Shown here piece by piece: positions 1 through 64,000 of a DNA stretch of 64,000 bases. How positions within the stretch are numbered: the stretch's first letter is position 1; every line of letters begins with the position of its first letter. A program made the translations under genes and the position numbers. This DNA comes from Patescibacteria group bacterium. GTDB lineage: Bacteria; Patescibacteriota; Microgenomatia; UBA8517. Location of the stretch: contig JBBTZT010000005.1 of the NCBI GenBank assembly GCA_038061225.1, forward strand, positions 19,646-83,645, written 5' to 3'. The notes below the pieces were generated by a model. It had not been told where the DNA came from. It worked only from the letters and a program-made list of their open reading frames with translations, and made no database searches.

Positions 1-501
1 ATCATATTTTTCACCTAATAGGATGTTTGTAACGAAACATCTAATAAACATTTCATGAGATACAACTACAATACTTTTATTTAAATAGTTAGTTGTTAAA
101 TTATTTTTGAAATTAAATGCACGTTCTGAGACCTCTCTTATCGATTCTTCATTATTTTCGAATTTCCAATCAAGATCACTGTAATTTTTGATATTCTCAT
201 CGTTATAACGTTTACTTATATCACTTTGTCTATCAACTCCATAAATTTCTGAATATTGCTCACGTTCCTGAATTCCGTCAATTTGCTCAAGTTTTTTATC
301 AAGTAATTCTGAAATTATTTTTGCTGTTTCTATTGCTCTTTTCCACTTACTGGATAGTATTAAATCCACTTTTTTGAACCGAGATAGAGTAGATAAGTTT
401 TCAGATTGTTTTACCCCTGTACCACTAAGTGGAGTATCAGGAGTCTGCCATTTTTCTCTTGAACCTGAACCTTCTGCATGTCTAACTAGAAATATAAACA
501 T
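1..501 (-). CDS. Histidine phosphatase superfamily protein (phosphoglycerate-mutase-like), 3' end beyond window
   Basis: Manual minus-strand translation from the ATG at 501..499: MFIFLVRHAEGSGSREKWQTPDTPLSGTGVKQSENLSTLSRFKKVDLILSSKWKRAIETAKII...VVVSHEMFIRC. It has the RHxE catalytic His motif, the SxxxRAxxTA motif and a VSHxxxIR motif. There is an in-frame TAG upstream of the ATG. The ORF runs off the window start, so it is absent from the ORF track. Confidence 0.6.
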   Translation of the reverse strand, partial: MFIFLVRHAEGSGSREKWQTPDTPLSGTGVKQSENLSTLSRFKKVDLILSSKWKRAIETAKIISELLDKKLEQIDGIQEREQYSEIYGVDRQSDISKRYNDENIKNYSDLDWKFENNEESIREVSERAFNFKNNLTTNYLNKSIVVVSHEMFIRCFVTNILLGEKYD

Positions 502-525
502 ATTTAGAAGTATATCATCCTATTT

Positions 526-1302
526 TCATTTTGTACCAACTGCCACCACACCAACGACAGATTCATCAAGACCATCAATATCAAGCAGTTTGTTAATTCC
601 TTTGTCGTTAAATCCACCAATTGAGCAAACCCCAAGACCCAAACCAGTTCCCATTAAATATAGATTTTGAGCCATGTGTCCATATTCTGTCAAAATATGT
701 CTATAGCCTCTGTCCTTATATTTAACTTCAGTTCTGTCAAATACAGCTGTAATAATAAATAGCAATGCTGACTTTTTAATCCAAAGTTGATCAAATTGAC
801 TTATAACTTCTTCTTTTGAAACATCATCCAAGACACATTCTAGAGAATGAGTTTTAACGTGATAATGATATATACCCTTTTTTATTTTCTCTACATTGAA
901 AACAATTGGATATACTTCTAATGGATATCTCGCTCCGCCTGATGGATAATTTCTTTTTTCACCACTTTTACTGGAGTCTCTTATTCCAGCAGAATAATAA
1001 ATAAGATCAGAAAATTTATTAAGATTTATTCTATTACTAGCAAAGTTTCTGAATGATTCTCTTTCCAAAATTGTTTTTTCAAGATCTATTTTAATTGCTG
1101 TTGGGGTAGGTAGAATCAATTGATCAAACCTAGGATATGCTTTGTGATACACTTTTTTCCATTCTGATGGCCATGACTCTCGAGGAGTTTTCTTAAACGC
1201 TTTAAAATCATCAATATTTGTAGATATATGAAATTTTCGTGAATTAGATAGTCCTTCAACGCATTCAATTAAACTTTCAATTTTGTCATTTATTTTTGTC
1301 AT
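526..1302 (-). CDS. SagB-type dehydrogenase (nitroreductase superfamily, TOMM/LAP azoline oxidase-like)
   Basis: 258 aa. It has the YPSGGARYPLEVY hallmark of SagB/McbC-type dehydrogenases. It lies 3 nt downstream of the YcaO gene on the same strand. Confidence 0.75.
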   Translation of the reverse strand: MTKINDKIESLIECVEGLSNSRKFHISTNIDDFKAFKKTPRESWPSEWKKVYHKAYPRFDQLILPTPTAIKIDLEKTILERESFRNFASNRINLNKFSDLIYYSAGIRDSSKSGEKRNYPSGGARYPLEVYPIVFNVEKIKKGIYHYHVKTHSLECVLDDVSKEEVISQFDQLWIKKSALLFIITAVFDRTEVKYKDRGYRHILTEYGHMAQNLYLMGTGLGLGVCSIGGFNDKGINKLLDIDGLDESVVGVVAVGTK

Positions 1303-1305
1303 ATT

Positions 1306-2649
1306 TTATAAAAATGGATGAGGAAATTTATTTAAATTCAACTCTAATTTTCTTTTAAATCCAAGTTTTTCAGGAATACTATATAGCCTATCTCCACCTA
1401 ATAGTGGATATTTTTCATTAAGGTAAATCGGTTGCATTTTTGGAATAATTACTTTTACAATATGATAATTAAGTTTTTTAAATTTTTCTATAGTTATATC
1501 TTTATAATATAAGTCATATTTTTTATTTTTAAATATTTCAATTAACGTTTTTAGTTTTTCCCCTGATTTCATTAGATTACTAGAATAATTAATATCTTTT
1601 ATATTTGCATTTTCTATCCAAAAATTGATATTTTTAATTGCTTCTGTGCCATACCACAAGAAACCTCTTAGTTTGATATCTGAACTTTTTTGTAAATCCT
1701 GGATATTAACTTTCATTGGCTCATCTTCAAAACTTGATCTAAGCCATGATCGTGTATGAAGTGCTTCTTCAATAGATCCACTAATTGCTTTGATTATATC
1801 AAAATCGCATTTTAGTCCGACAGATACAGCCTTACCAATTCCAGAGCGATTTATTATAATTGATGCAATAGTTGGAATTTTAATGTCTGTTGTAATATCT
1901 AACACTACAACTTCAAATTTATACCTATCTAAAATCAATTGTAACTTTCTAATTTCAGGATTATCTATATTTCTAAGGTTAATTTTTGAAGGTGTAATTT
2001 TATTAAGATAAAAAATCATAAACGAATCACGTTCAACAACTTCACAAATTCCTCGAACTATAGCAGCTGAGATGTTTGCACCACCTGCCACTCCCGTACT
2101 GATAGCTGAATAAATAGATGGCTCATTCTTTAGATATGGATATGAAAGATATATAAATTGTGAAGGTATCAGATATTGTTTATCAACTAATAGAGAAATA
2201 CAATCGGTCCATCTAAAAACAGAATTATTGTCAATTCTGAATTTTTTAAATTCATCCTTCTTAAGTTGGTTTTTCGAAAAAGCTGATATTGATCTAGGAT
2301 CAATAAAATTACAATTCATATGATTAATTGATTTCGTAGTAAAAGTTGATTCTTTTTTAAAAAAGAAGTTACAATATCTTTCTGTAGATTCACACAAGGA
2401 TTTTAACAATGCCTCCTTTTGTGAATGAAGTGAAGCTCCCGAAGACTTTGAGTGAAAATGTCTACCATCATTTTTTAAAAATAAATCATTTAGATCAGCA
2501 GAATAATACCAAAATTTAGGTTCATCATAATATTGACGAACTCTTTTAATTTTTTTAATTAATCCGTAATCCTTATCGACAAGACAAGACAAAGACAATA
2601 AAGTCCTATCTATATCTTGCTCACTTTCGCTATATAGATTCTGTATCAC
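1306..2649 (-). CDS. YcaO-domain protein (ATP-dependent cyclodehydratase-type)
   Basis: 447 aa. It carries the YcaO ATP-binding motifs SGASLHSQKEALLKSLCESTERY and GVAGGANISAAIVRGICEVVERD. It starts 8 nt downstream of the precursor ORF. Confidence 0.85.
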   Translation of the reverse strand: MIQNLYSESEQDIDRTLLSLSCLVDKDYGLIKKIKRVRQYYDEPKFWYYSADLNDLFLKNDGRHFHSKSSGASLHSQKEALLKSLCESTERYCNFFFKKESTFTTKSINHMNCNFIDPRSISAFSKNQLKKDEFKKFRIDNNSVFRWTDCISLLVDKQYLIPSQFIYLSYPYLKNEPSIYSAISTGVAGGANISAAIVRGICEVVERDSFMIFYLNKITPSKINLRNIDNPEIRKLQLILDRYKFEVVVLDITTDIKIPTIASIIINRSGIGKAVSVGLKCDFDIIKAISGSIEEALHTRSWLRSSFEDEPMKVNIQDLQKSSDIKLRGFLWYGTEAIKNINFWIENANIKDINYSSNLMKSGEKLKTLIEIFKNKKYDLYYKDITIEKFKKLNYHIVKVIIPKMQPIYLNEKYPLLGGDRLYSIPEKLGFKRKLELNLNKFPHPFL

Positions 2650-2657
2650 TTTTTGTG

Positions 2658-2843
2658 TTATTCACCTGAACCACCTGAACCTTCACAACCGCAGCTTGCT
2701 GCACAATCAGACTCACAACCACAACTTTGTGCACAATCCGCTGTACATGCTGAATCACAGTCAGAAGTTTCCATTTTGATGCTTTTTGTTTCCATCATTG
2801 GCTTAGCGTCTCTCAAATCTCTATTTTTGTTTATTAATTTCAA
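2658..2843 (-). CDS. RiPP precursor peptide, Cys/Ser-rich core (LAP/TOMM-like)
   Basis: The 74-codon ORF in the track (2658..2882) begins at a TTG. The better start is the TTG at 2843..2841, which is preceded by a strong SD (AAGGAGGTGA, 8-nt spacer). The resulting 61-aa product is MKLINKNRDLRDAKPMMETKSIKMETSDCDSACTADCAQSCGCESDCAASCGCEGSGGSGE. It has nine Cys at regular xxxC spacing with adjacent Ser/Thr. It sits immediately upstream of YcaO. Confidence 0.6.
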   Translation of the reverse strand: MKLINKNRDLRDAKPMMETKSIKMETSDCDSACTADCAQSCGCESDCAASCGCEGSGGSGE

Positions 2844-2887
2844 TTTAATCACCTCCTTAGTAAATTCGTAAGAATAATACAAGCAGA

Positions 2888-2915
2888 ACTATATCAGAAA
2901 TGATCAAATAGTCAA
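2888..2915 (-). promoter_or_regulatory. Candidate sigma70-type promoter for the precursor-YcaO-SagB operon
   Basis: On the minus strand there is TTGACT (plus 2915..2910), a 16-nt spacer and TATAGT (plus 2893..2888). This lies ~45 nt upstream of the SD and TTG start. Confidence 0.4.
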
Positions 2916-2987
2916 TAACTTATGGGGCTTATGGGTATATTTAAAATTGGCTTGTCAAGTTGTAAACAAGTTTGGCACTTTAACTCG

Positions 2988-3047
2988 TCAGAACTGACTC
3001 GTTAAATTGTAAATTGGCAGGATTATTGCAATGACTAAAAATCCAAC
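2988..3047. repeat. Direct repeat copy A: duplicate of the pilC 3' terminus (candidate attL/attR-type island boundary)
   Basis: It matches 7833..7892 over ~60 nt (30+14+8+5 identical, 3 mismatches). All 3 mismatches are synonymous in the pilC frame. The copy still encodes ...VGFLVIAIILPIYNLTSQF* preceded by a stop. Confidence 0.7.
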
Positions 3048-3066
3048 ACACTATCATGCAATTTGG

Positions 3067-4404
3067 CTATTTTATTTGTAAAGCTTCAATAAAATTCTTA
3101 TCAAATTTATCAAATCTCTCCGTTAGTATAGGATCTAGATAGAAAAATGGCTGGTGTGAGTAATTTGAATTAAAAATTTTTCCATAAACAGGTAGATAAC
3201 CCTTTGTCGTTAACATAATTCTAAATCCCACATTTATATCAAAGTTCTTACCGACATACCCGCTTCCGTGGAATGATGATAGTTTTGTAGATCTATTGAT
3301 AGGATATAAAGTTAAACGATCTATAATATTATGCATGTCGCATCTAATAGAATCTGGATATATATATTCTACTGGTTTAGTTAATCTTCCAGACACAATT
3401 TCAGAAATATAATTTATAGTAAAACTCCATGTATCATGGACGATCTTTTGCCTAAGTATATTAATTTTTTCACTAGAATTTTTAAAGTTGAATATATCTT
3501 CAAAAACATGGAGAGTTAAATTATCTTTATCTTTTGAAGATTTAATTTCATGTACATAAATGCAATAAATTAAAGACATATAGAGGGCAATAAATTTATT
3601 TGCTAATTCTTTATCTTTAGCTGAACTCAAAATCTTCGAAATGTTTAAGAGAGGATCTTTAAGATTGATATACTTACCAAACATCTTTGTATAATTTGCC
3701 CTTGTTTTTAAAAAGATTTTTCTTTTTTCAAATTTAATTTCTTCTGGAAGAAATTTGTCTAAAGTCTTAACATAATCTACAAGCTCGACATATCCTTCTA
3801 AATTTAAATGTTTGGAAAATAATAACAAAGTCGTTTGATATTTATTAATTATTTCATCAGGAAAATTTAAAATCTGTTTAAAACGATACCCATCCATTAA
3901 AACAATAAATTTAGCTCCAACTGGATAAATATATTTTACAGCCAAACATATTTCCTTTAATCTTGCCAAGGAAGCCAAATCTGCTAGGTCTGGTAACAAA
4001 TCTGCACTCTTTAATAAATTTGGTATCTTGCAAGGAAATAAAGAGATAGTGAGTCGAATTGGTAAATTTTCTTTTATTCTATCAGAAACTTTTTGGTACA
4101 AAATATCAAAACCACTACTTTCTCTAGTACCACCCCTATATCTTCTTGCCATAAGTACTTCTACAACCATCCGATTGAGATCAGTTTTCTTACCATTCCT
4201 AAATTTCTTTTTAACTCTCTCTGCTATTTTAGACGCGTTTTTCTCTATCAATTGATTTATTTTTTTTGAAAGTAGCAGAAATAATTCATCATTCATTGTA
4301 AAATTAGTGTTTTTTCTTGATACAAATTTACTTGTTTTAAGATTAATAGATCTTAATGACGAACAGCTGATTAAAATTTCATTTTTGCTAAAAATATTTT
4401 TCAT
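3067..4404 (-). CDS. Hypothetical protein, 445 aa (island cargo)
   Basis: The ORF is intact and overlaps the upstream gene's stop by 4 nt (ATGA). Motifs FPCKIPN ... YPVGAKFIVLMDGYRF weakly recall the Dit1/PvcA isonitrile-synthase family. This is from memory only and unverified. Confidence 0.35.
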   Translation of the reverse strand: MKNIFSKNEILISCSSLRSINLKTSKFVSRKNTNFTMNDELFLLLSKKINQLIEKNASKIAERVKKKFRNGKKTDLNRMVVEVLMARRYRGGTRESSGFDILYQKVSDRIKENLPIRLTISLFPCKIPNLLKSADLLPDLADLASLARLKEICLAVKYIYPVGAKFIVLMDGYRFKQILNFPDEIINKYQTTLLLFSKHLNLEGYVELVDYVKTLDKFLPEEIKFEKRKIFLKTRANYTKMFGKYINLKDPLLNISKILSSAKDKELANKFIALYMSLIYCIYVHEIKSSKDKDNLTLHVFEDIFNFKNSSEKINILRQKIVHDTWSFTINYISEIVSGRLTKPVEYIYPDSIRCDMHNIIDRLTLYPINRSTKLSSFHGSGYVGKNFDINVGFRIMLTTKGYLPVYGKIFNSNYSHQPFFYLDPILTERFDKFDKNFIEALQIK

Positions 4405-5630
4405 ATATTTTGTAAATCAATAATGTTTCCTGGCAACTCTTTATCTACAATTTTTTGAATTGTTTGCCAATAATCTTTTATTTCCGATAATTCCTTTTCT
4501 GTAGCTGGTGTTTTGTCACGTCCGAATACAATAGGTACGTCTTTATTACATAAAGTTTTGGATGAACAAGCGGTGGTGATGACTCTAGGGATAATATCCA
4601 ACCTAAATTCAGGAGATTCTTTTGAAAAGGAAAAGTTAAATGCTCCAGAGAAACCTTTTGATATCCAAATCTGGTTGGCTTTAGTTATTATTCCCTTTTC
4701 TCTTCCTGGAGCAGCTGCCACTAAATTATTTGCAAGATATTTAAGTAATACGACAGAATCTCTTGATATAAAGTTTTGTTTATTCAAATAGGTACTTAAT
4801 CTTTTAACACGATCTTTTCTTGCTCTTGGAATATATCTTTGAGTAGTAAAATCTAATGATTTATCGGTGAAGACTTCCTGAATTTTGTTATACTCGCATC
4901 TCATATTGGTATATAAATTTACTAATCCTGGGAATAAACTTTTAAAATTCTTGGTGTCTGAAAAATATATAGATGTAAAACCAAAGTTTTCTTCCAACCT
5001 ACTGAAACCTTGATTTGGAAATAAATTCTTTTTTTCCTTCAGAGATATTATAAAATCATGGAAGATTTTTGAAAATGGCTCGATAAGAGATAATCTATCA
5101 AACCAATTTAGTTCACTCCATGATATTGACGTTAGATTTTTATTCAACACAGAATCTTCAACTAAATAAATATGGGAGTGTAATCTTTTTAAAGTATGGT
5201 TTCCCAAAAGCGAAACATCTTCAGAATTGAAACCTAGTGTTATTTGGACGTTTTTATTCCCAAAATCTAAAAGTTTGTTCACCATAACTTGATTGACAAT
5301 AAGTAATTTCTCACCCTCAACTTCAGTAAGATCAGTGATCGAAGAAACATCTCTGTCTGGCTCGCCAATGAAAATGTTCACATCCCTCAAACCGAATGAA
5401 TAGCTTTTTGGTGTAATTAAGTAATCTAAGTGTGATCCTTCAAATTTAAGAGCAGCAAGAGGAAGAATTCTTTTTCTAAACTTCAACCAATCTACTGAGT
5501 TAGCTTCTGTATTATTCAACGGTGCCATAAAATATAAAGGTCGATGAATTTTTCCAACATTCATCGATTTTGCTTTTAACATTTGGTCAAAAATAGGGTT
5601 TTCTATCATGTTATTTAATAGTAAGAACAT
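4401..5630 (-). CDS. Hypothetical protein, 409 aa (island cargo)
   Basis: The ORF is intact with no recognisable catalytic motif. It is translationally coupled to its neighbours. Confidence 0.35.
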   Translation of the reverse strand: MFLLLNNMIENPIFDQMLKAKSMNVGKIHRPLYFMAPLNNTEANSVDWLKFRKRILPLAALKFEGSHLDYLITPKSYSFGLRDVNIFIGEPDRDVSSITDLTEVEGEKLLIVNQVMVNKLLDFGNKNVQITLGFNSEDVSLLGNHTLKRLHSHIYLVEDSVLNKNLTSISWSELNWFDRLSLIEPFSKIFHDFIISLKEKKNLFPNQGFSRLEENFGFTSIYFSDTKNFKSLFPGLVNLYTNMRCEYNKIQEVFTDKSLDFTTQRYIPRARKDRVKRLSTYLNKQNFISRDSVVLLKYLANNLVAAAPGREKGIITKANQIWISKGFSGAFNFSFSKESPEFRLDIIPRVITTACSSKTLCNKDVPIVFGRDKTPATEKELSEIKDYWQTIQKIVDKELPGNIIDLQNI

Positions 5631-6663
5631 CTAACTGGTCAAGACGCGTTTTTATTCTAGAGAATAAATATTTTATATATTTATTCTCATTAAAATTGGA
5701 ATCTGCAAATTTCCTTGATTCCAACTTTTGGGGTGTGAAACTCCAAAGAAGAATACCTATCCAATTCAATGCCTGTAGAGGAACAAAGATTTTAACTCTA
5801 TCTATAATATCTTTTGGTAACATTGACTCACTTCGATATTTATTTATAAAATATCTTATATTTTCATTAGATAGACCCCAAGATCCTTCATGTGTTACAA
5901 AATTTGCAACTATTTTAGAAGGGTCGTCCCATCCAAAATACTCAAAATCTATGAAACATACATCTCCATTATCTTTAAAAATTGCATTATGAGGTCCAAA
6001 ATCTACTGGGCTTAATCTCATTAAAGAGTCATCTATTTCTTCGGAGAAACTATCACCGGACATTCTTTTTAGATTTTTTATTTGACCGTTAATTCGTTCC
6101 AAAACTTTGGTTCCCTTTGAAAAATTAACAATATCTGGACTTGTCTTAGGTGTCTTAATTAATTCTTCAAATTTTTTGATCTTTTCCAAGATTACATTTG
6201 AAAACTGTTCAGCTGATTGTGTAGAAAGAACAGCATTTGGAAAATTCTGTTTTGTTTCAATAGGTTTAATGTTTTGTATTTTAAAAATAAATGACAGGAA
6301 TCTGTCTAAATCCTTTTTAACTAATTCTCTTCCAGATTTCACTATACCTGTTTCAAAAGAGTAAACCGCATAGCCTTTATCCTCATCTTTAAAAAAAGGT
6401 ACGGGTAATCTTGTTTCTCCAAGGCTTCTTAAATATTTAAAAGCTGAAAATTCTCTATTCAATCTATTTCTATCATCTTTAAAATATCGTTTAAATAAGT
6501 AACTTTTTCCGTTCTCCGAACTTACTTTAAAAATTTTATTATTAAAACCACCATCCAAGCTTTCAAACTCATCAATCGATATTCCAAAATGTTTTGCTAT
6601 TACACCTTTTATAATAGAAGAATCTTCTTGTGTTTTGTTTTCTTTCATTTTTGTTTTACTCAT
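5611..6663 (-). CDS. Aminoglycoside-phosphotransferase/choline-kinase-like kinase (APH fold)
   Basis: 350 aa. It has the Brenner-type catalytic/Mg-binding region HNAIFKDNGDVCFIDFEYFGWDDP (HxN...IDFE) typical of the APH/ChoK/CotS family. Confidence 0.6.
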   Translation of the reverse strand: MSKTKMKENKTQEDSSIIKGVIAKHFGISIDEFESLDGGFNNKIFKVSSENGKSYLFKRYFKDDRNRLNREFSAFKYLRSLGETRLPVPFFKDEDKGYAVYSFETGIVKSGRELVKKDLDRFLSFIFKIQNIKPIETKQNFPNAVLSTQSAEQFSNVILEKIKKFEELIKTPKTSPDIVNFSKGTKVLERINGQIKNLKRMSGDSFSEEIDDSLMRLSPVDFGPHNAIFKDNGDVCFIDFEYFGWDDPSKIVANFVTHEGSWGLSNENIRYFINKYRSESMLPKDIIDRVKIFVPLQALNWIGILLWSFTPQKLESRKFADSNFNENKYIKYLFSRIKTRLDQLDVLTIK

Positions 6664-7354
6664 TTATCAAGTTAATATCGTCAATTGTGCACTGGTCTAC
6701 CTTCCATTTTGTAACATCTGATAAATTTTTTTTACCTTCAAACCCTTTAAAGATATGGGTATGTACTAATAGTTCGGATTTGTGTAAATTGTTTACCAAA
6801 TCAGCATTACCAAATCTATTTAAAACTGAAAAGGGTACGTGCGCAACATTTGCTTGTGACATTTTAGTCCAACCGATAATTTTGTTCGTAACTAACCCTT
6901 GAGACATCCAGTCCTGAAAAATAAAATTATGCATAATCAATCCTAATTTTAATTTAGGAAAAATATCCCTGATATATGGTAAAAGTGGAACTTCACTTGT
7001 AGTTAATTCTATATCTGCTTTAGAATATTGTTTTAGTTGATCCTTGAGAATCGGAAGTATCTCAGTATTCATAGCTTTAATCTCTATTTCAATCCTTCCT
7101 TTGTTGTGAATTTTGCTAAGAATTTCGTCTAGTCCTGAATAATCAGACTCTATCGAAGAGATATAATTGTGTACTATCATAATTTTTCCATTTCGAAGTT
7201 GAATATCCATTTCAATTCCATCAGCCCCATTCAAAAAGGCTGAATTGAAAGCGTCAAGAGTATTTTCAAGAAAATGAACAGTATCCCCTCGATGGGCAAT
7301 AAGAAGAGGTTTATACCTAAAATTTTCAAACTTTTCTTTTGGAGCTAGCGACAT
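6656..7354 (-). CDS. Glycerophosphodiester phosphodiesterase family protein
   Basis: It has LIAHRGDT...ENTLDAFNSAFLNGADGIEMDIQL, the GDPD/UgpQ-type active-site region. Confidence 0.65.
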   Translation of the reverse strand: MSLAPKEKFENFRYKPLLIAHRGDTVHFLENTLDAFNSAFLNGADGIEMDIQLRNGKIMIVHNYISSIESDYSGLDEILSKIHNKGRIEIEIKAMNTEILPILKDQLKQYSKADIELTTSEVPLLPYIRDIFPKLKLGLIMHNFIFQDWMSQGLVTNKIIGWTKMSQANVAHVPFSVLNRFGNADLVNNLHKSELLVHTHIFKGFEGKKNLSDVTKWKVDQCTIDDINLINE

Positions 7355-7411
7355 TTACCTATAGTATCACTATTAAGACAAAATGGCAAAAAAACAGCTT
7401 CTTTAATATTT

Positions 7412-7831
7412 TTAGATAATTAAGCTTTTGTATTTAGATAGTCTAAGTTTTACAGCACTGGTAAGCTTTAGTTTTGTTAGTTCTTTCAAATTGAAGAATT
7501 TTATTGCTTGACCTTCGTCCTGTCCTAACTTAAATAATTTTACTTCATCATTGTCGACCGTTGACAAAAATGTATATGAATATTTTCCGTCATCCTTTTT
7601 AAATTCTCCAATATATTGAAGCTCTTTGGGTACATGTGTAATTTCTTCTTTAAGTTCTCTTTTTATTGCTTGGAGTGGAGTTTCATTTTCATTCATCCGC
7701 CCTCCTGGGAGATGCCAATAATTGGGATATGGAATATCTTTTTTGTCGTCTCTATGAAATAGAAGCAACTTATTTTTATAAGTTATTAAAGCGAAAACTG
7801 AATTACTTGCAATCCAATGGTTAATATTCAT
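7412..7831 (-). CDS. NUDIX hydrolase
   Basis: It has the Nudix box GGRMNENETPLQAIKRELKEEI (GX5EX7REUXEEXGU). Confidence 0.7.
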   Translation of the reverse strand: MNINHWIASNSVFALITYKNKLLLFHRDDKKDIPYPNYWHLPGGRMNENETPLQAIKRELKEEITHVPKELQYIGEFKKDDGKYSYTFLSTVDNDEVKLFKLGQDEGQAIKFFNLKELTKLKLTSAVKLRLSKYKSLII

Positions 7832-7832
7832 A

Positions 7833-7892
7833 TCAGAACTGACTCGTTAAATTGTAAATTGGAAGGATTATTGCAATAACTAAAAAGCCAAC
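7833..7892. repeat. Direct repeat copy B = genuine 3' end of pilC
   Basis: It is identical to 2988..3047 apart from 3 synonymous mismatches. It encodes the PilC C-terminus ...VGFLVIAIILPIYNLTSQF*. Confidence 0.7.
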
Positions 7893-9038
7893 CCCTAACC
7901 CCAAAAGAACCATCACAATAGGCTCAATTGCTGCAGTTAGCGTTTTAACTTTTTGATCTGATTCAACTTCAAAAACATGACTTACTTTAGTTAAAACTTC
8001 TTCCATTTTTCCAGTTTCTTCACCAACAGCAATCATTTGAGAAAGAATAAATGGAAAAGCATCGGGGTGTTTTGCAAAAGCATAGGAGACAGGAAAACCT
8101 TTTTCAACTTGCAGAGAAACATCTTTTAAAGCATTACTTATCACAGCATTACTCATAACCTCTGATGTTATATTTAAACTTTCTAAAATTGATACTCCTG
8201 CACCAGACATTAGAGATAGTGTACTAGTTAGCTCAGTTAATAAAACTTGTTTTTGCAGTGGTCCAATAATTGGAATTTTAAATTGAAGTTCGTCTGTTTT
8301 TAATTTTCCTGCAATAGTTTTTCTATATGCTTTAAAACCATAAAATCCACCCACAAAAAAAGCAACTGTTACAGGCCAAAATTTAATAACAGCATCAGAT
8401 ATTCCCATTAATATTCTAGTTGGTAGTGGAAGTTCTGCATTAAATTCTGAATAAAGTGAGGTAAGCCTTGGAACAACAAAAATCATCATTAAAAAGGCAA
8501 CTATTACCATGCCGGTAACAATTATCATAGGATAAATCATGGCTCCTTTAACTTTTCCTTTAAATTCTTGTTGCTTTTCCATATCATCAGCAAGACGAAC
8601 TAAAACAGTATCCAAAACTCCACCAACTTCACCTGACTTGACTAAGGCAATGTAAGTTGGAGAAAAAACATTAGGATGTTTGATAAAAGCTTTTGAAACG
8701 GATTCTCCTCCTTCAATGTCAGCTAATATTTGGGAAACAACCTTACCCATTGACCCATTTGCTTGAGATTTTAAAATAATAAGTGACTCAGTAATTGGTA
8801 AACCAGCATTTACCATTGTTGCAAATTGACGGGTAAAAGTAACAACATCTGACGGGGTAATTCTATTTTTTAAATTTTTAATAAAAACAATTGGATTTTC
8901 AAAAACTTGTTTTATAGATAGTACTAAAAGTCCTTTTCCATGAACTAACCTTGCAGCATTAATTTCATCCACAGCTTCAACTTCTCCAGTTACCAATTTT
9001 CCAACTTTATTCTTTGCTTTGTAGTTGAATCGTTTCAT
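7833..9038 (-). CDS. pilC: Type IV pilus assembly platform protein PilC (GspF family)
   Basis: 401 aa with duplicated GspF domains and 3 TM segments. It follows pilT and ends with TGA. Confidence 0.85.
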   Translation of the reverse strand: MKRFNYKAKNKVGKLVTGEVEAVDEINAARLVHGKGLLVLSIKQVFENPIVFIKNLKNRITPSDVVTFTRQFATMVNAGLPITESLIILKSQANGSMGKVVSQILADIEGGESVSKAFIKHPNVFSPTYIALVKSGEVGGVLDTVLVRLADDMEKQQEFKGKVKGAMIYPMIIVTGMVIVAFLMMIFVVPRLTSLYSEFNAELPLPTRILMGISDAVIKFWPVTVAFFVGGFYGFKAYRKTIAGKLKTDELQFKIPIIGPLQKQVLLTELTSTLSLMSGAGVSILESLNITSEVMSNAVISNALKDVSLQVEKGFPVSYAFAKHPDAFPFILSQMIAVGEETGKMEEVLTKVSHVFEVESDQKVKTLTAAIEPIVMVLLGLGVGFLVIAIILPIYNLTSQF

Positions 9039-9042
9039 TTTC

Positions 9043-10104
9043 TTAGAGACTACCTTTGATTAATCTATTTAATTCATCAGGCCGTACTGTCCATTCTTGT
9101 GCAGTCTCAATAGTAATTTTATTTGTTTTAACAAGACTAGAAAGCGAATGTTCAAGCGTTGACATACCAGCCTCTAGCGAAGTTTGAATAATTGAATCAA
9201 TTTGGTGCGATTTACCTTCTCTAATTGCAGTTTTTATGGCTGTTGTTCCAAGCATTACTTCATGAGCAACGAGGCGTCCACCAGCGCTTGCTTTTATTAA
9301 TCTTTGGGAAAATACAGCCTCTAAGATCGATGATAGTTGTAATCTTATCTGGTTCTGTTGGTTTTCAGGAAAAACATCAACAATTCTATCAACTGTTTGG
9401 GAAGCAGAATTAGTATGCAGTGTCCCAAAAACTAAATGCCCTGTTTCTGCAATTGTCATTGCCGCTGAGATAGTCTCAAAGTCTCTCATTTCACCAACCA
9501 AGACAACATCAGGATCTTCGCGTAGGACTGATCTTAAAGCAACCTGCCATGAATGGGTATCAGATCTCATCTCACGCTGGGAAATGATTGATTTAATTGG
9601 TCTGAATACAAATTCTATTGGGTCTTCAATGGTCACAATATGAGATGCTCTGTTTTTATTTATTTCATTTATTATGGCAGCAAGTGTGGTTGATTTTCCA
9701 TGTCCAGTTGGCCCTGTAACAAGCACCAATCCTTGCCTTAAATCAGTAAAACTTTTGGCTATAGGAGGTAAACCTAACGAATCAATTTCTGGAATTTCCA
9801 AAGGAATCCTTCTAAATGAAGCCGCCATTGATCCTTTTTGGGTATAGGCATTCACTCTAAATCTTGCCTTTTCGCTAAATGATAATGAAAAATCAATTTC
9901 TTTATTTACGCTAAATCTTTCAAGTTGGTCTTTTGTTAATATTTGTTTTAATCCTTCATTTATAATATCGGGGGTTAAAATAGCATTGTCTGCAATTGAT
10001 TTTAAGTCGCCATCTAATCTAACCATAGGAGGAACACCCGCCACCAAATGCAAGTCGGATGCTTTTAAATCAATTGTTTGTTCCAGTAAGTTTTTTGCGT
10101 CCAT
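9043..10104 (-). CDS. pilT: Twitching motility ATPase PilT
   Basis: 353 aa. It has the Walker A motif GPTGHGKSTT and is PilT/PilU-like throughout. Confidence 0.85.
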   Translation of the reverse strand: MDAKNLLEQTIDLKASDLHLVAGVPPMVRLDGDLKSIADNAILTPDIINEGLKQILTKDQLERFSVNKEIDFSLSFSEKARFRVNAYTQKGSMAASFRRIPLEIPEIDSLGLPPIAKSFTDLRQGLVLVTGPTGHGKSTTLAAIINEINKNRASHIVTIEDPIEFVFRPIKSIISQREMRSDTHSWQVALRSVLREDPDVVLVGEMRDFETISAAMTIAETGHLVFGTLHTNSASQTVDRIVDVFPENQQNQIRLQLSSILEAVFSQRLIKASAGGRLVAHEVMLGTTAIKTAIREGKSHQIDSIIQTSLEAGMSTLEHSLSSLVKTNKITIETAQEWTVRPDELNRLIKGSL

Positions 10105-10105
10105 C

Positions 10106-11821
10106 TTATTCTTGTGCTACACGCAATATTTCTTCAATCGTTGTTTCACCAGCTAAAACTTTCAAATAACCGTCCTGTTTTAATGTTATCATACCTTCTT
10201 CCTTTGCTTTAGTTTCAATTTCTGATGCAGGAGATCTTTCAAGAATCATTTTACCAATAGAATCGCTAACTGGCAAAACTTCAAAAATACCAATTCTCCC
10301 ATAATAGCCTGAATTGCCACAAGCCTGACAACCTTTACCTCTTGAGATTTTTGATAATGCGTCTTTTGGCCACAGCGGCCCGAGGACGCTTTTCATTTCT
10401 TCAATGACTTTTGGATCAAGTTCATAATTTTCTCTACAATCTTCATGAATTTTTCTGGCAACTCTTTGAGCCATAATTGCAGTCATTGAAGAAGTCAAAA
10501 GATAAGGCTCGGCTCCCATGTCAAGCATACGAGGCAAAGCTCCGGCAGCATTATTGGTATGAAGTGTAGAAAAAACCAAATGCCCGGTTAAAGATGCTTG
10601 TATGGCAAGATCTGCAGTTTCTTGATCTCTAATTTCTCCCACCAAGATAATATTTGGATCCTGTCTTAAAAATGATTTAAGTCCTGAAGCAAAAGTAAGA
10701 CCTACTGCGGGATTAATTTGAACTTGATTAACTCCAACCATTTTATATTCAATAGGATCTTCCAAAGTAACAATATTTACCTTAGGAGTATTTATTTTAC
10801 TTATGATTGAATAAAGAGTTGTAGTTTTACCTGACCCTGTTGGGCCACAAATCATAATAATTCCATGAGGCCGGAGTATTGCATCTTGTAAATTTTTTAA
10901 AGCTTTTCCACGAAGACCAAGAGTAGGAAGATCGGGGACACCGCCTGTTTTTTTAAGAAGACGCATAACAATCTTTTCACCCCACGTTGTAGGAAGTGAA
11001 GAAACACGAAGGTCAGTGTCTTCACCTGCCGCTTTAAAATTAAATCTACCATCTTGAGGAATTCTTTTTTCATCAATTTTCATTCCCGAGAGAATCTTTA
11101 TTCTAGAAGTTAATGATTCATGCAATTCTTTTGGAATAGTTAATTTTTCAACTAAAATTCCATCTATTCTATATCTAACCCTGGTGGACCTTTCTTCTGG
11201 TTCAATATGAATGTCACTAGACCTTGATTTTACTGCAAATTCTAAAATATGAGATACTATTTCTGAAATTTTTTCTTCTTTAATAAAACCAATTTTTAAA
11301 TTATCTTTGATATTTGATTTTTTCTCAGGTGCAACATCTTTTAGGGCTTCTGTAACTTCTTGAGAAAGTGATGTCTGATATCTTGTTGTTATAACATCCC
11401 CCAATTTATCTTCTTCAACAGCTACAGGTTTAACTCTAAGGCCTGTTTTTCTTTCTACAAACTCAATAGCAGTTAAATCAAGCGGGTCTGCCATGGCAAG
11501 GGTAATTGTTTTTGCAAGTTTATCTATTGCAAGTGGAAAAATATTAAACTTAGAAGAAATGTCTTGCGCTAAAACAGACATGGCTTCAGGAGATGATGGG
11601 GAAGTAGCGAGGTCTGCATAAGGAATGTTATAAAGTGTTGCTTTGGCGCGAACGAGATCTGAATTTGAGACTAAATTTTGTTTTTTAATAATTTCTTCTT
11701 GAGTGGTGCCATACTGCACCTCAGCCATTTTAATCTGTTTGGCACGTTCTTCAGTTAAAGCACCCATCGAAATTAAAATATCTGAAAGACTATTTCCTGT
11801 AGCAATGGCAGTATTGGGCAT
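10106..11821 (-). CDS. pilB: Type IV pilus assembly ATPase PilB (GspE family)
   Basis: 571 aa. It has a GspE N-domain plus Walker A GPTGSGKTTTLYS and a tetracysteine motif. Confidence 0.85.
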   Translation of the reverse strand: MPNTAIATGNSLSDILISMGALTEERAKQIKMAEVQYGTTQEEIIKKQNLVSNSDLVRAKATLYNIPYADLATSPSSPEAMSVLAQDISSKFNIFPLAIDKLAKTITLAMADPLDLTAIEFVERKTGLRVKPVAVEEDKLGDVITTRYQTSLSQEVTEALKDVAPEKKSNIKDNLKIGFIKEEKISEIVSHILEFAVKSRSSDIHIEPEERSTRVRYRIDGILVEKLTIPKELHESLTSRIKILSGMKIDEKRIPQDGRFNFKAAGEDTDLRVSSLPTTWGEKIVMRLLKKTGGVPDLPTLGLRGKALKNLQDAILRPHGIIMICGPTGSGKTTTLYSIISKINTPKVNIVTLEDPIEYKMVGVNQVQINPAVGLTFASGLKSFLRQDPNIILVGEIRDQETADLAIQASLTGHLVFSTLHTNNAAGALPRMLDMGAEPYLLTSSMTAIMAQRVARKIHEDCRENYELDPKVIEEMKSVLGPLWPKDALSKISRGKGCQACGNSGYYGRIGIFEVLPVSDSIGKMILERSPASEIETKAKEEGMITLKQDGYLKVLAGETTIEEILRVAQE

Positions 11822-11854
11822 GCATTAATGATATCATATGTTTATATAAATATG

Positions 11855-12391
11855 CATGCGTTTTTGTTAATTAATACAAATCCAAAAGAATTTGCCACAA
11901 AACAAAAGGCAAAACAGATTCCGTTTAGATTACAAAAAATTGATGATGTTAGAGAACTTAAAAAATTTGTTAAGTTTAGCTTCGCTCTAAAAACTGCAAT
12001 TATCATTGAAGATATTGATAAAGCTACAGTAGAAACACAAAATGCTTTTCTTAAAAATTTAGAAGAACCAAACAAGAATTTGATTTATGTATTAACAGTT
12101 AGCAATTTGGAGAATGTATTACCAACAATAGTATCTCGATGCCAAGTAATTAAGATCCAAGATCTAAGATATAAGATGTATGACAAAAACGCAAACTACA
12201 AGGATGCGTTGAATATTAAAGATAGGGGAGAGGCGATTAAATTTGTTGAAAATCTAATATATATAGATCATGAAAAAAATATTTTTCAAAATCAAGAAAA
12301 TTATTTACAGTCTCTGAAAAATTTAAAAGCAAATGGTAATGTCTCGTTGCAGTTACTAAATTTAGTTGTTAAAATGAACAGCCAGAGATAA
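11855..12391 (+). CDS. holB: DNA polymerase III delta-prime-like clamp-loader subunit (short, degenerate)
   Basis: It has TQNAFLKNLEEP (like ALLKTLEEP) and TIVSRCQ (like TIxSRCQ). The start is probably the ATG at 11855 rather than 11828. Confidence 0.5.
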   Translation, partial: HAFLLINTNPKEFATKQKAKQIPFRLQKIDDVRELKKFVKFSFALKTAIIIEDIDKATVETQNAFLKNLEEPNKNLIYVLTVSNLENVLPTIVSRCQVIKIQDLRYKMYDKNANYKDALNIKDRGEAIKFVENLIYIDHEKNIFQNQENYLQSLKNLKANGNVSLQLLNLVVKMNSQR

Positions 12392-12469
12392 TTTTCAATT
12401 TTTAATTATCAATTTTCATTGAATTTTCAATGATATAATGATTAATTGTTAATTGATTGGAAATTGTAA

Positions 12470-14416
<1,947 letters not shown>

Positions 14417-14470
14417 GACTTGGAATATGTTAGAAAATTGATATAATCACTTTATTATAAATTTAACTTT

Positions 14471-16483
14471 ATGAATTATTTAATTTTTTCAGTGGCATGT
14501 GCAGTAATTGCTGTTTTATATTCAGCATATTTAACATATAAAATATTGCAGCTTCCTAAAGGAACTCCTGACATGATAGAAATTGCAGATGCAATTGCAG
14601 AAGGAGCATCAGCCTACTTAAAAAGACAATATACTGTCATTGGTTTTATATCACTCGCAATATTCGTATTAATGTGGCTTACATTAGGTTCACTTTCAGC
14701 TATTTCCTTTTTAATCGGAGCATTATTATCAGCAATTGCTGGTTTTGTCGGAATGAATGTAGCAGTTAGAACCAATGTTAGATGCGCAAAAGCTGCACAA
14801 AAGGGGATAGGTCCAGCTTTAACCACAGCTTTTTCAGGTGGATCTGTAACAGGACTCATGGTTGCAGGTCTTGCTCTTTTAGCTGTAGCAGGAACGTACC
14901 TTTTGTTAACACTTTTAAATCAAACTGCAAATTTAACTCCCTTAATTGCTCTAGGTTTTGGTGGTTCATTAATTTCAGTTTTTGCAAGGCTTGGCGGTGG
15001 AATTTATACTAAAGGAGCTGATGTTGGGACAGATATGGTCGGAAAGATTGAGGCGGGAATCCCTGAAGACGATCCAAGAAATCCAGGAGTTATTGCTGAT
15101 TTAGTAGGAGATAATGTAGGAGATGATGCTGGTATGGCAGCTGATCTTTTTGAAACATATGTTGTTACAGCAGTTGCCTCAATGTTACTAGGCTCATCAA
15201 TATTTAGTGGTAATCCAAGCGCTTTTTATTTCCCATTAGCAATTGGTGCTAGCGCAATTTTTGCCTCAATTATTGGAACTTTATTTGTAAAAGTTGGAAA
15301 AGATAAGGCTATCATGAAAGCTTTATATAAAGGTCTTGCTGCAGCTTCAATTGTTTCAATTGTGTCTTTTTGGTATATTACCAAAATCTTCATGTCTGGA
15401 AACGGTTATTTTTCAAACCTAAATCTTTATCTTTCTACTTTAATTGGGATTGCTGTTACTATTGGTATGGTATTAATTACAGAGTACTTTACTTCTAAAA
15501 GTTTTGGACCAGTTAAATATATCTCAGAGGCTTCAACTACAGGACATGGAACAAACATCATAGCCGGTTTGGCTATATCAATGAAATCTACATTTCCCCC
15601 TATCATTTTAATTTCTCTTGCAATATTGGGGTCTTTTTCATTGGCAGGTCTTTATGGTATAGCTCTTGCCGCCATGGCTATGCTTTCTTTAACAGGAATT
15701 GTGGTTGCAATAGATGCATTTGGGCCAATTACTGACAATGCTGGTGGGATTGCTGAAATGACAAACCAGCCAGAAAAAGTTAGAAATGTTACAGATGCCT
15801 TAGATGCAGTCGGAAACACCACAAAAGCTGTTACAAAAGGCTACGCAATTGGTTCTGCAGGTCTTGCAGCTTTAGTCCTTTTTGCAAGTTTTATTGATGA
15901 ATTGGCTAAATCTGGAATAGGGGTTGGTAATTTTTCACTTTCTGATCCTAGGGTTTTAATTGGCCTATTTATTGGTGGTTCTATTCCTTATATGTTTGGA
16001 GCTCTGGCAATGGAAGCTGTTGGAAAAGCTGCTAAATCTATTGTTGAAGAAATTAGAAGACAATTTAAAGAAATACCTGGAATTATGACTAGAAAGGCAA
16101 AACCAGAATATGGTAAGGCTGTTGATATTGTAACCAAATCTGCACTTAAAGAGATGGTTGTTCCCGCACTTTTACCAGTAGTTTCTCCAATCTTAGTAGG
16201 ATTCTTGCTAGGCGCACAAGCTTTAGGTGGTTTACTAGTTGGAACTATTATTACTGGACTTTTTGTTGGTATTTCAATGACTACAGGTGGAGCTGCTTGG
16301 GATAATGCAAAAAAATATATTGAGGCTGGTAATTTTGGAGGTAAAGGAAGTGAAGCTCATAAAGCTGCGGTAACAGGAGATACTGTAGGGGATCCTTATA
16401 AAGATACAGCAGGGCCTGCAATTAATCCAATGATTAAAATAATAAACATTGTTGCTCTTCTGATTGCTCCATTTTTGGTTTAA
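14471..16483 (+). CDS. hppA: Membrane-bound H+-translocating pyrophosphatase
   Basis: 670 aa and polytopic, with [18 protein letters not shown] and [14 protein letters not shown] motifs. Confidence 0.9.
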
Positions 16484-17057
16484 TTTCAGAATAGCTAAAA
16501 TCTACATCAATTGTTTTTGTATCATTCCAAAAATCTTTAAAGTGAAGCTTTTTATTTTTTAGGCCATAGTCATAAATTTCTTTAGTCAACCTAACGTCTT
16601 CCTCACAATAAAATTTGAGTTTCTTTAGCGACTCTTTATCTCTCTTTTGCCAATAAATAATTGCATTTGCCGGATCATCAGCTTTATTACTACCCAATGT
16701 CTCCTTGGCGATTGCATTTAAAGAAACTCTTTTACCGTTAATTTCCTTTACATGTTCCAATATGTCAAGATGGGGGAGTTTGGTAATTTCTATAGGTAAA
16801 TATGTTTTTAGAGCAGGAAGATCAAATTTTTTGGAATTAAAACCAATAATTCTATCTGCATTTTTAAAGTATTGCCAAGATTTAGAAACTTCATCCTCAA
16901 AAAAAGAAACCATTTCTCCCTTAATCTCTTTAAAATCTTTATCTAAGGTACGAACATAAAGTGAAAGAACAGACACACCAAGGTTAGAAGGGTCAAAACC
17001 TTCAATTTCATCAAAAAACTTTTGTGTCTCAAGGTCAAAAATTACTTCTGTATACAT
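16434..17057 (-). CDS. RNase-H-like 3'-5' exonuclease family protein (YprB/DEDD-like)
   Basis: 207 aa with an N-terminal FDLET acidic motif. It overlaps the hppA 3' end convergently by 50 nt. Confidence 0.4.
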
Positions 17058-17089
17058 TTGTAAAATGTATTATATACTACCCTTATTAT

Positions 17090-18208
17090 ATGGACTCAAT
17101 TGCATACCATAAAAAATACAAGGGTAAAATTGGTACTGAGTTAAAATCTCCAATTAATAATAAGGATGATTTATCTCTTGCCTACACTCCAGGTGTAGCC
17201 AAAGTCAGTCTAGAACTTTTTAAAAACAATAAATTGGCATCTATTTTGTCTCTTAAATCAAATACAATAGCTATAGTTTCGGATGGATCAGCGGTTTTAG
17301 GACTTGGTAATATTGGTGCATATGGAGCGATTCCCGTTATGGAAGGAAAAGCAGCACTTTTTAAAAAGTTTGCTAATGTTGATGCTTTTCCAATTTGTCT
17401 TGATACCCAAAATAACGAGGAGATTATTAAATTGGTTAAAAATATAGCTCCTGTCTTTGGAGGAATAAATTTAGAGGATATAAAGGCACCAAGATGTTTT
17501 GAGATAGAAAGAAGATTGATTAAAGAATTAGATATCCCAGTAATGCATGATGACCAGCACGGAACTGCGGTTGTAGTACTAGCTGCATTAATTAACGCTT
17601 TAAAAGTAGCTAAAAAAGATAAAACAGTTAAAATTGCCATAAACGGAGCAGGAGCAGCTGGGACAGCAGTTTCTTATTTACTTTTAGAATATGGATTTAA
17701 AAATATTGTGATTTGTGATTCTATGGGAGCTATCTCAAATAAAAGAAAGGATTTGAGTGATGAAAAAATACGATTAGCTAAAATTACAAATAAAAATAAT
17801 GAAATTGGTGATATCCACAAAATAATTAAAAACAAAGATGTTTTTATTGGTGTTAGTAAGGGTAATTTGGTAAATGTAGAAGATATAAAGAATATGAATC
17901 CTAAAGCAATAGTATTTGCCATGGCAAACCCGACACCTGAGATAATGCCAGACGAGGCAAAACTAGGTGGGGCAATGATTGTTGCAACAGGAAGAAGTGA
18001 TTTTGATAATCAGATAAATAATGTTCTAGCTTTTCCTGGAATTTTTAGGGGGGCGCTAGACAATAAAGTAAAAAAGATAACCAACAAAATGTTAATATCT
18101 GCAGCAGTAAATTTAGCTAGATTAATAAAATTTCCAACTCCCGAAAAGATAATTCCAAGTCCATTTAACAAGAGTGTTGTCAAAGCAGTTTCTTCAAGCA
18201 TTAGATAG
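17090..18208 (+). CDS. NAD(P)-dependent malic enzyme (small form)
   Basis: It is malic-enzyme-like with a Rossmann motif GAGAAG. The start is taken at MDSIAYHKKY (17090) rather than the track's 17024. Confidence 0.8.
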   Translation: MDSIAYHKKYKGKIGTELKSPINNKDDLSLAYTPGVAKVSLELFKNNKLASILSLKSNTIAIVSDGSAVLGLGNIGAYGAIPVMEGKAALFKKFANVDAFPICLDTQNNEEIIKLVKNIAPVFGGINLEDIKAPRCFEIERRLIKELDIPVMHDDQHGTAVVVLAALINALKVAKKDKTVKIAINGAGAAGTAVSYLLLEYGFKNIVICDSMGAISNKRKDLSDEKIRLAKITNKNNEIGDIHKIIKNKDVFIGVSKGNLVNVEDIKNMNPKAIVFAMANPTPEIMPDEAKLGGAMIVATGRSDFDNQINNVLAFPGIFRGALDNKVKKITNKMLISAAVNLARLIKFPTPEKIIPSPFNKSVVKAVSSSIR

Positions 18209-18268
18209 ATATAAGATTAAAACATTTCCCCTTGCTTCAAGTAATTAAACAAGCTAAAATTACTAGGC

Positions 18269-20887
18269 ATGGAAATTGGTAAAATTAAACAAATTGAAAT
18301 AACTTCAGAATTATCTAAATCATATGTTGATTATGCTATGAGTGTCATTGTTGCTCGTGCTCTTCCTGACGTCCGTGATGGTTTAAAACCAGTACATAGA
18401 AGAATACTTTACGCCATGGCCCAAATGGGTCTAAAACATACTGGTCCTTTTTCTAAATCTGCAAAAGTTGTTGGAGAAGTTTTGGGTAAATATCATCCCC
18501 ATGGCGACACAGCTGTATATGACACGGCAGTAAGAATGGTGCAAGACTTTTCACTTCGCTATCCACTACTTAAAGGTCAAGGAAATTTTGGCTCAGTCGA
18601 TGGAGATTCTGCTGCAGCCATGAGGTATAGTGAAATGAAGTTGTCTGCAATTTCAGAATACATCTTGGCTGACATGGAAAAGGATACAGTTGATTATATT
18701 GATAATTTTGATGCAACTTTGAAAGAACCTACTTTTTTACCTGCTCTACTTCCTAACTTGCTTCTTATGGGTTCTGAAGGTATTGCTGTTGGAATGGCTA
18801 CTAAAATTCCGCCACACAATTTAACTGAAGTAGTTAATGCAATTCTTGATATAATTAAAAAAGGAAGAGTTACAATAGAAAATGAAGAAATTCATGCAAC
18901 TGAAAATGATTTTGTAATCAAAAAGATAAATTTAATTGCAGCAGGTGAAGCAAAATCGTTTACACAAGATGAAGTCGATCCAAAAAGTATTTCTTTTGAA
19001 ACCGACGCCACAATTGATGAAATAACAGATATTCTTCCAGGTCCCGATTTTCCAACAGGTGGAGCAATTTATGATGCAAATTCTCTAAAAGAGGTGTATG
19101 CAACAGGCAGGGGAAGAATAGTAGTTCGTGGTATTGCAGAAATTATAAGCGGTGAAAAACGGTCCCAGATTATAATTTCTGAGATTCCATATCAAGTAAA
19201 TAAGGCTGAGATGGTTGCAAAAATTGCAGAACTTGTAAAAGATAAAAAATTAATAGGAATTGCAGATTTAAGAGATGAATCTGATAAAGATGGTATGAGA
19301 GTTGCTATTGATCTTAAAAAAGATGCTAAACCAAAATCTGTTTTAAATAATATCTATAAACATACAAGGCTACAAACCACATTTCCTGCCAACTTTGTTG
19401 CTCTTGTTGATGGAACACCTCATACTTTAAATTTAAAACAAATATTAGTTGAATACATTAAACACAGACAAAAAGTAGTCGTTAGAAGAACAATTTTTGA
19501 ACTAACTGAAGCAAAAAGAAGAGCTCATATATTAGAAGGTTTAAAGATAGCACTTGATAATTTAGATGCAGTAATTAAAACAATTAGAGAAAGTAAAACC
19601 CAAGAAGAAGCAAAAACAAATTTGATAACAAGATTTAAGTTATCGGAAATTCAAGCAACAGCAATACTTGATATGCAACTTAGACGCTTGGCTGCTTTGG
19701 AAAGAGAAAAAATTGAAAATGAATATGAAGATTTGAAAAAATTGATTGATGAATTGGTTGCAATATTAAAAGATCCTGCAAGGATTTTAACAATAATAAA
19801 TACTGAACTGACTGAACTTAAAGCAAAATTTGGAGATAGTCGAAAAACAAAGATCTATAAAAGTAAAATCGGGGAGTTTTCTGAAGAAGATTTAGTAGCC
19901 AAAGAAGATTGTTTGGTAACAGTCACAAAAACAGGTTATATCAAGAGAGTTCCAAAAAACACTTATAAAGCACAAAGAAGGGGTGGTAAAGGGGTAATCG
20001 GGATGACCACCAAAGAAGAAGATGAAATTGATCATTTGGTAACTGCTTCAACTCATGATCAAATACTATTCTTTACCAACAAAGGTCGTGTTTTTGGTAC
20101 AAAAGTATATGAAATACCTGAGTCCTCTCGTCAAGCAAAAGGACAGGCATTAGTTAACTTTCTAAATCTTGAAAGTGGTGAAGTCATCAAATCAATTTTG
20201 CCAATGGATAAAACATTAGGAGCAAAACACTTAGTACTTGCCACTGCTTCAGGAGTTATTAAAAAAACTGAATTAAAGCATTATGAAAATTTACGCGCAA
20301 ATGGTTTAATTGCAATTAAACTTCATGGCAACGACAGTTTGATATCAGCTCACTTAACCTATGGGTCAGATAACATCATGCTTTTAACTAAAAAGGGTAT
20401 GTCTATTAGATTTCCAGAGGGAAATGTTAGACCTATGGGTAGAGCAACAACTGGTGTAACTGGTGTAAAAATTGATAAGGGAGATAGTGTAATTGGAATG
20501 GAAGTTTTTCCAGAAAAATTAGAAAAAATGATTGACAAAAGAAAAAAGATCTTTAGAGATATTTTAACAATTTCAATTCATGGACTAGGAAAAAGGACTC
20601 GTTTCGACCTTTTTCCTATCCAAAAAAGGGCAGGTAAAGGACTTAAAGCTTGTGTAGTTTCAGAAAAAACTGGTGAACTTGCTTGTGCAGCCATGGTAAC
20701 CGAAAAATCAGACCAATTAGTAATAACTTCTAAAAAAGGGCAAGTGATAAAACTACCTGTTAAAAACATTCCACAGTTAGGCAGGGCAACACAAGGAGTT
20801 ATTATTATGAGATTTGCAAATAAAGGAGATTCTATTGCTGCAGCCACTATAATTGACAAAACAGGGGAAGAGGAAGAAGTGGTTTAA
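18269..20887 (+). CDS. gyrA: DNA gyrase subunit A
   Basis: 872 aa. It has AMSVIVARALPDVRDGLKPVHRRILYAM with the active-site Tyr region and a C-terminal beta-pinwheel. Confidence 0.95.
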   Translation: MEIGKIKQIEITSELSKSYVDYAMSVIVARALPDVRDGLKPVHRRILYAMAQMGLKHTGPFSKSAKVVGEVLGKYHPHGDTAVYDTAVRMVQDFSLRYPLLKGQGNFGSVDGDSAAAMRYSEMKLSAISEYILADMEKDTVDYIDNFDATLKEPTFLPALLPNLLLMGSEGIAVGMATKIPPHNLTEVVNAILDIIKKGRVTIENEEIHATENDFVIKKINLIAAGEAKSFTQDEVDPKSISFETDATIDEITDILPGPDFPTGGAIYDANSLKEVYATGRGRIVVRGIAEIISGEKRSQIIISEIPYQVNKAEMVAKIAELVKDKKLIGIADLRDESDKDGMRVAIDLKKDAKPKSVLNNIYKHTRLQTTFPANFVALVDGTPHTLNLKQILVEYIKHRQKVVVRRTIFELTEAKRRAHILEGLKIALDNLDAVIKTIRESKTQEEAKTNLITRFKLSEIQATAILDMQLRRLAALEREKIENEYEDLKKLIDELVAILKDPARILTIINTELTELKAKFGDSRKTKIYKSKIGEFSEEDLVAKEDCLVTVTKTGYIKRVPKNTYKAQRRGGKGVIGMTTKEEDEIDHLVTASTHDQILFFTNKGRVFGTKVYEIPESSRQAKGQALVNFLNLESGEVIKSILPMDKTLGAKHLVLATASGVIKKTELKHYENLRANGLIAIKLHGNDSLISAHLTYGSDNIMLLTKKGMSIRFPEGNVRPMGRATTGVTGVKIDKGDSVIGMEVFPEKLEKMIDKRKKIFRDILTISIHGLGKRTRFDLFPIQKRAGKGLKACVVSEKTGELACAAMVTEKSDQLVITSKKGQVIKLPVKNIPQLGRATQGVIIMRFANKGDSIAAATIIDKTGEEEEVV

Positions 20888-20891
20888 ATCT

Positions 20892-21158
20892 TTATGCAAA
20901 AACTTGGTGAGAATTGTGAGGGTGAATTTTTTGAAGTTTTTCGATTTTGTCAGTATTATCATAAGTTCTATTACTTAACATTTTTGTTTGTTCTTCAATA
21001 TTATCCAACCGTTTCATAATTTTTAAAGTTTCTTCAAAAAAGGTATCCTTGTCAGGTAAGTATTTCAAGTCATCTTTGGTGGTTATATCCATTTCACCCA
21101 AAGCTACCTTAACAGCTTCTTTTATAATTTCAAAAGTGTTTTCATTCTTTTTTGTCAT
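20892..21158 (-). CDS. Hypothetical protein (88 aa)
   Basis: ORF only. Confidence 0.25.
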   Translation of the reverse strand: MTKKNENTFEIIKEAVKVALGEMDITTKDDLKYLPDKDTFFEETLKIMKRLDNIEEQTKMLSNRTYDNTDKIEKLQKIHPHNSHQVFA

Positions 21159-21212
21159 ACTTTAATTAAATCACTTATTGATAAATTGATCAATTACTAA
21201 TATATTTATGTT

Positions 21213-21953
21213 ATGGAAAGAAGAGTTGAATTCGTGGGATCAATTATTATCTTTTTTGTACTTCTTTTTATCTACTCAAAATTTGGGCCAAGTCTTCCAA
21301 TTTCTGTTTTGACACAAACCAAGGGTGAGCCAATGATGGTAACTGAAACAGGAAAAGCAGCAATTGTGCCTGATATTGCAAAAGTGAGCCTAGGAATTGA
21401 AGCACAAGGTCCAGTGCTCAAGTTAGTACAAGATGATGTTAACAAAAAATCAAAAGGTTTAACTTCTGAACTTAAAAAATTAGGAATTGACGAAAAAGAT
21501 ATAAAGACAACAAATTATAGTGTGAATCCTGAATATAATTACGATTCAATTCCATATAGAATTAATGGCTACAGAGTTTCGACAAACTACGAGGTTGAAA
21601 TCGTTGATTTTAACATTGTCAATGAAGTTTTGACAATTGCTACAGAATTAGGAGCTAATGTAATTGGAAATATATCTTTTGAGGTTAATGAAAAAACTAA
21701 ACAAGAATTAACTCAAAAAGCTCGTGAAGAAGCAGTTAGTTTAGCAAAAAGTAAGGCTGAGAGTCTTGCCAAAGCTTCAGGAATAACGCTTGGAAAAATA
21801 ATTAATGTAACAGAGTCACAAGATGTCGATTATCCAAGACCTGTTGCCATGATGACTAAAGATTCATCTATAGGTATTTCTGAAATTGCAAATATTCAAG
21901 CTGGCGAAACAGAAATATCAGTTACAGTTACACTTTCGTACGAAATAAGATAA
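21213..21953 (+). CDS. SIMPL-domain (DUF541) secreted/periplasmic protein
   Basis: It has an N-terminal TM/signal segment and the SIMPL signature TGKAAIVPDIAKVSLGIE. Confidence 0.6.
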   Translation: MERRVEFVGSIIIFFVLLFIYSKFGPSLPISVLTQTKGEPMMVTETGKAAIVPDIAKVSLGIEAQGPVLKLVQDDVNKKSKGLTSELKKLGIDEKDIKTTNYSVNPEYNYDSIPYRINGYRVSTNYEVEIVDFNIVNEVLTIATELGANVIGNISFEVNEKTKQELTQKAREEAVSLAKSKAESLAKASGITLGKIINVTESQDVDYPRPVAMMTKDSSIGISEIANIQAGETEISVTVTLSYEIR

Positions 21954-21956
21954 AGG

Positions 21957-22457
21957 ATGAAAAACAATATCGAAAATACAGAAGCATTTCAAATTGCAAA
22001 TGAACGAGTAAAAGCAGAGAAACAAAGACAGTATGATACGCTTCATAATGAGCCCCCACAAGATTTTCGAGGAGAACGAGCTGGTGAAGCATTTAATCTT
22101 GGCTTTCCATCAACCCAAGCAATGGATGAGGAAATTTCTAAACATCCAAAAGTGTTTATGGAAATAAGCACGCTTGCAACTAAAAAGATAATAGGCTACG
22201 AAGAAGCCGAGAAGGAATTAAGGAAAGTTAAGGATCCAAATCTAATACTTAAAGTTAAAAAGTATCAAAATTTAAAAGCCATAAGTAAAACATACAAAAA
22301 GGAACCAGGTCCACCAGGAATATATAATAATAAACATAAATCTAGACCAAAAACAAAAAATCAAGTTATTCAAATATACGAACGATGGAAAACACAAAAA
22401 GCGCTAAACGCAGAAAAACCTACTCCACTTGATGAATACCCAGAATTCACTTGGTAA
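21957..22457 (+). CDS. Hypothetical protein (166 aa)
   Basis: ORF only and basic/Lys-rich. Confidence 0.3.
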   Translation: MKNNIENTEAFQIANERVKAEKQRQYDTLHNEPPQDFRGERAGEAFNLGFPSTQAMDEEISKHPKVFMEISTLATKKIIGYEEAEKELRKVKDPNLILKVKKYQNLKAISKTYKKEPGPPGIYNNKHKSRPKTKNQVIQIYERWKTQKALNAEKPTPLDEYPEFTW

Positions 22458-22467
22458 TATTTTAAAA

Positions 22468-23199
22468 CTACATACTATTTTTAATATATTCCTTAATATT
22501 TTGTCCTTCTTTTGGAACCAATATATAAGCACCCGCAGAACTTTTACCCTGAGTTAATACATTCTGATCGGATACTCCCAAATATGAGATGGCATAATCC
22601 AATGGATTTCCAATATCAGTTAATATTTCATTTACTTTATTTAAATCCAAATCCGTATTAACAAAGCTAAATACACTAGATGTATCTTTAATATTTGCTT
22701 TTTGTAAAATTGCTTTTAATACTTCAAACTGGCGCATACTTCTTCCAAAATCTCCATCACCATGCCTACTTCTAACATATTTTAAAGATTCTTCACCATT
22801 CATCTGAGTTAATCCCACACTATATGAGATGGTTTCATATCTACAAGTAAATTGTTTTTCAAGTTCAAAACCTGAATATTTTACATGTAAACTGACAACT
22901 TCATCAGCCGACTTTCCACAAAGTTCATTTTCAAGTCCACGAACTGGATAGAAATTATCTATATATTCTTTTCCAACATCTACTGCAATCCCTTCCATTG
23001 AATCAATCATTTTAACAAAAGAATTAAAATCAACAGATATAGAGTGAGAGATAGGCAAACCAGTAACCCCTGTTAGCGCATCTTTTAATGATGGATCAGC
23101 GTTTATTTTATGTCCTGAAAACCAAAAATCACGAGGGAAAGAAATTATATTTGCTTTCTTGTCAGTTACATTAACATGAACAATAATTATAGCGTCCAT
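22468..23199 (-). CDS. LytR-CpsA-Psr (LCP) family domain protein, apparently 5'-truncated
   Basis: The first ATG gives MDAIIIVHV. The LCP-like sequence (NILLTGYGGSGHSGGGL) continues upstream in frame with no ATG/GTG/TTG until an in-frame TAG. No TM anchor is encoded. Confidence 0.55.
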   Translation of the reverse strand: MDAIIIVHVNVTDKKANIISFPRDFWFSGHKINADPSLKDALTGVTGLPISHSISVDFNSFVKMIDSMEGIAVDVGKEYIDNFYPVRGLENELCGKSADEVVSLHVKYSGFELEKQFTCRYETISYSVGLTQMNGEESLKYVRSRHGDGDFGRSMRQFEVLKAILQKANIKDTSSVFSFVNTDLDLNKVNEILTDIGNPLDYAISYLGVSDQNVLTQGKSSAGAYILVPKEGQNIKEYIKNSM

Positions 23200-23318
23200 T
23201 AGTCCTCCTCCAGAATGACCAGACCCACCATAACCTGTTAGTAATATATTAAAAGTTTTTGCACCTTTAGTGGTTTCTCTTTCTTCTTCAACAAATATAT
23301 GCTATTTTATTATTCATC

Positions 23319-24275
23319 TTATTTTCCTCTTCCATGAAAGATTTCGTGTATATCATGGAGTTGCTTGTTTGTAACATGGGTATAAATTTGTGTAGTTGAT
23401 ATATTCTTATGCCCCAACATCTCTTGAATACTTCTTAAATCAGCACCTGCATTAAGCAAATCTGAGGCGAAACTGTGACGGATTGTGTGAGGAGTAGCTT
23501 CAATTGGAAGTTTGACTTTCCTAACATATTTTTTTAATAATCTTTCTATCGATCGGGGAGTGAGACGCATTTTTTCATCCTCCACCGTTGGATCAATTTT
23601 ACCTTTGTGACGTATAAAGAGTGGTTTAAAATGATCTTTTCTTTCATTTAGATATCTTTTCAAATAATCAGATGACCTAGAGGATAGAAAAACCACTCTT
23701 GCTCTTCCACCTTTACCTGTTATACCAAATTCTCGTCTATCAAAATCAATTTTTTCAATATTAAGGCTTGTCAGCTCAGATACACGAAGACCTGTGGAAA
23801 ACAAAACTTCTAAGATTGCTTTATCACGAAGACTCATGAGTCTGAGTGACAAGCTTTGCTTATCACTACCTATTGTTGGAGCATTCAATAGTCTATCTAC
23901 TTGTTCACCATTTAAAAACTTGATTTGTCTGTCAGGAATTTTGGGTAGTTCAATTTTATCAGGTGCCATAACTTGATAATCATTTCTAATTAACCATTTT
24001 AAAAAAGATCGTAGCGCAATTGCGTGATATCCTTGAGTTTTTTTGGAAAGTCCAAGTTTAGCTAGATATGCCCTAAAGTCATGAACAATATCTTGGTTTA
24101 TAGACTTTATATCTGTGTGTTTGTGATTTGTAATTAACCACTCAAGAAGTCGATTTAAGTAATGTCTATAATTTCGAATTGTAAGAGGGGAGCATCCTTT
24201 TTCAACAGACAAATAATCTAAAAATTCATCAGTTTTTTTTGATATATCACTATTTTTTCCTTGAGCAGAATTCAT
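23319..24275 (-). CDS. xerC: Tyrosine recombinase XerC/XerD family
   Basis: 318 aa with an N-terminal core-binding domain and the C-terminal catalytic motif RHSFASDLLNAGADLRSIQEMLGHKNISTTQIYTH. Confidence 0.85.
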   Translation of the reverse strand: MNSAQGKNSDISKKTDEFLDYLSVEKGCSPLTIRNYRHYLNRLLEWLITNHKHTDIKSINQDIVHDFRAYLAKLGLSKKTQGYHAIALRSFLKWLIRNDYQVMAPDKIELPKIPDRQIKFLNGEQVDRLLNAPTIGSDKQSLSLRLMSLRDKAILEVLFSTGLRVSELTSLNIEKIDFDRREFGITGKGGRARVVFLSSRSSDYLKRYLNERKDHFKPLFIRHKGKIDPTVEDEKMRLTPRSIERLLKKYVRKVKLPIEATPHTIRHSFASDLLNAGADLRSIQEMLGHKNISTTQIYTHVTNKQLHDIHEIFHGRGK

Positions 24276-24366
24276 CTATAAAAATATTATAACTATCTAG
24301 GGAGTGTGTCAATAACATTGTGCGACACTATAAATTATAATAATTTTCACGCATGAAAACGAAGTA

Positions 24367-24394
24367 GGGGAGGAGTCCCCTCGCGAAGCGAGGG
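24367..24394. other. GC-rich double hairpin in an AT-rich noncoding tract
   Basis: GGGGAGgaGTCCCC overlaps the perfect 7-bp stem CCCTCGC-gaa-GCGAGGG. Confidence 0.4.
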
Positions 24395-24401
24395 AAATTT
24401 C

Positions 24402-24428
24402 TAATTGACCTAATTGACCTAATTTCTA
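24402..24428. repeat. 9-nt tandem repeat (taattgacc x2.5), intergenic
   Basis: The sequence reads taattgacc taattgacc taatttcta. Confidence 0.5.
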
Positions 24429-25115
24429 AACAAATTAAAATTAACAACAAATTTCTATAAATTATAATATTGTTTAAAAAATTGAAAATTTTAATTAATT
24501 ACATGTTATATAAAGGACATTAGAGGAATTTAAAGGTTTTAAATAACTGTAAATTTGGCCTTGAATACGACCTTCTGTAATCGATTTTAAGGCCTATCTA
24601 AATCAAAAAACGACTAGTACATCATTTAAATATATTGTCGTATTTTCGGATCAACATGGCACTTCTCTGATTTTTAAAATTTAGGGGAGTCAAATAAGTA
24701 ACTAGAAGCTAGAAACTTGATATTAGATATACGGTAATAACAACACAAAAACAGTGAGTAAAACTCTAATGCAATAACATAAAAAATAGTTATTGATTCT
24801 TAATTTTAAATTATTAATTGCTTATGTACACTACTCTCTGCATTATATTCAACGTCGTAAAAGTATTATTGTACGACATAGTATTTTAATAGACATATAC
24901 TTAGGGTGTTGGATGAACAATTTGATAGCCTAAATAAGAAGGGCTTATGTTATAAATAAATTAGTTTGTTATCAGTTAGAGAGTCTACTCCTCCAAAGGA
25001 ATGAAAAATATAGTTATCCACATATGTATCAAACTATATCATTTCGTGAAAACTCTTCCCTGCCCTGTGAAAACACACTCAATAATTATAGGGTATTTGA
25101 AGCCTTACTCCCCTT

Positions 25116-25880
25116 TTACCATCTGGTGGCAAAAAACATACCAATAAGTATAACTAAACCTACTGTTAAGTATTCTCTAACTACAGCTGGAAATAATCTA
25201 TCTTCAATTTTGGCTTGTCCTAGACCTAAAAGAAGGTATACCCCACTGGTTAAAAAAAGTGAGCCTACAACGACTGTTACCGGCCAGAAAAATATAAGAG
25301 TTGATAATTCAGCTACTATCAAGGCAGAAATAAGTGCCATTTGAAAAATTTTCATATTAAATTCTTTTTCAAGTTCTATTGACCACATACCTTGCCAAAA
25401 AAGCAAAAGGGAAGAAATAAAAACTAAAAATGAAGAATATAAAAAATTTAGTCTTATAGACAAGATGGCATCAAAGAGTAAAAATGAAGTTAAAAGAGTT
25501 AAAACAAAACCAACACCATGAGCTGCCCTTAGGAGTGCAATTGTTTTTTGTGAGGAAACTGTATAAATATTCATAGTTGAAGAAAGTATATATATCCCAA
25601 AACCATAAAAGATGACAATAGGGATACGTGTATAAATATTAACTGGTAGTAAAAACCAAAAAATACCAACCCCAAGAGTAAAAAGCATTGGTAAAAATAA
25701 TGATAAAAGAGTCATATTTTTAGCCAAACCTTCATAAAATGACCAAAAAGAAAAAATACCAGTTAAAAAAACTAAGATAGCAATTGCTAAAAATTTAGTT
25801 GAATCATCAATAAATTGAATCCAAATAAATCCTGCCGATAGAAAAAATGATGAAATTATAAATCTCAATCTTTTAGACAT
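25116..25880 (-). CDS. Polytopic membrane protein, unknown function
   Basis: 254 aa with ~8 hydrophobic helices. Confidence 0.4.
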   Translation of the reverse strand: MSKRLRFIISSFFLSAGFIWIQFIDDSTKFLAIAILVFLTGIFSFWSFYEGLAKNMTLLSLFLPMLFTLGVGIFWFLLPVNIYTRIPIVIFYGFGIYILSSTMNIYTVSSQKTIALLRAAHGVGFVLTLLTSFLLFDAILSIRLNFLYSSFLVFISSLLLFWQGMWSIELEKEFNMKIFQMALISALIVAELSTLIFFWPVTVVVGSLFLTSGVYLLLGLGQAKIEDRLFPAVVREYLTVGLVILIGMFFATRW

Positions 25881-25898
25881 GTTATGAAAAATAAAATT

Positions 25899-26609
25899 TT
25901 AAAAATTATGATATACCTTTTGGACGTCATCATGATTTTCAAAATTATCAATAAAATTAGTTAATTTTTCAATTTGGTCGTCATCAATAATATCTAAGTA
26001 AATTTTAGGTACCATAGTAAGCTCTCTTTTTAAAACCTTATAACCTATACTTTCCAGTTTGTCGCTTATTTCTTTTAGCTTATCTGGTAATGTGTAAACC
26101 ACAAGCCCTTCTTCACTGTCTTTAATATCCTCTATTCCTAAATCAATAATTGTTAAGGTCTGTGAATCAGAATTATCTGTTTTTTCAATTAATAAAAATC
26201 CTTTGTGTTCAAAATTATGTAAAACTGAATTTGGTCCACCCATTGCTCCCCCATTCTTTTCAAATAAAGTTTTAATTTCCTGAGCCGTTCTATTTTTATT
26301 ATCTGTTGCCGTTTCAACGACTACAGCCATTCCAAAAGGTCCAAATCCCTCATATGTAATTCCCTCAATACTTTCCATTTTGTCTTCGGCTGATTTTAGA
26401 ATTCTATTTATATTTTCCTTTGGCATGTTAAATTCTCTAGCTTTATCAATTGCTACGCGAAGTTTGAAATTCATATCAGGATTGGTGCTTCCCCCTGACT
26501 TTATAGCAATAGAAATAGTTTTTGAGAGTTTGCCAAAAATATTACCTTTAGCTGTATCTTTTAATCCTTTTTGTCTTTTAATTGTTGCAAAATGTGAATG
26601 ACCTGACAT
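25899..26609 (-). CDS. yebC: YebC/PmpR family DNA-binding transcriptional regulator
   Basis: It has MSGHSHFATIKRQKGLKDTAKGNIFGKL, the typical YebC N-terminus. Confidence 0.8.
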   Translation of the reverse strand: MSGHSHFATIKRQKGLKDTAKGNIFGKLSKTISIAIKSGGSTNPDMNFKLRVAIDKAREFNMPKENINRILKSAEDKMESIEGITYEGFGPFGMAVVVETATDNKNRTAQEIKTLFEKNGGAMGGPNSVLHNFEHKGFLLIEKTDNSDSQTLTIIDLGIEDIKDSEEGLVVYTLPDKLKEISDKLESIGYKVLKRELTMVPKIYLDIIDDDQIEKLTNFIDNFENHDDVQKVYHNF

Positions 26610-26630
26610 ACTATATTACAATATTATATC

Positions 26631-27290
26631 ATGATATCTGTTGATACAACCATGGATGAAAATCTAGCCCAAACCGCAATTAAAAAAGCTTTAAAATGTG
26701 ACTGGGATGAAGCTATTAAGATAAATAAATTGTTGTTATCAGAGGATAAAAACGATACTGAAGCATTAAATCGTTTAGCTAGGGCTTACTACGAATCAGG
26801 TAATATAACTTTGGCTAAAAAAGCTTCGCTCAAAGTATTAAAGATTGAATCCACAAACAAAATTGCACAAAAGGCTGTAGAGAAATATAAGCAAAGCTTG
26901 CCACTTCGTGGTAAAAAAACAAATAGTATAGTTACTTCTGATTTTATTGAAGAGATAGGAACAACAAAACAAGTTCAACTGCTTAATTTATGCTCTGAAA
27001 ACATTATTTCAACGCTTGACTCAGGAGATGAAATCTTTTTATCAACACATTCTCACAGGGTGACAGTCATTACACATGACAAAAAATACATTGGTAAATT
27101 ACCTGATGATTTATCTGCAAGACTCAGGTTTCTAACTAAGGAAGGGTATGAATATAAAGTAGTAATAAAATCTGCAAATAAAGAAAGTATCAAAATAATT
27201 ATTAAGGAAACTAAAAAAGGCAAGGGCTGTGAAAAAGTAAACTCATTTCCGGTAGAAATCTCAGAATCTATCAGCGAATTTGCCTCCTAA
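26631..27290 (+). CDS. Hypothetical protein, TPR-like N-terminal region
   Basis: The ORF has a TPR-like helical repeat. Confidence 0.3.
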   Translation: MISVDTTMDENLAQTAIKKALKCDWDEAIKINKLLLSEDKNDTEALNRLARAYYESGNITLAKKASLKVLKIESTNKIAQKAVEKYKQSLPLRGKKTNSIVTSDFIEEIGTTKQVQLLNLCSENIISTLDSGDEIFLSTHSHRVTVITHDKKYIGKLPDDLSARLRFLTKEGYEYKVVIKSANKESIKIIIKETKKGKGCEKVNSFPVEISESISEFAS

Positions 27291-28028
27291 TTTTATTTTG
27301 ATATCTGATGTGGTTACATCTTCTTTACTTATTTTACAACCAAAAATATTGGCTATAATTTTTACAGCTTTTGTATTGCTTCCATAGATTTGACAATCAA
27401 AATCTTCTTCATAACCCTTAGTATAAGTTGATATTTTAGTTCCTAAATTTCCAAGAATTGATGAAACATTTTTAACAACATTTTGATCACCTGTTAAATC
27501 GTTAAGTTCAACAGATAAACCTGCTTCTTGTATGTCATTATTAATAAAATCAATTAATATTGAGCTCGGTAAATCAAAGGATACAAATTCAAGATCATTG
27601 TTATCGTTTTGGTACTTATTAAAAAATACTTTTATTCTTTGAAAAATATTCAAATTAGTTTTTACTCCATCTTTCCATAAATAAAGCGGTATAGAATAAT
27701 TACTCGATATCGATTCAGAAACTAACTTACCTTCAAAATTTTCCTTTTTGCCTAATATCCAAAGACTTTCTATTTTATATTCTCCCAAACCTCTTGAACT
27801 TTTTAATAATGTTCCTGCTGGTATTTTATATATTATGTTTTTATCTTTTTTGGAATCAACTACAATAATTTTTGTTAAGTTATCACTTGTTTTAGTAACG
27901 TAAATAAATTTATCTAGAGTCGAAATTTTAAAAAAAATAATTGCTAAAAAGATAAATAACAAAAAAATAAATATGCTAAAAAAAATCTTATTATTCCTTA
28001 ATTTCTTAATTTTATTATATCTTCGCAT
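27261..28028 (-). CDS. Membrane-anchored protein, possible LytR_C-like C-terminal domain
   Basis: It has an N-terminal TM. The C-terminal LSVELNDLTGDQNVVKNVSSILGNLG resembles the LytR C-terminal domain. This is a weak call. Confidence 0.3.
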   Translation of the reverse strand: MRRYNKIKKLRNNKIFFSIFIFLLFIFLAIIFFKISTLDKFIYVTKTSDNLTKIIVVDSKKDKNIIYKIPAGTLLKSSRGLGEYKIESLWILGKKENFEGKLVSESISSNYSIPLYLWKDGVKTNLNIFQRIKVFFNKYQNDNNDLEFVSFDLPSSILIDFINNDIQEAGLSVELNDLTGDQNVVKNVSSILGNLGTKISTYTKGYEEDFDCQIYGSNTKAVKIIANIFGCKISKEDVTTSDIKIKLGGKFADRF

Positions 28029-29688
28029 GTGATAATCGTAAACTTTTAATCGACTTGTTTATTTCATCTTTACTTTTACCCATTGATACTAATATATTTC
28101 TAATTATTGAGGTGGCTGCTTCAAATTCAGGTTGGACTAGTTTATGAACTCTTAAGCTTTTTAGCTTTTCATAATCCTCATCCAAATGAACTCGTGAGAT
28201 GATTCTAACTTCTGGAGCTATAGTTTGAACATGAGCTATAACTGATTCTTGAGAAAGCCTGTCAGGAATTGCAATTACAACAGCTTTAGCTGTAAGTAAA
28301 CTTGCCATTAATAAAACTTCTTTTTCAATTGGATCACCATGTATTGCAACAATACCTTTGTTAGTACAATCAAAAATAATTTTTGGGTCAAGATCTACAA
28401 CTACAAAATTAATTCCATGATCAGTCAGTGCTCTTCCTACCCAGCCCCCTACTCTACCAAAACCACAAATAATTATGTGATTTGATAAATTTGACACTGA
28501 AAGTGTATTTCTTTCAAGCGATGAAAACCCTTTAATTTTAGTACTTAAAAATCTCCACAATGGCATCGCTAATCTATAGACAAAAGGAGTTGCAATTAAT
28601 GTTACAAGACTTACTGCGATTCCCAAAGATGCAGTATTTTCTGGAATAATTTTTAAAATACTAGCACTGCCAAATATGATAAAGGCAAACTCTCCAACCT
28701 GAGACAAGCCAAGGGCTGTAATAATCATGGTTTTACCATTGTATTTTGCAAAATAATTAATAACTAAAATTACTAAAAACTTAATTACTAAAACTAAAAC
28801 TGAAAGCAATATTATAAGGCCAAAATTTTGATAAATTGTTGTGAAACTCACAAAAAATCCTAAAGTCACAAAAAAAAGTGCTACAAACAAATCACGTAAG
28901 GGACGTGTTTCTGCAAAGACTGCATGATTCTCTTGAGATTCAGAAATAACAAATCCTGCAACAAAAGCTCCAAGTGTTGCTGAAATGCCAAATAAAGAAA
29001 CAAAAACAGCAGTTCCAACTGCAAGAGCTATAGATGTTAAAACTAAAAGTTCTCTTGAGTTAACACTTGCAACCTTATGAATTATAAATGGAACTATGTG
29101 TTTACCTAACATAATAGAGGCAAAAATTAAAAATACCGCTTTAACAATAGCAACGCTACCTCCAACTAATGCTCCACTAAAACCGTTTACTAAAATAGGA
29201 AGAATTATCATCATTGGAATTACAGCTAAGTCTTGAACTAAAAGCCAACCGATCATTAATTTTCCGTGGATTGTTTCTGACTCTCCCCTATCAATTAATG
29301 TTTTAACCACAACTGCAGTCGATGAGAGAGAAAAACCAAGAGATAATACAAGAGAAGAGAGGTTGTCAAAGCCTAAAAGTTTTAAAATAAAATAAAATAA
29401 AGCTGTAACAATCACCATTTGCAAAGTTGCAGACATCAAAATTTTTTTAAAGCTTCCCGCAAATTTAGAAATAGATAATTCTAATCCAATTGAAAAAAGC
29501 AGTAAAATTGCTCCAAGTTCAGCTAATTTTTCAATTCCTAAGCCATCAACGGGAAAAATTGAAGCTGTTGTAACTCCAGCTATTATATAACCAATAATAG
29601 GTTGTAATTTTAAAAGCTTGGCTAGATATCCTCCAATTAAAGCAGAAGTTAAACAAATAAATAATCCTAGTGTGAAAGAAATCTCCAT
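28015..29688 (-). CDS. Kef-type monovalent cation:proton antiporter (CPA2) with TrkA-N domain
   Basis: 557 aa with ~12 TM segments plus the Rossmann motif IIICGFGRVGGWVGRAL. Confidence 0.75.
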   Translation of the reverse strand: MEISFTLGLFICLTSALIGGYLAKLLKLQPIIGYIIAGVTTASIFPVDGLGIEKLAELGAILLLFSIGLELSISKFAGSFKKILMSATLQMVIVTALFYFILKLLGFDNLSSLVLSLGFSLSSTAVVVKTLIDRGESETIHGKLMIGWLLVQDLAVIPMMIILPILVNGFSGALVGGSVAIVKAVFLIFASIMLGKHIVPFIIHKVASVNSRELLVLTSIALAVGTAVFVSLFGISATLGAFVAGFVISESQENHAVFAETRPLRDLFVALFFVTLGFFVSFTTIYQNFGLIILLSVLVLVIKFLVILVINYFAKYNGKTMIITALGLSQVGEFAFIIFGSASILKIIPENTASLGIAVSLVTLIATPFVYRLAMPLWRFLSTKIKGFSSLERNTLSVSNLSNHIIICGFGRVGGWVGRALTDHGINFVVVDLDPKIIFDCTNKGIVAIHGDPIEKEVLLMASLLTAKAVVIAIPDRLSQESVIAHVQTIAPEVRIISRVHLDEDYEKLKSLRVHKLVQPEFEAATSIIRNILVSMGKSKDEINKSIKSLRLSHAKI

Positions 29689-29701
29689 ACTAGTATTAAT
29701 A

Positions 29702-30412
29702 CTAGGCTAAAACTGTAAGCTGTTCAAGTGATGTACGTAAATCACTAGGTAATTCAGCCTTAAAAATTACTTTTTTCTTTGAAGTGGGGTGAATAAAACT
29801 TATACCTCCAGCGTGTAAAAACAATCTAGAACACCACTTACGATCTTTTCTAGCAGTTTTTCTGCCAGCATAAAATTCATCTGCAACTATTGGATGGCCA
29901 ATATGCTTTAAATGAATTCTTATTTGATGAGTTCTGCCAGTTTTTGGTTTTATTTCTAGCAAAGTAAGTTGCTCGTCACCATAAAGCATATAGCTTAAAA
30001 CTTTATACTCTGTGGTCGCCTCACGTCCATCTGCAAGTACCCCAAATCTATCTCTCCTCCAAGGCAGTCTTCCAACAGGTTCATTTATCTCGCCTTCTGG
30101 CGGATCAACGTTCCCATGAACTAAAGCAATATATGTTTTACTAACTAAACGTTCTTTAAATTGCCTTTGGAGCTCCTCAAATGCTATTCTAGTCTTTGCC
30201 ACAAGAAGTATCCCTGATGTTTCTTTGTCAAGCCGATGAACTATTCCATGTCTTAATTCTTGAAAATTGAAAATTGAAAATTGAAAATTCTCAGCAATCC
30301 AGTTTTCAACCACAGGTTGAATACCGGTAGTCTTTGCTGAGTTAGTTATCCAACCAGAAGGTTTCTCCAACACAAAAAATTCACTATCTTCAAATATCAT
30401 CCTTGGCGTCAT
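29702..30412 (-). CDS. RluA-family pseudouridine synthase
   Basis: It has the HRLDKETSGILLVAKT catalytic motif. Confidence 0.8.
   Translation of the reverse strand: MTPRMIFEDSEFFVLEKPSGWITNSAKTTGIQPVVENWIAENFQFSIFNFQELRHGIVHRLDKETSGILLVAKTRIAFEELQRQFKERLVSKTYIALVHGNVDPPEGEINEPVGRLPWRRDRFGVLADGREATTEYKVLSYMLYGDEQLTLLEIKPKTGRTHQIRIHLKHIGHPIVADEFYAGRKTARKDRKWCSRLFLHAGGISFIHPTSKKKVIFKAELPSDLRTSLEQLTVLA
30260..30289. repeat. 7-nt tandem repeat (tgaaaat x4) in-frame inside rluA-like gene
   Basis: There are four perfect copies at 30261..30288. They encode NFQFSIFNFQ just N-terminal of the HRLD motif. Confidence 0.7.
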
Positions 30413-30777
30413 TTCTCTTTCTTTTTCTCACAAGTGATGCATAATGTGGCTTCGGGGAAAACCGCAAGTCTATCTGTATTAATCATCTTTCCACATTCCT
30501 CACAAATACCATATTTACCAATTTTAACTCTTTTCAATGCCTTTTTAATTTGTTTTGATTTTTGATTTAATTCTTCTTTGATTGCAGATACTCTAGCATG
30601 TCCAAATTGTTCCTCTGCTTCAGTATCAGGAGAAGCATATTTTAGATCTCTTGATTTATCATTAAATGGATCTTCTGAAGAAATATTTTTTCTACTAATT
30701 CTCAATGTTTTTAAACTAGCCATTAAGAAATCTCCAACAGGTTTAAGAAGGTTTTTTGGGAATAAAATTTTAGTCAT
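30409..30777 (-). CDS. DksA/TraR-family C4 zinc-finger protein
   Basis: It has a C-terminal CEECGKMINTDRLAVFPEATLCITCE motif. The start is probably MTKILF (30777), giving an 8-nt overlap with the upstream gene. Confidence 0.6.
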   Translation of the reverse strand: MTKILFPKNLLKPVGDFLMASLKTLRISRKNISSEDPFNDKSRDLKYASPDTEAEEQFGHARVSAIKEELNQKSKQIKKALKRVKIGKYGICEECGKMINTDRLAVFPEATLCITCEKKKEK

Positions 30778-31342
30778 TATTTCTTGACAAATTATACAAC
30801 AATATAATAAGTAGTAAAGCGGCAACAGATGACAAAATTAATTCAACTGTATTATTATAAAAAAGCCCTGCTCTTAATACAAAAAAGATAGCAAGTGTTG
30901 CAATACCTGAAAACCCCACCCTACCTGATTTATACCATGTAAATTTCTTGTATTGTGTATCAAAAAAGAAAAATAAGAAAACAGAAACTGAGACCAACCA
31001 AAAATATAAAAATGAAATTAAATTATAAGTTAGAATAGCATTTGCTAAATAATAAAGTCCCAACCAAGGCAAGAGGCCAATAATTAATCCTTCAAATGAT
31101 TCAATAAATTTAATTTTTTGATTTTTTATGACAAAAGTAAAACCTAAAGCGACACCCACTATCTCTAGCCAAAACCAATAATCACTAAAAAATTTTAAAC
31201 TAGTAAAAAAGCCAAGAGATAATCCAATTAAAATAATTACAGCCAAATTAAATACTTTTTCGTAGTGATAATCATCTTTTAATCTTTTCCATAAAAAAAA
31301 GAAAAATAGAAATACACCTAGTAGATTTGCAATTACCATCAA
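30770..31342 (-). CDS. Membrane protein, unknown function
   Basis: 190 aa with 5-6 TM segments. Confidence 0.35.
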   Translation of the reverse strand: MMVIANLLGVFLFFFFLWKRLKDDYHYEKVFNLAVIILIGLSLGFFTSLKFFSDYWFWLEIVGVALGFTFVIKNQKIKFIESFEGLIIGLLPWLGLYYLANAILTYNLISFLYFWLVSVSVFLFFFFDTQYKKFTWYKSGRVGFSGIATLAIFFVLRAGLFYNNTVELILSSVAALLLIILLYNLSRNND

Positions 31343-31362
31343 TTATATATTATCATATTTAA

Positions 31363-31800
31363 ATGCTTGAAACTCCACATGTAGCCTTGGGTGTTGCGAT
31401 AGCCGTTGCAATTCCCAATCCTCTTATCTCAATTCCACTAGCTTTTGCTAGCCACTTTGTTCTTGACATGACTCCTCATTGGAATCCCCATCTAAATACT
31501 GAAACAAAAAAATATGGATATTTAACAAACAAAACTCTATTAATTATTGGAATAGACTTAGCTTGTGCAGCAATATTAACTGCCTTTGTATCAAAAGGTA
31601 ATATGAATATACTTCTGGTTGCCTTTGTATCTATTTTACCTGATGTTGTTGAAGGACCATATTTTTTGCTTGGATGGAAAAATGAGCTTATTAAAAAATG
31701 GATAAATTTTCAAAAATCAATTCAATCTGAAGCTAATCTTTTCTGGGGACTTTTAACACAAGTTTTAGTCATCCTTGGAGCGCTCTACATAATCTCCTGA
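31363..31800 (+). CDS. Membrane protein, unknown function
   Basis: 145 aa with 4 TM segments. Confidence 0.35.
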   Translation: MLETPHVALGVAIAVAIPNPLISIPLAFASHFVLDMTPHWNPHLNTETKKYGYLTNKTLLIIGIDLACAAILTAFVSKGNMNILLVAFVSILPDVVEGPYFLLGWKNELIKKWINFQKSIQSEANLFWGLLTQVLVILGALYIIS

Positions 31801-32343
31801 TCTTGTATCTACTCTTATCATTTCTCCCGCTTTAATAAAAAGTGGAACTTTTACAGTTAATCCATTTTCCATTACAGCTGATTTTAAATAGTTACTGGCA
31901 GTATTTCCCTTAACTCCAGGGTCACATTCAACTACTTTTAACGTTATTTTTGAAGGTAAATCAACAGACATGGCACGTTTTCCCCAAAACAAAATATCGC
32001 ATTCTCCCCCTTCTTTAATATAATTTACATCGCTTCCTAAAATTACTAATGGAACCTCGATTTGTTCATAAGTACTAGTATTCATAAAATAGGCAATTTT
32101 TGTATCTTTGTATAAATATTGGAGTTTCTTTTTGTTTAAAGTTATAAGTTCAAAAGAAAGATTGCTTGAAAAAGCATGTTCGACATTGGCAAATGTCTCA
32201 AGATTTAGACAATTTACACGAACTGTGGCACCACCTCTACCCATTTTAATAAGCTGGTATTTTGTTACTTTAAATGGTTTACCTTCATATAAAAATGATG
32301 TTCCACTTCTTAATTCTGTTGCATTAACATTTGCCATTGACAA
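31765..32343 (-). CDS. efp: Elongation factor P
   Basis: It is EF-P-like throughout (KPFKVTKYQLIKMGRGGATVRVNCLN... with a KOW-like N-domain). Confidence 0.8.
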   Translation of the reverse strand: MSMANVNATELRSGTSFLYEGKPFKVTKYQLIKMGRGGATVRVNCLNLETFANVEHAFSSNLSFELITLNKKKLQYLYKDTKIAYFMNTSTYEQIEVPLVILGSDVNYIKEGGECDILFWGKRAMSVDLPSKITLKVVECDPGVKGNTASNYLKSAVMENGLTVKVPLFIKAGEMIRVDTRSGDYVERSKDD

Positions 32344-32359
32344 AAGATTATATCATTAC

Positions 32360-32623
32360 TTATGCATTTAGAAAAACTGCATTTTGAAGCTCTTCAATTT
32401 GATCAGAATGTATTTTAATTCTACCCGATTGCATAGTTTCTTCCTCATCAAATTTCTTAACCAAACCCGCAATACTATCGAGCTGAGTCATCATTTTATC
32501 AAATCTTTTTTCTGCGAGAACCTCGGCTTGATCAAATTTTTTTTCTAATCTCTTTTCAGAATCACCAACAACACGATATACAAAATTTTCTGTAGCAACA
32601 CTTGTTTTTGAAGACTTTGTCAT
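32360..32623 (-). CDS. Hypothetical protein (87 aa, coiled-coil-like)
   Basis: ORF only. Confidence 0.25.
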   Translation of the reverse strand: MTKSSKTSVATENFVYRVVGDSEKRLEKKFDQAEVLAEKRFDKMMTQLDSIAGLVKKFDEEETMQSGRIKIHSDQIEELQNAVFLNA

Positions 32624-32678
32624 GTTTTTAATATATTCTTTGAAAACAAAAGTGTCAATGATACAATAGGTGTCAGAT

Positions 32679-32762
32679 GGTGCGGTGCTGAAATTGGTAT
32701 ACAGTCAGGTCTCAAAAACCTGTGGTAGCAATACCGTGAGGGTTCGACCCCCTCCCGCACCA
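32679..32762 (+). tRNA. tRNA-Leu (anticodon CAA)
   Basis: Hand fold: acceptor GGTGCGG/CCGCACC, discriminator A. The anticodon stem is CAGGT/ACCTG with loop CTCAAAA. There is a long 15-nt variable arm, a T-arm GAGGG-TTCGACC-CCCTC, and no encoded CCA. Confidence 0.8.
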
Positions 32763-32768
32763 CAAAAA

Positions 32769-34091
32769 TTAATTTTTGTGTTTTGAATCTCTTGAAAAAA
32801 ATTTAATTCTATCCCCTTTGAAGAATAATGGGACAGAGGCTAGTGGTCCATTTCTATGTTTTGCAATATCAAGCATTATATTTTCATTATTTTCATCATC
32901 CTCTCGCCACAAAAACATAACAACGTCAGCATCTTGTTCTATAGATCCACTCTCTCTTAGGTCCGAAAGTTGGGGCTTTTTAATATTTCTTGATTCAACA
33001 CCACGGGATAACTGTGAAAGTGCTAAAACTGGAATTTTAAGTTCACGAGCAAGATTTTTAAGTCCTTGTGAAATTTCTGAAACTTCTTGTACTCTATTTT
33101 CTAAACTCCTACTTCTTGCAAGTTGTAAGTAATCAACAACTATTAAATCTAGACCTTGTTCTACTTGAAGCCTTCTTGCTTTTGTTCTCATTTCAAGGAT
33201 GGAAAGTGCCGGAGTGTCATCAATATATAATTTAGATTCAGCCAAAATACCATAGGCGTTAGAAAGTTTTGTAAAATCTTCTTCACTAAGTTTCCCTGTT
33301 TTTAATCTCCAGGCATCGATATCTGCTTGAGCAATTGAAAGTCTATCTACCAATTCTTCCTTACTCATTTCTAGAGAAAAATAACCTACGGTTCGTTTAC
33401 CTATAACCGAAGCATGTTGTGAAATATTTAAAGCAAAAGCTGTTTTTCCAACTCCAGGTCTTGCGGCCAATATCACCAAATTACTTTTTTGTAAGCCCGC
33501 AAGTGCATTATCAAGATCTATAAACCCTGTTGCAATGCCTCTTAACCCTTCACCTTGTTTGTGAAGTTCATCAAGCCTGTCAAAACTTTCAGCTAAAGTG
33601 TCGCGAACTAAAGTAAAAGCTTTAGTTAAATGTTTTTGGGTTAGAGAAAAAACTTCTGATTCTGCTCTGTCTAATAAGTCAGCTGAGGACATTCCTTCAT
33701 CAAGTGAAAACTCAACAAGTCTGGTTGCAGCTTTCATTAAAGATCTTTTAACTGATTGATCTTTAACTATTTTTCCATAATGTTCGACGTGCGCTGCTGT
33801 AGGAACTTTATTGACAATATTAGTTAAATAAGATGCTCCTCCTATTTTTTTTAAATCTTTTTGTTTTTTTAATCTTTCAGCAACTGTTAAAACATCAACG
33901 GGAGTTCTTTCTTCATAAAGAGATAATATAGCTTGATAAATTTCTTTATGTCGTTCATCATAGAAATCATCTGGAGATAAAAATTCAGCAACAGCTATTA
34001 CTGCATCTTTATCCAATAGAAGTGCTCCAAGGACACTTTCCTCTGCTTCTACCGAATGCGGTGGTACTTTAACCTGATTTGTATCTGCCAT
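32769..34091 (-). CDS. dnaB: Replicative DNA helicase DnaB
   Basis: It has a DnaB N-domain (VPPHSVEAEESVLGALLLD), a RecA-like domain with Walker A GVGKT and a C-terminal motif. The start is probably MADTNQ. Confidence 0.9.
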   Translation of the reverse strand: MADTNQVKVPPHSVEAEESVLGALLLDKDAVIAVAEFLSPDDFYDERHKEIYQAILSLYEERTPVDVLTVAERLKKQKDLKKIGGASYLTNIVNKVPTAAHVEHYGKIVKDQSVKRSLMKAATRLVEFSLDEGMSSADLLDRAESEVFSLTQKHLTKAFTLVRDTLAESFDRLDELHKQGEGLRGIATGFIDLDNALAGLQKSNLVILAARPGVGKTAFALNISQHASVIGKRTVGYFSLEMSKEELVDRLSIAQADIDAWRLKTGKLSEEDFTKLSNAYGILAESKLYIDDTPALSILEMRTKARRLQVEQGLDLIVVDYLQLARSRSLENRVQEVSEISQGLKNLARELKIPVLALSQLSRGVESRNIKKPQLSDLRESGSIEQDADVVMFLWREDDENNENIMLDIAKHRNGPLASVPLFFKGDRIKFFSRDSKHKN

Positions 34092-34095
34092 TTTT

Positions 34096-34590
34096 TTAGT
34101 CTGTAAGAACAACTATTTGGGCAGTTGAGTCCTCAACCAATTCTTCTTTTTTAATTGAAAACTTATTCATTTTTTCTACAACTAATCCACTTTCCTTTAA
34201 GAATTTCTCTAATTCTTCTTCTGTTTTGTATCCAAAAGGAATAATATAATAACTCTCAAGTTGCTGGGTCATTTCAATTGATTCATCAGTAACTGGAACT
34301 AATAAAATATCAACATCTCCAATTTGTGATAGTTTGCTGTCTGTTAATTTTTTTGTTAAACCGTCTAAATTACAAACTCTAAACCCATCAATCTCATAGA
34401 CAAAGACTGTCCCCTCTTCAGTTTTCACACCAACAACTGAAATTTCACTTACTTCATATTCTCCAGCTCCTTTTAATTCTTTTGAAGTGTTGCCATCTAA
34501 TGATTCAATTAATACTCCATTTGCTTTAGAATAAAGAATTCCTGTCTTGCCTTTAATTTTAAATTGATTATCTTTATAGACTATTTCCAT
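34096..34590 (-). CDS. Hypothetical protein (164 aa)
   Basis: ORF only. It is not L9-like despite its position upstream of dnaB. Confidence 0.3.
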   Translation of the reverse strand: MEIVYKDNQFKIKGKTGILYSKANGVLIESLDGNTSKELKGAGEYEVSEISVVGVKTEEGTVFVYEIDGFRVCNLDGLTKKLTDSKLSQIGDVDILLVPVTDESIEMTQQLESYYIIPFGYKTEEELEKFLKESGLVVEKMNKFSIKKEELVEDSTAQIVVLTD

Positions 34591-34660
34591 AGTATTGTCA
34601 TTCTAACTATTTAAGTCTCGCTTGACAAGATGGTAGTTTTTAAGGTTTAATAGCCACTAC

Positions 34661-35524
34661 ATGCGAAAAGAAGTAATTTTTGCAATAATTGCAGGCATAT
34701 CAATCGGCCTTATTGTTGCTTTTGGAGCTTGGAGAGTAACAAGAGCAATTAAAAAAAATGCTGAAATTGTTGATATTAAAAAAGATACGCCTCCTAAAAA
34801 CCAAGTTTCACTAGCTATTAGTAATCTATATGACTATGATGTTATAACTAGTTCAAAAGTCAAAATTGCTGGACTAGCAAAGAGAAACTCCGATCTTATT
34901 ATCTCCACTTCTGATGAAGACTTTTTTGGTATATCAGATGCTGATGGAGCATTTGAAATAGAAATAAGTTTACCTGCTGGAATTTCTGAAGTTAATATAA
35001 ATGATCCAGTAAATAAAATAGTTGAAAAAATAATACTTGTTTATTCAACTGAATTTGAAAAATATATAAAAACAGATGAAAAATTAAAGACTACATCATA
35101 TGTTGGTACAGTCACAGATATTTCTTCTGGAACGATTCAAATAAAAACAGTTAAAGGAGATATTGAACAAATGTCAATTGTGGAGGAAACAAGTTATGTT
35201 AACACCTTGAAAAAAAATACTGAGGTTAAATCTACAGATATTGCAATTGGAGATTATATCGTAGCGATGGGTTTTGTTAATGGAAACAAAGTTTTAGATG
35301 CAAAAAGAATTTTAATTACAAGCCCTTTAGAAGAAAACAAATATTCAGCAAAAGAAATTACAATTGAAACACTTTCAAAAACAAAAATTAATGATATTAC
35401 CCTACCTAAAAAATGGGTTGGCCCAAATGTAAGTGAACTTGAAGTTGGACAAACAATAATTGTTGTGGGAACAAGCGAAAATGAAAAATACTCTTTAAGA
35501 AGTATCTTCACTACTGTAGAATAA
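34661..35524 (+). CDS. Membrane-anchored hypothetical protein
   Basis: It has an N-terminal TM followed by a beta-rich extracellular-looking region. Confidence 0.3.
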   Translation: MRKEVIFAIIAGISIGLIVAFGAWRVTRAIKKNAEIVDIKKDTPPKNQVSLAISNLYDYDVITSSKVKIAGLAKRNSDLIISTSDEDFFGISDADGAFEIEISLPAGISEVNINDPVNKIVEKIILVYSTEFEKYIKTDEKLKTTSYVGTVTDISSGTIQIKTVKGDIEQMSIVEETSYVNTLKKNTEVKSTDIAIGDYIVAMGFVNGNKVLDAKRILITSPLEENKYSAKEITIETLSKTKINDITLPKKWVGPNVSELEVGQTIIVVGTSENEKYSLRSIFTTVE

Positions 35525-35528
35525 ATAT

Positions 35529-36401
35529 ATGCAAAAAGGACCAGTAACACCAAAGGGTTTTGTAGACATGTTGCCAGAAACTGCAGCAAGGCGTAGGGTG
35601 TTTATAAATAAAATTAGTCTTGTTTTAGAAAAATATGATTTTGTTCCCCTTGAAACCCCTATTGTAGAGTTTGCAGAAACTCTACTTGGAAAATATGGTG
35701 AAGAAGAAAAATTAATATATACTTTTGAAGATAAAGGAGGAAGAAAGCTTGCTTTAAGGTATGATTTAACTGTTCCTTTAGCTCGATTTGTTGCTAATAA
35801 TTTAGGTTTATTAAAACCAACTTTTTCAAGATATCAAATTGGTCAAGTCTTTAGAGGTGAAAAACCACAAAAAGGGAGGTCGAGAGAATTAACACAATTT
35901 GACTATGATATTGTTGGAAGTAATAACCTGCAAGAAGACGCTAGGATTATAGCTGCAGCAATTGATGGATTTAGAATAATAGGTTTAACAAAATCTAAAA
36001 TGGCAGTTAACGATCGGGTAAATTTTAAAGACTTACCTGTTGAAGACATAAGACTAATTGACAAAATGCACAAGATAGGTAAGGAAAATTTGCCATCAAA
36101 CTTAATTGATTTTGTAAATTTGGCAAAGCCTACCGACAATTTAGTTAAAATATTTAAAGTTTTAAAAGAGGATTATAAATTAGTCGAAAATAAAGATTTC
36201 TTTTTTGATCCAACTCTTGCAAGAGGGCTTGATTACTACACCAGTACTGTTTTTGAAATGAAACTAAATGGGCTCCCCTCTGATTTATCAATCGGTGGTG
36301 GAGGTAGATATGACAATTTAATTGGTATGTTTGCAGGACGCCAAATTCCTGCAGTCGGATTTTCCTTTGGAATTGATCGAATTATAGAATTAACAAATTA
36401 A
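35529..36401 (+). CDS. Histidyl-tRNA synthetase-like protein, class II catalytic core only (HisZ-like, no anticodon-binding domain)
   Basis: 290 aa with HisRS motifs 1-3 (RYDLTVPLARF, RGLDYYTSTVFE, GGGRYDNL...PAVGFSFGIDRI). The ORF ends right after the catalytic domain. Confidence 0.6.
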   Translation: MQKGPVTPKGFVDMLPETAARRRVFINKISLVLEKYDFVPLETPIVEFAETLLGKYGEEEKLIYTFEDKGGRKLALRYDLTVPLARFVANNLGLLKPTFSRYQIGQVFRGEKPQKGRSRELTQFDYDIVGSNNLQEDARIIAAAIDGFRIIGLTKSKMAVNDRVNFKDLPVEDIRLIDKMHKIGKENLPSNLIDFVNLAKPTDNLVKIFKVLKEDYKLVENKDFFFDPTLARGLDYYTSTVFEMKLNGLPSDLSIGGGGRYDNLIGMFAGRQIPAVGFSFGIDRIIELTN

Positions 36402-36402
36402 G

Positions 36403-37308
36403 ATGAACCCAGCTAGACTTCGCGCCTACTTAATGCTTTTGGTTGTTGCGGTTATTTGGGGTATTGCCTCGCCTGTCATTAAATATACACTGGGAGGCTT
36501 TGACCCTTTAACATTTTTAACTTATCGTTTTGGAATCTCATCAATAATATCAATTGTTATATTTTTGATAATTGGTTTTAAACTCCCTAATAATTTAAAG
36601 GATATTGCTTTGTTAATTATTTATGGCCTTTTGGCTTCATCAATTTCTCTTGCGCTTTTGTTTTTTGGTTTAAAAAATACTACAGTTCTTGATTCAAGCC
36701 TAATTACACTTTCAGATCCACTTATAATTTCAATTGCAGGAGTTTATTTTTTAAAGGAACGAATTTCAAAAAGAGAAAGGATTGGAATATCAATAGCAAT
36801 TATTGGAACACTATTGACAATAGTTGAGCCTTTGATTCAAAACGGCAATGGTCATTTAAGATTTTCAGGAAATTTAATGATTATTGCATATGCAATAATT
36901 GTTGCAGGAACTGCAGTCTTGGGCAAAATACTACTAAGACGTGGGGTTCCCGCTTCGACAATGACAGCTTTATCCTTTATATTAGGGTTTATTTCACTTT
37001 TGCCGTTTTGGTTTAACTCTGGAACTTCCCTAAATACTATGTATAACACACCATACACTTTTCATCTTGGAGTTTTCTACATGGCTGTTATTTCAGGGAG
37101 CTTAGCTTTTTATCTTTCAAACAGAGCCCAAAAGTCAATTGAGATTGGTGAACAAGCGATTTTTGGTTATATGTATCCAATATTTGCAGCACCGTTAGCC
37201 GTATTATGGCTTGGTGAAAAGATAACGCCAATGTTTATAATTGGGGCAGTAATTATTACAATTGGAGTAGCTGTTGCTGAGATCAAGAAGAAACGGTATA
37301 ATATCTAA
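36403..37308 (+). CDS. EamA/DMT-superfamily transporter
   Basis: 301 aa with 10 TM segments and duplicated EamA-like halves. Confidence 0.6.
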   Translation: MNPARLRAYLMLLVVAVIWGIASPVIKYTLGGFDPLTFLTYRFGISSIISIVIFLIIGFKLPNNLKDIALLIIYGLLASSISLALLFFGLKNTTVLDSSLITLSDPLIISIAGVYFLKERISKRERIGISIAIIGTLLTIVEPLIQNGNGHLRFSGNLMIIAYAIIVAGTAVLGKILLRRGVPASTMTALSFILGFISLLPFWFNSGTSLNTMYNTPYTFHLGVFYMAVISGSLAFYLSNRAQKSIEIGEQAIFGYMYPIFAAPLAVLWLGEKITPMFIIGAVIITIGVAVAEIKKKRYNI

Positions 37309-37338
37309 CATAAGCAAATAGCTTGTGACATAAATATC

Positions 37339-37650
37339 ATGAAAGCAAACATACATCCAAAATGGTTTAAGACATCAAAAGTAAGCTGTGCCTGTGGTAA
37401 TACATTCATAGTGGGTGCCGTAATTCCAGAAATAAATGTTGAAGTTTGTTCTGTCTGTCATCCATTTTATACAGGTCAAATGAAATATCTTGATGCTGCG
37501 GGAAGAGTTGAAAGTTTTAAACAAAAATTATCACAAGCTTCAAAAAAGGTTATTTCAAAATCTGAAAAAAGAAAAATTAAACAAGAAAAAAGAATTAGAG
37601 AAGAAATGAGTAGACCAGATTCACTTGAACAACTTCGAAAGAATGTTTAA
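37339..37650 (+). CDS. rpmE: Ribosomal protein L31 with Lys-rich C-terminal extension
   Basis: MKANIHPKWF...CACGN...CSVCHPFYTGQ is the L31 zinc-ribbon. It is followed by a 33-aa extension. Confidence 0.8.
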   Translation: MKANIHPKWFKTSKVSCACGNTFIVGAVIPEINVEVCSVCHPFYTGQMKYLDAAGRVESFKQKLSQASKKVISKSEKRKIKQEKRIREEMSRPDSLEQLRKNV

Positions 37651-38341
37651 TCAAACTACATATATTGAAATTCGTGGTGCTACAGGTGGAGATGAAGCCA
37701 AACTTTGGGGGCAAGATCTTCTTCGTATGTATTCTAGGTTTGCTACAAAAAAAAATTGGAAGCAATCACAAATTGATGATTTAACTCTAAAAATAACAGG
37801 GCCAGCTGTTTTTGATGAGCTGAAAAATGAGTCGGGGGTACATAGAGTTCAAAGAGTTCCAACAACAGAAAAAAGAGGTAGGATTCACACATCAACTGCA
37901 ACAGTTGTAGTACTCCCAGAGGTAGCAGAAACTGATGTTAAAATTAACCCCAGTGACCTAGAGTGGCAATTTACAACTGCTGGTGGACATGGTGGACAAA
38001 ATGTCAACAAGGTGTCTACCGCTGTTAGACTACGACACGTACCTTCCGGCATAGTGGTGCAAGCAAGAGAAGAAAGATTTCAAGAACAAAATAGAATTAT
38101 AGCTCTTGCCTTACTTCGAACAAAACTATTTGAAAAACAGGAAGAAGAAAAATTAAAAACAATTGCAGGATATCGATCTGTTATTGGAAGTGGTAAGAGA
38201 AGCGAAAAAATACGCACTTATAACTATCCACAAGATAGAATAACTGATCACAGACTTAAAAAGTCTTGGGGAAATTTGGAAAGTATCGTTGATGGTAGTT
38301 TAGAGAAAGTTGTGGAACTTACTAAATTACTTTATATCTAA
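37625..38341 (+). CDS. prfA: Peptide chain release factor 1-like (domains 2-4 only)
   Basis: It has a GGQ motif (GGHGGQNVNKVSTAVRL) and an RF1-type PxT tripeptide (QRVPTTE). About 100 aa of N-terminal domain 1 is missing. It overlaps rpmE in the +1 frame. Confidence 0.7.
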   Translation: MNNFERMFNQTTYIEIRGATGGDEAKLWGQDLLRMYSRFATKKNWKQSQIDDLTLKITGPAVFDELKNESGVHRVQRVPTTEKRGRIHTSTATVVVLPEVAETDVKINPSDLEWQFTTAGGHGGQNVNKVSTAVRLRHVPSGIVVQAREERFQEQNRIIALALLRTKLFEKQEEEKLKTIAGYRSVIGSGKRSEKIRTYNYPQDRITDHRLKKSWGNLESIVDGSLEKVVELTKLLYI

Positions 38342-39603
38342 TTACTATTCACTTGTTTTATTGCTTCTTGAAGTTGTTCGTCTTCGGTTGTCTCATCTTT
38401 ATCAGAAACAACAACATCAGGTTCAATTCCTTTTTCATTTACCCATATTCCCTTTGGTGTTAACCATTTTGCAATTGTAATATGTAATGATGATCCTTTT
38501 TCAAGTTGTAATGGTTCTTGTATTGTCCCTTTTCCAAATGTTTTTTCCCCTACTAATTTATAGCCTTTAATTTCAGATAGTGCTCCTGCTAATATTTCAG
38601 AAGCTGATGCGCTTCCACCATTAACCAAAATTACAACTTTCATATTGCCAAATTTTCCAATTCTATTTGATGCAAAATTATTTTTTGTTTGCCCTTTCTC
38701 CTCAATTACTATAATTGAATCCTTTTTTACAAATTCGCCTGCAATATCAACAGCACCTTGTAAATATCCACCTGGGTTATTTCTTACATCGAGCACGATG
38801 TTCATAATCTGAGGTTTATGGTTTATCACCTCTGAAACTGCTTTTTGCCATTCTGAATTAGTATCAGCACCAAACTTGAGCAATTTAATATGAGCTATTG
38901 AGCCTACCTGGCCATTGGTTGGGTCAATAAAAGTGGTGATAACAGATGGTACATCTAAACTTTCTCTTGTAATTTCTACCTTTATTGGTTCATCTTTTCC
39001 ATCACGAATAAGTAAAAGTGTAACTTTAGTTCCAGCCTTGCCTCTTATTAATTTTACAGCGTCTGAAAGTGTAATTCCAAATGTCCCGATATCAACTCCC
39101 TTAACAGAATCGGCAATTCCAACTATAAAATCTCCAGCTTTTACTCCTTCTTTTTCAGCAGGAGATCCGAGTAGTGGCGCAATTACAGCTAAGTTTTTAC
39201 CCTTAAATCCAATTTGAATTCCAACTCCTTCAAATGAACCAGAAAGATCTTCTTCAACAACTTTATTTTCTTCAGGTGGAAGAAAAGCGGTGTAAGGATC
39301 ACCTAAAGAAGCAACCATTCCAGAAATTGCTCCATATATCATTTTTTGAGGACTTATTTTTGATCTATCATAGTATGAGTTTTCAAGAGTATCCCAAATT
39401 CTCCAAAATAAAGAAAAATCAACATCTCTTTTGTCCTCTGGAATTTCTCTTGATATTTTTACTTTTGGAAAAGAAACTGTTTCAAGCTTAAAACCGTTAG
39501 TTCCTAAGGTATAGCCAGAAATAAAAATTAATCCTATTACTACAGAAGATAATATTACTTTTCTAACGGCAGGATAATTCATAACGCTTACGTTGAATTT
39601 CAT
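38338..39603 (-). CDS. C-terminal processing peptidase (S41 family) with PDZ domain
   Basis: It has the S41 serine region GGSASASEILAGAL, a PDZ domain and an N-terminal TM. Confidence 0.8.
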   Translation of the reverse strand: MKFNVSVMNYPAVRKVILSSVVIGLIFISGYTLGTNGFKLETVSFPKVKISREIPEDKRDVDFSLFWRIWDTLENSYYDRSKISPQKMIYGAISGMVASLGDPYTAFLPPEENKVVEEDLSGSFEGVGIQIGFKGKNLAVIAPLLGSPAEKEGVKAGDFIVGIADSVKGVDIGTFGITLSDAVKLIRGKAGTKVTLLLIRDGKDEPIKVEITRESLDVPSVITTFIDPTNGQVGSIAHIKLLKFGADTNSEWQKAVSEVINHKPQIMNIVLDVRNNPGGYLQGAVDIAGEFVKKDSIIVIEEKGQTKNNFASNRIGKFGNMKVVILVNGGSASASEILAGALSEIKGYKLVGEKTFGKGTIQEPLQLEKGSSLHITIAKWLTPKGIWVNEKGIEPDVVVSDKDETTEDEQLQEAIKQVNSN

Positions 39604-39605
39604 AA

Positions 39606-39845
39606 TTAGAAGGGCAATAAAGCCAAAAACCTTGCTCTTTGTATTTCAACTGCCATTTTTCTTTGATGTTTAGCACAAATTCCACTTCTTTCTCTTGAGA
39701 GAATTCTACCCCTATCTGACAAAAATTTTGATAGTATTTCGTAACTTTTATATGAAGGCAATGTTTTTGTCTCACAAAAAAGACACTTTGTAGAAATTGG
39801 TCTTTCTTTTCTTATTTGTTTTTTGAATTTCTTTTTAGCTGGCAT
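39606..39845 (-). CDS. rpsR: Ribosomal protein S18
   Basis: It has S18 signature sequence (ISTKCLFC...RGRILSRERSGICAKHQRKMAVEIQRARFLALLPF). Confidence 0.85.
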   Translation of the reverse strand: MPAKKKFKKQIRKERPISTKCLFCETKTLPSYKSYEILSKFLSDRGRILSRERSGICAKHQRKMAVEIQRARFLALLPF

Positions 39846-39866
39846 AATTAAATAACAGTTTTCAAC

Positions 39867-40304
39867 TTAAAAAGGGATGTCATCGCTAGTTACTTCTTCA
39901 GTTTTAGGTTCTTTGGGTTCATCTGGAACGTTAAATTCCTGATTTTCAGATTCCATTGATTCCCCCACTGGTTTAGAATCAAGAAGTATCATATCTGAAA
40001 GTACGACTTCTGTCATATACTTTGTTTGTCCATCTTTATCTTGCCATGATCTTGTTTGAAGTCTTCCCTCTACATATACTTTTCTTCCTTTTTTAAGTAA
40101 TTGTCCACAAATTTCAGCAAGTTTATTCCAAGCAACTAGTCGATGAAAATCTGCTTCATCTTTTTTCTCTCCTGTATCAGTTGTCCAACTTCTATTTGTT
40201 GCCAGTGAAACAGTACAAACTGCAGCACCAGTTGGAGTATATTTTAATTCTGGGTCGCGTGTTAAATTACCAATTAATTGTACTTTGTTTAATGATTTTG
40301 CCAT
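39867..40304 (-). CDS. ssb: Single-stranded DNA-binding protein
   Basis: It has an OB fold and the acidic C-terminal tail DDIPF. Confidence 0.85.
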   Translation of the reverse strand: MAKSLNKVQLIGNLTRDPELKYTPTGAAVCTVSLATNRSWTTDTGEKKDEADFHRLVAWNKLAEICGQLLKKGRKVYVEGRLQTRSWQDKDGQTKYMTEVVLSDMILLDSKPVGESMESENQEFNVPDEPKEPKTEEVTSDDIPF

Positions 40305-40306
40305 TT

Positions 40307-40624
40307 CTATTTATTTTCTTCTTTGACAAGTAAATATCTTAATATATTATCTTCTGCTTTTAATTTGATGTCTAGCTGTTTGATTGATTTAGCTTTAAGT
40401 TCTAGAGGAATATGCAAGTAAGTCCCTTGACTATTTTTTTTGATTTGGTGAAATAATTCCTTAACTCCCCAATCTTCTGCTTTTTCTATTTTGCCTTCAA
40501 GCATTTTAATATTCTTTTCAAGTGTTTCTAAAACAGTCTTTTTCTTGGCACTTGTAGCCTTGCCTTCTAAAATTATTGTAAGTCCATATTTACCAGCGGA
40601 GCTGGCCAAGCTTTGCTTATTCAT
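40307..40624 (-). CDS. rpsF: Ribosomal protein S6
   Basis: It has the S6 EDWG motif and sits in the conserved rpsF-ssb-rpsR gene order. Confidence 0.7.
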   Translation of the reverse strand: MNKQSLASSAGKYGLTIILEGKATSAKKKTVLETLEKNIKMLEGKIEKAEDWGVKELFHQIKKNSQGTYLHIPLELKAKSIKQLDIKLKAEDNILRYLLVKEENK

Positions 40625-40636
40625 TCCGCCATTATA

Positions 40637-41590
40637 CTAAGAACCAATCTTAAATTCAATAACATCTCCGTCTTTTACAACATAATCTCTACCTTCACTT
40701 CTAACTTTTCCCAATTCTCTTGCATTTTTCCAGCCTTTATTTTTAATAAATTCATTAAAATCGCAAACATCTGCCTTAATAAATTTACCCATAAAGTCAG
40801 TATGTATCACGCCTGCCGCGTTTGACGCGGTAATTCCATTTTTAATAGTCCAAGCCCTTACCTCTTTTTCCCCTGCTGTTAAAAAGGTAATCAGTCCTAA
40901 AGTTTTAAATGCCTTTTGAATTAATTTATCTAATGCCGATTCCCTAGTGCCTAATGCCTGTAAGTATTCTTTTTGTTCTTCACCTGACAACTCAGCAAGT
41001 TCTGCTTCAACCTTGGCACAAATTGCAACAACTTGACCTTGTTCTAATCCAAGCTCTTTTGCGTACCTTTCTTCATACTGCTTACTACTTACTACATCTT
41101 GTTCATCAACATTTAGAGCAACAAGAATTGGTTTTTGAGAAAAAGGCGGTGCATCTGGATGTTCCATGTCTGCAATATCTAATTCAGTTTTAATAATTTC
41201 AAAATCATTTTTTGCTGAAGTAGCTCTTTGTTTAACTATTTCTGGATCAGAAAAACATCTTATTACATGACAAATTGCATCCACCTGCCTTATGTGGTTT
41301 AAAAATTTATTTCCTAATCCCTCGCCTTTTGAAGCTCCTTCAATTAAACCTGCAATATCAACAAACTCCACAGTTGCAGGCACAATTGGTGGAGTTACTG
41401 ATTCCAAACTGACTATAACTGATTGTAATTGATTTAACCTCTCGTCTGGCACAGGAACAACTCCAATATTTGGTTCAATTGTTGCAAAGGGGAAATTAGC
41501 AACATATGCTTGTTGCTTTTTAAGTAAAGCATTAAAAAGCGTAGATTTTCCTACATTTGGAAGCCCCACTATCCCTACAGATAATCCCAT
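40637..41590 (-). CDS. ychF: Ribosome-binding ATPase YchF/Ola1
   Basis: It has MGLSVGIVGLPNVGKSTLFNAL...NFPFATIEPN, the YchF G-domain. Confidence 0.85.
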   Translation of the reverse strand: MGLSVGIVGLPNVGKSTLFNALLKKQQAYVANFPFATIEPNIGVVPVPDERLNQLQSVIVSLESVTPPIVPATVEFVDIAGLIEGASKGEGLGNKFLNHIRQVDAICHVIRCFSDPEIVKQRATSAKNDFEIIKTELDIADMEHPDAPPFSQKPILVALNVDEQDVVSSKQYEERYAKELGLEQGQVVAICAKVEAELAELSGEEQKEYLQALGTRESALDKLIQKAFKTLGLITFLTAGEKEVRAWTIKNGITASNAAGVIHTDFMGKFIKADVCDFNEFIKNKGWKNARELGKVRSEGRDYVVKDGDVIEFKIGS

Positions 41591-41665
41591 ATATTTATAT
41601 TATACCTCACTAATTTGTGACATGAGATTAGTATTATAACCTAATTACTAACCCTCTTTTGTGAT

Positions 41666-42415
41666 TTAGTTGTCATGAGGTAATAATAATATAGTGACCA
41701 TTATTATTCCAGCGCCCAATATCAATGGTAAAATTGATTTTAATTTATTACTGTTCTGGTCTTTAATTTTAGGTAAAAAATCACTAGCCCCTAAATATAA
41801 AAATACTCCGGCTGATATCGCCATTAACGATCCATTTAAACCATCGCTTTGATTAAAAAAGTAAACTGTAAATGCACCAACAATAGTCATTAATGATGAA
41901 ATTATATTTACCACCAATATTTTAGATTTGTTCCACCCTGCTTTTAGTAAAATTCCAAAATCTCCAATTTCGTGTGGCACTTCATGCAGAAACGTTGACA
42001 AAGCTGTAATTAAGCCTAGGTTTGGATTAATCATGAAACTAGCTCCTATTGCTACTCCATCAATAAAGTTGTGAATTGTATCTCCAAAAATAACAAAACC
42101 TATCGATGAAGTTTTTATTTCATGAGTGTGGCCATCTTCATCCCCATGATGATGAATGTCAAAAAATAAATGTTCGAAAATATATACTCCTAAAAATGAA
42201 ATTAAAACAATCCAGTACACCGTCCCACCTATCTCATGCTCTGCTTCAGGTATAAGACCCAAAAGTGACACTGTTACTAAAACGCCAGCCGCAAAAGGAA
42301 CAGAATATTTTTCTAAGACTGAAGATAATTTACGATTGTATAAAAAAACAACTCCTCCAAAAAGTGCAATTACACTTCCTAAGAGTGCTTGGAATAATAA
42401 ATTAATAGCCTGCAT
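41666..42415 (-). CDS. ZIP-family divalent metal transporter
   Basis: It has HEVPHEIGDFGILL, the ZIP signature, and 8 TM segments. Confidence 0.75.
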   Translation of the reverse strand: MQAINLLFQALLGSVIALFGGVVFLYNRKLSSVLEKYSVPFAAGVLVTVSLLGLIPEAEHEIGGTVYWIVLISFLGVYIFEHLFFDIHHHGDEDGHTHEIKTSSIGFVIFGDTIHNFIDGVAIGASFMINPNLGLITALSTFLHEVPHEIGDFGILLKAGWNKSKILVVNIISSLMTIVGAFTVYFFNQSDGLNGSLMAISAGVFLYLGASDFLPKIKDQNSNKLKSILPLILGAGIIMVTILLLPHDN

Positions 42416-42443
42416 AGACTTAAAGTATATCAGAAAATATTAC

Positions 42444-43100
42444 TTATAATGCAAGACTAAGGGATATTAGAACCATAATTATCCCAAATCCATAACCAAC
42501 AATTGTTGGCCAAGATGCACCAGTTACAGGTATTGGAGCTGTAGTTGCGGTAGCTTGTGCTGAACTTGTCGAAGTAGGTGTCGTAGTTTTTGAAGCAGAT
42601 GTTACAGTAGCTGTGGCAGTTGGAGTTGCAGTAGCTTTTGATGTATTTGTGGCAGTTGGGCTAGCAGTTGCAGTGGCAGTAGCAGTAGCAGTAGCGGTTG
42701 GAGTGGCTGCAACACTACATAGAGTAAGATTTGTTGTCCAAGCTGCTCCAGCAGAAGGGCAACAAAATTGTTTTGCGTTTGAAGCAGTAGATCCACAAAC
42801 CTCAACTCTACCAGCAGAATTACAAAGACTGTCGTTTGGAAATTCTTCTCCAGTTGAACAATCACGAAGCAAACTAGAGTTATTTGAATCAGGACAAGCA
42901 TATCCTCCTAAGTTGCATTCTTTTGCTTTTTCAGAAATATTCTGATTCTGTCTAACTAAAATTATTCCAGCAATTACACCAAGAGCCAAAACAACAATCC
43001 CAATTATTGCACCCATTACTTTCCAATTTGTTTTATCTTTGGATTTGCTATTTGAAATACCTACAACTTTAATGTCACTATCTTTCATATCTTTAATCAT
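42444..43100 (-). CDS. Cys-rich, Thr/Ala-repeat cell-surface protein with C-terminal IPVTG + hydrophobic sorting-like tail
   Basis: It has an N-terminal signal anchor, a Cys-rich domain of 10 Cys, a (TA/TP)n low-complexity linker, and then IPVTGASWPTIVGYGFGIIMVLISLSLAL at the C-terminus. Confidence 0.5.
   Translation of the reverse strand: MIKDMKDSDIKVVGISNSKSKDKTNWKVMGAIIGIVVLALGVIAGIILVRQNQNISEKAKECNLGGYACPDSNNSSLLRDCSTGEEFPNDSLCNSAGRVEVCGSTASNAKQFCCPSAGAAWTTNLTLCSVAATPTATATATATATASPTATNTSKATATPTATATVTSASKTTTPTSTSSAQATATTAPIPVTGASWPTIVGYGFGIIMVLISLSLAL
42664..42704. repeat. Hexanucleotide (gcagta/gcagtg)n microsatellite encoding the (Thr-Ala)n linker
   Basis: The sequence reads gcagttgcagtggcagtagcagtagcagtagcggttgg. 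Confidence 0.6.
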
Positions 43101-43108
43101 GACACAAA

Positions 43109-43483
43109 TTGTCCCTTGAAATCAATAGTATAAATCGTCTAAATTACATCATGACCAAATATAGGGAATATTTTGAAAGAATGATAACAAACGAAAAGGA
43201 AGCTTTTGATGAATTTACTAAACTCCATATGCAATATAGTTTAGATCAAGATGGTTTGCAAGATAAATTTAATGAGGAAGGAACAAAAATTGTAATTATT
43301 ATCAGAGAATGGGAAAATAAACTATGTTCAACAAGTGAAAAGGCAGGATATGGTGGATATACAACCAATCTTTCTGAGAAATTCTGGCAAGAAGTAAGGA
43401 AAAGTTATCCTCTAATTGATTATGTTGGAGTAATTACAAAAAACCTCAAAAGTTTTAATATTCAAAAAATAAAATTAAATTAA
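43109..43483 (+). CDS. Hypothetical protein (124 aa)
   Basis: ORF only. Confidence 0.3.
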   Translation: MSLEINSINRLNYIMTKYREYFERMITNEKEAFDEFTKLHMQYSLDQDGLQDKFNEEGTKIVIIIREWENKLCSTSEKAGYGGYTTNLSEKFWQEVRKSYPLIDYVGVITKNLKSFNIQKIKLN

Positions 43484-44091
43484 TATTTTATTTTTATTCT
43501 TCCGCTACCAAATGTTACCTCAAATGAATTTAGAGATTTAATTTGCACTCTATATAAGTTATTACCTGCCCAAAAACTTAATCCACCAGATATCACTTGA
43601 GTGAGGTCTGACTTGTTGGTTATTAAAACTTCACTACCATTTACTGCAATATTATTTGTTACATCGTAGAGTCTTGCGTAAACAGTACCATTTCCATGAG
43701 CAACTTTTAAAAACGCTTCCCAATTTGCATATGATGATTTTCCATAATCAGTATTAAAATCTAAGTAAAATTCAGTTCCTGGAGCATTGTACCATTCTGT
43801 AGAAGTCGTAGTAATTGGTCCTGTAATTGGAATATATCCAAATTGTATTTTTGCAGTTTGTGGTTTTGGGGTTACTACTATATTTGTTACACTTTCTTTG
43901 GTACTAGCAGAAATTGTAGAAATAAATTTTGCAACAGTTTCTTCAATTTGTTTTTTGCAATCACTTTCACAAACATCATTAGATATAACTTGTGTAACTA
44001 CATTTTTAGTATTTTGAAATACAAGAAGCCAAACAAACGCTCCAATTAAAAAAATTGTTAAAATAAAATTAATATAAACTACAGTTTTCAT
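43480..44091 (-). CDS. Membrane-anchored secreted hypothetical protein
   Basis: It has an N-terminal TM and a Thr-rich beta-rich body. Confidence 0.3.
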   Translation of the reverse strand: MKTVVYINFILTIFLIGAFVWLLVFQNTKNVVTQVISNDVCESDCKKQIEETVAKFISTISASTKESVTNIVVTPKPQTAKIQFGYIPITGPITTTSTEWYNAPGTEFYLDFNTDYGKSSYANWEAFLKVAHGNGTVYARLYDVTNNIAVNGSEVLITNKSDLTQVISGGLSFWAGNNLYRVQIKSLNSFEVTFGSGRIKIKY

Positions 44092-45335
44092 TATTTAAGA
44101 TTTAATCCCAAAACTTCATCAAAAGAAATAGCTAAATCATATTTATCTTCGCTTGGGATATTGCTTTTTAGCATTTCAAACATCACAGCCATTGCTTTGC
44201 TTGTATTTAAATCGTCATTAATTGCTTTGTTAAACTTATTTCTATATTCGTTTACTTTTTCATTTTTTTCCCGACTTAAAGTAGTTCTGGCTGATGACTG
44301 GAGACTAATGACTAATGACTGTAGCCGTTTTAGCCCTTTAGAAGCTGATTCAAGCGCTTGCCAAGTAAAATTCATTGGTTTTTTGTAATGTGCACCAAGA
44401 TATAAATAGCGAAGAGCTATTGGGTCAACCCCTTTATTCAAAACATCTTGAATTGTATAGTAATTACCAAGTGACTTACTCATTTTAGTTCCATCAACCA
44501 TTAAAAATGCACAGTGAAGCCAAAATTTACTAAAGGGAACTTTTCCTGTTGCTCCTTCACTTTGTGCAATTTCATTTGGATGGTGAATTGAGAGATGGTC
44601 TTCCCCACCAGTATGTATATCTATTTGTTCTCCTAAATATTTTATACTCATTGCAGAGCATTCAATATGCCACCCAGGAAACCCATCACCCCATGGACTT
44701 TCCCAATGCATAACATGATCTTTAAAATTTCCTACTCTTTTAAACCAAAGTGCAAAATCTTGAGGATTTCTCTTGTTTTCGTCTGTTTTTACCTGTTCCC
44801 TAACACCTATTCGCTTTTCACTGATGTCTTGTCCAAACATTTTTCCATAATCTGCAAATTTTGATACATCAAAGTAAACTGCTTCTTCTGTATCATAGGC
44901 ATATCCATTGATGAATAGTTTATCAATCAGTTCAATTTGTTCTTTGATATGATCAGTTGCTTTACAAATTGTTGTGGGTCTAATTATATTTAATTTATCC
45001 ATTGATTCGTAAAAATTCTTAGTAAAAAAATCAGCCACTTCCCAAACGGTTTTACCTTGTTTTTTAGCTCCTTTTTCTAATTTATCTTCGCCATCATCGG
45101 CATCAGAAACTAAGTGACCAACATCAGTCACATTTTGGACATGATTAACCTTAAAATCATTATATATAAGTACTCTTTTCAAAATATCGTCTATAACATA
45201 TTTTCTGCCATGACCTATGTGTGCATAATCATAAACAGTCATTCCACAGGTATACAATCCCACTCCCGATGTGGGATTTATTGGTGTAAACAATTCTTTT
45301 TGTCTAGTTAGTGAGTTATATAAATACAAATCCAT
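44091..45335 (-). CDS. cysS: Cysteinyl-tRNA synthetase
   Basis: It has HIGH (HIGHGR) and KMSKS motifs on a class I CysRS core. Confidence 0.9.
   Translation of the reverse strand: MDLYLYNSLTRQKELFTPINPTSGVGLYTCGMTVYDYAHIGHGRKYVIDDILKRVLIYNDFKVNHVQNVTDVGHLVSDADDGEDKLEKGAKKQGKTVWEVADFFTKNFYESMDKLNIIRPTTICKATDHIKEQIELIDKLFINGYAYDTEEAVYFDVSKFADYGKMFGQDISEKRIGVREQVKTDENKRNPQDFALWFKRVGNFKDHVMHWESPWGDGFPGWHIECSAMSIKYLGEQIDIHTGGEDHLSIHHPNEIAQSEGATGKVPFSKFWLHCAFLMVDGTKMSKSLGNYYTIQDVLNKGVDPIALRYLYLGAHYKKPMNFTWQALESASKGLKRLQSLVISLQSSARTTLSREKNEKVNEYRNKFNKAINDDLNTSKAMAVMFEMLKSNIPSEDKYDLAISFDEVLGLNLK
44292..44326. repeat. Degenerate 7-nt tandem array (gactaat core x2.6) in-frame inside cysS
   Basis: Perfect copies at 44304..44321 are flanked by diverged copies. 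They encode QSLVISLQSS in a variable CysRS region. Confidence 0.55.
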
Positions 45336-45372
45336 TCTTATATACTACATACAATACACGATATTCTCAAGC

Positions 45373-45846
45373 CTATCCTGAAGGAGGGACTGGTTTTTCG
45401 ACACGAGTTGTTTGCTGTTGTGCAGACTGTTTTTGCCCCCCACCCATTTTACGACCCTTCTTAGCAGAGGGCATTACTAGTTGATCAGTTACGAGTTGCG
45501 AGTTACGAGTTTTGACAGCCTCAATTTGAGCTTTTAAAACATCACGTTGTTCATAACTAAGTTCTGTAAATTCTTCCAAGGGAATATTTTCCCCTGCCTG
45601 AATTCTTCTCATTAAATCGTTAAATATTTTTTGTCTTCTTATATCTTTTAGTTCTGATTCTAGCGCCTGCAGATGTCTTCCATCTTTTTCTGCTATTGCA
45701 GTTTTATCTAAATTAGACTGTTCTTGATTTATAGGCTGTTCTAGAGGTTTGGTATTTTCGGATACATTAATTTGTTTTGCAACAGATTTCAAAAATTCTA
45801 GCGGTTCTTCTCCAATTGCTTTAATTGTTTTTTTGATAGGATTCAT
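45373..45846 (-). CDS. Hypothetical protein (157 aa)
   Basis: ORF only. It overlaps the recR stop. Confidence 0.3.
   Translation of the reverse strand: MNPIKKTIKAIGEEPLEFLKSVAKQINVSENTKPLEQPINQEQSNLDKTAIAEKDGRHLQALESELKDIRRQKIFNDLMRRIQAGENIPLEEFTELSYEQRDVLKAQIEAVKTRNSQLVTDQLVMPSAKKGRKMGGGQKQSAQQQTTRVEKPVPPSG
45488..45515. repeat. 7-nt tandem repeat (agttacg/agttgcg x4) in-frame inside hypothetical gene
   Basis: The copies are agttacg agttgcg agttacg agttttg. They encode NSQLVTDQLV. Confidence 0.6.
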
Positions 45847-46469
45847 AGTTCTTTCCTTCCTTCCAATGCTTGCGTAAGAGTAGTATCATCTGCATATTCT
45901 AAATCAGCACCTGTTGGAATACCCATACCTAAGCGAGTAATTTTTAATTTTAAATTTTTATCACGAAGTGTAGTCATCATTTTCAATTGTTTAACAAGGT
46001 ACATACTAGTTGCTTCACCTTCCATTGTAGGATTTGTAGCAATTATTATTTCTTGGATCTTAGATCCTACATCTTGGATCCGTTCAAGCAAAGCTTGAAC
46101 AAATATCTCGTCAGGTCCAATATTTTCCAAGGGGTTAATAGCACCATGCAGTACATGGTATAGACCTTTGTATCTTCCGCTTCTTTCAAATGCAATTAAA
46201 TCAAGTGGATTTTCAACAACCAAACAAGTTTTTTTATCACGATTATGATCAGAGCAAATGGAACATGGATCCGTTTCAGCCACATTTTTACAAATAGAAC
46301 AAAGAACAGTATCTTTTTTAAGGCGTGATAAGTTCTCACTAAATTCATCAAGTTCTTTCTGTGGAACATGAAGAAGATAGTATGCCAATCGTTGCGCAGA
46401 TTTTGGGCCGATTCCAGGAAGTTTTTCAAAGGACTCTGTTAAAGAAGAAATTGCTTTGGCAATTTTCAT
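45843..46469 (-). CDS. recR: Recombination protein RecR
   Basis: It has HhH (LPGIGPKSAQRLAYYL), a C4 zinc finger and a Toprim domain. Confidence 0.9.
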   Translation of the reverse strand: MKIAKAISSLTESFEKLPGIGPKSAQRLAYYLLHVPQKELDEFSENLSRLKKDTVLCSICKNVAETDPCSICSDHNRDKKTCLVVENPLDLIAFERSGRYKGLYHVLHGAINPLENIGPDEIFVQALLERIQDVGSKIQEIIIATNPTMEGEATSMYLVKQLKMMTTLRDKNLKLKITRLGMGIPTGADLEYADDTTLTQALEGRKEL

Positions 46470-46476
46470 GGAAATA

Positions 46477-46773
46477 TTATTTGCCTAATCCACCAAGAAG
46501 ACCTGATAGACCTCCACCCATTTCCATCATTTTTTTCGCAGCTTCTTTTTGGACTTTTTTCATGGCTTCATTTATAAGATCAACTAAAAAAGCCATATCT
46601 TCGCCGTCTTTTTTAATGTATCTTAACTTTTGGTCACCAGTAACTGATACTGACCATTCATTTTTTTCAACAGTTTCAATTATCTTTTCTAACTCTTTCT
46701 GAAGTGCGCTGGCTTGTTGCCTCATTTTATTTAACTGACCTATTTGTTTAAATTTGTCAAACATGTGCAACAT
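46477..46773 (-). CDS. ybaB: Nucleoid-associated protein YbaB/EbfC
   Basis: It is YbaB-like throughout and sits in the conserved dnaX-ybaB-recR order. Confidence 0.8.
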   Translation of the reverse strand: MLHMFDKFKQIGQLNKMRQQASALQKELEKIIETVEKNEWSVSVTGDQKLRYIKKDGEDMAFLVDLINEAMKKVQKEAAKKMMEMGGGLSGLLGGLGK

Positions 46774-47035
46774 TTATTATATTTTCCTTTTTGACTTCCG
46801 TCAACTGGTACTCAATTTTAATATTTTTACCTAAGATATTTAATGTGACGTCATCTAACATTTTTTTTGTTTTAACTTCTTCTAATTTATCTTTATGAAA
46901 TTTATAACTAACACCAAGTTTTAGCTTATTACTATCAAATTCAAGTAGTACTACCGATCTTAATAATCTTGCAATTGAAATACTTTGAGTCATCACTTTG
47001 TCAAGAATTTTGTTCCAAGTTGTTTCATCCATCAC
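46757..47035 (-). CDS. DnaX tau-subunit C-terminal domain (domain V-like), separate ORF in-frame with dnaX
   Basis: The pattern W-NKIL--V...L..L..A..L.F...KFHKDKLEE...IEYQL matches the conserved DnaX C-terminal region. It starts at a GTG immediately after the dnaX TAG, in the same frame. Confidence 0.55.
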   Translation of the reverse strand: MMDETTWNKILDKVMTQSISIARLLRSVVLLEFDSNKLKLGVSYKFHKDKLEEVKTKKMLDDVTLNILGKNIKIEYQLTEVKKENIINVAHV

Positions 47036-47986
47036 CTAAAGATTACACCATTTTATTATAGCAATCTCTAGAGGTAATTTCTCAATTGGGCTAACTTTTA
47101 TCATTTCATTTGACTTTAATATTAATTCAATGAGTGGAATCAATTCAAGAGATTCCGAATTAACCAATTTTTGATGTAGTATGTTTAATATCTCACTTGT
47201 TAAATAATGAATATTATTTGCTTTTTTTAGATCTGCTAGAATGATTTTAATATCTTTTTTAATTAAGGCTTCAACAAATACTTCTAGATCAATATTTAAG
47301 TCTTTAATTAAAAAACTTTTGTCGCTACTATATTGTTCTAAATTTTTGACAGCGTCTCGAAATGATCCTTTTGAAATTTTTATTATTTTATTTAAATCAT
47401 CATTTGTTATTTCGATCTTTTCTCCCTTAACAACTCTTTTTAATGATCTAAATATTTCTTCATCAGTTGCTTTAGTAAAAGAGATAGAAGTTGTTCTACT
47501 TTTTATAGTCTCGATTAATTTTTCGGGGTTAGTTGTTGCTAATATGAAATAAACATGGGATGGTGGCTCTTCTAAGGTCTTTAATAAGGCGTTTGACGCC
47601 TCTATTGTCAACATGTGAGCTTCATCAATAATATATATTTTAGCTTTAGCATTTGCTGGGGCTAGTTTTACAATATCACGAAGAGCTCTGACATCATCAA
47701 TTCCTCTGTTACTTGCCGCATCCATTTCGATTACATCGATATTTGTACCATTAGTTATTGAAATACATTGACTACATTTATTACAAGGTTTTTCTTTAGA
47801 TGACTCACAATTAATTACTTTAGCTAATATTCTAGCAGCAGATGTTTTACCAGTTCCTTTTGGTCCAGCAAATAAAAATGCATGTGGAATAGAACCTGAT
47901 TTAACAATATTAGTTAGTGTTTCTCTAACAGTGGCAATATCAAGTTCAGCAATCGTTTGTGATCTATATTTTAAATAATATGTCAT
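47036..47986 (-). CDS. dnaX: DNA polymerase III subunit gamma/tau, ATPase portion (domains I-III)
   Basis: It has Walker A GPKGTGKTS, a zinc module (CNKCSQC), sensor motifs and the domain III start (KISKGSFRDAVKNLEQ). Confidence 0.9.
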   Translation of the reverse strand: MTYYLKYRSQTIAELDIATVRETLTNIVKSGSIPHAFLFAGPKGTGKTSAARILAKVINCESSKEKPCNKCSQCISITNGTNIDVIEMDAASNRGIDDVRALRDIVKLAPANAKAKIYIIDEAHMLTIEASNALLKTLEEPPSHVYFILATTNPEKLIETIKSRTTSISFTKATDEEIFRSLKRVVKGEKIEITNDDLNKIIKISKGSFRDAVKNLEQYSSDKSFLIKDLNIDLEVFVEALIKKDIKIILADLKKANNIHYLTSEILNILHQKLVNSESLELIPLIELILKSNEMIKVSPIEKLPLEIAIIKWCNL

Positions 47987-48003
47987 TTTTTTAAAAAAAG
48001 TTA

Positions 48004-48390
48004 CTATTCTTTGTGGTGAATTCCGAGTAAGTGTAACCCAGAATGACCAACTAATTCTAGTACCTTTTCTTCAATTAGTTTATTCTCCTTTTTAGCTTCG
48101 GCTAAAGCAATTGGAAAGCAAACAACAATCTCGCCAAGTTGCATTAAATTATTTGGATATTTAAAATCAGGTACTTCTGATTCTACAAATGAAAAAACGT
48201 TGTGAGTTTTTGTATCGTTTTTGTAGTACTTTTTACCAAAGGTTTTCATCTTTGCCTCGCTAACAAAGGAGACGTGACATTCTGCACTTGATACTATACC
48301 ATGATCTTTGAAAAACTTTTGTAAAAATTTTCTTACTTTTATTCCACTAATTGGATAATTTGATTGTTTTGAAACATTAATTTTAACCAT
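48004..48390 (-). CDS. ybeY: rRNA maturation endoribonuclease YbeY
   Basis: It has a C-terminal HSGLHLLGIHH metal-binding motif. Confidence 0.7.
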   Translation of the reverse strand: MVKINVSKQSNYPISGIKVRKFLQKFFKDHGIVSSAECHVSFVSEAKMKTFGKKYYKNDTKTHNVFSFVESEVPDFKYPNNLMQLGEIVVCFPIALAEAKKENKLIEEKVLELVGHSGLHLLGIHHKE

Positions 48391-48826
48391 TACTTAATTT
48401 AGAACGAACAAGATTTGCAACAAGACCACCATCAACCCCTGAATTTTTAGATTTTACTGTTGCGATAACCTTACTCATATCCTGCATTGTAGATGCACCC
48501 ATTTCTTTAATTGTTTCTTCAACTAATTTTACTATTTCCTCTTCTGTAACTTCTGGTGGTAAAAACTTTTGGAGAATCGCGAGTTCAGCTTTTTCATTTT
48601 CTACTCTATCTAAAGCATTTGCCTTTGTATACATTTCAATTGCTTCTTTTCTTTTTTTTGCTTCTTTTCTAACAACTACTAATTCTTCTTCATTTGTTAA
48701 TTCGTGTTGCAGATTAATCTTTTCATTTTTTAGTTCTGATGAAAGCATACGAAGCGTTGAAACACGAACAGTGTCGTGCGCTTTCATTGCCTCTCCAATT
48801 TTTTGCATCATTGTTGCTGTTATCAT
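48383..48826 (-). CDS. GatB/YqeY-domain protein
   Basis: It is YqeY-like throughout. Confidence 0.7.
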   Translation of the reverse strand: MITATMMQKIGEAMKAHDTVRVSTLRMLSSELKNEKINLQHELTNEEELVVVRKEAKKRKEAIEMYTKANALDRVENEKAELAILQKFLPPEVTEEEIVKLVEETIKEMGASTMQDMSKVIATVKSKNSGVDGGLVANLVRSKLSNG

Positions 48827-48827
48827 C

Positions 48828-49136
48828 TTAAGTATTAAATTTTGATAAAAAATGAAAATGTAAATGATTAACTTCCAAGAGTTTGCCCCAATTTATTCTA
48901 AATTGGAATTCATCAAGATTTAATTCTTTTTGCAAATCTAAAGCGATCTCTTTTGCTTCAAGAAATAAAGTATCACTTACTTTTTCAATATCATCAATAT
49001 GTTCTTTAGAAATTATTAATAAATGTATTTTTGCTGACGGTTTAACATCTGCTATTACAATGTAATTGTCTGTTTCTTTTTTAATCTCAGAAGATATTTC
49101 TTTTTTTACAATTTTACAAAAAATACAATCATTCAT
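48828..49136 (-). CDS. HIT-family hydrolase
   Basis: It has the histidine triad HLHFHFL. Confidence 0.75.
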   Translation of the reverse strand: MNDCIFCKIVKKEISSEIKKETDNYIVIADVKPSAKIHLLIISKEHIDDIEKVSDTLFLEAKEIALDLQKELNLDEFQFRINWGKLLEVNHLHFHFLSKFNT

Positions 49137-50326
49137 ATTAATTTTTTAACCACTTCATCAAAATCAAAAAGTGTTGACACTTTTGAATTTCTCATTTTGA
49201 ATTCTATCTTTTTGTCTGTTTTGTCTGACACAACAAGTCTTATAGGAATTCCAATTAAATCAGAATCTGCAAATTTTTCCCCAGCTCCGATGTCTCTATC
49301 ATCAAACAAAACATCTATATTTTTTGCAAGTAATTTTTTATAGATATCATAACCTTTACCATTTAAGCCAACTAAGTGAACATCAAATGGCGAAATTTCT
49401 TTACTCCAAATGATGCCTTTATCATCATGGCTAACTTCCACCCATGTACCCATTACTCTGGTCGGTCCTATTCCGTAACTTCCAAACCAAACAGGTTTTC
49501 TTTTACCATCTGCATCAGTAAAGGTCATTCCCATTTTTTCTGCATACCAAGTTCCTAATGGAAAAATATTACCAACCTCAATTGCTTTTGCTAATTTGTA
49601 ATCTTTTTTACCTCCTTTTAATACTTCTTCGTTTATTGCTTCTTTATCTCCTTCTTTCCAATAAATTGTATCTTCCCCTGCTTCGCTTAATACTTGGAAT
49701 TCATGCGTAAATTTATCTGTAAATACACCGCCTGAAGCCTTTGCAATTTTAAAATTAAACCCAAGCCTCGTAAAGATTTTTTCGTAGGCGCGTTTGACGC
49801 ACTCGTAATATTCCATTAAATCTTTTTCTGAAGTATGTGCTGAATATAAATCCTTCATCATAAACTCGCGACCTCTTAGTATTCCATTTTTAGCTCTAAG
49901 TTCATTTCTAAATTTGGTTGAAAAATGATAGACAGAAACGGGTAAATCTTTATAACTATTAATTGTTTTACGAAGTAGATCCATGACAATTTCCTCATGA
50001 GTAAAAGATAAAACAAACTCTTTATCATGAATATCTTTAAGTTTATACATAATTTCATTTGCTTTATCCCACCTTCCTGTTTCTCCCCATATTGCCTTTG
50101 GGTGAAGAAGTGGCATTAGCATCTCTTGCCCACCAATTGCATTCATTTCCTCTCTAATTATTTGATTAATTTTAGTTACAACTTTCCAGCCCATAGGAAG
50201 TAGTGTCCAACTTCCAGCCATAAGTTGATCAATAAAACCTGCTCTAACAAGAAGCTTGTGGTTTACACTTTCAGCATCCTTTGGAGCTTCTTTTTTCGTT
50301 TTCGGAAATAATTGACTTTGCAACAT
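49133..50326 (-). CDS. proS: Prolyl-tRNA synthetase (short form, no INS editing domain)
   Basis: It has a ProRS N-terminus (HKLLVRAGFIDQLMAGSWTLLPMG) and class II motifs, at 397 aa. Confidence 0.8.
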   Translation of the reverse strand: MLQSQLFPKTKKEAPKDAESVNHKLLVRAGFIDQLMAGSWTLLPMGWKVVTKINQIIREEMNAIGGQEMLMPLLHPKAIWGETGRWDKANEIMYKLKDIHDKEFVLSFTHEEIVMDLLRKTINSYKDLPVSVYHFSTKFRNELRAKNGILRGREFMMKDLYSAHTSEKDLMEYYECVKRAYEKIFTRLGFNFKIAKASGGVFTDKFTHEFQVLSEAGEDTIYWKEGDKEAINEEVLKGGKKDYKLAKAIEVGNIFPLGTWYAEKMGMTFTDADGKRKPVWFGSYGIGPTRVMGTWVEVSHDDKGIIWSKEISPFDVHLVGLNGKGYDIYKKLLAKNIDVLFDDRDIGAGEKFADSDLIGIPIRLVVSDKTDKKIEFKMRNSKVSTLFDFDEVVKKLI

Positions 50327-50340
50327 ATGAACTTATTGTA

Positions 50341-51429
50341 TCACTTGATCATATTATCAAGGAAGCCTGAAATTGAACCTGCTGAAATCAAACCTCTAAT
50401 ATCTTTAATTGTAATTGCTAAAATAACAAGTAATAATATTGCCATTCCTACAGTATGGACAATCGCCTCAAATTTAGGAGCTATCTTTTTACCAAATATA
50501 GCTTCTATTACAATAAACAAAAGTCTTCCCCCATCAAGAGCTGGAAATGGAATAATATTTAAAATAGCAAGATTAACAGAAATAATTCCAACAAGATTTA
50601 AAAGTGAAAGAATTCCAGTTTTAGCTACCTCTGTTGTAATTGCAAAAACTCCAACTGGACCTGATACATCTTTTGGACTTCTACCTTGAAATAATTCTGT
50701 AAAGATATTAACAAAACCATAAATAACTGTCTTACCCCAATATAATGCTTCTTTGGTTCCATAATACGCTCCATAAAATGGTCTTTGCCAAACAGGAGGA
50801 AAATAAGTTTCTATATCAGTTATTGCAACACCTAATGGACCTTCACCTGCAGGTGGACTTGTACGAGGAATGATTGTTACTTTTCTGTTTTGAAGATCAA
50901 GTACAGTTTTTTTACCTTTTTTAGTATCAATTTGAGCTATAAACTCAGACACATTTGAAACACTAACTCCATCAACAGAAATAATTTTATCTCCAACAAT
51001 AATCTGAGCAATCTGAGCTGGTGAATTAGTAGCAACATTTAAAACTTTTACTTCTTTTAACTCTCTTGGAATTCCAGTAAATGAATACACAATTCCAAAC
51101 AAAACAATGGCGAGTAAGAAATTCATAACTACCCCCGCAATTATTACCGCTGTTTTTACCCAAAGTGATTTACCCAAGAATGCTAGTTTAGGTTTAGTCA
51201 CTCCCTCCTCGTTCATTTCACCATGAAGCCTAACAAAACCTCCAAATGGAAGTGCATTAATTGAATAAATTGTGCCTCCTACTTTCTTTCCAAAAATCCG
51301 AGGTGGCAAACCAAAACCAAATTCTTCAACCCAAATGCCATTTTTCTTTGCAACAACAAAATGACCCAATTCATGAACTATAACCAAAAGAGAAAGAACT
51401 GCGAAAAAAATTAAAATTGACCAAATCAT
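50341..51429 (-). CDS. rseP: RIP metalloprotease RseP (site-2 protease) with PDZ
   Basis: It has HELGHF (HExxH) in TM1 and a PDZ domain. Confidence 0.8.
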   Translation of the reverse strand: MIWSILIFFAVLSLLVIVHELGHFVVAKKNGIWVEEFGFGLPPRIFGKKVGGTIYSINALPFGGFVRLHGEMNEEGVTKPKLAFLGKSLWVKTAVIIAGVVMNFLLAIVLFGIVYSFTGIPRELKEVKVLNVATNSPAQIAQIIVGDKIISVDGVSVSNVSEFIAQIDTKKGKKTVLDLQNRKVTIIPRTSPPAGEGPLGVAITDIETYFPPVWQRPFYGAYYGTKEALYWGKTVIYGFVNIFTELFQGRSPKDVSGPVGVFAITTEVAKTGILSLLNLVGIISVNLAILNIIPFPALDGGRLLFIVIEAIFGKKIAPKFEAIVHTVGMAILLLVILAITIKDIRGLISAGSISGFLDNMIK

Positions 51430-51983
51430 ATTGTTAGAAGCTCTTTCTTTTTATTTTCTCCAAGTGTTTCTATTTTCCCAATATAAAGATCTGTTAATTC
51501 TTGAAGTTTTTTCTCTGTATCTTTTTTTTCATCTTCTGTAATTTCCTTTGCCTCAAAGCCTTTTTTAATATCATGCATTTCATCAGCCCTAATTTGTCTT
51601 ATCATTACTTTTCCATTTTCAAGTTTTTGGGATAATAATTTTACATATTTTTCCCTATCTTCTGTAGTAAGTTGGGGAAATACAATTCTAATTACTTCTC
51701 CATCGATTGATGGATTCATACCGATATTTGCTTCCAGTATTCCTTTTCTAATATCTCCAATTATTGATTTATCCCAAGGAGAAATAACAAGTGTTTGAGT
51801 ATCAGGAGCTGTAATACTTGCAAGTTCCAAGACGCGAAGCGGCTGTGTTCCACCATAAGCAGGACATATAACATTTTCAATCAAACTTGGAGTTGCTCGA
51901 CCACTTCTAATAGCTGAAATATCAGAAACAACAGAATCCACCACTTTTTGCATTTTTGAAGAAATTAAATTTGTATCCATCAC
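51426..51983 (-). CDS. frr: Ribosome recycling factor
   Basis: It is RRF-like throughout and sits in the rpsB-tsf-frr order. Confidence 0.85.
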   Translation of the reverse strand: MMDTNLISSKMQKVVDSVVSDISAIRSGRATPSLIENVICPAYGGTQPLRVLELASITAPDTQTLVISPWDKSIIGDIRKGILEANIGMNPSIDGEVIRIVFPQLTTEDREKYVKLLSQKLENGKVMIRQIRADEMHDIKKGFEAKEITEDEKKDTEKKLQELTDLYIGKIETLGENKKKELLTI

Positions 51984-52444
51984 ATACCTAGTTCAACACG
52001 AACTACTCTACCCAGTTTAATATTTTCACCAGTTTTTGCAATAACTTCTTTAATTAAATCTGTAATTTTTTTGTTTGGGTCTTTAATAAAATCTTGATTT
52101 TCTATATTTTCTTCACCCATTGAAGCAACTTGTAATGCAATATCTTTTCCTAATTGTTCAAATAATTCATTTCGGGAAACAAAATCAGTTTCACTAAAAA
52201 GTTCAACAACTGAAACTATTTTATTATTATGGTGCGAATATGAAAAAACCTTTCCTTGTCCTGTTTGACGAGATTCTCTTTTTGCAACTTTTTCTAATCC
52301 TTCTTTTTTAAGAATTTGAACTGCTTTTTTTTCGCTTATCTGCGCAGGCAGGTCTCCAAACTGTTCTAAAATTTGCTTCACTCGCATAACCCCAGCTCCC
52401 GTTTCTTCTCTAACTTTTTTGATTAAATCAGCAGTTATCTTCAT
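51980..52444 (-). CDS. tsf: Elongation factor Ts (short form)
   Basis: It has an N-terminal UBA-like LIKKVREETGAGVMRVKQIL, at 154 aa. Confidence 0.8.
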   Translation of the reverse strand: MKITADLIKKVREETGAGVMRVKQILEQFGDLPAQISEKKAVQILKKEGLEKVAKRESRQTGQGKVFSYSHHNNKIVSVVELFSETDFVSRNELFEQLGKDIALQVASMGEENIENQDFIKDPNKKITDLIKEVIAKTGENIKLGRVVRVELGM

Positions 52445-53166
52445 GATTTTGATTTTGCTTGTCTCGCCGGAGTCTTTTTGACAGAGGCGGATCCTTCAAG
52501 AATTGCTCCCTTTATATATTCTAAAACTAATTCTAATGCTTTTGTAGCATCGTCATTCATTGGAATTGGGAAATCCACCATATTTGGATCCGAGTTAGTA
52601 TCAACAATACCAACTATTGGTATATTTTTTCTATTTGCCTCTCTTATAGCAGTAGCCTCTTTTCTAATATCAACTACTATTAAAAGATCAGGCATTTTTT
52701 TAAGATTTGTAATACCTCCAAAAAACCTTTCTAATCTATCTTTTTCTCTTTCCAAAAGAAGTCTTTCTTTCTTTGTATATTTTGCATAATATCCTGACTC
52801 AAATTTAGCTTTCATATCAGCTAGTAAATCTATTGATTTTTTGATTTGGGCAAAATTAGTAATAGTTCCACCTAGCCATCTATCAGTTACAACTGATATG
52901 TTCGTATCTTGAGCAATTTCTAAGGCTTTATCTTTTGCTTGCTTTTTAGTAGCAAGAAGAAGAATTGTTTTATTTTCTTTAATAGTTTTTGTAATTTCAA
53001 AAAGAGCAATTTCAAGTGCTTCTTTAGTTTTTACAAGATCAAAAATATGGACGCCATCTTGTTCACCATATACAAAATCTTTAACTTTTGGATTCCAACG
53101 TTTAACTTGGTGCCCAAAGTGAGCACCTGATTCTAGTAAGTCTGTAAGTGATATCTTAACTGCCAT
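52441..53166 (-). CDS. rpsB: Ribosomal protein S2
   Basis: It has LLESGAHFGHQVKRWNPK, the S2 signature. Confidence 0.9.
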   Translation of the reverse strand: MAVKISLTDLLESGAHFGHQVKRWNPKVKDFVYGEQDGVHIFDLVKTKEALEIALFEITKTIKENKTILLLATKKQAKDKALEIAQDTNISVVTDRWLGGTITNFAQIKKSIDLLADMKAKFESGYYAKYTKKERLLLEREKDRLERFFGGITNLKKMPDLLIVVDIRKEATAIREANRKNIPIVGIVDTNSDPNMVDFPIPMNDDATKALELVLEYIKGAILEGSASVKKTPARQAKSKS

Positions 53167-53177
53167 AGTAAGGTATT

Positions 53178-53714
53178 TTAATTTAAAGATTGAAGTTTAA
53201 CAAGAGCTTGTTTGTTTATTTTTATATTTTCTAAAGCTGATTTACTTGCAGCTCTGGCTAAATGAATTGCGGTTTTGGCATCACTTAGTGTATTTTTGTT
53301 ACCAATTTTCGAGACGTGATAGGCAAGTTTTTCTAGAATTTGTGACAATTTTCTCACTTCCATTGGAACAGCAATTGCATATTTTAATGACTTTCTAATT
53401 GCAGTTTTGCCTGCCTGCGCAGGCAGGTTCTTTGCAGATTTATAAGCCACCATTACCTTATCAAATGCTTTTTTGTCGTCTTCAACTAATTTAGTTAGCT
53501 TCTTTTTTAGATCAACTGCATCTTTATGAATCTTAATAATATCTTTTTGCACTTTTTCATAACCCTTTTTATCAATTGTTAAATTACAAACCATTTCAAT
53601 AAGACTTGCTGCAAATGAACCAGACAAAGCAGCAATTACTCCACCTCCAGGAGTTGGATTTTTGCTAGATAGATCCTTTTGAAATTTTTCTAATGTTTGT
53701 GAGTTAATACTCAT
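53178..53714 (-). CDS. Formiminotetrahydrofolate cyclodeaminase / methenyl-THF cyclohydrolase-like protein (FTCD C-domain)
   Basis: It has PTPGGGVIAALSGSFAASLIEMV, the cyclodeaminase signature. Confidence 0.65.
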   Translation of the reverse strand: MSINSQTLEKFQKDLSSKNPTPGGGVIAALSGSFAASLIEMVCNLTIDKKGYEKVQKDIIKIHKDAVDLKKKLTKLVEDDKKAFDKVMVAYKSAKNLPAQAGKTAIRKSLKYAIAVPMEVRKLSQILEKLAYHVSKIGNKNTLSDAKTAIHLARAASKSALENIKINKQALVKLQSLN

Positions 53715-54604
53715 TCGTATAATTTCTTTTCTAAAACTTGGCCACTTTTAAAGGCGTCCGCCTTAAAAGTAGATTTAATAGCCTTAACAAGGCTTTCAAG
53801 AGGAATCATACCATATATTTCTGAATTTTTAATCTTAACTCCAAGTTTATCTGCCACTAATTTCACCGCGTTAAACGCGGCATCGAAGTTTGTCTTCTCG
53901 AAATCAACCAAATTCATAGAGACTTGTGCAAACCCATCAACTTCAAAACCTAATGCCTTAACAGCTTTTAGCCCACCATCTTTTTCGCGAATGGTTTTAG
54001 CAATATTTTTTGCAATATTAATATCCTTTGTATCTAAATTTACATTATATGCAACTAAATATTTTCTAGCTCCTATTACTACAGCGCCTGCTGTAGGGTG
54101 AATTTTATCTGGGCCATAATCAGGCTTATTCATTTTTATTTTTAATCCTTGATATTCACCCCTTCTAATATCTGCTAAATTTTTATTTTCTTTTCTTTTT
54201 GCTGAAGCTTCATACATAAATACAGGGATTTTTAATTCCTCTGCTACTTTTTGAGCAAGCTTATTTGAAAGGGCAACACATTCTTCCATGGTCACAGCAG
54301 AAACTGGAACAAATGGAACAACGTCAGTTGCTCCAATTCTTGGGTGTTCCCCTTTATGTTTATTCATATCAATAAGTTTTGTAGCAATCTTTATGCTTTC
54401 AAAAACTGAATTTAAAACGTCTTCAGGAGAACCTACAATAGTGAATAAACATCTGTTGTGATCTTTATTGTATTCAAGTTCAAAGGATTTTACATTTTTG
54501 ATTTTGGAAGCATTAAAAATTGCATTTATAATTTTTAAATTTTTCCCCTCACTAAAATTCGGCACACACTCTACAATTTTGTTCATATTGGTATTATAAC
54601 TCAA
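53711..54604 (-). CDS. Glutamate formimidoyltransferase (FTCD N-domain)
   Basis: IVECVPNFSEG is the formiminotransferase N-terminus. It overlaps the downstream gene by ATGA. Confidence 0.7.
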   Translation of the reverse strand: MSYNTNMNKIVECVPNFSEGKNLKIINAIFNASKIKNVKSFELEYNKDHNRCLFTIVGSPEDVLNSVFESIKIATKLIDMNKHKGEHPRIGATDVVPFVPVSAVTMEECVALSNKLAQKVAEELKIPVFMYEASAKRKENKNLADIRRGEYQGLKIKMNKPDYGPDKIHPTAGAVVIGARKYLVAYNVNLDTKDINIAKNIAKTIREKDGGLKAVKALGFEVDGFAQVSMNLVDFEKTNFDAAFNAVKLVADKLGVKIKNSEIYGMIPLESLVKAIKSTFKADAFKSGQVLEKKLYE

Positions 54605-55209
54605 ATTGATTTTTTAAAGAATTTATTTACTTCATTTATAATTCTTTCTGAAATTTCTTTTTTGGTACCCTCACCATTGACAACTTTTATTGTCTTAGGA
54701 TATTTCATCGAAAGCCACTCATATGTTGTCCACACTTTTTTAAGTTTCTTTACTTCTTCAAAAAGCTCAAAGCCAAATCTGTTATCTTTTATTCGTTTAA
54801 GAGATTCTTCTGGTTTTATCTTTAAAATTATCGTCAGATCTGGTAACAAAAAGTATCTTTGCAGACCTAATAGCCATTTTTTGTCTAAAGTGGTAGATCC
54901 AAATGCAATAGTACTCCAAATATATCGATCGCAAACTACATTTTGTCCTTTTTGTAAAATAGGTTTTATAACTCTTTGGATGTGATGTCCCCTATCTGCA
55001 GAAAACAAAAGCTGCAACGATTCATCTGGTAGATGATAGACTCCTGTAAGAACACCTCGAATAAGTCCGCCTATAATATTGTCTGTCGGTTCTTTTGTAT
55101 AAAAAGTTTTTATTTTTTTACTATTTAAGTAATCAACCAATAAATTAATTTGAGAAGTAGCACCACTACCATCTAGCCCTTCTATAACTATAAATTTTCC
55201 TTTCATCAA
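54601..55209 (-). CDS. tmk: Thymidylate kinase
   Basis: It has a P-loop IVIEGLDGSGATSQ, a DRY motif and a lid region. Confidence 0.8.
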   Translation of the reverse strand: MMKGKFIVIEGLDGSGATSQINLLVDYLNSKKIKTFYTKEPTDNIIGGLIRGVLTGVYHLPDESLQLLFSADRGHHIQRVIKPILQKGQNVVCDRYIWSTIAFGSTTLDKKWLLGLQRYFLLPDLTIILKIKPEESLKRIKDNRFGFELFEEVKKLKKVWTTYEWLSMKYPKTIKVVNGEGTKKEISERIINEVNKFFKKSI

Positions 55210-55291
55210 TTGTAAATTATACTAACTCATTCCAAACTTCAAGAGGAAAATTATATTTAATTTTACTTGTTATCACGAAATGTCAATAGAT

Positions 55292-55651
55292 TTACCTATT
55301 ATCCCCACTGCCATGAAGAGCATTTCTTTCTTTTCTTGAAGATAATTTTTCAATATTCATAGAAACTACGTCAGAAAATTTTAAATTAAGTTCTGTTGAA
55401 AGTTGGGCAACATACCACAAAACATCTCCCAATTCCTTTCCTATTTCCAGTCTTTTTTCATTAGTTAATTTTCCACCATCGTCACGAAAAAGTTTTTTTA
55501 TTTTTTCTGAAACCTCGCCCACCTCACCCTGCAAACCAATTAGCGGATATACAAAACTTTTACCAATTTTTGGATAAACTGCAGTCTTTTTACAAAACTT
55601 TTGATACTCATCAAAATCTTTGAAATTTTTATTTTTTGAAAATACCGACAT
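55292..55651 (-). CDS. MazG-like nucleotide pyrophosphohydrolase
   Basis: It has the EVGEVSE ... ELGDVLWYVAQL EExxE/D motifs. Confidence 0.7.
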   Translation of the reverse strand: MSVFSKNKNFKDFDEYQKFCKKTAVYPKIGKSFVYPLIGLQGEVGEVSEKIKKLFRDDGGKLTNEKRLEIGKELGDVLWYVAQLSTELNLKFSDVVSMNIEKLSSRKERNALHGSGDNR

Positions 55652-55744
55652 CTTGGAGTCAATTTAACAAGTAAATACTTTGAAGTCAACTACTCATAAT
55701 GAATTTTTAAATACAAAATAGTTATTGTTAAAAACAAGCTTTGC

Positions 55745-55996
55745 TTATTCTTTTTCGATTAAAATCTTTGTCATCGGTGAAAATTTACAATTCTTTGTAA
55801 CTTCATCTGGTACAGCTAACGCACGTGTATATTTATCACCCTTTTTGTATTCTGCGATTGCATCTGCTTCACTCATTTCATATTTTTCCTGAAGCGCTTC
55901 TATAACATGTTTATACATATCTATGGCAAAAGGTTTTGAAGCACAGTCACATTCTTTTGTTGGATCGATTGCACAAATTACTGTATCAGCTGACAT
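55745..55996 (-). CDS. Hypothetical protein (83 aa)
   Basis: ORF only. Confidence 0.25.
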   Translation of the reverse strand: MSADTVICAIDPTKECDCASKPFAIDMYKHVIEALQEKYEMSEADAIAEYKKGDKYTRALAVPDEVTKNCKFSPMTKILIEKE

Positions 55997-56016
55997 AATT
56001 TGCGATTATACACTAC

Positions 56017-57966
56017 TCATTCTTTCTTTGGCAACTTCCAAGTAGCATGTTTACAATTAGGATAGTTACTACAACCAAAAAACTTTTTGCCCTTTTTTGA
56101 TCTTTTTACAATTAATTCTCCGATCTGACATTCTGGACATTTAAATCCAGTTTTTTCTAAATATTTTTCTGTATATTTACATTCAGGAAAAGTAGAACAA
56201 CTTATAAATTTTCCGAATCTTCCAACTCTAACTACTAGTTCTCCGGCAGAGCAATCCGGGCATTTTTTGCCCAATTTTTCAGTTTCAATTTTTACACGTT
56301 CTGAAGTTTTTTCGACATTATCTAATTTTTTTGAAAATGGTATCCAGAATTTTTTCATTTCTTCTTGCCATTTTATTTTTCCAAGTGCAATTCTATCTAA
56401 ATCTTCTTCCATTTCTGCGGTAAAACTATATTCAAGTTCATCTGGAAAATTCTTTACTAAAAACTCAGTTACTGCAAAACCAATCGAGGTTGGAAAAAAG
56501 TTTTTTTCTTTTTTTTCTACATAACTTCTTAATTGTATTGTTGAAATGATTGGTGCATATGTTGAAGGCCTACCAATCCCCAATTTTTCTAAAGTTTTAA
56601 TTAGAGATGCTTCATTATATCTTGCTGGGGCTAAGGTAAACTTTTGATCTGCCCAAATCTCGATCTTTTCTAAATTTTCACCCTTAATCACTTCAGGTAA
56701 AATTATTACTTCTTTATCTACATTAAATAATTTTCTCCAGCCATCAAATTTCATAACCTGACCGCTGGCGCGCAGGATGTAGGATGTAGGATGTAGGATG
56801 GCTGAAACATCAATTGTAGTTTCAGAATATGCAGCTTGAGCCATTTGACAAGCTAAAAATCTTCTTCTAATTAAATCATATAGCTTTTCTTCCCCATATT
56901 CACCGTTTACAAATGATGATTTACGATTCACATCCGTTACACGTATTGCTTCGTGTGCTTCTTGAGCCGACTTACTTTTTGTTTTGTAAGAAATTGGTTT
57001 TCCTGGTAAATAATCTTTTCCAAATTCTTTTTCTATAAAAGTCCTCGCGATTTTCACTGCGTCAACAGATAAATTTAGAGAGTCCGTACGATGATATGTA
57101 ATCAAACCTTCTTCATATAACTTTTGTGCAGCTGACATAGTTTTTTTTGCACTCCATCCAAATATTCTGGCAGCTGTCTGAGTCATTGTAGAAGTAGTAA
57201 ATGGCGGGTATGGATTTTTTCTAACTACTCTTTTTTTAACATCTGAAACCTGATATTTGGCTTTCTGGAGTTCTTCTAAAATTTTGTCAGCTTGCTCTTT
57301 TGTCTTAACTATTTGTTTGATTAGTTGTATTGTGAATGAATTATTATTTTTTAATTCTTCATTCTTAACTGTAGCGTATATTTCCCAATATTCTTCAGAT
57401 TTAAATGCTTTAATTTCATTTTCTTTCTCAACAATCAATCGAACTGCAACAGACTGAACACGTCCTGCAGAAAGTCCCCTTCTTACTTTTTTCCAAAGAA
57501 GAGGTGATAATTTATAGCCCACAAGCCTATCAAGTACTCTTCTTGCAATTTGTGCATCCACGAGGTTTCTATTTATAACAGTTGGATTGTTTAATGCATG
57601 CTCCACAGCTTGTTTAGTTATTTCGTGAAATGTAGCTCTCTTCAATTTTAAATTTTTAATTTTAAATTTTAAATTTGCAAAGATGTCTTCGACATGCTTT
57701 GCTATGGCTTCTCCTTCTCTATCAGGATCTGTTGCAATATAAATTTCATTAGCATTTTTAGCCTTTTTTTGTAATTTACTAATTACATCTTTTTTCTTTT
57801 CAAGTAGTAAATAATCTGGCATAAAATTATTTTCTATATCTATACTTAATTTACTTTTAGGTAAATCTTTAATGTGACCTTTTGTTGAATCCACATCATA
57901 ACCACTTCCTAAAAATTTAGAAAGCGTCTTAGCTTTTGTCGGTGACTCAACAATAATTAATTTCAT
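56017..57966 (-). CDS. topA: DNA topoisomerase I
   Basis: It has a TOPRIM domain, an active-site Tyr region and C-terminal C4 zinc ribbons (CPDCSAGEL..., CPECQIGEL...). Confidence 0.9.
   Translation of the reverse strand: MKLIIVESPTKAKTLSKFLGSGYDVDSTKGHIKDLPKSKLSIDIENNFMPDYLLLEKKKDVISKLQKKAKNANEIYIATDPDREGEAIAKHVEDIFANLKFKIKNLKLKRATFHEITKQAVEHALNNPTVINRNLVDAQIARRVLDRLVGYKLSPLLWKKVRRGLSAGRVQSVAVRLIVEKENEIKAFKSEEYWEIYATVKNEELKNNNSFTIQLIKQIVKTKEQADKILEELQKAKYQVSDVKKRVVRKNPYPPFTTSTMTQTAARIFGWSAKKTMSAAQKLYEEGLITYHRTDSLNLSVDAVKIARTFIEKEFGKDYLPGKPISYKTKSKSAQEAHEAIRVTDVNRKSSFVNGEYGEEKLYDLIRRRFLACQMAQAAYSETTIDVSAILHPTSYILRASGQVMKFDGWRKLFNVDKEVIILPEVIKGENLEKIEIWADQKFTLAPARYNEASLIKTLEKLGIGRPSTYAPIISTIQLRSYVEKKEKNFFPTSIGFAVTEFLVKNFPDELEYSFTAEMEEDLDRIALGKIKWQEEMKKFWIPFSKKLDNVEKTSERVKIETEKLGKKCPDCSAGELVVRVGRFGKFISCSTFPECKYTEKYLEKTGFKCPECQIGELIVKRSKKGKKFFGCSNYPNCKHATWKLPKKE
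56774..56801. repeat. 7-nt tandem repeat (aggatgt x4) in-frame inside topA
   Basis: There are three perfect copies plus aggatgg. They encode ILHPTSYIL. Confidence 0.7.
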
Positions 57967-58526
57967 CTAACGTTTAAATACTCTAATATATCTTGTGGTG
58001 AATTAGCAATACTCGCTCCATTTTCTATTAAATAATCAGTAGCCTCGCTACCCGGTATAGCATAAACATCTTTTCCTTCATTTGCCGCATGATTTGCGGT
58101 GGAAATTGTACCAGACCTCCTCTTTCCTTCAACCACCAAAACTGCAAGAGATAATTTAACTATTAACTGATTTCTAGCAAGAAAGTTAGCTCCTATCGGT
58201 TTTGTTCCATTTGGAAAACCTGAAACTAAAGCCCCATTTTTTGATATTTCTTCTGCTAACTTTTTATTTTCAGCTGGATATATAATGTCAATTCCAGATC
58301 CTAAAACTGCAATTGTGCGGCCGTGATATTTAAGTGTGGTTTGATGAGCTATTGTATCTATTCCCCTAGCAAGACCTGAAACAATTGTTATGTTGTTTTC
58401 AACTAGTACTTTTACAAATTCTTCCGTTAATTTTTTACCCCTTTCAGACATTTCCCTTGACCCAACAACAGCAACAGCTCTTTTATCAATATCTTTTAGC
58501 TCTCCTAAAATAAAAAGGTCATTCAT
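57963..58526 (-). CDS. dprA: DNA processing protein DprA (Rossmann core only)
   Basis: It has GSREMSERGKKLTEEF...SGLARGIDTIAHQ...RNQLIVKLSLAVLVVE. The start is probably MNDLFILGE. Confidence 0.75.
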   Translation of the reverse strand: MNDLFILGELKDIDKRAVAVVGSREMSERGKKLTEEFVKVLVENNITIVSGLARGIDTIAHQTTLKYHGRTIAVLGSGIDIIYPAENKKLAEEISKNGALVSGFPNGTKPIGANFLARNQLIVKLSLAVLVVEGKRRSGTISTANHAANEGKDVYAIPGSEATDYLIENGASIANSPQDILEYLNVR

Positions 58527-60033
58527 TTTTGTTTCCTTCAAAATAATAATTAAAAATATTTCTTGCAATTGGCCCTGCTATTTTTGAACCTTCTCCAGAT
58601 TTTTCAATCATTACAGTTAGTGCAATTTCTGGATTTTCAATCGGTGCAAAAGCAGTAAACCATGCATGAGTTTTATTATCTTCATTTGTTTCTGCGGTTC
58701 CTGTCTTACAGCCTATTTCAATACCATTATGTTTCTCACTAAAGTCAAAAAAAGTAAATCCTGTTCCACCCGTCTGACCTGCCTGCGCAGGCAGGCATAC
58801 TTTTTTCATCCCTTCTTTTACTAAATTAATATTTTCCATCTTTATTTTTGTTTTTTGACAATTTGTTTCACCCACAATTTTAAGATCACAAAATTTACCA
58901 CTATTTGCAATAACAAGGTTTGCTCTATGAATTCCAATAGGGGTTAGGGCAAGATCTCCTTGCCCTATTGAAAAATGATATGTATTACCTAAAAACCATT
59001 TCTCTTTTTTTGTTTTTTCTTTCCAATCGGGAGATGGAATAAGAGAAATAATTTCTCCAGGAATATCAATATCTGTTAATTTAGTTAAGCCAAAATTTTT
59101 CATCCAATCAACAAGTTTGTCAATGCCCACAGCCTCTCCAATCTTGTAGAAAAAAGTGTCTGTCGAACGCGCTATTGCTTTTGTTAAATCAATTTCTCCT
59201 TCTTTTCCACCATATTGGGTAAAATACCAATTTGTATATGAAAAATTACCATACATCGATTTAACGGTTACAACCCCAGTATCTATGTATCTATAATTTT
59301 TATCTATTTTCCCCTCTTCTAAAGCTGCAATAGCGATTAATGGTTTAAATATTGATCCTGGATGATACAAACCACCGATACTCCTGTTAAAAAGTGGAAG
59401 TTCTGGATCATTCAAACTTTTGGGGATATTATCTGGATCAAAAGATGGTGATGAAAAAAGAGCTAATACTCCACCATTTTTGTCTGTTGCAATAACTGAT
59501 CCACTTTTCCCAGCCATCTCTGTTGCAATAGTATTTTGTAAATTAAAATCAATATTTGTTCTAAGGTCACTACCCGAAATTGGATATTTTATGCCTAAAC
59601 TTCTTAGGTTTCTTCCCTGACTATCAACTTCTATTAATTCTTCCCCGTCAACACCTGTCAAATAACAATTATAATATTCAGAAAGTCCTCCACGACCTAC
59701 AATTTGCCCTAGTTTATAAACACCTTTTTCGATACATTTTGGATTAATTTTGCCGACCTCCTCGGCGTTGGTCTCAGCTAAATAACCAACTAGATGAGAA
59801 AAATTAACCCCATTCAAAACTTCACCACCACGAGCTAAAATTTTTCCTCGTTCTGCTTTAATCTTTATTCTTTCTATCCTATTTCCTTCCGATAATTTTC
59901 TGTAATATTCTCCTTTGATCAATTGAAGATCTATAAGCCTTGCTATCAAAACCAAAAAACCAAATAATAAAACTCCTCTTAAAAACCACGAAAACCATGA
60001 TTGCTGTCTATTAAATGTTGCCAACGTCTGCAT
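58519..60033 (-). CDS. Penicillin-binding protein 2 (class B transpeptidase)
   Basis: It has the SxxK (GSIFKP) and KTGTA motifs and an N-terminal TM. Confidence 0.85.
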   Translation of the reverse strand: MQTLATFNRQQSWFSWFLRGVLLFGFLVLIARLIDLQLIKGEYYRKLSEGNRIERIKIKAERGKILARGGEVLNGVNFSHLVGYLAETNAEEVGKINPKCIEKGVYKLGQIVGRGGLSEYYNCYLTGVDGEELIEVDSQGRNLRSLGIKYPISGSDLRTNIDFNLQNTIATEMAGKSGSVIATDKNGGVLALFSSPSFDPDNIPKSLNDPELPLFNRSIGGLYHPGSIFKPLIAIAALEEGKIDKNYRYIDTGVVTVKSMYGNFSYTNWYFTQYGGKEGEIDLTKAIARSTDTFFYKIGEAVGIDKLVDWMKNFGLTKLTDIDIPGEIISLIPSPDWKEKTKKEKWFLGNTYHFSIGQGDLALTPIGIHRANLVIANSGKFCDLKIVGETNCQKTKIKMENINLVKEGMKKVCLPAQAGQTGGTGFTFFDFSEKHNGIEIGCKTGTAETNEDNKTHAWFTAFAPIENPEIALTVMIEKSGEGSKIAGPIARNIFNYYFEGNKNE

Positions 60034-60042
60034 AACTATATA

Positions 60043-61116
60043 TTACAACATCCCTTTTGTAATTCTGATTTTGTTTAAAAGTGATAAATCGTCAAGTAAT
60101 TTTCCACAACCTCTAACTACACAAGTTAATGGATCTTCAGCAATATAAACTGGCATTTTAGTAGCATCTGCCACTGCTTTTTCTATTCCATGTATCATTG
60201 CACCACCACCTGCTAAATAAATTCCTTTTTTCATAATATCTGAGACAAGTTCTGGTGGAGTTTCTTCTAAAGTATCAGAAATACCTGTAATAATTTCATG
60301 TATTATTGGTCCTAAAGCCTCTCTTATTTCTCCATCAGTTAATTTAATAGACCTAGGAAGTCCATTTTCAAGATCTCTTCCACGAATTACAAAACTTTTT
60401 GGTTTGTCGTAATTTACTGCTGATCCAATAGCAATTTTTACAGCTTCTGCTGATGATTGACCCAGAAGAAGTGAATATTTTAATTTTACATAATTTATTA
60501 TGGCTTCATCCATTTCATCCCCAGCAATACGCAATGACCTACCTATTACAATTCCACCCAATGAAATTACAGCAATTTCTGAAGTTCCCCCACCAATATC
60601 TACTATAAAGTTACCCTCAGGATGGGAAACATCGAGCCCGGCTCCGATCGCGGCAGCCATTGGTTCTTCAATTAAATCTACTCTTCTTGCACCCGCGTCT
60701 AACGCGGCATCAGCCACAGCTCTTCTTTCAACTTCAGTAACACCTGATGGAATACCGACAATTACATGTGGTCTTGGAATACGTGGCATATTTCCACCAG
60801 TTTCATGAACTTTTTTAATATAGTGAGTTAATATTGAAGAAGCTGCATCAAAATCAGCAATAACTCCATCTCTAAGTGGTCTTATTACTTCAATTGTAGA
60901 AGGAGCTCTTCCAATCATTTTTTTAGCTGGAGCACCAATTGCCAATATCTCTTTTGTTTTTTTATTTCTAGCAACAGCAGAGGGTTCTCTAATTGCAACG
61001 CCTTTGCCTTTTATGTAAACAAGTGTATTTGAAGTTCCAAGATCAATCCCTAGATCAGTCGAAAAAAAACCAAGGATTAAATTAACCGGATTTGCTATAC
61101 TTTTAAATATCATCAT
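60043..61116 (-). CDS. mreB: Rod-shape determining protein MreB
   Basis: It is an actin-fold MreB with DLGTSNTLVYIKGKG. The start is probably MMIFKS, because the track's N-terminal 27 codons overlap the divergent gene. Confidence 0.85.
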   Translation of the reverse strand: MMIFKSIANPVNLILGFFSTDLGIDLGTSNTLVYIKGKGVAIREPSAVARNKKTKEILAIGAPAKKMIGRAPSTIEVIRPLRDGVIADFDAASSILTHYIKKVHETGGNMPRIPRPHVIVGIPSGVTEVERRAVADAALDAGARRVDLIEEPMAAAIGAGLDVSHPEGNFIVDIGGGTSEIAVISLGGIVIGRSLRIAGDEMDEAIINYVKLKYSLLLGQSSAEAVKIAIGSAVNYDKPKSFVIRGRDLENGLPRSIKLTDGEIREALGPIIHEIITGISDTLEETPPELVSDIMKKGIYLAGGGAMIHGIEKAVADATKMPVYIAEDPLTCVVRGCGKLLDDLSLLNKIRITKGML

Positions 61117-63052
61117 GATTCCAGTACTTTTTAACATATTATTTTTAATCTTACCACTTACCTTTTTCAAAACCACATCAGAACTCTTTGAATTCAATAA
61201 AGTTATAGTTCTTTATCTTTTTACAAGTTTGATTGTATCAGGATGGCTTATTGAGTCAATCAAACAAAGAAAATTTATATTTCGTCCCACTAAATTAGAT
61301 GTTCCCTTAGTCATCTATTTATCCATTTATTTGATCAGTACTTTATTTTCAATAGACCCTAGAACTTCGTGGCTTGGCTATTATTCCAGATTTAACGGCG
61401 GACTAATAACTCAAGTCTGCTATGTATTTCTTTACTGGGCTTTTGTCAGTAACCTCGACAAAAAGCAATCACTAAGTACTTTGTACTATGTACTGTCATC
61501 TACTGCAATAGCATCGTTATTAGCAGTTTTAGAGCATTTCGGTTTCTTTGCAACTTGTGGGATGATGAATTTTGGCTGGCGTGAATCATGCTGGGTACAA
61601 GATGTTCAAACAAGAGTTTTTAGTACATTAGGCCAGCCCAACTGGCTCGCCGCTTTACTAGTTGCACTAATACCATTTACTTGGAGAAAGTCATACAAGT
61701 ATTATTTATTGTCAATTTTGTTTTTTGTAACCTTATTATTTACAAAGTCTCGATCAGGATTATTAGCCTTTGGAATTGAAGCAATTATTTTTTGGGGATT
61801 TGTTTTTTGGCAAAGTAGATTTAAGTTTATAAAAGAATTTTTGATTTTATTTTTAAGTTCTATTATTTTATTTTTTGCTTTTAGTTCACCATTCACTAAT
61901 CACCAGTCGCCAACCGCTACTTCTGAGGGCCCTGCTCTTGAATCCGGCGGGACAGAAAGCAGTACTATCCGTAAATTCGTTTGGCTTGGAGCATTAGAGG
62001 TATTTAGACATTATCCAATTTTAGGAACTGGTCCTGAAACTTTTGCCTTTTCGTATCCAATGTTTAAACCAGTAGGACATAACTTAACTTCAGAATGGGA
62101 TTTTATATACAACAAGGCACATAATGAGTTTCTTAATATCTTGGCTAATGTCGGTTTACTTGGTTTCTTGTCATATATATCTATAATTATTTTTTCATTT
62201 TTGCAAATTACTAATTATTCTAAGTGCACTAATTTCAAAAATTATTTAGGTCAATTAGGTAAATTAGGTCAATTAGAAATTGGATTGCTTTCTGGTTATA
62301 TAGCAATTCTTGTTACAAACTTCTTTGGTTTTTCAATTGTTCCAGTTTCACTTCTTTTCTTTTTATTACCAGCAATTGCATTAGTAAGTAATAGTGATTA
62401 CAAAATTCATTTAAATAAAACGAGATTAAAAACATTTGAAAAACTTGCAATTCTTGGAGTTTTGCTTACTACATACTACATACTACATACTACATACAAT
62501 TATTGGAAAGCAGATATCAATTACAATATTGCTAGAAACTTAAACAGGTCAAATAAACCTGAGGAAGCAATAATAGAAATAAATAAAGCATTGCTAACTT
62601 CAGCAAATGAATCTATATATTTGTATGAATTGGCTTTAGCAGATACTAAAGTTGAAACTGCAAATAAAGCACTAAAATTAACCCCCTATAATCAAAATGT
62701 TAGAAAAATGCTAATTAATAATTTAGTTAAAAATGCAGACACAGATCCTAATAATTTAAAACTTGCCGAAAATGTTATTAAAGATGGCATTAAGTTGTCC
62801 CCTAATGACCCAAAACTTTATTATCAACAGGCAATATTACAATTAAAAATTGCAAAGAATAATGAGGCAGTCGCTAATTTACAAAAAACAATTGAATTAA
62901 AACCAAATTATAAAGAAGGAAGATATGCACTGGGGATGATATATAAATCTTTAAATAAAATTGAAGAGGCAAAAAAAGAATTTAAATATATCTTAAAAAA
63001 TATCGATCCAAATGATGAACTAACCCAAAAAAATCTAGAAGAATTAATGTAG
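61115..63052 (+). CDS. Polytopic membrane protein with O-antigen-ligase-like (Wzy_C) domain and C-terminal TPR repeats
   Basis: It has ~12 TM segments with a KSRSGLLAFG loop region, then TPR repeats (YYQQAILQL...NYKEGRYALGMIYKSL). The start is uncertain. Confidence 0.5.
   Translation: MIPVLFNILFLILPLTFFKTTSELFEFNKVIVLYLFTSLIVSGWLIESIKQRKFIFRPTKLDVPLVIYLSIYLISTLFSIDPRTSWLGYYSRFNGGLITQVCYVFLYWAFVSNLDKKQSLSTLYYVLSSTAIASLLAVLEHFGFFATCGMMNFGWRESCWVQDVQTRVFSTLGQPNWLAALLVALIPFTWRKSYKYYLLSILFFVTLLFTKSRSGLLAFGIEAIIFWGFVFWQSRFKFIKEFLILFLSSIILFFAFSSPFTNHQSPTATSEGPALESGGTESSTIRKFVWLGALEVFRHYPILGTGPETFAFSYPMFKPVGHNLTSEWDFIYNKAHNEFLNILANVGLLGFLSYISIIIFSFLQITNYSKCTNFKNYLGQLGKLGQLEIGLLSGYIAILVTNFFGFSIVPVSLLFFLLPAIALVSNSDYKIHLNKTRLKTFEKLAILGVLLTTYYILHTTYNYWKADINYNIARNLNRSNKPEEAIIEINKALLTSANESIYLYELALADTKVETANKALKLTPYNQNVRKMLINNLVKNADTDPNNLKLAENVIKDGIKLSPNDPKLYYQQAILQLKIAKNNEAVANLQKTIELKPNYKEGRYALGMIYKSLNKIEEAKKEFKYILKNIDPNDELTQKNLEELM
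62246..62281. repeat. 9-nt tandem repeat (ttaggtcaa x4, 1-3 mismatches) in-frame inside membrane protein gene
   Basis: It encodes LGQLGKLGQLEI. Confidence 0.6.
62467..62501. repeat. 7-nt tandem repeat (tactaca x4 perfect + 1 degenerate) in-frame inside membrane protein gene
   Basis: It encodes TTYYILHTTYN. Confidence 0.7.
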
Positions 63053-63077
63053 CCTCAATGATGATATAATTGACTAT

Positions 63078-63614
63078 ATGGTACAAAAAATAATTCAGTC
63101 TGGTGATCCAATATTAAGACGTGTTAGTAAACCAATTAAGTCAATAGATCGTAAAATCATAAGATTAATTCAAGATTTAAAAGATACTTTATCTGTTCAA
63201 AAAGATCCTGAAGGTGTTGGTCTAGCCGCACCACAAATTGGAAAAAATTTAAGGGTGTTTGCTGTGAACTTCAAAAATTTTAAGCGTATTGTAATTAATC
63301 CAGAAATAATTGAGGCAAAAGATTCAAGATCTAAGATCAAAGATCAAAGATCTACAAAATCGGAGATTTTGGAGGGTTGTCTTTCACTTCCCCATTACTA
63401 TGGTCCATTAAAAAGAGAGGGTTTAATAAAAATAAAATATTTAGATGAAAATGGAAAAGAAATAATAGAAGAATTTAAAGATTTTGATGCCCAAATAATA
63501 TTGCACGAAATTGATCATCTAAATGGATTTTTATTTATAGATAGATTATTAGAACAAAAAAAGAAACTTTATAAACTTGATGAAAAAGATGAGTGGGAGG
63601 AGGTGGAGATATAG
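63078..63614 (+). CDS. def: Peptide deformylase
   Basis: It has GVGLAAPQIG, EGCLSLP and HEIDHLNG motifs. Confidence 0.85.
   Translation: MVQKIIQSGDPILRRVSKPIKSIDRKIIRLIQDLKDTLSVQKDPEGVGLAAPQIGKNLRVFAVNFKNFKRIVINPEIIEAKDSRSKIKDQRSTKSEILEGCLSLPHYYGPLKREGLIKIKYLDENGKEIIEEFKDFDAQIILHEIDHLNGFLFIDRLLEQKKKLYKLDEKDEWEEVEI
63326..63353. repeat. 7-nt tandem repeat (aagatct/aagatca x4) in-frame inside def
   Basis: It encodes SKIKDQRS within an insertion relative to typical Def. Confidence 0.65.
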
Positions 63615-63658
63615 AATTAATCTAATTATTCTAATTTCTAATTAACCTAAACAAAACA

Positions 63659-64000
63659 ATGGAAAACAAAAAATTTGATCTTGAAGAAAGAACTGCTAAA
63701 TTTGGTGAATCAGTTATTGAATTTTGTTTAAAAATTCCAAAAAATGAGATTACTAGACCATTAATAACCCAGCTAGTTAAGGCTTCAACAAGTGTTGGTG
63801 CAAATTATTGCGAAGCAGATGATGCGGAAAGTGGTAAAGATTTTAAACACAAAATAGGCATTTGTAAAAAAGAAGCTCGTGAATCCAAACATTTCTTAAG
63901 AATGTTTGTTAAAACAAATCCAGAATTAATTGAAATTATTAGAAATTTATGGCAAGAAGCAAAAGAACTACACTTAATTTTCAATACAATTTATAAAAAA
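63659..64000 (+). CDS. Four-helix-bundle protein (23S rRNA intervening-sequence-protein family), 3' partial
   Basis: It has ...SVGANYCEADDAESGKDFKHKIGICKKEARESKHFLRM, the TIGR02436-type signature. It runs off the window end. Confidence 0.6.
   Translation, partial: MENKKFDLEERTAKFGESVIEFCLKIPKNEITRPLITQLVKASTSVGANYCEADDAESGKDFKHKIGICKKEARESKHFLRMFVKTNPELIEIIRNLWQEAKELHLIFNTIYKK

What the first reader, a model, noticed from the sequence alone, without database searches (positions are those of the whole stretch)
1..2882. RiPP-like operon (Cys-rich precursor, YcaO, SagB-type dehydrogenase, histidine phosphatase) in a reduced, CPR-like genome
Four co-directional, tightly packed genes (gaps 8, 3 and 24 nt) form a recognisable azol(in)e-type RiPP cassette. 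They are a 61-aa peptide with a 9-Cys core, a YcaO carrying both ATP-binding motifs, and a SagB-type FMN dehydrogenase with the YPSGGARYP hallmark. The cassette is extended by a histidine-phosphatase gene. Natural-product clusters are rare in Patescibacteria-like genomes. The partner set is also atypical: no E1-like/Ocin-ThiF docking protein and no TfuA is visible, and a phosphatase is present, with a kinase close by in the adjacent island. That would make this an unusual minimal cluster, possibly involving phospho-Ser/Thr chemistry alongside thiazole formation.
Basis: partly seen in the sequence, partly recalled or inferred. Interest (0 to 1): 0.85.

Follow-up and report, generated by a model that had tools for sequence, protein, structure and literature searches.

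The report
Thiazole-peptide gene cassette in a Patescibacteria genome
This is a real gene cassette for a cysteine-rich peptide that two enzymes should convert into a thiazole-containing product; the cluster type is already known in these tiny bacteria, but this version carries a conserved kinase/phosphatase pair instead of the usual peptidase and lacks the usual helper protein.

Summary
The cassette lies on the minus strand:
- a 61-aa precursor (2658-2843) with 8 Cys, not 9
- a SagD-type YcaO (1306-2649)
- a SagB dehydrogenase (526-1302)
- a histidine phosphatase cut by the window edge (1-501)

Both enzymes score above their curated NCBIfam cut-offs. The peptide gene is under purifying selection.

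It is not a rarity. Sharrar et al. 2020 reported over 100 YcaO/nitroreductase clusters in CPR genomes. My scan found relatives in 369 species genomes, and YcaO and SagB were adjacent in 73 of 79 loci.

Three things go beyond that report:
- No E1-like/RRE partner lies in the 64-kb window. Only one CPR/DPANN relative (L043) has one within 8 kb. Non-CPR relatives have one directly upstream.
- The phosphatase belongs to a conserved pair with a divergent APH-fold kinase. The pair sits next to YcaO-SagB in at least four gene orders. The kinase gene lies just beyond the window's left edge.
It belongs to a separate five-gene island bounded by 54-nt repeats.

Phospho-Ser chemistry is plausible but unproven. 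I rate this a new variant of a known kind, of moderate interest.

The parts
2888..2915 (-). Promoter-like site: TTGACT, 16-nt spacer, TG-extended TATAGT. It lies upstream of the precursor gene.
   Evidence: It is the best of the consensus matches in 1-3400 (10 of 12 positions, TG present). The 60 nt upstream of the start codon are 100% identical in relative L006, although the upstream gene there differs. This is a consensus match only, and function is not shown.
2658..2858 (-). Shine-Dalgarno sequence (2851-2858) plus the precursor peptide gene (2658-2843, 61 aa). The leader MKLINKNRDLRDAKPMMETKSIKMETSD is followed by the core CDSACTADCAQSCGCESDCAASCGCEGSGGSGE, which has 8 Cys, 6 Ser and 1 Thr.
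   Evidence: Searches give the sequence. Purifying selection is shown by 14 synonymous against 2 non-synonymous codon changes versus L006. Homologous Cys-rich peptides with a shared leader motif lie next to YcaO-SagB in at least 35 relatives. No curated Pfam or NCBIfam precursor family matches.
1306..2649 (-). SagD-type YcaO cyclodehydratase, 447 aa, consisting of a single YcaO domain.
   Evidence: It matches PF02624 at 6.6e-55 and scores 277.9 bits on TIGR03604, above the cut-off of 219. The ExxER and ExxERD motifs are invariant in the family alignment and align with TruD and MusD. The AF2 model has pLDDT 93.9. Foldseek gives TM 0.80 to the LynD YcaO domain over the whole length. The C-terminus is PHPFL.
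526..1302 (-). SagB-type FMN-dependent azoline dehydrogenase, 258 aa.
   Evidence: It scores 163.1 bits on TIGR03605, above the cut-off of 78.4, and matches PF00881. K194-Y195 aligns with McbC K201-Y202. It lies next to the YcaO gene in 73 of 79 related loci.
1..501 (-). Histidine phosphatase (branch 1). Only the N-terminal 167 aa are in the window, and the full protein is about 219 aa. The RHAEG catalytic motif lies at residues 7-11, and the N-terminus leaves no room for a signal peptide.
   Evidence: It matches PF00300 at 1.2e-24. It reaches no curated equivalog cut-off in NCBIfam. The closest solved structures are CobC and phosphoserine phosphatase, at E of 1e-8 to 1e-6. The full length was recovered by stitching L001 and L091. 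It is conserved after SagB in L006, L009-L013 and L088-L090, and elsewhere in the cluster in L077 and L087.
2988..3041 (-). Upstream boundary marker: a second copy of the last 54 nt of pilC (the original copy is at 7833-7886). It is not part of the cassette. It marks where the five-gene island was inserted between pilC and the cassette.
   Evidence: A 28-nt exact match occurs twice in the window, where 0 are expected by chance. The extended 54-nt repeat with 2 mismatches was read. L006 has a single copy, with pilC directly followed by the cassette.

Best explanation
The locus is a compact operon for a linear azole-containing peptide (LAP/TOMM type).

Proposed steps
1. The 61-aa precursor is translated from a TTG start behind a strong Shine-Dalgarno sequence.
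2. A conserved leader motif (RDLxDAxP here, [DE]A.P across the subfamily) directs the Cys/Ser-rich core to the YcaO.
3. The YcaO uses ATP to cyclodehydrate Cys, and possibly Ser/Thr, to azolines.
4. The SagB FMN dehydrogenase oxidises the azolines to azoles. This predicts -20 Da per ring, so up to 8 thiazoles.

Differences from canonical BCD synthetases
- No E1-like/RRE 'C' protein is encoded nearby. Leader recognition is therefore inferred to be done by the YcaO-SagB pair itself.
- In this subfamily the usual downstream M16 leader peptidase is replaced. In its place sit a cytoplasmic histidine phosphatase and a tail-to-tail APH-fold kinase, which lies just left of the window. I infer that this pair reversibly phosphorylates Ser residues of the peptide or of its product. 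That would serve either as tailoring or as a producer self-protection (pro-drug) cycle.

Shown versus inferred
- Shown: gene identities, conservation, synteny and selection on the peptide.
- Inferred: the chemistry, partner independence, the substrate of the kinase/phosphatase pair, leader removal and export.
For: Enzyme identity
- Both enzymes score above their curated cut-offs.
- The catalytic motifs are intact: ExxER and ExxERD in the YcaO, and the K-Y dyad in SagB.
- The high-confidence YcaO model matches the LynD, MusD and TruD heterocyclase domains.

Precursor
- The core is 24% Cys and lies 8 nt upstream of the YcaO gene. It is under purifying selection.
- The family shows a conserved leader and hypervariable Cys-rich cores, which is typical of RiPPs.

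No partner protein
- An HMM built from 16 C proteins of distant relatives finds nothing in the window at E<=10.
- In the loci it hits only those 16, plus two weak haloarchaeal matches.
- The whole 447 aa of the YcaO is accounted for by the YcaO fold.

Kinase/phosphatase link
- The pair sits next to YcaO-SagB in at least four gene orders: L006 and L009-L013; L077; L087; and L014.
- The genes flanking these clusters differ from locus to locus.
- Only 18 homologs of the kinase were found in 5.8 billion proteins. The four looked up all flank YcaO-SagB or the adjoining phosphatase. Eight more come from contigs whose lengths match contigs carrying YcaO hits.
- A 55-nt exact overlap places the kinase gene next to this window's phosphatase gene.
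- The kinase's catalytic residues are conserved: K53, E64, HND192 and D210.

Precedents
- The APH-like kinase CaoK phosphorylates Ser/Thr of a RiPP precursor (PMC9486802).
- The AmiN kinase and AmiO phosphatase form a self-resistance pair (PMC6156654). AmiN is the top structural match of the kinase model.
Against: - There are no product or expression data.
- From established knowledge of the Balh and Mcb systems, canonical SagD-type YcaOs are poorly active without their C protein. I saw less than 10% of this genome, so a partner encoded elsewhere cannot be excluded.
- The C-terminus is PHPFL rather than the canonical PxPxP.
- The phosphatase and kinase belong to broad small-molecule enzyme families. 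Structural matches of the kinase are generic for the APH fold, with TM 0.56-0.65.
- No phospho-lyase is present, so phosphorylation would not lead to dehydration.
- The link between Ser-rich cores and the kinase/phosphatase pair is only a tendency.
- No peptidase, transporter or immunity gene is visible in the cassette.
Confidence: 0.72

Rival explanations
1. The mechanism is the canonical three-component one. An E1-like/RRE partner (C or F protein) is encoded elsewhere in the genome and works with this YcaO in trans, so the 'minimal' appearance is an artefact of looking at one locus.
For: One relative nested in the CPR/DPANN clade (L043, Aenigmatarchaeota) has a SagC-like gene directly upstream of its YcaO. 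This shows the clade can work with a partner. Only 64 kb of the genome was available. The streptamidine partner AmiB escaped conventional domain detection (PMC8442711).
Against: Apart from L043, none of the CPR/DPANN loci has a C-protein match within 8 kb, whereas the 15 non-CPR relatives all have it immediately upstream. Beyond YcaO and SagB, no protein family is shared across the whole clade. Partner-free azoline-forming YcaOs exist in bottromycin biosynthesis (cited in PMC8442711).
Confidence: 0.15
2. The histidine phosphatase and the APH-fold kinase are metabolic neighbours that act on a small molecule. They travel with the cassette without touching the peptide.
For: Both belong to families dominated by small-molecule enzymes: CobC, PSP and PGM for the phosphatase, and APH, choline kinase and homoserine kinase for the kinase. 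No curated equivalog cut-off is reached by either.
Against: The kinase family is tiny and was found only beside YcaO-SagB. The pair keeps its association through at least four rearranged gene orders and across changing flanks. It takes the slot that the leader peptidase occupies in sister clades.
Confidence: 0.2
3. The YcaO performs other chemistry, such as thioamidation, amidine formation, or modification of a housekeeping protein such as ribosomal protein S12.
For: Some database entries for homologs carry the generic label 'ribosomal protein S12 methylthiotransferase accessory factor'. One paper read CPR YcaOs as related to MCR thioamidation (PMC12153355).
Against: The protein scores 20.5 bits on NF040716 (cut-off 700) and 82.6 on TIGR03266 (cut-off 365), but 277.9 on TIGR03604 (cut-off 219). 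SagB partnership is near-obligate. No TfuA is adjacent. A Cys-rich hypervariable peptide lies alongside.
Confidence: 0.05
4. The cassette is a decaying, non-functional remnant.
For: One population variant (L090) has SagB split into two ORFs. No peptidase or exporter is present.
Against: All four reading frames in the window are intact. Catalytic residues are conserved. The peptide gene is under strong purifying selection, and its promoter and Shine-Dalgarno region are identical across relatives whose YcaOs are 82% identical.
Confidence: 0.04

Closest known systems
CPR 'LAP' clusters reported by Sharrar et al. 2020 (mBio; PMC7298704): Microgenomates_ANG_785 and 110 clusters in 93 further CPR genomes
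   Same: The layout matches: a small Cys/Ser-rich precursor next to a YcaO, a nitroreductase (SagB) next to the YcaO, a CPR host, and no E1-like gene listed. Most of my related loci (25 with an M16 peptidase directly after SagB) match their YcaO-nitroreductase-peptidase picture.
   Different: The window's subfamily has no peptidase in the cassette. Instead it carries a histidine phosphatase plus a convergent APH-fold kinase. Its leader motif is [DE]A.P rather than DAKEF, and its cores are acidic and Ser/Gly/Cys-rich rather than Pro/Cys-rich.
Microcin B17 synthetase McbBCD and streptolysin S SagBCD (canonical TOMM synthetases)
   Same: The locus has a SagD-family YcaO and a SagB/McbC-type dehydrogenase with the K-Y dyad. 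The core is Gly/Ser/Cys-rich, and its GSGGSG tail is reminiscent of McbA (this last point is from my own knowledge).
   Different: No McbB/SagC E1-like leader-binding subunit is present. No TldD/E-type or CaaX-type peptidase, ABC exporter or immunity gene lies in the cassette.
Cyanobactin heterocyclases LynD, TruD and MusD, with the oxidase ThcOx/CyaGox
   Same: These are the best sequence and structure matches for the YcaO domain (E of 1e-34 to 1e-38; TM 0.80) and among the best for the SagB domain.
   Different: The cyanobactin enzymes are about 780 aa, with fused RRE and E1-like domains. The oxidase carries N-terminal RRE-like domains. Here both proteins are reduced to the catalytic domain alone.
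Bottromycin stand-alone YcaOs (partner-independent thiazoline and macroamidine formation)
   Same: They set the precedent that a YcaO can form an azoline without an E1-like or Ocin-ThiF partner (as summarised in PMC8442711).
   Different: They belong to a different YcaO clade and use a follower rather than a leader peptide. They make a single heterocycle and are not paired with SagB. Homology to them was not tested here.
RiPP and antibiotic kinases of the APH fold: CaoK/LxmK (class V lanthipeptides), and the amicoumacin AmiN kinase with the AmiO phosphatase
   Same: CaoK is an APH-fold kinase encoded in a RiPP cluster that phosphorylates Ser/Thr of the precursor (PMC9486802). The AmiN/AmiO pair inactivates and reactivates an antibiotic in its producer (PMC6156654). 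AmiN is the top Foldseek hit of the kinase model.
   Different: No HopA1/OspF-type lyase is present, so dehydration is not expected. The LxmK model scores only 16.9 bits against a cut-off of 315, and only for one homolog. AmiO is an alkaline phosphatase, not a histidine phosphatase. The structural similarity is generic for the fold (TM about 0.56).

Membership tests
TOMM/LAP azole-peptide biosynthetic cluster | YcaO cyclodehydratase of the SagD family | tested here: met
   TIGR03604 scores 277.9 bits against a cut-off of 219.25. PF02624 matches at 6.6e-55.
TOMM/LAP azole-peptide biosynthetic cluster | ATP/Mg-binding acidic motifs of YcaO (ExxER and ExxERD) | tested here: met
   E87, E90, R91, E203, E206, R207 and D208 are invariant in 31 homologs. 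They align with the same motifs in TruD and MusD.
TOMM/LAP azole-peptide biosynthetic cluster | Pro-rich C-terminus (PxPxP) typical of azoline-forming YcaOs | tested here: inconclusive
   The C-terminus is ...YPHPFL. P443, P445 and F446 are invariant, but the last Pro is Leu in most CPR members, whereas C-protein-associated relatives end in PHPFP.
TOMM/LAP azole-peptide biosynthetic cluster | SagB/McbC-type FMN dehydrogenase with the catalytic Lys-Tyr dyad, adjacent to the YcaO | tested here: met
   TIGR03605 scores 163.1 bits against a cut-off of 78.4. K194-Y195 aligns with McbC K201-Y202. The gap to the YcaO gene is 3 nt.
TOMM/LAP azole-peptide biosynthetic cluster | Adjacent precursor with a leader and a Cys/Ser/Thr-rich core | tested here: met
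   The peptide is 61 aa, with 8 Cys, 6 Ser and 1 Thr in a 33-aa core. It lies 8 nt upstream of the YcaO gene. It is conserved and under purifying selection.
TOMM/LAP azole-peptide biosynthetic cluster | E1-like/RRE partner (SagC/McbB 'C' protein, a fused E1 domain, or an Ocin-ThiF-like 'F' protein) | tested here: not met
   An HMM of 16 C proteins gave no hit at E<=10 in the 64-kb window, and among CPR/DPANN loci within 8 kb it hit only L043. The YcaO is a single domain. The rest of the genome was not visible.
TOMM/LAP azole-peptide biosynthetic cluster | The product contains thiazole or oxazole rings | not testable with these tools
   This needs mass spectrometry of the expressed peptide.
CPR LAP clusters (Sharrar et al. 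2020) | YcaO, adjacent nitroreductase and a small precursor, in a CPR genome | tested here: met
   The closest homologs are named Patescibacteria or Woesebacteria. The architecture is shown.
CPR LAP clusters (Sharrar et al. 2020) | Cluster-encoded peptidase | tested here: not met
   An M16 HMM built from 25 relatives gave no hit in the window. The slot after SagB is taken by the histidine phosphatase.
Ribosomal protein S12 (RimO-partner) YcaO | Match to the NF040716 equivalog | tested here: not met
   The score is 20.5 bits against a cut-off of 700.
TfuA-dependent thioamide-forming YcaO (McrA-Gly type) | Match to TIGR03266, and an adjacent TfuA | tested here: not met
   The score is 82.6 bits against a cut-off of 365. 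None of the neighbouring genes is TfuA.
Histidine phosphatase superfamily, branch 1 | PF00300 domain with the N-terminal RHG catalytic motif | tested here: met
   PF00300 matches at 1.2e-24 for the partial protein and 1.5e-27 for the full-length ortholog. RHAEG lies at residues 7-11. No specific equivalog is reached.
Class V lanthipeptide / thioamitide dehydration pair (APH-like kinase plus HopA1-like lyase) | LxmK/CaoK-type kinase together with a phospho-lyase | tested here: not met
   The kinase has the APH fold. NF038156 (LxmK) scores only 16.9 bits against a cut-off of 315, and only for the L077 homolog. No lyase-like gene appears in any of the loci.

The most novel reading that the evidence does not exclude
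The CPR/DPANN clade encodes a truly partner-free, two-enzyme azole synthetase: a YcaO domain plus SagB, with the leader read directly and no RRE. The window's subfamily adds a leader-guided APH-fold kinase and a histidine phosphatase. These reversibly phosphorylate the Ser-rich polythiazole peptide. That would define a new phospho-regulated LAP subclass, used by ultra-small episymbionts either as a pro-drug and self-immunity cycle or as a tailoring step.
Probability: 0.22. Interest if true: 0.7.

Novelty: new variant of a known kind. Interest (0 to 1): 0.42.

Why it matters
Patescibacteria have very small genomes and few biosynthetic clusters. The ones they keep are probably important for life on or beside a host.

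Partner-free azole formation. If YcaO plus SagB alone make polyazoles, this would be the smallest azole synthetase known. That would make it a convenient engineering scaffold. It would also show that the RRE/E1 partner is dispensable in a SagD-type enzyme.

The kinase/phosphatase pair. If it acts on the peptide, it would add reversible phosphorylation to LAP chemistry, as a tailoring or self-protection step.

If neither holds, the locus is simply one more member of a cluster type catalogued in 2020.

Tried and rejected
1. Island kinase as partner: rejected. I tested whether the kinase at 5611-6663 is the cassette's partner. It does not match the HMM of the cluster-associated kinase family even at E<=10. 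The five genes from NUDIX to the DIT1-like gene are bounded by 54-nt direct repeats of the pilC 3' end. They are absent from L006 and L009. The GDPD-APH-unk402-DIT1 unit recurs elsewhere without YcaO.

2. Hidden RRE: rejected. I looked for one in the N-terminal 75 aa of the YcaO or the N-terminal 75 aa of SagB.
   - The YcaO N-terminus aligns with the start of the YcaO domain of MusD. The whole model superposes on the LynD YcaO domain.
   - The McbC alignment starts at almost the same residue in both proteins (SagB 90, McbC 93), so McbC has an N-terminal stretch of similar length.

3. A third universally conserved gene: none found. Accessory genes are clade-specific:
   - M16 peptidase
   - HExxH proteins
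   - DUF2268 protease
   - TPR proteins, and a phosphoribosyltransferase (PRTase)/beta-propeller protein
   - the phosphatase/kinase pair

4. Curated precursor families: no significant match. The best hits were TIGR04117 at E=0.11 and TIGR03601 at E=0.018 for a relative.

5. Kinase substrate from solved structures: uninformative. Sequence search found nothing, and fold search returned generic APH-fold hits.

6. Sequence features separating partner-less from partner-associated YcaOs: no clean discriminator. PHPFL against PHPFP is only a tendency.

7. Rfam and tRNA scans of the window: nothing relevant to the cassette.


Full report
**1. What is in the sequence**

All four genes of the finding are on the minus strand.

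- Precursor peptide. A TTG start at 2843-2841 lies 8 nt after the Shine-Dalgarno sequence AAGGAGGT (2858-2851). The stop codon is at 2660-2658.
  - The sequence is MKLINKNRDLRDAKPMMETKSIKMETSDCDSACTADCAQSCGCESDCAASCGCEGSGGSGE, 61 aa.
- YcaO gene. It starts 8 nt downstream with GTG and spans 1306-2649 (447 aa).
- SagB-type gene. It follows after 3 nt and spans 526-1302 (258 aa). It contains YPSGGARYP.
- Histidine phosphatase gene. It follows after 24 nt, starts at 501 and runs off the window (167 aa visible).
- Promoter. The best sigma-70-like match in the region lies at 2915-2888, just upstream of the peptide gene. It reads TTGACT, 16 nt, TG-TATAGT.
- Cys enrichment. Cys makes up 0.66% of the window's long ORFs but 24% of the 33-aa core (P about 4e-11).

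**2. Enzyme identities**

- YcaO.
  - It scores 277.9 bits on TIGR03604 (SagD family), above the cut-off of 219.
  - It fails the S12-type model (20.5 bits against 700) and the McrA-thioamidation model (82.6 against 365).
  - The ExxER and ExxERD motifs are invariant in 31 homologs. They align with those of TruD and MusD.
  - An AF2 model (pLDDT 93.9) superposes over its whole length on the YcaO domain of LynD (TM 0.80). It also matches MusD, TruD, the archaeal YcaOs and McbD.
  - No part of the protein could be an RRE or an E1-like domain.
- SagB. It scores 163.1 bits on TIGR03605, above the cut-off of 78.4. K194-Y195 aligns with the McbC K201-Y202 dyad.
- Phosphatase. It is a clear His_Phos_1 member with RHAEG at residues 7-11. 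It reaches no specific equivalog. Its nearest solved relatives are CobC and phosphoserine phosphatase, at weak E-values.

**3. The small ORF is a real gene**

- The peptide gene was compared with relatives whose YcaOs are 82% (L006) and 90% (L009) identical.
  - Against L006 there are 14 synonymous and 2 non-synonymous codon differences.
  - Against L009 there are 12 and 4.
  - Against L006, 16 of 19 substitutions fall at third codon positions.
  - The TTG start and Shine-Dalgarno sequence are conserved.
- No Pfam or NCBIfam precursor family matches it.

**4. How common it is, and what is already known**

- The exact YcaO is in public databases as a Patescibacteria MAG protein from Hainich groundwater. 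Close homologs are labelled Woesebacteria.
- A pattern scan of one genome per species found 369 genomes with a relative. I examined 79 of these loci.
  - They span many Microgenomates and Parcubacteria lineages, DPANN archaea and some non-CPR bacteria.
  - YcaO and SagB are adjacent in 73 of the 79.
- A Cys-rich small ORF lies beside the pair in at least 35 loci.
  - Its leader motif is conserved: DAKEF-like in most loci, and [DE]A.P in the window's subfamily.
  - Its core is hypervariable, with 4-11 Cys.
- This is the cluster type described by Sharrar et al. 2020 (PMC7298704).
  - They reported a YcaO-nitroreductase-peptidase cluster with an 84-aa precursor in a Microgenomates MAG.
  - They found 110 such clusters in 93 further CPR genomes, 89 of them with the nitroreductase next to the YcaO.

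**5. The missing partner protein**

- In 16 loci a SagC-type E1-like gene sits directly upstream of the YcaO. It matches ThiF, TIGR03603 and TIGR03882.
  - Fifteen of these are non-CPR: Nitrospinota, Prevotella, Bacillota, a cyanobacterium and others.
  - The sixteenth is one Aenigmatarchaeota locus (L043).
- An HMM of these proteins finds nothing in the 64-kb window even at E<=10. Among CPR/DPANN loci it finds nothing within 8 kb of the YcaO except in L043.
- In an NJ tree, the loci with a C protein form their own clade, except for L043.
- Beyond YcaO and SagB, no protein family is shared across the CPR/DPANN clade.
- The architecture therefore looks partner-less as a clade trait.
- This is worth testing, because canonical SagD-type enzymes depend strongly on their C protein (established knowledge of the Balh and Mcb systems).
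- Partner-independent azoline formation is known for bottromycin YcaOs (PMC8442711).
- I cannot exclude a partner encoded elsewhere in the genome.

**6. The phosphatase and its true kinase partner**

- Sister clades. The gene directly after SagB is an M16 peptidase in 22 of the 25 loci that carry one. It is presumably the leader peptidase.
- The window's subfamily. That slot holds the histidine phosphatase, followed tail-to-tail by a divergent APH-fold kinase. The two genes are 1 nt apart or overlap by 4 nt (L006, L009-L013, L088-L090).
- The same two genes occur with YcaO-SagB in other gene orders:
  - L077: YcaO, SagB, precursor, phosphatase, kinase, all on one strand.
  - L087: phosphatase and kinase on one strand, convergent with precursor, SagB and YcaO.
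  - L014: the kinase upstream on the opposite strand, plus an M16 peptidase.
- The genes flanking these clusters differ from locus to locus.
- A search of 5.8 billion proteins found only 18 homologs of the kinase.
  - The four I looked up all flank YcaO-SagB or the adjoining phosphatase gene.
  - Eight others come from contigs whose lengths equal those of contigs carrying YcaO hits.
- The kinase keeps its catalytic residues:
  - the ATP-binding Lys, K53
  - the helix-C Glu, E64
  - the HND192 catalytic loop
  - D210 of the DFE motif
- For this genome itself:
  - Contig L001 is identical to the window and extends it by 127 nt.
  - L001 then overlaps contig L091, from the same sample, by 55 exact nucleotides.
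  - L091 carries the kinase gene (P0122, 84% identical to the L009 kinase).
  - The kinase gene therefore lies immediately left of window position 1.
- The AF2 model of the kinase (pLDDT 92) gives generic APH-fold matches. The top hit is the amicoumacin self-resistance kinase AmiN. It is followed by aminoglycoside, macrolide, choline and homoserine kinases, at TM 0.56-0.65.

**7. What the pair may do (inference)**

Two precedents exist.
- The APH-like kinase CaoK phosphorylates Ser/Thr of a RiPP precursor and recognises its leader (PMC9486802).
- The AmiN kinase and AmiO phosphatase inactivate and reactivate an antibiotic in its producer (PMC6156654).

Observations here:
- Cores of this subfamily are rich in Ser, with 5-9 Ser, mostly as SC dipeptides. 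They have almost no Pro.
- Most M16-type cores are rich in Pro and Cys. This is a tendency, not a rule.
- No phospho-lyase is present, so dehydration to dehydroalanine is not expected.

I therefore favour reversible Ser phosphorylation of the peptide or its product, as self-protection or as a tailoring step. My confidence in this is low, about one in three. The alternative is a small-molecule function unrelated to the peptide.

**8. The 'adjacent island' is separate**

- The five genes are:
  - NUDIX (7412-7831)
  - GDPD (6656-7354)
  - an APH/choline-kinase-like gene (5611-6663)
  - a 409-aa gene of unknown function (4401-5630)
  - a DIT1/PvcA-like gene (3067-4404)
- They are bracketed by a 54-nt direct repeat with 2 mismatches. 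The repeat is the 3' end of pilC, at 7833-7886 and again at 2988-3041. A 28-nt core of it is exact, where 0 chance matches are expected.
- In L006, pilC is followed directly by the cassette, with a single copy of this sequence.
- The GDPD-APH-unknown-DIT1 unit recurs on other contigs without any YcaO.
- The island kinase does not belong to the cluster-associated kinase family.

**9. Verdict**

- It is not housekeeping and not the S12 type, and the peptide is Cys-rich in all relatives.
- The cluster class is already known to be widespread in CPR, so the finding as stated is a new member of a known kind.
- What lifts it to a new variant is a subfamily-specific, conserved phosphatase/kinase pair in place of the peptidase, together with the clade-wide lack of an E1-like partner.
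- Neither feature has been characterised in the literature I could search.
- Interest is moderate. Both features are directly testable by heterologous expression and mass spectrometry.

Noticed in passing
window 2988-7886: A five-gene island is bounded by 54-nt direct repeats of the pilC 3' end (7833-7886 and 2988-3041). Its genes are NUDIX, GDPD, an APH/choline-kinase-like gene, a 409-aa unknown and a DIT1/PvcA (isonitrile-synthase-like) gene. No integrase is visible. The GDPD-APH-unknown-DIT1 unit recurs on other contigs (L093, L094). The 409-aa protein has only 5 homologs in 5.8 billion proteins and no Pfam match. A PvcA-like enzyme in a Patescibacteria genome may merit its own look.
   Followed up: partly
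window 7833-11821; L006 5698-21347: The cassette sits inside a type IV pilus locus. PilB, PilT and PilC lie upstream. In L006 a pilC fragment, pilins and the prepilin peptidase lie downstream. More distant relatives do not keep this placement, so it is probably incidental.
   Followed up: partly
L038 7339-10479; L039 473-3531; L043 6421-10622: In DPANN archaeal loci, YcaO-SagB is accompanied on both sides by two paralogous proteins of about 180-200 aa. They have an HExxH motif (seen in the L038 pair) and no Pfam match. They are candidate leader peptidases. In an NJ tree, DPANN YcaOs are interleaved with CPR ones, which suggests transfer between the two groups.
   Followed up: partly
L054 7390-9051; L070 10005-11630; L071 8725-10371: In Parcubacteria-type loci, SagB is followed by a protein of about 545 aa that combines a phosphoribosyltransferase-like region with a PQQ/BamB-type beta-propeller. 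TPR proteins lie nearby. This is a different accessory set for the same YcaO-SagB core.
   Followed up: no
L016 10127-10813: A DUF2268 predicted Zn-protease lies convergent to SagB. It is another alternative to the M16 peptidase.
   Followed up: no
L037 2821-8672: Two YcaO-SagB pairs lie in tandem in one Saccharibacteria-labelled MAG contig.
   Followed up: no
L063 6536-6688; L085 6197-6535: Two extreme precursors occur in relatives that do have a C protein. One has 13 consecutive Cys (Fermentithermobacillus). The other has CGRCFG-type repeats (Trichormus).
   Followed up: no
L090 1712-2487: In one metagenome variant of the phosphatase/kinase-type cluster, the SagB gene is split into 88-aa and 180-aa ORFs. 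This may be a pseudogene or an assembly error.
   Followed up: no
L008, L010, L011, L014-L017 and others (record titles): Many loci whose closest relatives are named Patescibacteria come from MAG records titled 'uncultured Gammaproteobacteria', 'Pseudomonadales' or 'Clostridia'. These labels look unreliable and were not used as taxonomic evidence.
   Followed up: no
window 1-64000: The whole 64-kb window has only one tRNA gene (tRNA-Leu CAA, 32679-32763) and no Rfam match at gathering thresholds.
   Followed up: no

Follow-up and report, generated by a model that had tools for sequence, protein, structure and literature searches.

LAP clusters that pair a YcaO with a nitroreductase are known from CPR bacteria: the bioinformatic survey of Sharrar et al. 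(2020, mBio) reported 110 of them in 93 genomes, and the accessible text of that paper illustrates a Microgenomates example with an 84-aa precursor, a YcaO, a nitroreductase and a peptidase (PMC7298704). The locus described here lies in a 64-kb stretch of contig DNA from an ultra-small groundwater bacterium that we analysed as a whole (the window), belongs to the same host group and encodes the same core set of a small Cys/Ser-rich precursor, a YcaO and a nitroreductase-type dehydrogenase; since LAP clusters in CPR bacteria were published in 2020, this kind of cluster is already known. Its subfamily differs from the published example, as far as the accessible text describes the latter, in having acidic cores, an R-x-x-x-D-A-x-P leader motif and a phosphatase and kinase, and in having no peptidase. 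Neither acidic cores nor this leader motif nor a phosphatase/kinase pair is mentioned in the accessible portions of Sharrar et al. (PMC7298704), and we conclude that the cluster is a rare, acidic version of the known CPR kind whose accessory genes are unusual.

The closest solved homologues of the two catalytic domains are MusD, TruD, LynD and CyaGox. The first three align with the YcaO profile at E values of 6e-39 to 3e-35, including the C-terminal P-x-P-F, and CyaGox aligns with the oxidase profile at E = 2e-30. These cyanobactin and muscoride enzymes carry about 370 (heterocyclase) or about 237 (oxidase) extra N-terminal residues, which are E1-like/RRE leader-binding domains and which are missing from the window enzymes; the window module is also without the cyanobactin PatA/PatG proteases and without macrocyclisation. 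Microcin B17 resembles the window system in being linear, in its Gly/Ser/Cys-rich core and in its use of a YcaO (McbD) and the SagB-type McbC, both detectable homologues, but it requires the E1-like McbB, has a neutral core and shows weak similarity at the level of McbD (E = 6.5e-5). The C-terminus of microcin B17 is a Gly/Ser tail. Bottromycin YcaOs, according to the accessible text of two papers, likewise act without an E1-like, ThiF-like or TfuA partner (PMC7136475, PMC4603692). They form one thiazoline and a macroamidine on a follower-peptide substrate, whereas the window substrate has a leader and eight Cys residues, and no SagB-type oxidase is mentioned for the bottromycin cluster in the accessible part of PMC7136475. 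Heterocycloanthracin/sonorensin precursors (TIGR03601) also have repetitive Cys-containing cores, and 8 of 28 members of the window's precursor family match this profile weakly (best E = 1.8e-4); the window peptide itself gives no match at E ≤ 1 and falls outside TIGR03601, heterocycloanthracin clusters include a ThiF-like partner in the accessible part of PMC7136475, and their leaders are unrelated to those of the window family.

All features of the precursor locus lie on the minus strand. Read from its outer TTG, the ORF occupies 2658..2882 and encodes 74 aa; a second in-frame TTG at 2843..2841, 13 codons into this frame, yields 61 aa. The second TTG is preceded by the Shine-Dalgarno sequence AAGGAGGTGA (2849..2858), whose 10-mer ends 5 nt and whose GGAGG core ends 8 nt before the start codon. 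This sequence is invariant in the window, L002 and L003 (L numbers denote related loci) and occurs once in the 64-kb window, against 0.09 occurrences expected in shuffles. About 15 related loci have a start codon at the equivalent position behind the same kind of ribosome-binding site, a GGAGGTGA- or GGGGGTGA-type site 4–6 nt ahead of ATG (L007, L008, L009, L021 and L022), GTG (L010) or TTG (window, L002, L003, L006 and L011). In-frame stop codons lie just 5′ of the equivalent start in several related loci, so the 74-aa form is not general. The initial annotation had proposed translation from the SD-preceded second TTG, and the equivalent starts, their SD sites and the upstream stops bear it out; on these comparisons we assign the true start to the SD-proximal TTG, giving a precursor gene of 61 codons plus stop at 2658..2843. 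Its product reads MKLINKNRDLRDAKPMMETKSIKMET, SDCDSACTADCAQSCGCESDCAASCGCEG and SGGSGE in succession (complete sequence, MKLINKNRDLRDAKPMMETKSIKMETSDCDSACTADCAQSCGCESDCAASCGCEGSGGSGE), in exact agreement with the leader, core and tail strings given in that annotation.

Public gene calls for the peptide range from 46 to 75 aa. On the source contig, which comes from the 0.1 um fraction of Hainich groundwater, the ENA call opens at an internal ATG and gives 46 aa; we rejected this start because RDLRDAKP, the most conserved part of the leader, lies upstream of that ATG and would be removed. At the other extreme, a promoter-like site composed of TTGACT, a 16-nt spacer with TG, and TATAGT lies at 2888..2915 and is a consensus match only (10/12 positions). 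It is the top-scoring match in a scan of 400..3200, is also kept in L002, and would place a putative transcript start near 2881, at about the first TTG. On this placement and the upstream stops in relatives we rejected the 74-aa start.

The downstream YcaO served as query against genome and metagenome collections and led to 22 related loci; four of these (L002, L003, L006 and L007) have recognisable orthologues of the small ORF. At first, second and third codon positions the gene differs from L002 at 3, 2 and 17 sites and from L003 at 2, 3 and 14 sites, and dN/dS is 0.04 at dS 0.93 for L002 and 0.07 at dS 0.55 for L003, synonymous sites in both comparisons being half-saturated or more; against L007, dN/dS is 0.18. 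The third-position differences and the dN/dS values of 0.04–0.07 indicate strong purifying selection on the peptide, and we regard the 61-codon ORF, on this comparative evidence, as a real and strongly conserved gene. A Cys-rich small ORF stands beside YcaO in most related loci and directly upstream of it in about 15, with an exception to this position in L012, where the Cys-rich candidate follows SagB; none was found beside YcaO in L005 and L019. Loss of the small ORF from orthologous loci, which the initial annotation had named as the observation that would count against the gene, was thus not what we found. The window holds no detectable second copy of the precursor.

The precursor defines a small family. 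A profile built from ten members retrieved 31 clusters (90% identity). When 1.84 billion representative proteins were searched exhaustively with HMMER at E ≤ 1e-3, the yield was 25 clusters (50% identity), all of 53–114 aa and none with a name or Pfam domain for any member in public sources. Pfam and NCBIfam searches with the precursor gave no family at E ≤ 0.01, and at E ≤ 1 the precursor and its family gave only sub-threshold matches to TIGR04117 and TIGR03601. Alignment to the precursors of homologous YcaO clusters, which had been suggested as a check, reveals a shared leader motif and a shared core framework across 25–28 members. The leader motif RDLRDAKP (residues 8–15, 2799..2822) corresponds to the family consensus R-x-x-x-D-A-x-P, a presumed recognition sequence; every member has D12 and P15, and at least 90% have R8 and A13. 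The framework of the core reads D36-C37-x-x-S40-C41 ... A49-S50-C51-G52-C53, with C37, C41, A49, C51 and C53 invariant, S50 invariant or nearly so, and D36, S40 and G52 nearly invariant; the stretch between leader motif and first Cys varies in sequence and length, and the tails past the framework also vary. Family cores are acidic throughout (on average 4.8 D/E and 0.2 K/R per core), so that the acidic residues remarked on in the window peptide are real and family-wide.

The predicted core and tail of the window peptide together comprise residues 27–61 (SDCDSACTADCAQSCGCESDCAASCGCEGSGGSGE, 2661..2765, with an inferred leader/core boundary) and contain 8 Cys and 9 Ser/Thr in 35 residues. The Cys residues follow a 4,4,4,2,4,4,2 spacing that is conserved in the window's own subclade only, and LAP substrates in general are not marked by the period-4 xxxC pattern. 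The view of this pattern as the classic substrate for azole installation therefore survives in part: a precursor role is supported by the position beside YcaO and SagB, but the period is confined to one subclade, and with no E1-like partner the classic form of installation is not fully matched. Two tandem 30-nt modules encode DCAQSCGCES (2738..2709) and, adjoining it, DCAASCGCEG (2708..2679), together spanning 2679..2738. Because the modules are identical at 8/10 residues in protein and only at 23/30 nt in DNA, they point to an old duplication retained at the protein level and not to a recent DNA repeat; the duplication reported at nucleotide level thus stands as two adjacent modules, but their nucleotide identity is merely 77%. 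The GSGGSGE tail had also been described as a doubled 9-nt repeat, and here the description is accurate, with two exact copies of GGTTCAGGT at 2681..2664 encoding GSGGSG. This tail is variable across the family: L003 retains both GGTTCAGGT units with two synonymous differences, and L002 lacks exactly 9 nt and ends in GSNE. We also observed that the tail codons (2649..2681) contain AGGTGA 12 nt ahead of the YcaO GTG start and that L002, with one repeat unit fewer, is likewise without the AGGTGA; coupling of translation to that of the YcaO gene may in part have shaped this variable tail.

The YcaO cyclodehydratase gene (1306..2649, 447 aa) begins 8 nt after the precursor stop. Its product scores 277.9 bits against TIGR03604 (SagD family; cut-off 219.25) and matches Pfam YcaO at E = 6.6e-55. 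The ExxER ATP/Mg motifs E87, E90, R91 and E203, E206, R207 are invariant, and the protein is a bare YcaO domain ending in FPHPFL (P443-H-P445-F-L), its PHP motif conserved. A C-terminal PxP motif is typical of azoline-forming YcaOs, as stated in the accessible part of PMC7136475. The SagB-type FMN dehydrogenase that follows (526..1302, 258 aa) scores 163.1 bits against TIGR03605 (cut-off 78.4) with K194, Y195 and R198 of the K-Y-x-x-R motif invariant, and both enzymes look catalytically competent from these motifs. In profile-to-PDB alignments, YcaO family positions 28–444 map to MusD 373–781, TruD 410–781 and LynD 400–775, and SagB positions 37–253 map to CyaGox 238–463, the oxidase domain only; McbC is also homologous. 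With alignments limited to the catalytic domains, YcaO and SagB are bare catalytic domains, and these alignments reveal no RRE/E1-like leader-binding domain fused to either. Profiles TIGR03603, TIGR03882 and PF00899 matched none of eight neighbouring genes and nothing in L024–L030, no E1-like or ThiF-like gene was found in the modules of related loci, and a ThiF-like protein from L023, used as the single tblastn query against the 64-kb window, returned nothing. An E1-like or ThiF-like partner with a leader-binding RRE is needed "in most cases" by azoline-forming YcaOs, in the wording of the accessible text of PMC7136475. As no RRE domain or partner was found, RxxxDAxP may be read directly by YcaO, SagB or an accessory protein. 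The locus therefore has three of the features by which LAP/TOMM clusters are recognised, an adjacent Cys/Ser/Thr-rich precursor, a SagD-type YcaO and a SagB-type FMN dehydrogenase, but no E1-like (C) or ThiF-like (F) partner, fused or adjacent.

The fourth gene of the module encodes a PGAM-type histidine phosphatase (1..501, ATG at 501, RHAEG motif) and is truncated at the window edge. The phosphatase shares 88% identity with its L003 orthologue, which matches His_Phos_1 at E = 1.5e-26, and it has no signal peptide. A PGAM-type phosphatase comes next after SagB in every precursor-family locus with enough sequence, and an APH-like kinase (PF01636) follows convergently after it where contigs are long enough (L003 3026..4677; L024 10343..11934); the window's own kinase gene would lie beyond the window edge, and the kinase was read in orthologous loci. 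We compared modules by all-against-all clustering of the ORFs of these loci and of five further contexts reached by way of precursor homologues, and the order A–YcaO–nitroreductase–His_Phos_1–APH recurs in L002, L003, L006, L007, L011, L017 and L024–L030 within unrelated flanks. Catalytic motifs are kept in both accessory proteins, HxD[LI]H[DE]xQ and D[FL][EG]xW in the kinase and RHA[EQ] and SH[ED] in the phosphatase. As a separate observation, the kinase carries Gln in place of the Asn of the canonical HxDxxxxN motif, and a PDB sequence search with it gave no matches. L012 is rearranged, with phosphatase, kinase, YcaO and SagB on one strand and still linked; its sole Cys-rich candidate precursor (3975..4190) lies after SagB and is without the RxxxDAxP motif. 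The conserved module of this acidic-core subfamily includes no leader peptidase or exporter, and tblastn of the window for an M16 peptidase returned nothing.

A sister group whose YcaOs are 35–40% identical (L004/L014, L013, L015, L016, L018 and L020) has precursors that begin with a different leader and whose basic CxxC cores contain no acidic residues, for example at L004 4137..7701. In L004, L014, L016 and L018 an M16 peptidase replaces the phosphatase and kinase, the other sister-group contigs being too short. This sister group looks like the CPR LAP type published in 2020.

With YcaO and SagB directly downstream, the peptide is most likely the substrate of an azole-forming pathway (LAP), and we estimate a probability of roughly 0.8 that the 61-aa ORF is the precursor (A gene) of a linear azol(in)e-type RiPP modified by the adjacent YcaO and SagB; azole formation itself is suggested by enzyme family membership and gene linkage. 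The window's strongest ribosome-binding site would serve translation of the precursor, whose N-terminal leader would direct it to the enzymes through R-x-x-x-D-A-x-P. YcaO would then spend ATP on cyclising Cys, possibly with some Ser/Thr, onto the preceding carbonyl; the resulting thiazolines would be oxidised to thiazoles by the FMN-containing SagB flavoprotein. The predicted product is an acidic poly-thiazole peptide on the framework DC-x-x-SC ... A-S-C-G-C. The PGAM-type phosphatase and the APH-like kinase of orthologous loci would probably add or remove phosphate, in what could be tailoring of the Ser that precedes Cys or a self-protection cycle. Several features count against the azole reading. 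No E1-like, ThiF-like or RRE partner was found in the genes, loci and window searched as described above, the conserved module has no leader peptidase or exporter, and the residue preceding Cys is most often Ser or Asp, with Asp frequent there. Charged residues preceding Cys make poor substrates for at least the Balh cyclodehydratase. A more specific proposal, which we advance only tentatively, is that the locus represents a distinct LAP subclass of a small Microgenomates-type CPR clade, in which an RRE-less YcaO/SagB pair reads the leader and the kinase and phosphatase (de)phosphorylate or dehydrate an acidic poly-thiazole peptide.

The recurrent kinase and phosphatase raise the alternative of a hybrid pathway, which we consider doubtful but worth setting out. 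In class V lanthipeptide and thioviridamide-like clusters, dehydration of Ser/Thr is ascribed to PF01636 phosphotransferases (PMC7794033); beyond this class V lanthipeptide paper the searched literature offered nothing relevant, and no role for a phosphatase/kinase pair in azole-peptide clusters. The APH-like kinase might phosphorylate core Ser/Thr, such as the conserved Ser ahead of Cys, followed by elimination to dehydroalanine, or the phosphate might be kept, or removed by the PGAM-type enzyme, as a pro-drug or immunity switch. Such a pathway would yield an azole peptide that also contains dehydro- or phospho-residues, any dehydration proceeding as in class III–V lanthipeptides and thioamitides. 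The PF01636 kinase and His_Phos_1 protein are linked to A–D–B in every long-enough family locus, rearranged L012 included, their catalytic motifs are conserved, and S40 and S50 are nearly invariant. But no HopA1- or LanL-type lyase is encoded, a His_Phos_1 protein standing in the lyase's place, so that the pairing of PF01636 with a HopA1-type lyase beside the precursor that marks class V lanthipeptide and thioamitide clusters is incomplete here for want of a lyase domain; the kinase gene is beyond the window, and linkage alone does not make the peptide the kinase substrate. Because the phosphatase has no signal peptide, export-coupled activation like that in streptomycin biosynthesis is unlikely.

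Other readings give the Cys residues a different fate. The C-x-x-x-C and C-G-C motifs, the many carboxylates and a core framework that is conserved and not hypervariable would suit a Cys/Asp-rich, metallothionein- or metallophore-like peptide with its thiols free or few of them cyclised, serving metal handling and not antibiosis; we judge this improbable, given the tight recurrent linkage to YcaO and SagB with only 8 nt separating the precursor from YcaO, a conserved leader separate from the core as is typical of an enzyme-guided substrate, and a module with no metal transporter or regulator. That the YcaO instead installs thioamides or amidines on the peptide seems very improbable. Its homology to MJ1094, a methanogen YcaO of the thioamide-forming type, is detectable, but the protein scores 82.6 bits against TIGR03266 (cut-off 365) whereas its SagD-family score passes, no TfuA gene is present, its neighbour is invariably a SagB azoline oxidase, it has the C-terminal PxP motif, and the peptide has a Cys-rich core. 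Both chemistries have known examples of stand-alone YcaOs that lack an E1-like partner, according to the accessible text of PMC7136475. A radical-SAM target of the Cys-Xaa-Xaa-Xaa repeat or SCIFF/ranthipeptide type, next to YcaO by accident, is effectively refuted: TIGR04117 matches 10 of 28 family members weakly (best E = 0.019), but the window peptide reaches 12.6 bits against a cut-off of 50 and no locus has a radical-SAM gene in its module.

As the probable precursor of an azol(in)e-type RiPP, the peptide belongs to a module among the smallest azole-peptide pathways seen, with two catalytic domains and no recognisable leader-binding domain, and the module offers a compact test case for how a YcaO finds its substrate without an RRE. 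The constant linkage of kinase and phosphatase to the module suggests a phosphorylation step for which azole peptides offer no known precedent; if true, such kinase/phosphatase chemistry would be undescribed for this class. The literature we searched yielded no account of this precursor family and the leader motif and acidic core that define it, of how rare it is, of the absence of an RRE from both enzymes, or of an obligatory phosphatase and kinase. For CPR bacteria, with their tiny genomes and their attachment to other cells, any secondary-metabolite cluster that is kept is likely to be important to that way of life. Practical gains are a corrected start codon and the signature RxxxDAxP ... 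DCxxSC ... ASCGxC for finding the family.

The surroundings of the module provided several further observations. Module GC is 26–32%, compared with 30–38% in its neighbours, a slight difference that does not clearly indicate recent transfer. Between pilC and the precursor lies a five-gene island (3067..7831, minus strand) that is missing as a whole from the syntenic L002. Its 409-aa protein has no Pfam, NCBIfam or PDB match, its 445-aa protein matches the isonitrile synthase family DIT1/PvcA only over residues 105–230, and its third gene is choline-kinase/APH-like. We considered the upstream NUDIX, GDPD, choline-kinase-like, unknown and PvcA-like genes as part of the cluster and rejected them as absent at the same spot in L002; the flanks of the module also differ in L003 and L024–L030. 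No RNA family was found when the entire window was compared with Rfam at gathering thresholds. In L008, an 89-aa protein without a Pfam match and a 540-aa asparagine-synthase-like protein are encoded directly upstream of the precursor (1631..3509), recalling the RRE protein and cyclase of lasso peptides, and this pair could mark a hybrid or an adjacent second RiPP system. L002 (CAZSXP010000001.1) is titled "uncultured Gammaproteobacteria bacterium" and has the same PilB–PilT–PilC–precursor–YcaO–SagB order as the window; its proteins closely resemble those of the window, the YcaO at 82% identity. The YcaO of L003, labelled Candidatus Woesebacteria, is 90% identical, which places the window in that group, and the Gammaproteobacteria label of the L002 bin is probably wrong. 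Finally, cumulative GC skew reaches its minimum at about 11800..12500, where the divergent pilB and holB-like/gyrB genes meet; gene orientation by itself, or a replication origin close by, could account for this minimum.

What the first reader, a model, noticed from the sequence alone, without database searches (positions are those of the whole stretch)
2988..7892. 60-bp duplication of the pilC 3' end brackets a 4.8-kb integrase-less gene block: genomic island integrated at the 3' terminus of pilC
The sequence tcagaactgactcgttaaattgtaaattgg[a/c]aggattattgcaat[a/g]actaaaaa[g/t]ccaac occurs twice. One copy is the true pilC stop region (7833..7892). The other is 4.8 kb away at 2988..3047. The distal copy still encodes the last 19 PilC residues plus stop. 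All three nucleotide differences are synonymous. That is the signature of an attP-borne copy of a target-gene 3' end, where site-specific integration regenerates the gene, rather than a random duplication. The bracketed block (NUDIX, GDPD, APH-like kinase and two unknown proteins, all co-directional with pilC) has no integrase. The RiPP operon lies immediately beyond the distal copy. This suggests either tandem islands at one att site with the recombinase outside the window, or an integrase-deficient satellite element. Transcription from pilB-pilT-pilC could read through into the cargo.
Basis: seen in the sequence. Interest (0 to 1): 0.8.

Follow-up and report, generated by a model that had tools for sequence, protein, structure and literature searches.

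The report
Nested gene insertions behind pilC
A real 60-base repeat marks where a five-gene metabolic operon was inserted right after the pilus gene pilC in an uncultured groundwater bacterium. It is the youngest of several insertions stacked at that spot, and nothing found here points to an integrase-driven island.

Summary
The 60-nt direct repeat (2988-3047 / 7833-7892, 57/60) has sharp borders, ends exactly at the pilC stop codon, and brackets NUDIX-GDPD-kinase-unknown-PvcA-like genes. The host is a Woesebacteria (CPR) genome from Hainich groundwater.

About 100 related loci show the normal order pilC-pilin-pilD. Relatives at about 90% nt identity have pilC-pilin (L029, L091, L183) or pilC-RiPP block-pilC'(232 nt)-pilin (L003, L171). 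So the block is an insertion, and the RiPP block next to it is an older insertion at the same junction. The window also holds a third 24-nt pilC-tail copy (2941-2964).

The att-site reading is not supported:
- Repeat lengths differ between insertions (19, 50, 60 and 232 nt).
- The five-gene operon sits in unrelated contexts elsewhere, without repeats.
- Its right end keeps 19 nt of a former neighbour gene.
- No block or relative encodes a recombinase.
- The same tail-duplication signature occurs at gyrB and at another gene.

The pilC tail carries the -35 box of the pilin promoter, which explains why tail copies persist. The three synonymous differences are confined to the repeat between sibling strains, which fits gene conversion.

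Most likely mechanism (inferred): recombinase-independent illegitimate insertion with local duplication.

The parts
7833..9038 (-). pilC (T2SSF platform protein), last gene of pilB-pilT-pilC (pilT 9043-10104, pilB 10106-11821)
   Evidence: ORF list; Pfam T2SSF E=6e-64; orthologues in more than 150 loci
7833..7892 (-). Proximal 60-nt repeat copy: the last 19 codons plus TGA of pilC
   Evidence: in sibling strain L178 it is identical to the distal copy
7412..7831 (-). NUDIX hydrolase, first gene of the inserted operon. Its ATG lies 1 nt after the pilC stop. Its N-terminus is not homologous to the HAD-NUDIX fusion of L087.
6656..7354 (-). GDPD-family phosphodiesterase
5611..6663 (-). APH/choline-kinase-like phosphotransferase
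4401..5630 (-). 409-aa protein of unknown family. It stays linked to the operon in L087, L088 and L089.
   Evidence: no hit in Pfam, NCBIfam, PHROGs or PDB sequences; synteny; AF2 model unusable
3067..4404 (-). DIT1/PvcA-like (isonitrile-synthase family) protein, last gene of the inserted operon
   Evidence: Pfam PF05141 E=1e-18; only 17 homologues found
3048..3066 (-). 19-nt remnant homologous to the 3' end of the convergent HD-domain gene that follows the operon in L087 (15/19); L089, whose HD neighbour is likewise convergent, shows looser similarity. This is the right breakpoint of the transferred fragment.
   Evidence: alignment; HD domain
2988..3047 (-). Distal 60-nt pilC-tail copy. It is non-coding (in-frame TAG at 3051-3053, no start codon).
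   Evidence: 60/60 identical to L173 and to the pilC end of L178-L182
2941..2964 (-). Third, older pilC-tail copy (YNLTSQF* with TTGACA), 24/24 identical to the pilC tail allele of L029. A 23-nt spacer (2965-2987) separates it from the 60-mer.
2888..2915 (-). Promoter-like site of the RiPP operon (TTGACT-16-TATAGT with TG)
2658..2882 (-). Cys-rich RiPP precursor ORF. The likely start is the TTG at 2843, behind GGAGGTG.
1306..2649 (-). YcaO cyclodehydratase
   Evidence: Pfam E=7e-55
526..1302 (-). Nitroreductase-family (dehydrogenase-type) protein of the RiPP module
1..501 (-). 5' part of a His_Phos_1 phosphatase gene, cut by the window edge. In relatives it is followed by a convergent kinase, a 232-nt pilC copy, pilin and pilD.

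Best explanation
The 60-nt repeat is the scar of the youngest of a nested series of insertions at the pilC-pilin junction of a Woesebacteria (Patescibacteria/CPR) chromosome.

The ancestral order is pilB-pilT-pilC-pilin-pilD. The last codons of pilC (AAC TTG ACA AGT...) double as the -35 box of the pilin promoter. An insertion here is therefore tolerated only if a complete pilC tail stays on the left and a tail copy stays on the right. Such tail copies are common in the clade.

In the window lineage a RiPP module (precursor, YcaO, dehydrogenase, phosphatase, kinase) came first, bracketed by pilC and a 232-nt pilC copy. Later a five-gene NUDIX-GDPD-kinase-unknown-PvcA-like operon landed 1 nt after the pilC stop, with a 60-nt duplication. 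That operon is a chromosomal fragment from another CPR genome with arbitrary breakpoints.

Inferred mechanism: no element-encoded recombinase was involved. Foreign DNA was joined by illegitimate recombination (microhomology or template-switch type), and the re-entry point lay 60 nt upstream of the exit point. The insertion then probably spread among strains by homologous recombination. The repeat copies keep interacting by gene conversion. The cargo is probably transcribed by read-through from pilBTC.

Shown: that it is an insertion, the nesting, the lack of a recombinase, the arbitrary cargo ends, the overlap between the pilC tail and a promoter-like element, and the concerted evolution of the copies. 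Inferred: the joining mechanism, the strain-to-strain spread and the read-through.
For: - Sites lacking the block and the canonical order: L029, L091 and L183 have pilC-pilin-pilD. About 100 loci have pilin 17-170 nt after pilC.
- Nesting: L003 and L171 have pilC-RiPP-pilC'(232+12 nt, 229/232)-pilin. The sibling contig L173 links the kinase to a 232-nt copy. The window holds a third tail copy.
- Cargo found elsewhere: L087, L088 and L089 carry the operon without repeats. A 19-nt HD-gene remnant marks the right breakpoint. The NUDIX gene has a new N-terminus.
- RiPP module elsewhere: it is bracketed by a 94-nt copy of another gene's tail in L177, and has no repeat in L174-L176.
- Same signature at other genes: gyrB in L006 (48-55 nt) and gene X in L093 (46 nt). 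At pilC, L115 has 19 nt and L136 has 50 nt.
- No recombinase in the blocks, no relatives in viral contigs, and no RAYT or REP elements in the window.
- Promoter overlap: 46 of 96 distinct pilC tails use TTG-ACA against 5.7% expected from codon usage in the same genes. A -10-like hexamer follows 17-18 nt later. When the tail lacks TTGACA, a separate TTGACA or a second tail copy follows the stop.
- Gene conversion: pilC and pilC'232 differ by 3-4 nt within a genome but by 20-25 nt between lineages, although dS is about 0.4-0.8. Comparing L178 with the window, there are 0 differences in 2172 nt of block and 3 differences confined to the repeat.
Against: - The true donor of the five-gene fragment is unknown, so microhomology at the two junctions cannot be verified.
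- The left junctions lie 0-12 nt after a stop codon in every case. That is tidier than random joining predicts, although the permissive interval is only about 17-45 nt.
- The RiPP module has nearly the same ends (within about 10 nt) at two different loci, which hints at a discrete mobile unit.
- Contig L173 reads kinase-pilC'232-precursor, as an excised circle or a tandem copy would.
- My recollection that double illegitimate recombination can produce target duplications (Hulter & Wackernagel 2008, cited in PMC8116780) could not be checked, because the paper is not held.
Confidence: 0.5

Rival explanations
1. Campbell-type insertion-duplication. A circular DNA molecule carrying the cargo plus a 60-nt pilC tail, derived from a conspecific that already had the block behind pilC, integrated by a single RecA-dependent crossover in the pilC tail. 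This duplicated exactly the homologous stretch. The junction between the PvcA end and the pilC' start would be the circularisation joint.
For: - Both borders of the distal junction are arbitrary: 19 nt into a neighbour gene, and 60 nt before the pilC stop.
- The proximal junction (TGA-T-ATG) looks like a native operon joint.
- The copies share lineage-specific synonymous codons, so any donor tail came from the same species.
- The block is 100% identical over 2172 nt between strains whose pilC differs by 3%, which suggests recent strain-to-strain transfer.
- The repeats clearly recombine.
Against: - It needs an earlier, unexplained event that first placed the block behind pilC.
- DNA taken up by competence is linear and single-stranded (general knowledge), so the source of a circle is unclear.
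- 60 nt is close to the lower limit for RecA-mediated crossover (general knowledge).
- No circular junction is reliably observed. L173 is ambiguous.
Confidence: 0.22
2. Site-specific integration. The pilC 3' end is an attB. The blocks are integrase-less, CIME-like elements accreted in tandem and mobilised by a tyrosine or serine recombinase encoded elsewhere, such as the Xer-type gene at 23319-24275 or a gene outside the window.
For: - Direct repeats of a target gene's 3' end, sites lacking the block in relatives, and tandem arrangement.
- All four junction types appear among contigs: pilC-pilin, pilC-precursor, kinase-pilC'-pilin and kinase-pilC'-precursor.
- The RiPP module has similar ends at two loci.
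- A tyrosine recombinase is present in the window.
Against: - Repeat lengths and borders differ between insertions at the same site (19, 50, 60 and 232+12 nt), and no common core is conserved across lineages. The window's tail even lacks the ACTTGACAAGT palindrome.
- The same signature occurs at other genes with unrelated sequences.
- The cargo operon occurs elsewhere without att-like repeats and has an arbitrary right breakpoint.
- The window recombinase scores as XerC/XerD/XerA, passing only the XerA cut-off, and is not adjacent.
- The 'attP' contig L173 (coverage 3) runs through repeats inferred to be identical in that strain, and four high-coverage contigs break exactly at the repeat end, so it may be a graph chimera.
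Confidence: 0.13
3. HUH (Y1, RAYT/IS200-like) transposase acting in trans. REP-associated transposases of this clade target hairpin-prone gene ends such as the pilC-tail palindrome ACTTGACAAGT, and they insert or capture DNA there.
For: - L115 has a RAYT-like gene flanked by REP hairpins (ACTTGTAAGG...CCTTACAAGT) inserted exactly after the pilC stop, with a 19-nt distal tail copy.
- L006 has the same kind of module after gyrB, with a 48-55-nt copy of the gyrB tail.
- RAYT homologues are common in the fetched relatives.
Against: - There is no RAYT gene and no REP-like hairpin family in the 64-kb window.
- The window's pilC tail does not contain the palindrome.
- IS200/IS605-type transposition is not known to duplicate targets (general knowledge).
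- The five-gene block has no hairpin ends.
Confidence: 0.05
4. The block is ancestral and relatives lost it by recombination between the repeats (deletion rather than insertion). Alternatively, the repeat is an assembly artefact.
For: Recombination between direct repeats does delete intervening DNA, and the copies demonstrably recombine. Several assemblies break at the repeat.
Against: - About 100 loci across the clade have pilC-pilin directly.
- The operon's homologues sit in other contexts with a different neighbour whose 19-nt remnant is retained in the window.
- Both junctions are recovered in independent assemblies, and in the window strain the copies are distinguishable by 3 SNPs.
Confidence: 0.03

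Closest known systems
Genomic islands and cis-mobilisable elements (CIMEs) integrated in the 3' end of tRNA or protein genes, accreted in tandem (as described for streptococcal ICE/CIME systems; from my own knowledge)
   Same: Direct repeats derived from the 3' end of the target gene. The target gene is regenerated. Relatives have unoccupied sites. Tandem stacking occurs at one site. The cargo blocks lack an integrase.
   Different: Insertions share no constant att core or repeat length. No integrase-bearing partner element was seen in more than 180 loci. The cargo has arbitrary breakpoints and occurs elsewhere without repeats. The same signature appears at unrelated genes.
[quoted passage not shown]
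   Same: No recombinase is involved. The donor breakpoints are arbitrary. The host encodes a type IV pilus machinery of the kind used for DNA uptake. The cargo is a chromosomal fragment of another genome.
   Different: Microhomology at the junctions could not be verified. Whether such events generate 19-232-nt target duplications rests on my memory of a paper I could not read. The left junctions lie regularly 0-12 nt after stop codons.
Insertion-duplication (Campbell-type single crossover), as used for insertion-duplication mutagenesis in transformable bacteria (from my own knowledge)
   Same: The product is exactly target gene - insert - copy of the homologous target stretch - downstream DNA. 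The length of the duplication is set by the homology carried.
   Different: There is no known natural source for the required circle, and no vector backbone is present.
REPtrons / IS200-IS605 Y1 HUH elements
   Same: In relatives L115 and L006, RAYT-like genes with flanking hairpins sit immediately after the stop codons of pilC and gyrB, with gene-tail copies on the far side.
   Different: The window has no RAYT gene and no hairpin family. The family is not known to duplicate its targets.
Resolution of overlapping functions by local duplication (a gene end overlapping the promoter of the next gene)
   Same: The pilC tail contains the -35 box of the pilin promoter. Many lineages carry a second short tail copy that holds the TTGACA box while the coding tail has drifted.
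   Different: This explains why distal copies are retained. It does not explain how 4-5 kb of foreign DNA was joined in.

Membership tests
Site-specific integrative island / CIME | Recombinase (integrase) gene within the element | tested here: not met
   Four of the five block proteins match enzyme families. The fifth has no match to any integrase or transposase model (Pfam, NCBIfam, PHROGs, PDB). The RiPP-module proteins are likewise non-recombinases.
Site-specific integrative island / CIME | Direct repeats of the target 3' end at both borders, with the target gene regenerated | tested here: met
   60-nt repeat, 57/60, ending at the pilC stop. pilC is intact at 401 aa.
Site-specific integrative island / CIME | Unoccupied target site in related genomes | tested here: met
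   L003 and L171 lack the five-gene block. L029, L091 and L183 lack both blocks.
Site-specific integrative island / CIME | A constant att core and constant repeat borders in independent insertions at the same site | tested here: not met
   Repeats of 19 nt (L115), 50 nt (L136), 60 nt (window) and 232+12 nt (L003, L171) have different left and right borders.
Site-specific integrative island / CIME | The element has the same defined ends wherever it occurs | tested here: not met
   In L087, L088 and L089 the five-gene operon has no flanking repeats and continues into a HAD-NUDIX fusion (L087) and a convergent HD gene (L087 and L089). The window keeps a 19-nt remnant of that neighbour. For the RiPP module the ends coincide within about 10 nt at two loci, which is partial support.
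Site-specific integrative island / CIME | Excised circular form (attP junction) | tested here: inconclusive
   L173 reads kinase-pilC'232-precursor. It has coverage 3 and passes through repeats inferred to be identical in that strain. Four high-coverage contigs stop exactly at the repeat end.
Site-specific integrative island / CIME | A cognate recombinase in trans that acts on the repeats | not testable with these tools
   The only recombinase seen is a XerC/XerD/XerA-type gene at 23319-24275. Its activity on pilC tails is unknown.
Transposon with target-site duplication | Transposase, terminal inverted repeats, and a short duplication of fixed length | tested here: not met
   There is no transposase and no terminal inverted repeats at the block ends. 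The duplications are long and variable (19-232 nt).
IS200/IS605 or REPtron (Y1 HUH) | Y1 transposase gene and flanking hairpin (REP) sequences | tested here: not met
   There is no tblastn hit in the window, no hairpin family, and the ACTTG...CAAGT motif is not enriched. These features are met only in relatives L115 and L006.
Illegitimate (double illegitimate / homology-facilitated) integration | Arbitrary donor breakpoints and no element backbone | tested here: met
   The right breakpoint lies 19 nt into the neighbour gene's 3' end. The left breakpoint lies near the start of the NUDIX domain of what is a fusion gene in L087.
Illegitimate (double illegitimate / homology-facilitated) integration | Microhomology between donor and recipient at the junctions | tested here: inconclusive
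   The closest donor-like sequence, L087 (about 80% nt), shows T(G/T)TGGAT at the right junction against GTTGGAT in pilC. The true donor is unknown.
Campbell-type insertion-duplication | Collinear duplication of exactly the homologous stretch, with the insert between the copies | tested here: inconclusive
   The geometry fits, but it fits other models equally well. No circle or donor was identified.

The most novel reading that the evidence does not exclude
Woesebacteria, and perhaps CPR bacteria more widely, may possess an undescribed way of acquiring genes. Promoter-bearing gene modules without any recombinase (RiPP cluster, NUDIX-PvcA operon, RAYT module, a MerR-like pair) would be inserted immediately after the stop codons of conserved genes (pilC, gyrB, gene X), generating long, variable duplications of the gene's 3' end (19-232 nt). 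The agent would be either a trans-acting enzyme not yet recognised or a competence-linked replication/repair route. The duplicated tails would then serve as recombination handles for strain-to-strain spread, excision and homogenisation.
Probability: 0.15. Interest if true: 0.75.

Novelty: new variant of a known kind. Interest (0 to 1): 0.45.

Why it matters
CPR bacteria have tiny genomes and few recognisable mobile elements, and how they gain accessory genes is poorly understood. This locus gives a dated, stepwise record of two biosynthetic modules being stacked behind the pilus operon without any integrase. The intermediate states are preserved in relatives (unoccupied, one insert, two inserts). 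The same tail-duplication scar appears at other genes. The locus also shows that the end of pilC doubles as the pilin promoter. That explains why the junction keeps collecting tail copies, and it warns annotators that 3'-end repeats do not by themselves indicate att sites. For assemblers, these repeats explain recurrent contig breaks at pilC.

Tried and rejected
1. L173 as proof of an excised circle. Rejected as ambiguous. Its coverage is 3. Its path runs through a 172-nt plus 60-nt repeat system whose copies are inferred to be identical in the H51/H52 strain. L179-L182 (coverage 55-76) all stop exactly at the pilC TGA.

2. Viral or plasmid vehicle. Scans of IMG/VR with the pilC tail, the PvcA-like protein and YcaO found nothing.

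3. RAYT/REP involvement in the window. There is no RAYT gene, no hairpin family, and ACTTG...CAAGT occurs at chance frequency.

4. Composition as evidence of foreign origin. The signal is weak. The block has GC 29.6% against 32.3 +/- 1.2%, and a tetranucleotide distance of 0.198 against a maximum of 0.190 for other windows. pilBTC itself scores 0.179.

5. Fold of the 409-aa unknown. A single-sequence AlphaFold model gave pLDDT 35 and is unusable, so no fold search was run.

6. The three synonymous differences as an attP signature. Rejected. Relatives vary at these sites (L183 has GGA/GTT/CTC). The sibling strain has the distal-type allele in its pilC. Over 3.7 kb, the repeat is the one local cluster of differences between the two strains. 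This fits gene conversion among tail copies.

7. 'Replacement inside a tandem RiPP array', meaning the 60-mer is a truncated 232-nt copy. Not excluded, but it needs more steps and rests on L173.

8. Seeing the DNA left of the window. All contigs carrying the window's nitroreductase stop at the same point, His_Phos codon 209. The continuation is known only from sibling contig L173.

9. Reading Hulter & Wackernagel 2008. The paper is not held.

Full report
**1. Observation**

The repeat is real. Copies at 2988-3047 and 7833-7892 match at 57/60 positions and lie 4845 nt apart. A search with the first 30 nt, allowing 3 mismatches, finds only these two sites, against 0 expected in shuffles. The flanks do not align, so the borders are sharp. 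It is the only long, well-conserved direct repeat in the 64-kb window.

All genes in this region lie on the minus strand:

| Feature | Coordinates |
|---|---|
| pilB | 10106-11821 |
| pilT | 9043-10104 |
| pilC | 7833-9038 |
| NUDIX | 7412-7831 |
| GDPD | 6656-7354 |
| APH-like kinase | 5611-6663 |
| 409-aa unknown | 4401-5630 |
| DIT1/PvcA-like | 3067-4404 |
| distal pilC copy | 2988-3047 |
| Cys-rich RiPP precursor | 2658-2882 |
| YcaO | 1306-2649 |
| nitroreductase-type | 526-1302 |
| truncated His_Phos gene | 1-501 |

The pilC TGA (7833-7835) is separated from the NUDIX ATG (7829-7831) by one base.

The distal copy encodes the last 19 PilC residues plus a stop. It is preceded by an in-frame TAG (3051-3053) and has no start codon, so it is a remnant and not a gene.

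**2. Source and relatives**

Identical pilC proteins are found on contigs from the Hainich groundwater wells. Relatives are Woesebacteria/Microgenomates MAGs.

In about 100 related loci the order is pilC, then the major pilin 17-170 nt later, then pilD. The closest relatives are not very close: dS is about 0.4-0.8 and nt identity about 90%. Together they show three states:

- L029, L091 and L183: pilC-pilin-pilD.
- L003 and L171: pilC, RiPP precursor, YcaO, dehydrogenase, His_Phos, a convergent kinase, then a 232-nt copy of the pilC 3' end plus 12 nt, then pilin and pilD.
- The window: the five-gene block in addition, lying between pilC and the RiPP module.

Only the window's own strains (L001, L002) and an H52 sibling (L178) carry the five-gene block. 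The block is therefore an insertion. The RiPP module next to it is an older insertion at the same junction.

The window also contains a third tail copy, TACAACTTGACAAGCCAATTTTAA, at 2941-2964. It has the same allele as the pilC tail of L029. The continuation to the left of the window is not assembled for this strain, because four contigs stop at His_Phos codon 209. Sibling contig L173, about 98% identical, links His_Phos and the kinase to a 232-nt pilC copy.

**3. Evidence against a site-specific island**

- **Repeat lengths vary.** Independent insertions at the same junction have repeats of 19 nt (L115), 50 nt (L136), 60 nt (window) and 232+12 nt (L003), with different borders on both sides.
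- **The cargo is found elsewhere.** The five-gene operon exists in L087, L088 and L089 at 84% (L087/L088) and 72% (L089) PvcA identity. There it sits in unrelated neighbourhoods, without pilC fragments or flanking repeats. In L087 and L089 it is followed by a convergent HD-domain gene. The window retains 19 nt (3048-3066) homologous to the 3' end of that gene in L087 (15/19), lying between the PvcA stop and the distal copy. On the other side, L087's NUDIX is the C-terminal half of a HAD-NUDIX fusion, while the window's NUDIX begins with about 10 unrelated codons. These are arbitrary fragment ends, not element termini.
- **The RiPP module is also found elsewhere.** It occurs in L174-L176 without repeats. 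It also occurs in L177, which belongs to the same MAG as the unoccupied pilC site L029. In L177 the module is bracketed by a 94-nt direct repeat (94% identical) of the 3' end of a different gene, X.
- **The same scar occurs at other genes.** A self-comparison of all 184 sequences held (183 fetched loci plus the window, 2.4 Mb) found it after gyrB in L006. There a 48-55-nt tail copy brackets a RAYT-like gene with REP hairpins. It also found the scar at gene X in L093, where a 46-nt copy brackets a MerR-like gene pair.
- **No recombinase was found.** No block encodes a recognisable recombinase. The 409-aa unknown stays linked to the operon in contexts that lack repeats. No relatives occur in viral contigs. 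The window does encode a tyrosine recombinase (23319-24275), but it scores as XerC/XerD/XerA and lies 14 kb away.

**4. Why pilC tails accumulate here**

In 46 of 96 distinct Woesebacteria pilC genes, the Leu-Thr codons of the conserved ...PIYNLTSQF* tail are TTG-ACA. Codon usage in the same genes predicts 5.7%. (The binomial p-value is inflated because the sequences are related.) A -10-like hexamer (GATACT, AATACT or TATTGT) follows 17-18 nt later, just after the stop, and the pilin RBS comes next.

Where the coding tail has other codons, a separate CTTGACA box or a complete second tail copy sits behind the stop. Examples are L183, L098, L110, L092, L149, L150 and L154.

The pilC tail is therefore also the -35 region of a promoter-like element just upstream of pilin. 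This rests on sequence conservation and has not been tested experimentally. Any insertion at this junction must keep a whole tail on the pilC side and a tail copy on the pilin side. This accounts for the retention of distal copies next to pilin. It does not explain the window's 60-mer, which abuts the RiPP promoter, so the joining process itself must generate duplications.

**5. The copies recombine**

pilC and pilC'232 differ by 3-4 nt within a genome but by 20-25 nt between the window and L003 lineages. Yet core genes and RiPP genes have diverged to a similar extent, and the kinase-side junction is the same in both lineages. This indicates one old insertion followed by concerted evolution.

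Sibling strain L178 has no differences from the window in 2172 nt of NUDIX-GDPD-APH. Its pilC shows 37 differences: 34 in the 5' half and 3 at exactly the three variable repeat positions. At those positions L178's pilC carries the distal-type bases. Differences confined to the repeat, inside otherwise near-identical DNA, fit short conversion tracts among the tail copies. They are not an attP signature.

If the copies are identical in that strain, as L178 and L173 together suggest, this also explains why four high-coverage contigs end precisely at the pilC TGA. It also explains why L173, which reads like a circle or tandem junction, cannot be trusted.

**6. Mechanism**

Shown:
- Insertion of foreign chromosomal fragments.
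- Nesting of the insertions.
- Target-tail duplications of variable length.
- No recombinase in cis.
- Later gene conversion between the copies.

Inferred best guess (about 0.4-0.5): recombinase-independent illegitimate joining, such as microhomology-mediated template switching or double illegitimate recombination of DNA taken up. The type IV pilus machinery of the host is the kind used for DNA uptake. The re-entry point would lie upstream of the exit point, and selection would keep only events that leave pilC intact.

Rivals:
- Campbell-type single crossover of a circle carrying a tail copy (about 0.2).
- A trans-acting site-specific recombinase (about 0.13).
- A RAYT-type HUH enzyme (about 0.05).
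- Deletion in relatives, or an assembly artefact (about 0.03).

Three points remain that the illegitimate-joining model does not readily explain. The left junctions lie 0-12 nt after stop codons in every case. The RiPP module has near-identical ends at two loci. The L173 junction reads like a circle or tandem copy.

**7. Expression**

No terminator-like site lies between pilC and NUDIX, and no strong promoter is predicted at the block start. Read-through and translational coupling from pilBTC are plausible but untested. The RiPP operon keeps its own TTGACT-16-TATAGT promoter (2888-2915).

**8. Verdict**

'Insertion at the pilC terminus' and 'tandem islands' are supported. 'att site / attP-borne copy / satellite element' is not supported.

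This is a new variant of a known kind: a genomic insertion flanked by target 3'-end repeats, but without the hallmarks of site-specific integration. It has an unexpected functional twist, because the gene tail doubles as the next gene's promoter, and the same scar recurs at other genes in the clade. Interest is moderate.

Noticed in passing
window 7833-7856 and pilC-pilin junctions of L004-L170: The conserved PilC C-terminus (NLTSQF*) is encoded so that the Leu-Thr codons spell TTGACA in 46 of 96 distinct genes, against 5.7% expected. A -10-like hexamer lies 17-18 nt downstream, just before the pilin RBS. This looks like a pilin promoter embedded in the pilC tail. Lineages without it carry a separate TTGACA box or a second tail copy.
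   Followed up: yes
window 3067-4404 (and L087, L089, L090): This is a DIT1/PvcA-family (isonitrile-synthase-like) protein in a CPR genome. It belongs to a rare family: only 17 homologues were found among 5.8 billion clusters. It is always linked to GDPD, an APH-like kinase, a 402-409-aa unknown and a NUDIX gene. This may be an undescribed small-molecule pathway.
   Followed up: partly
window 1-2915; L003 11278-15293; L174-L177: The RiPP module is a conserved five-gene unit: a Cys-rich precursor (...CDSACTADCAQSCGCESDCAASCGCEGSGGSGE), YcaO, a nitroreductase-type dehydrogenase, a His_Phos_1 phosphatase and a convergent APH/CotS-like kinase. It is found at three or more different chromosomal sites in Woesebacteria.
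   Followed up: partly
L177 4665-4758 and 8810-8903: A 94-nt direct repeat (94% identical) of the 3' end of an unannotated gene X brackets the RiPP module. This MAG's pilC-pilin junction carries no insertion. Homologues of gene X lie at the far end of the pilin gene cluster in many relatives.
   Followed up: partly
L006 3066-3120 and 4361-4415; L115 1249-1272 and 2103-2175: RAYT/IS200-like Y1 transposase genes flanked by perfect REP-type hairpins sit directly after the stop codons of gyrB (L006) and pilC (L115). Each has a copy of the gene's tail (48-55 nt and 19 nt) on the far side. RAYT downstream of gyrB is syntenic in several relatives (L009, L010, L093, L097, L100, L101).
   Followed up: partly
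L093 17409-17454 and 18505-18550: A 46-nt repeat derived from the tail of gene X brackets about 1.05 kb. That stretch encodes a MerR-like HTH protein (240 aa) and a 107-aa protein, possibly a small defence or regulatory pair.
   Followed up: no
window 23319-24275 (-): A single XerC/XerD/XerA-type tyrosine recombinase (Phage_integrase E=1e-43). It passes only the archaeal XerA NCBIfam cut-off. It is presumably the housekeeping dif recombinase.
   Followed up: partly
L179-L182 contig ends; L083-L086 contig ends: Four independent high-coverage assemblies end exactly at the pilC stop codon. Four others end at the same base, in His_Phos codon 209. The first break is explained by identical repeats or strain polymorphism. 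The second is unexplained.
   Followed up: partly
L172 698-3409: In one relative, a 903-aa MmeI-like type IIG restriction-modification gene follows the kinase of the RiPP module, where other genomes have the pilC copy. This may be yet another insertion at the junction.
   Followed up: no
L174 6699-6772 and 7955-8028: A 74-nt direct repeat (80% identical) resembles the 3' half of a tRNA. It brackets 1.2 kb with a P-II-like ORF and a 203-aa unknown, next to the RiPP module. This could be a small tRNA-associated insertion. No tRNA scan was run.
   Followed up: no
window ~11000-11900: Cumulative GC skew reaches its minimum between pilB (-) and holB-gyrB (+), where gene orientation also switches. 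The replication origin might be nearby.
   Followed up: no
L136 2138-2334: The 197-nt spacer between pilC and its 50-nt tail copy has no match in any fetched locus. It starts and ends with an 8-bp inverted repeat (GGCCGGGC/GCCCGGCC). The contig ends inside the second copy.
   Followed up: partly
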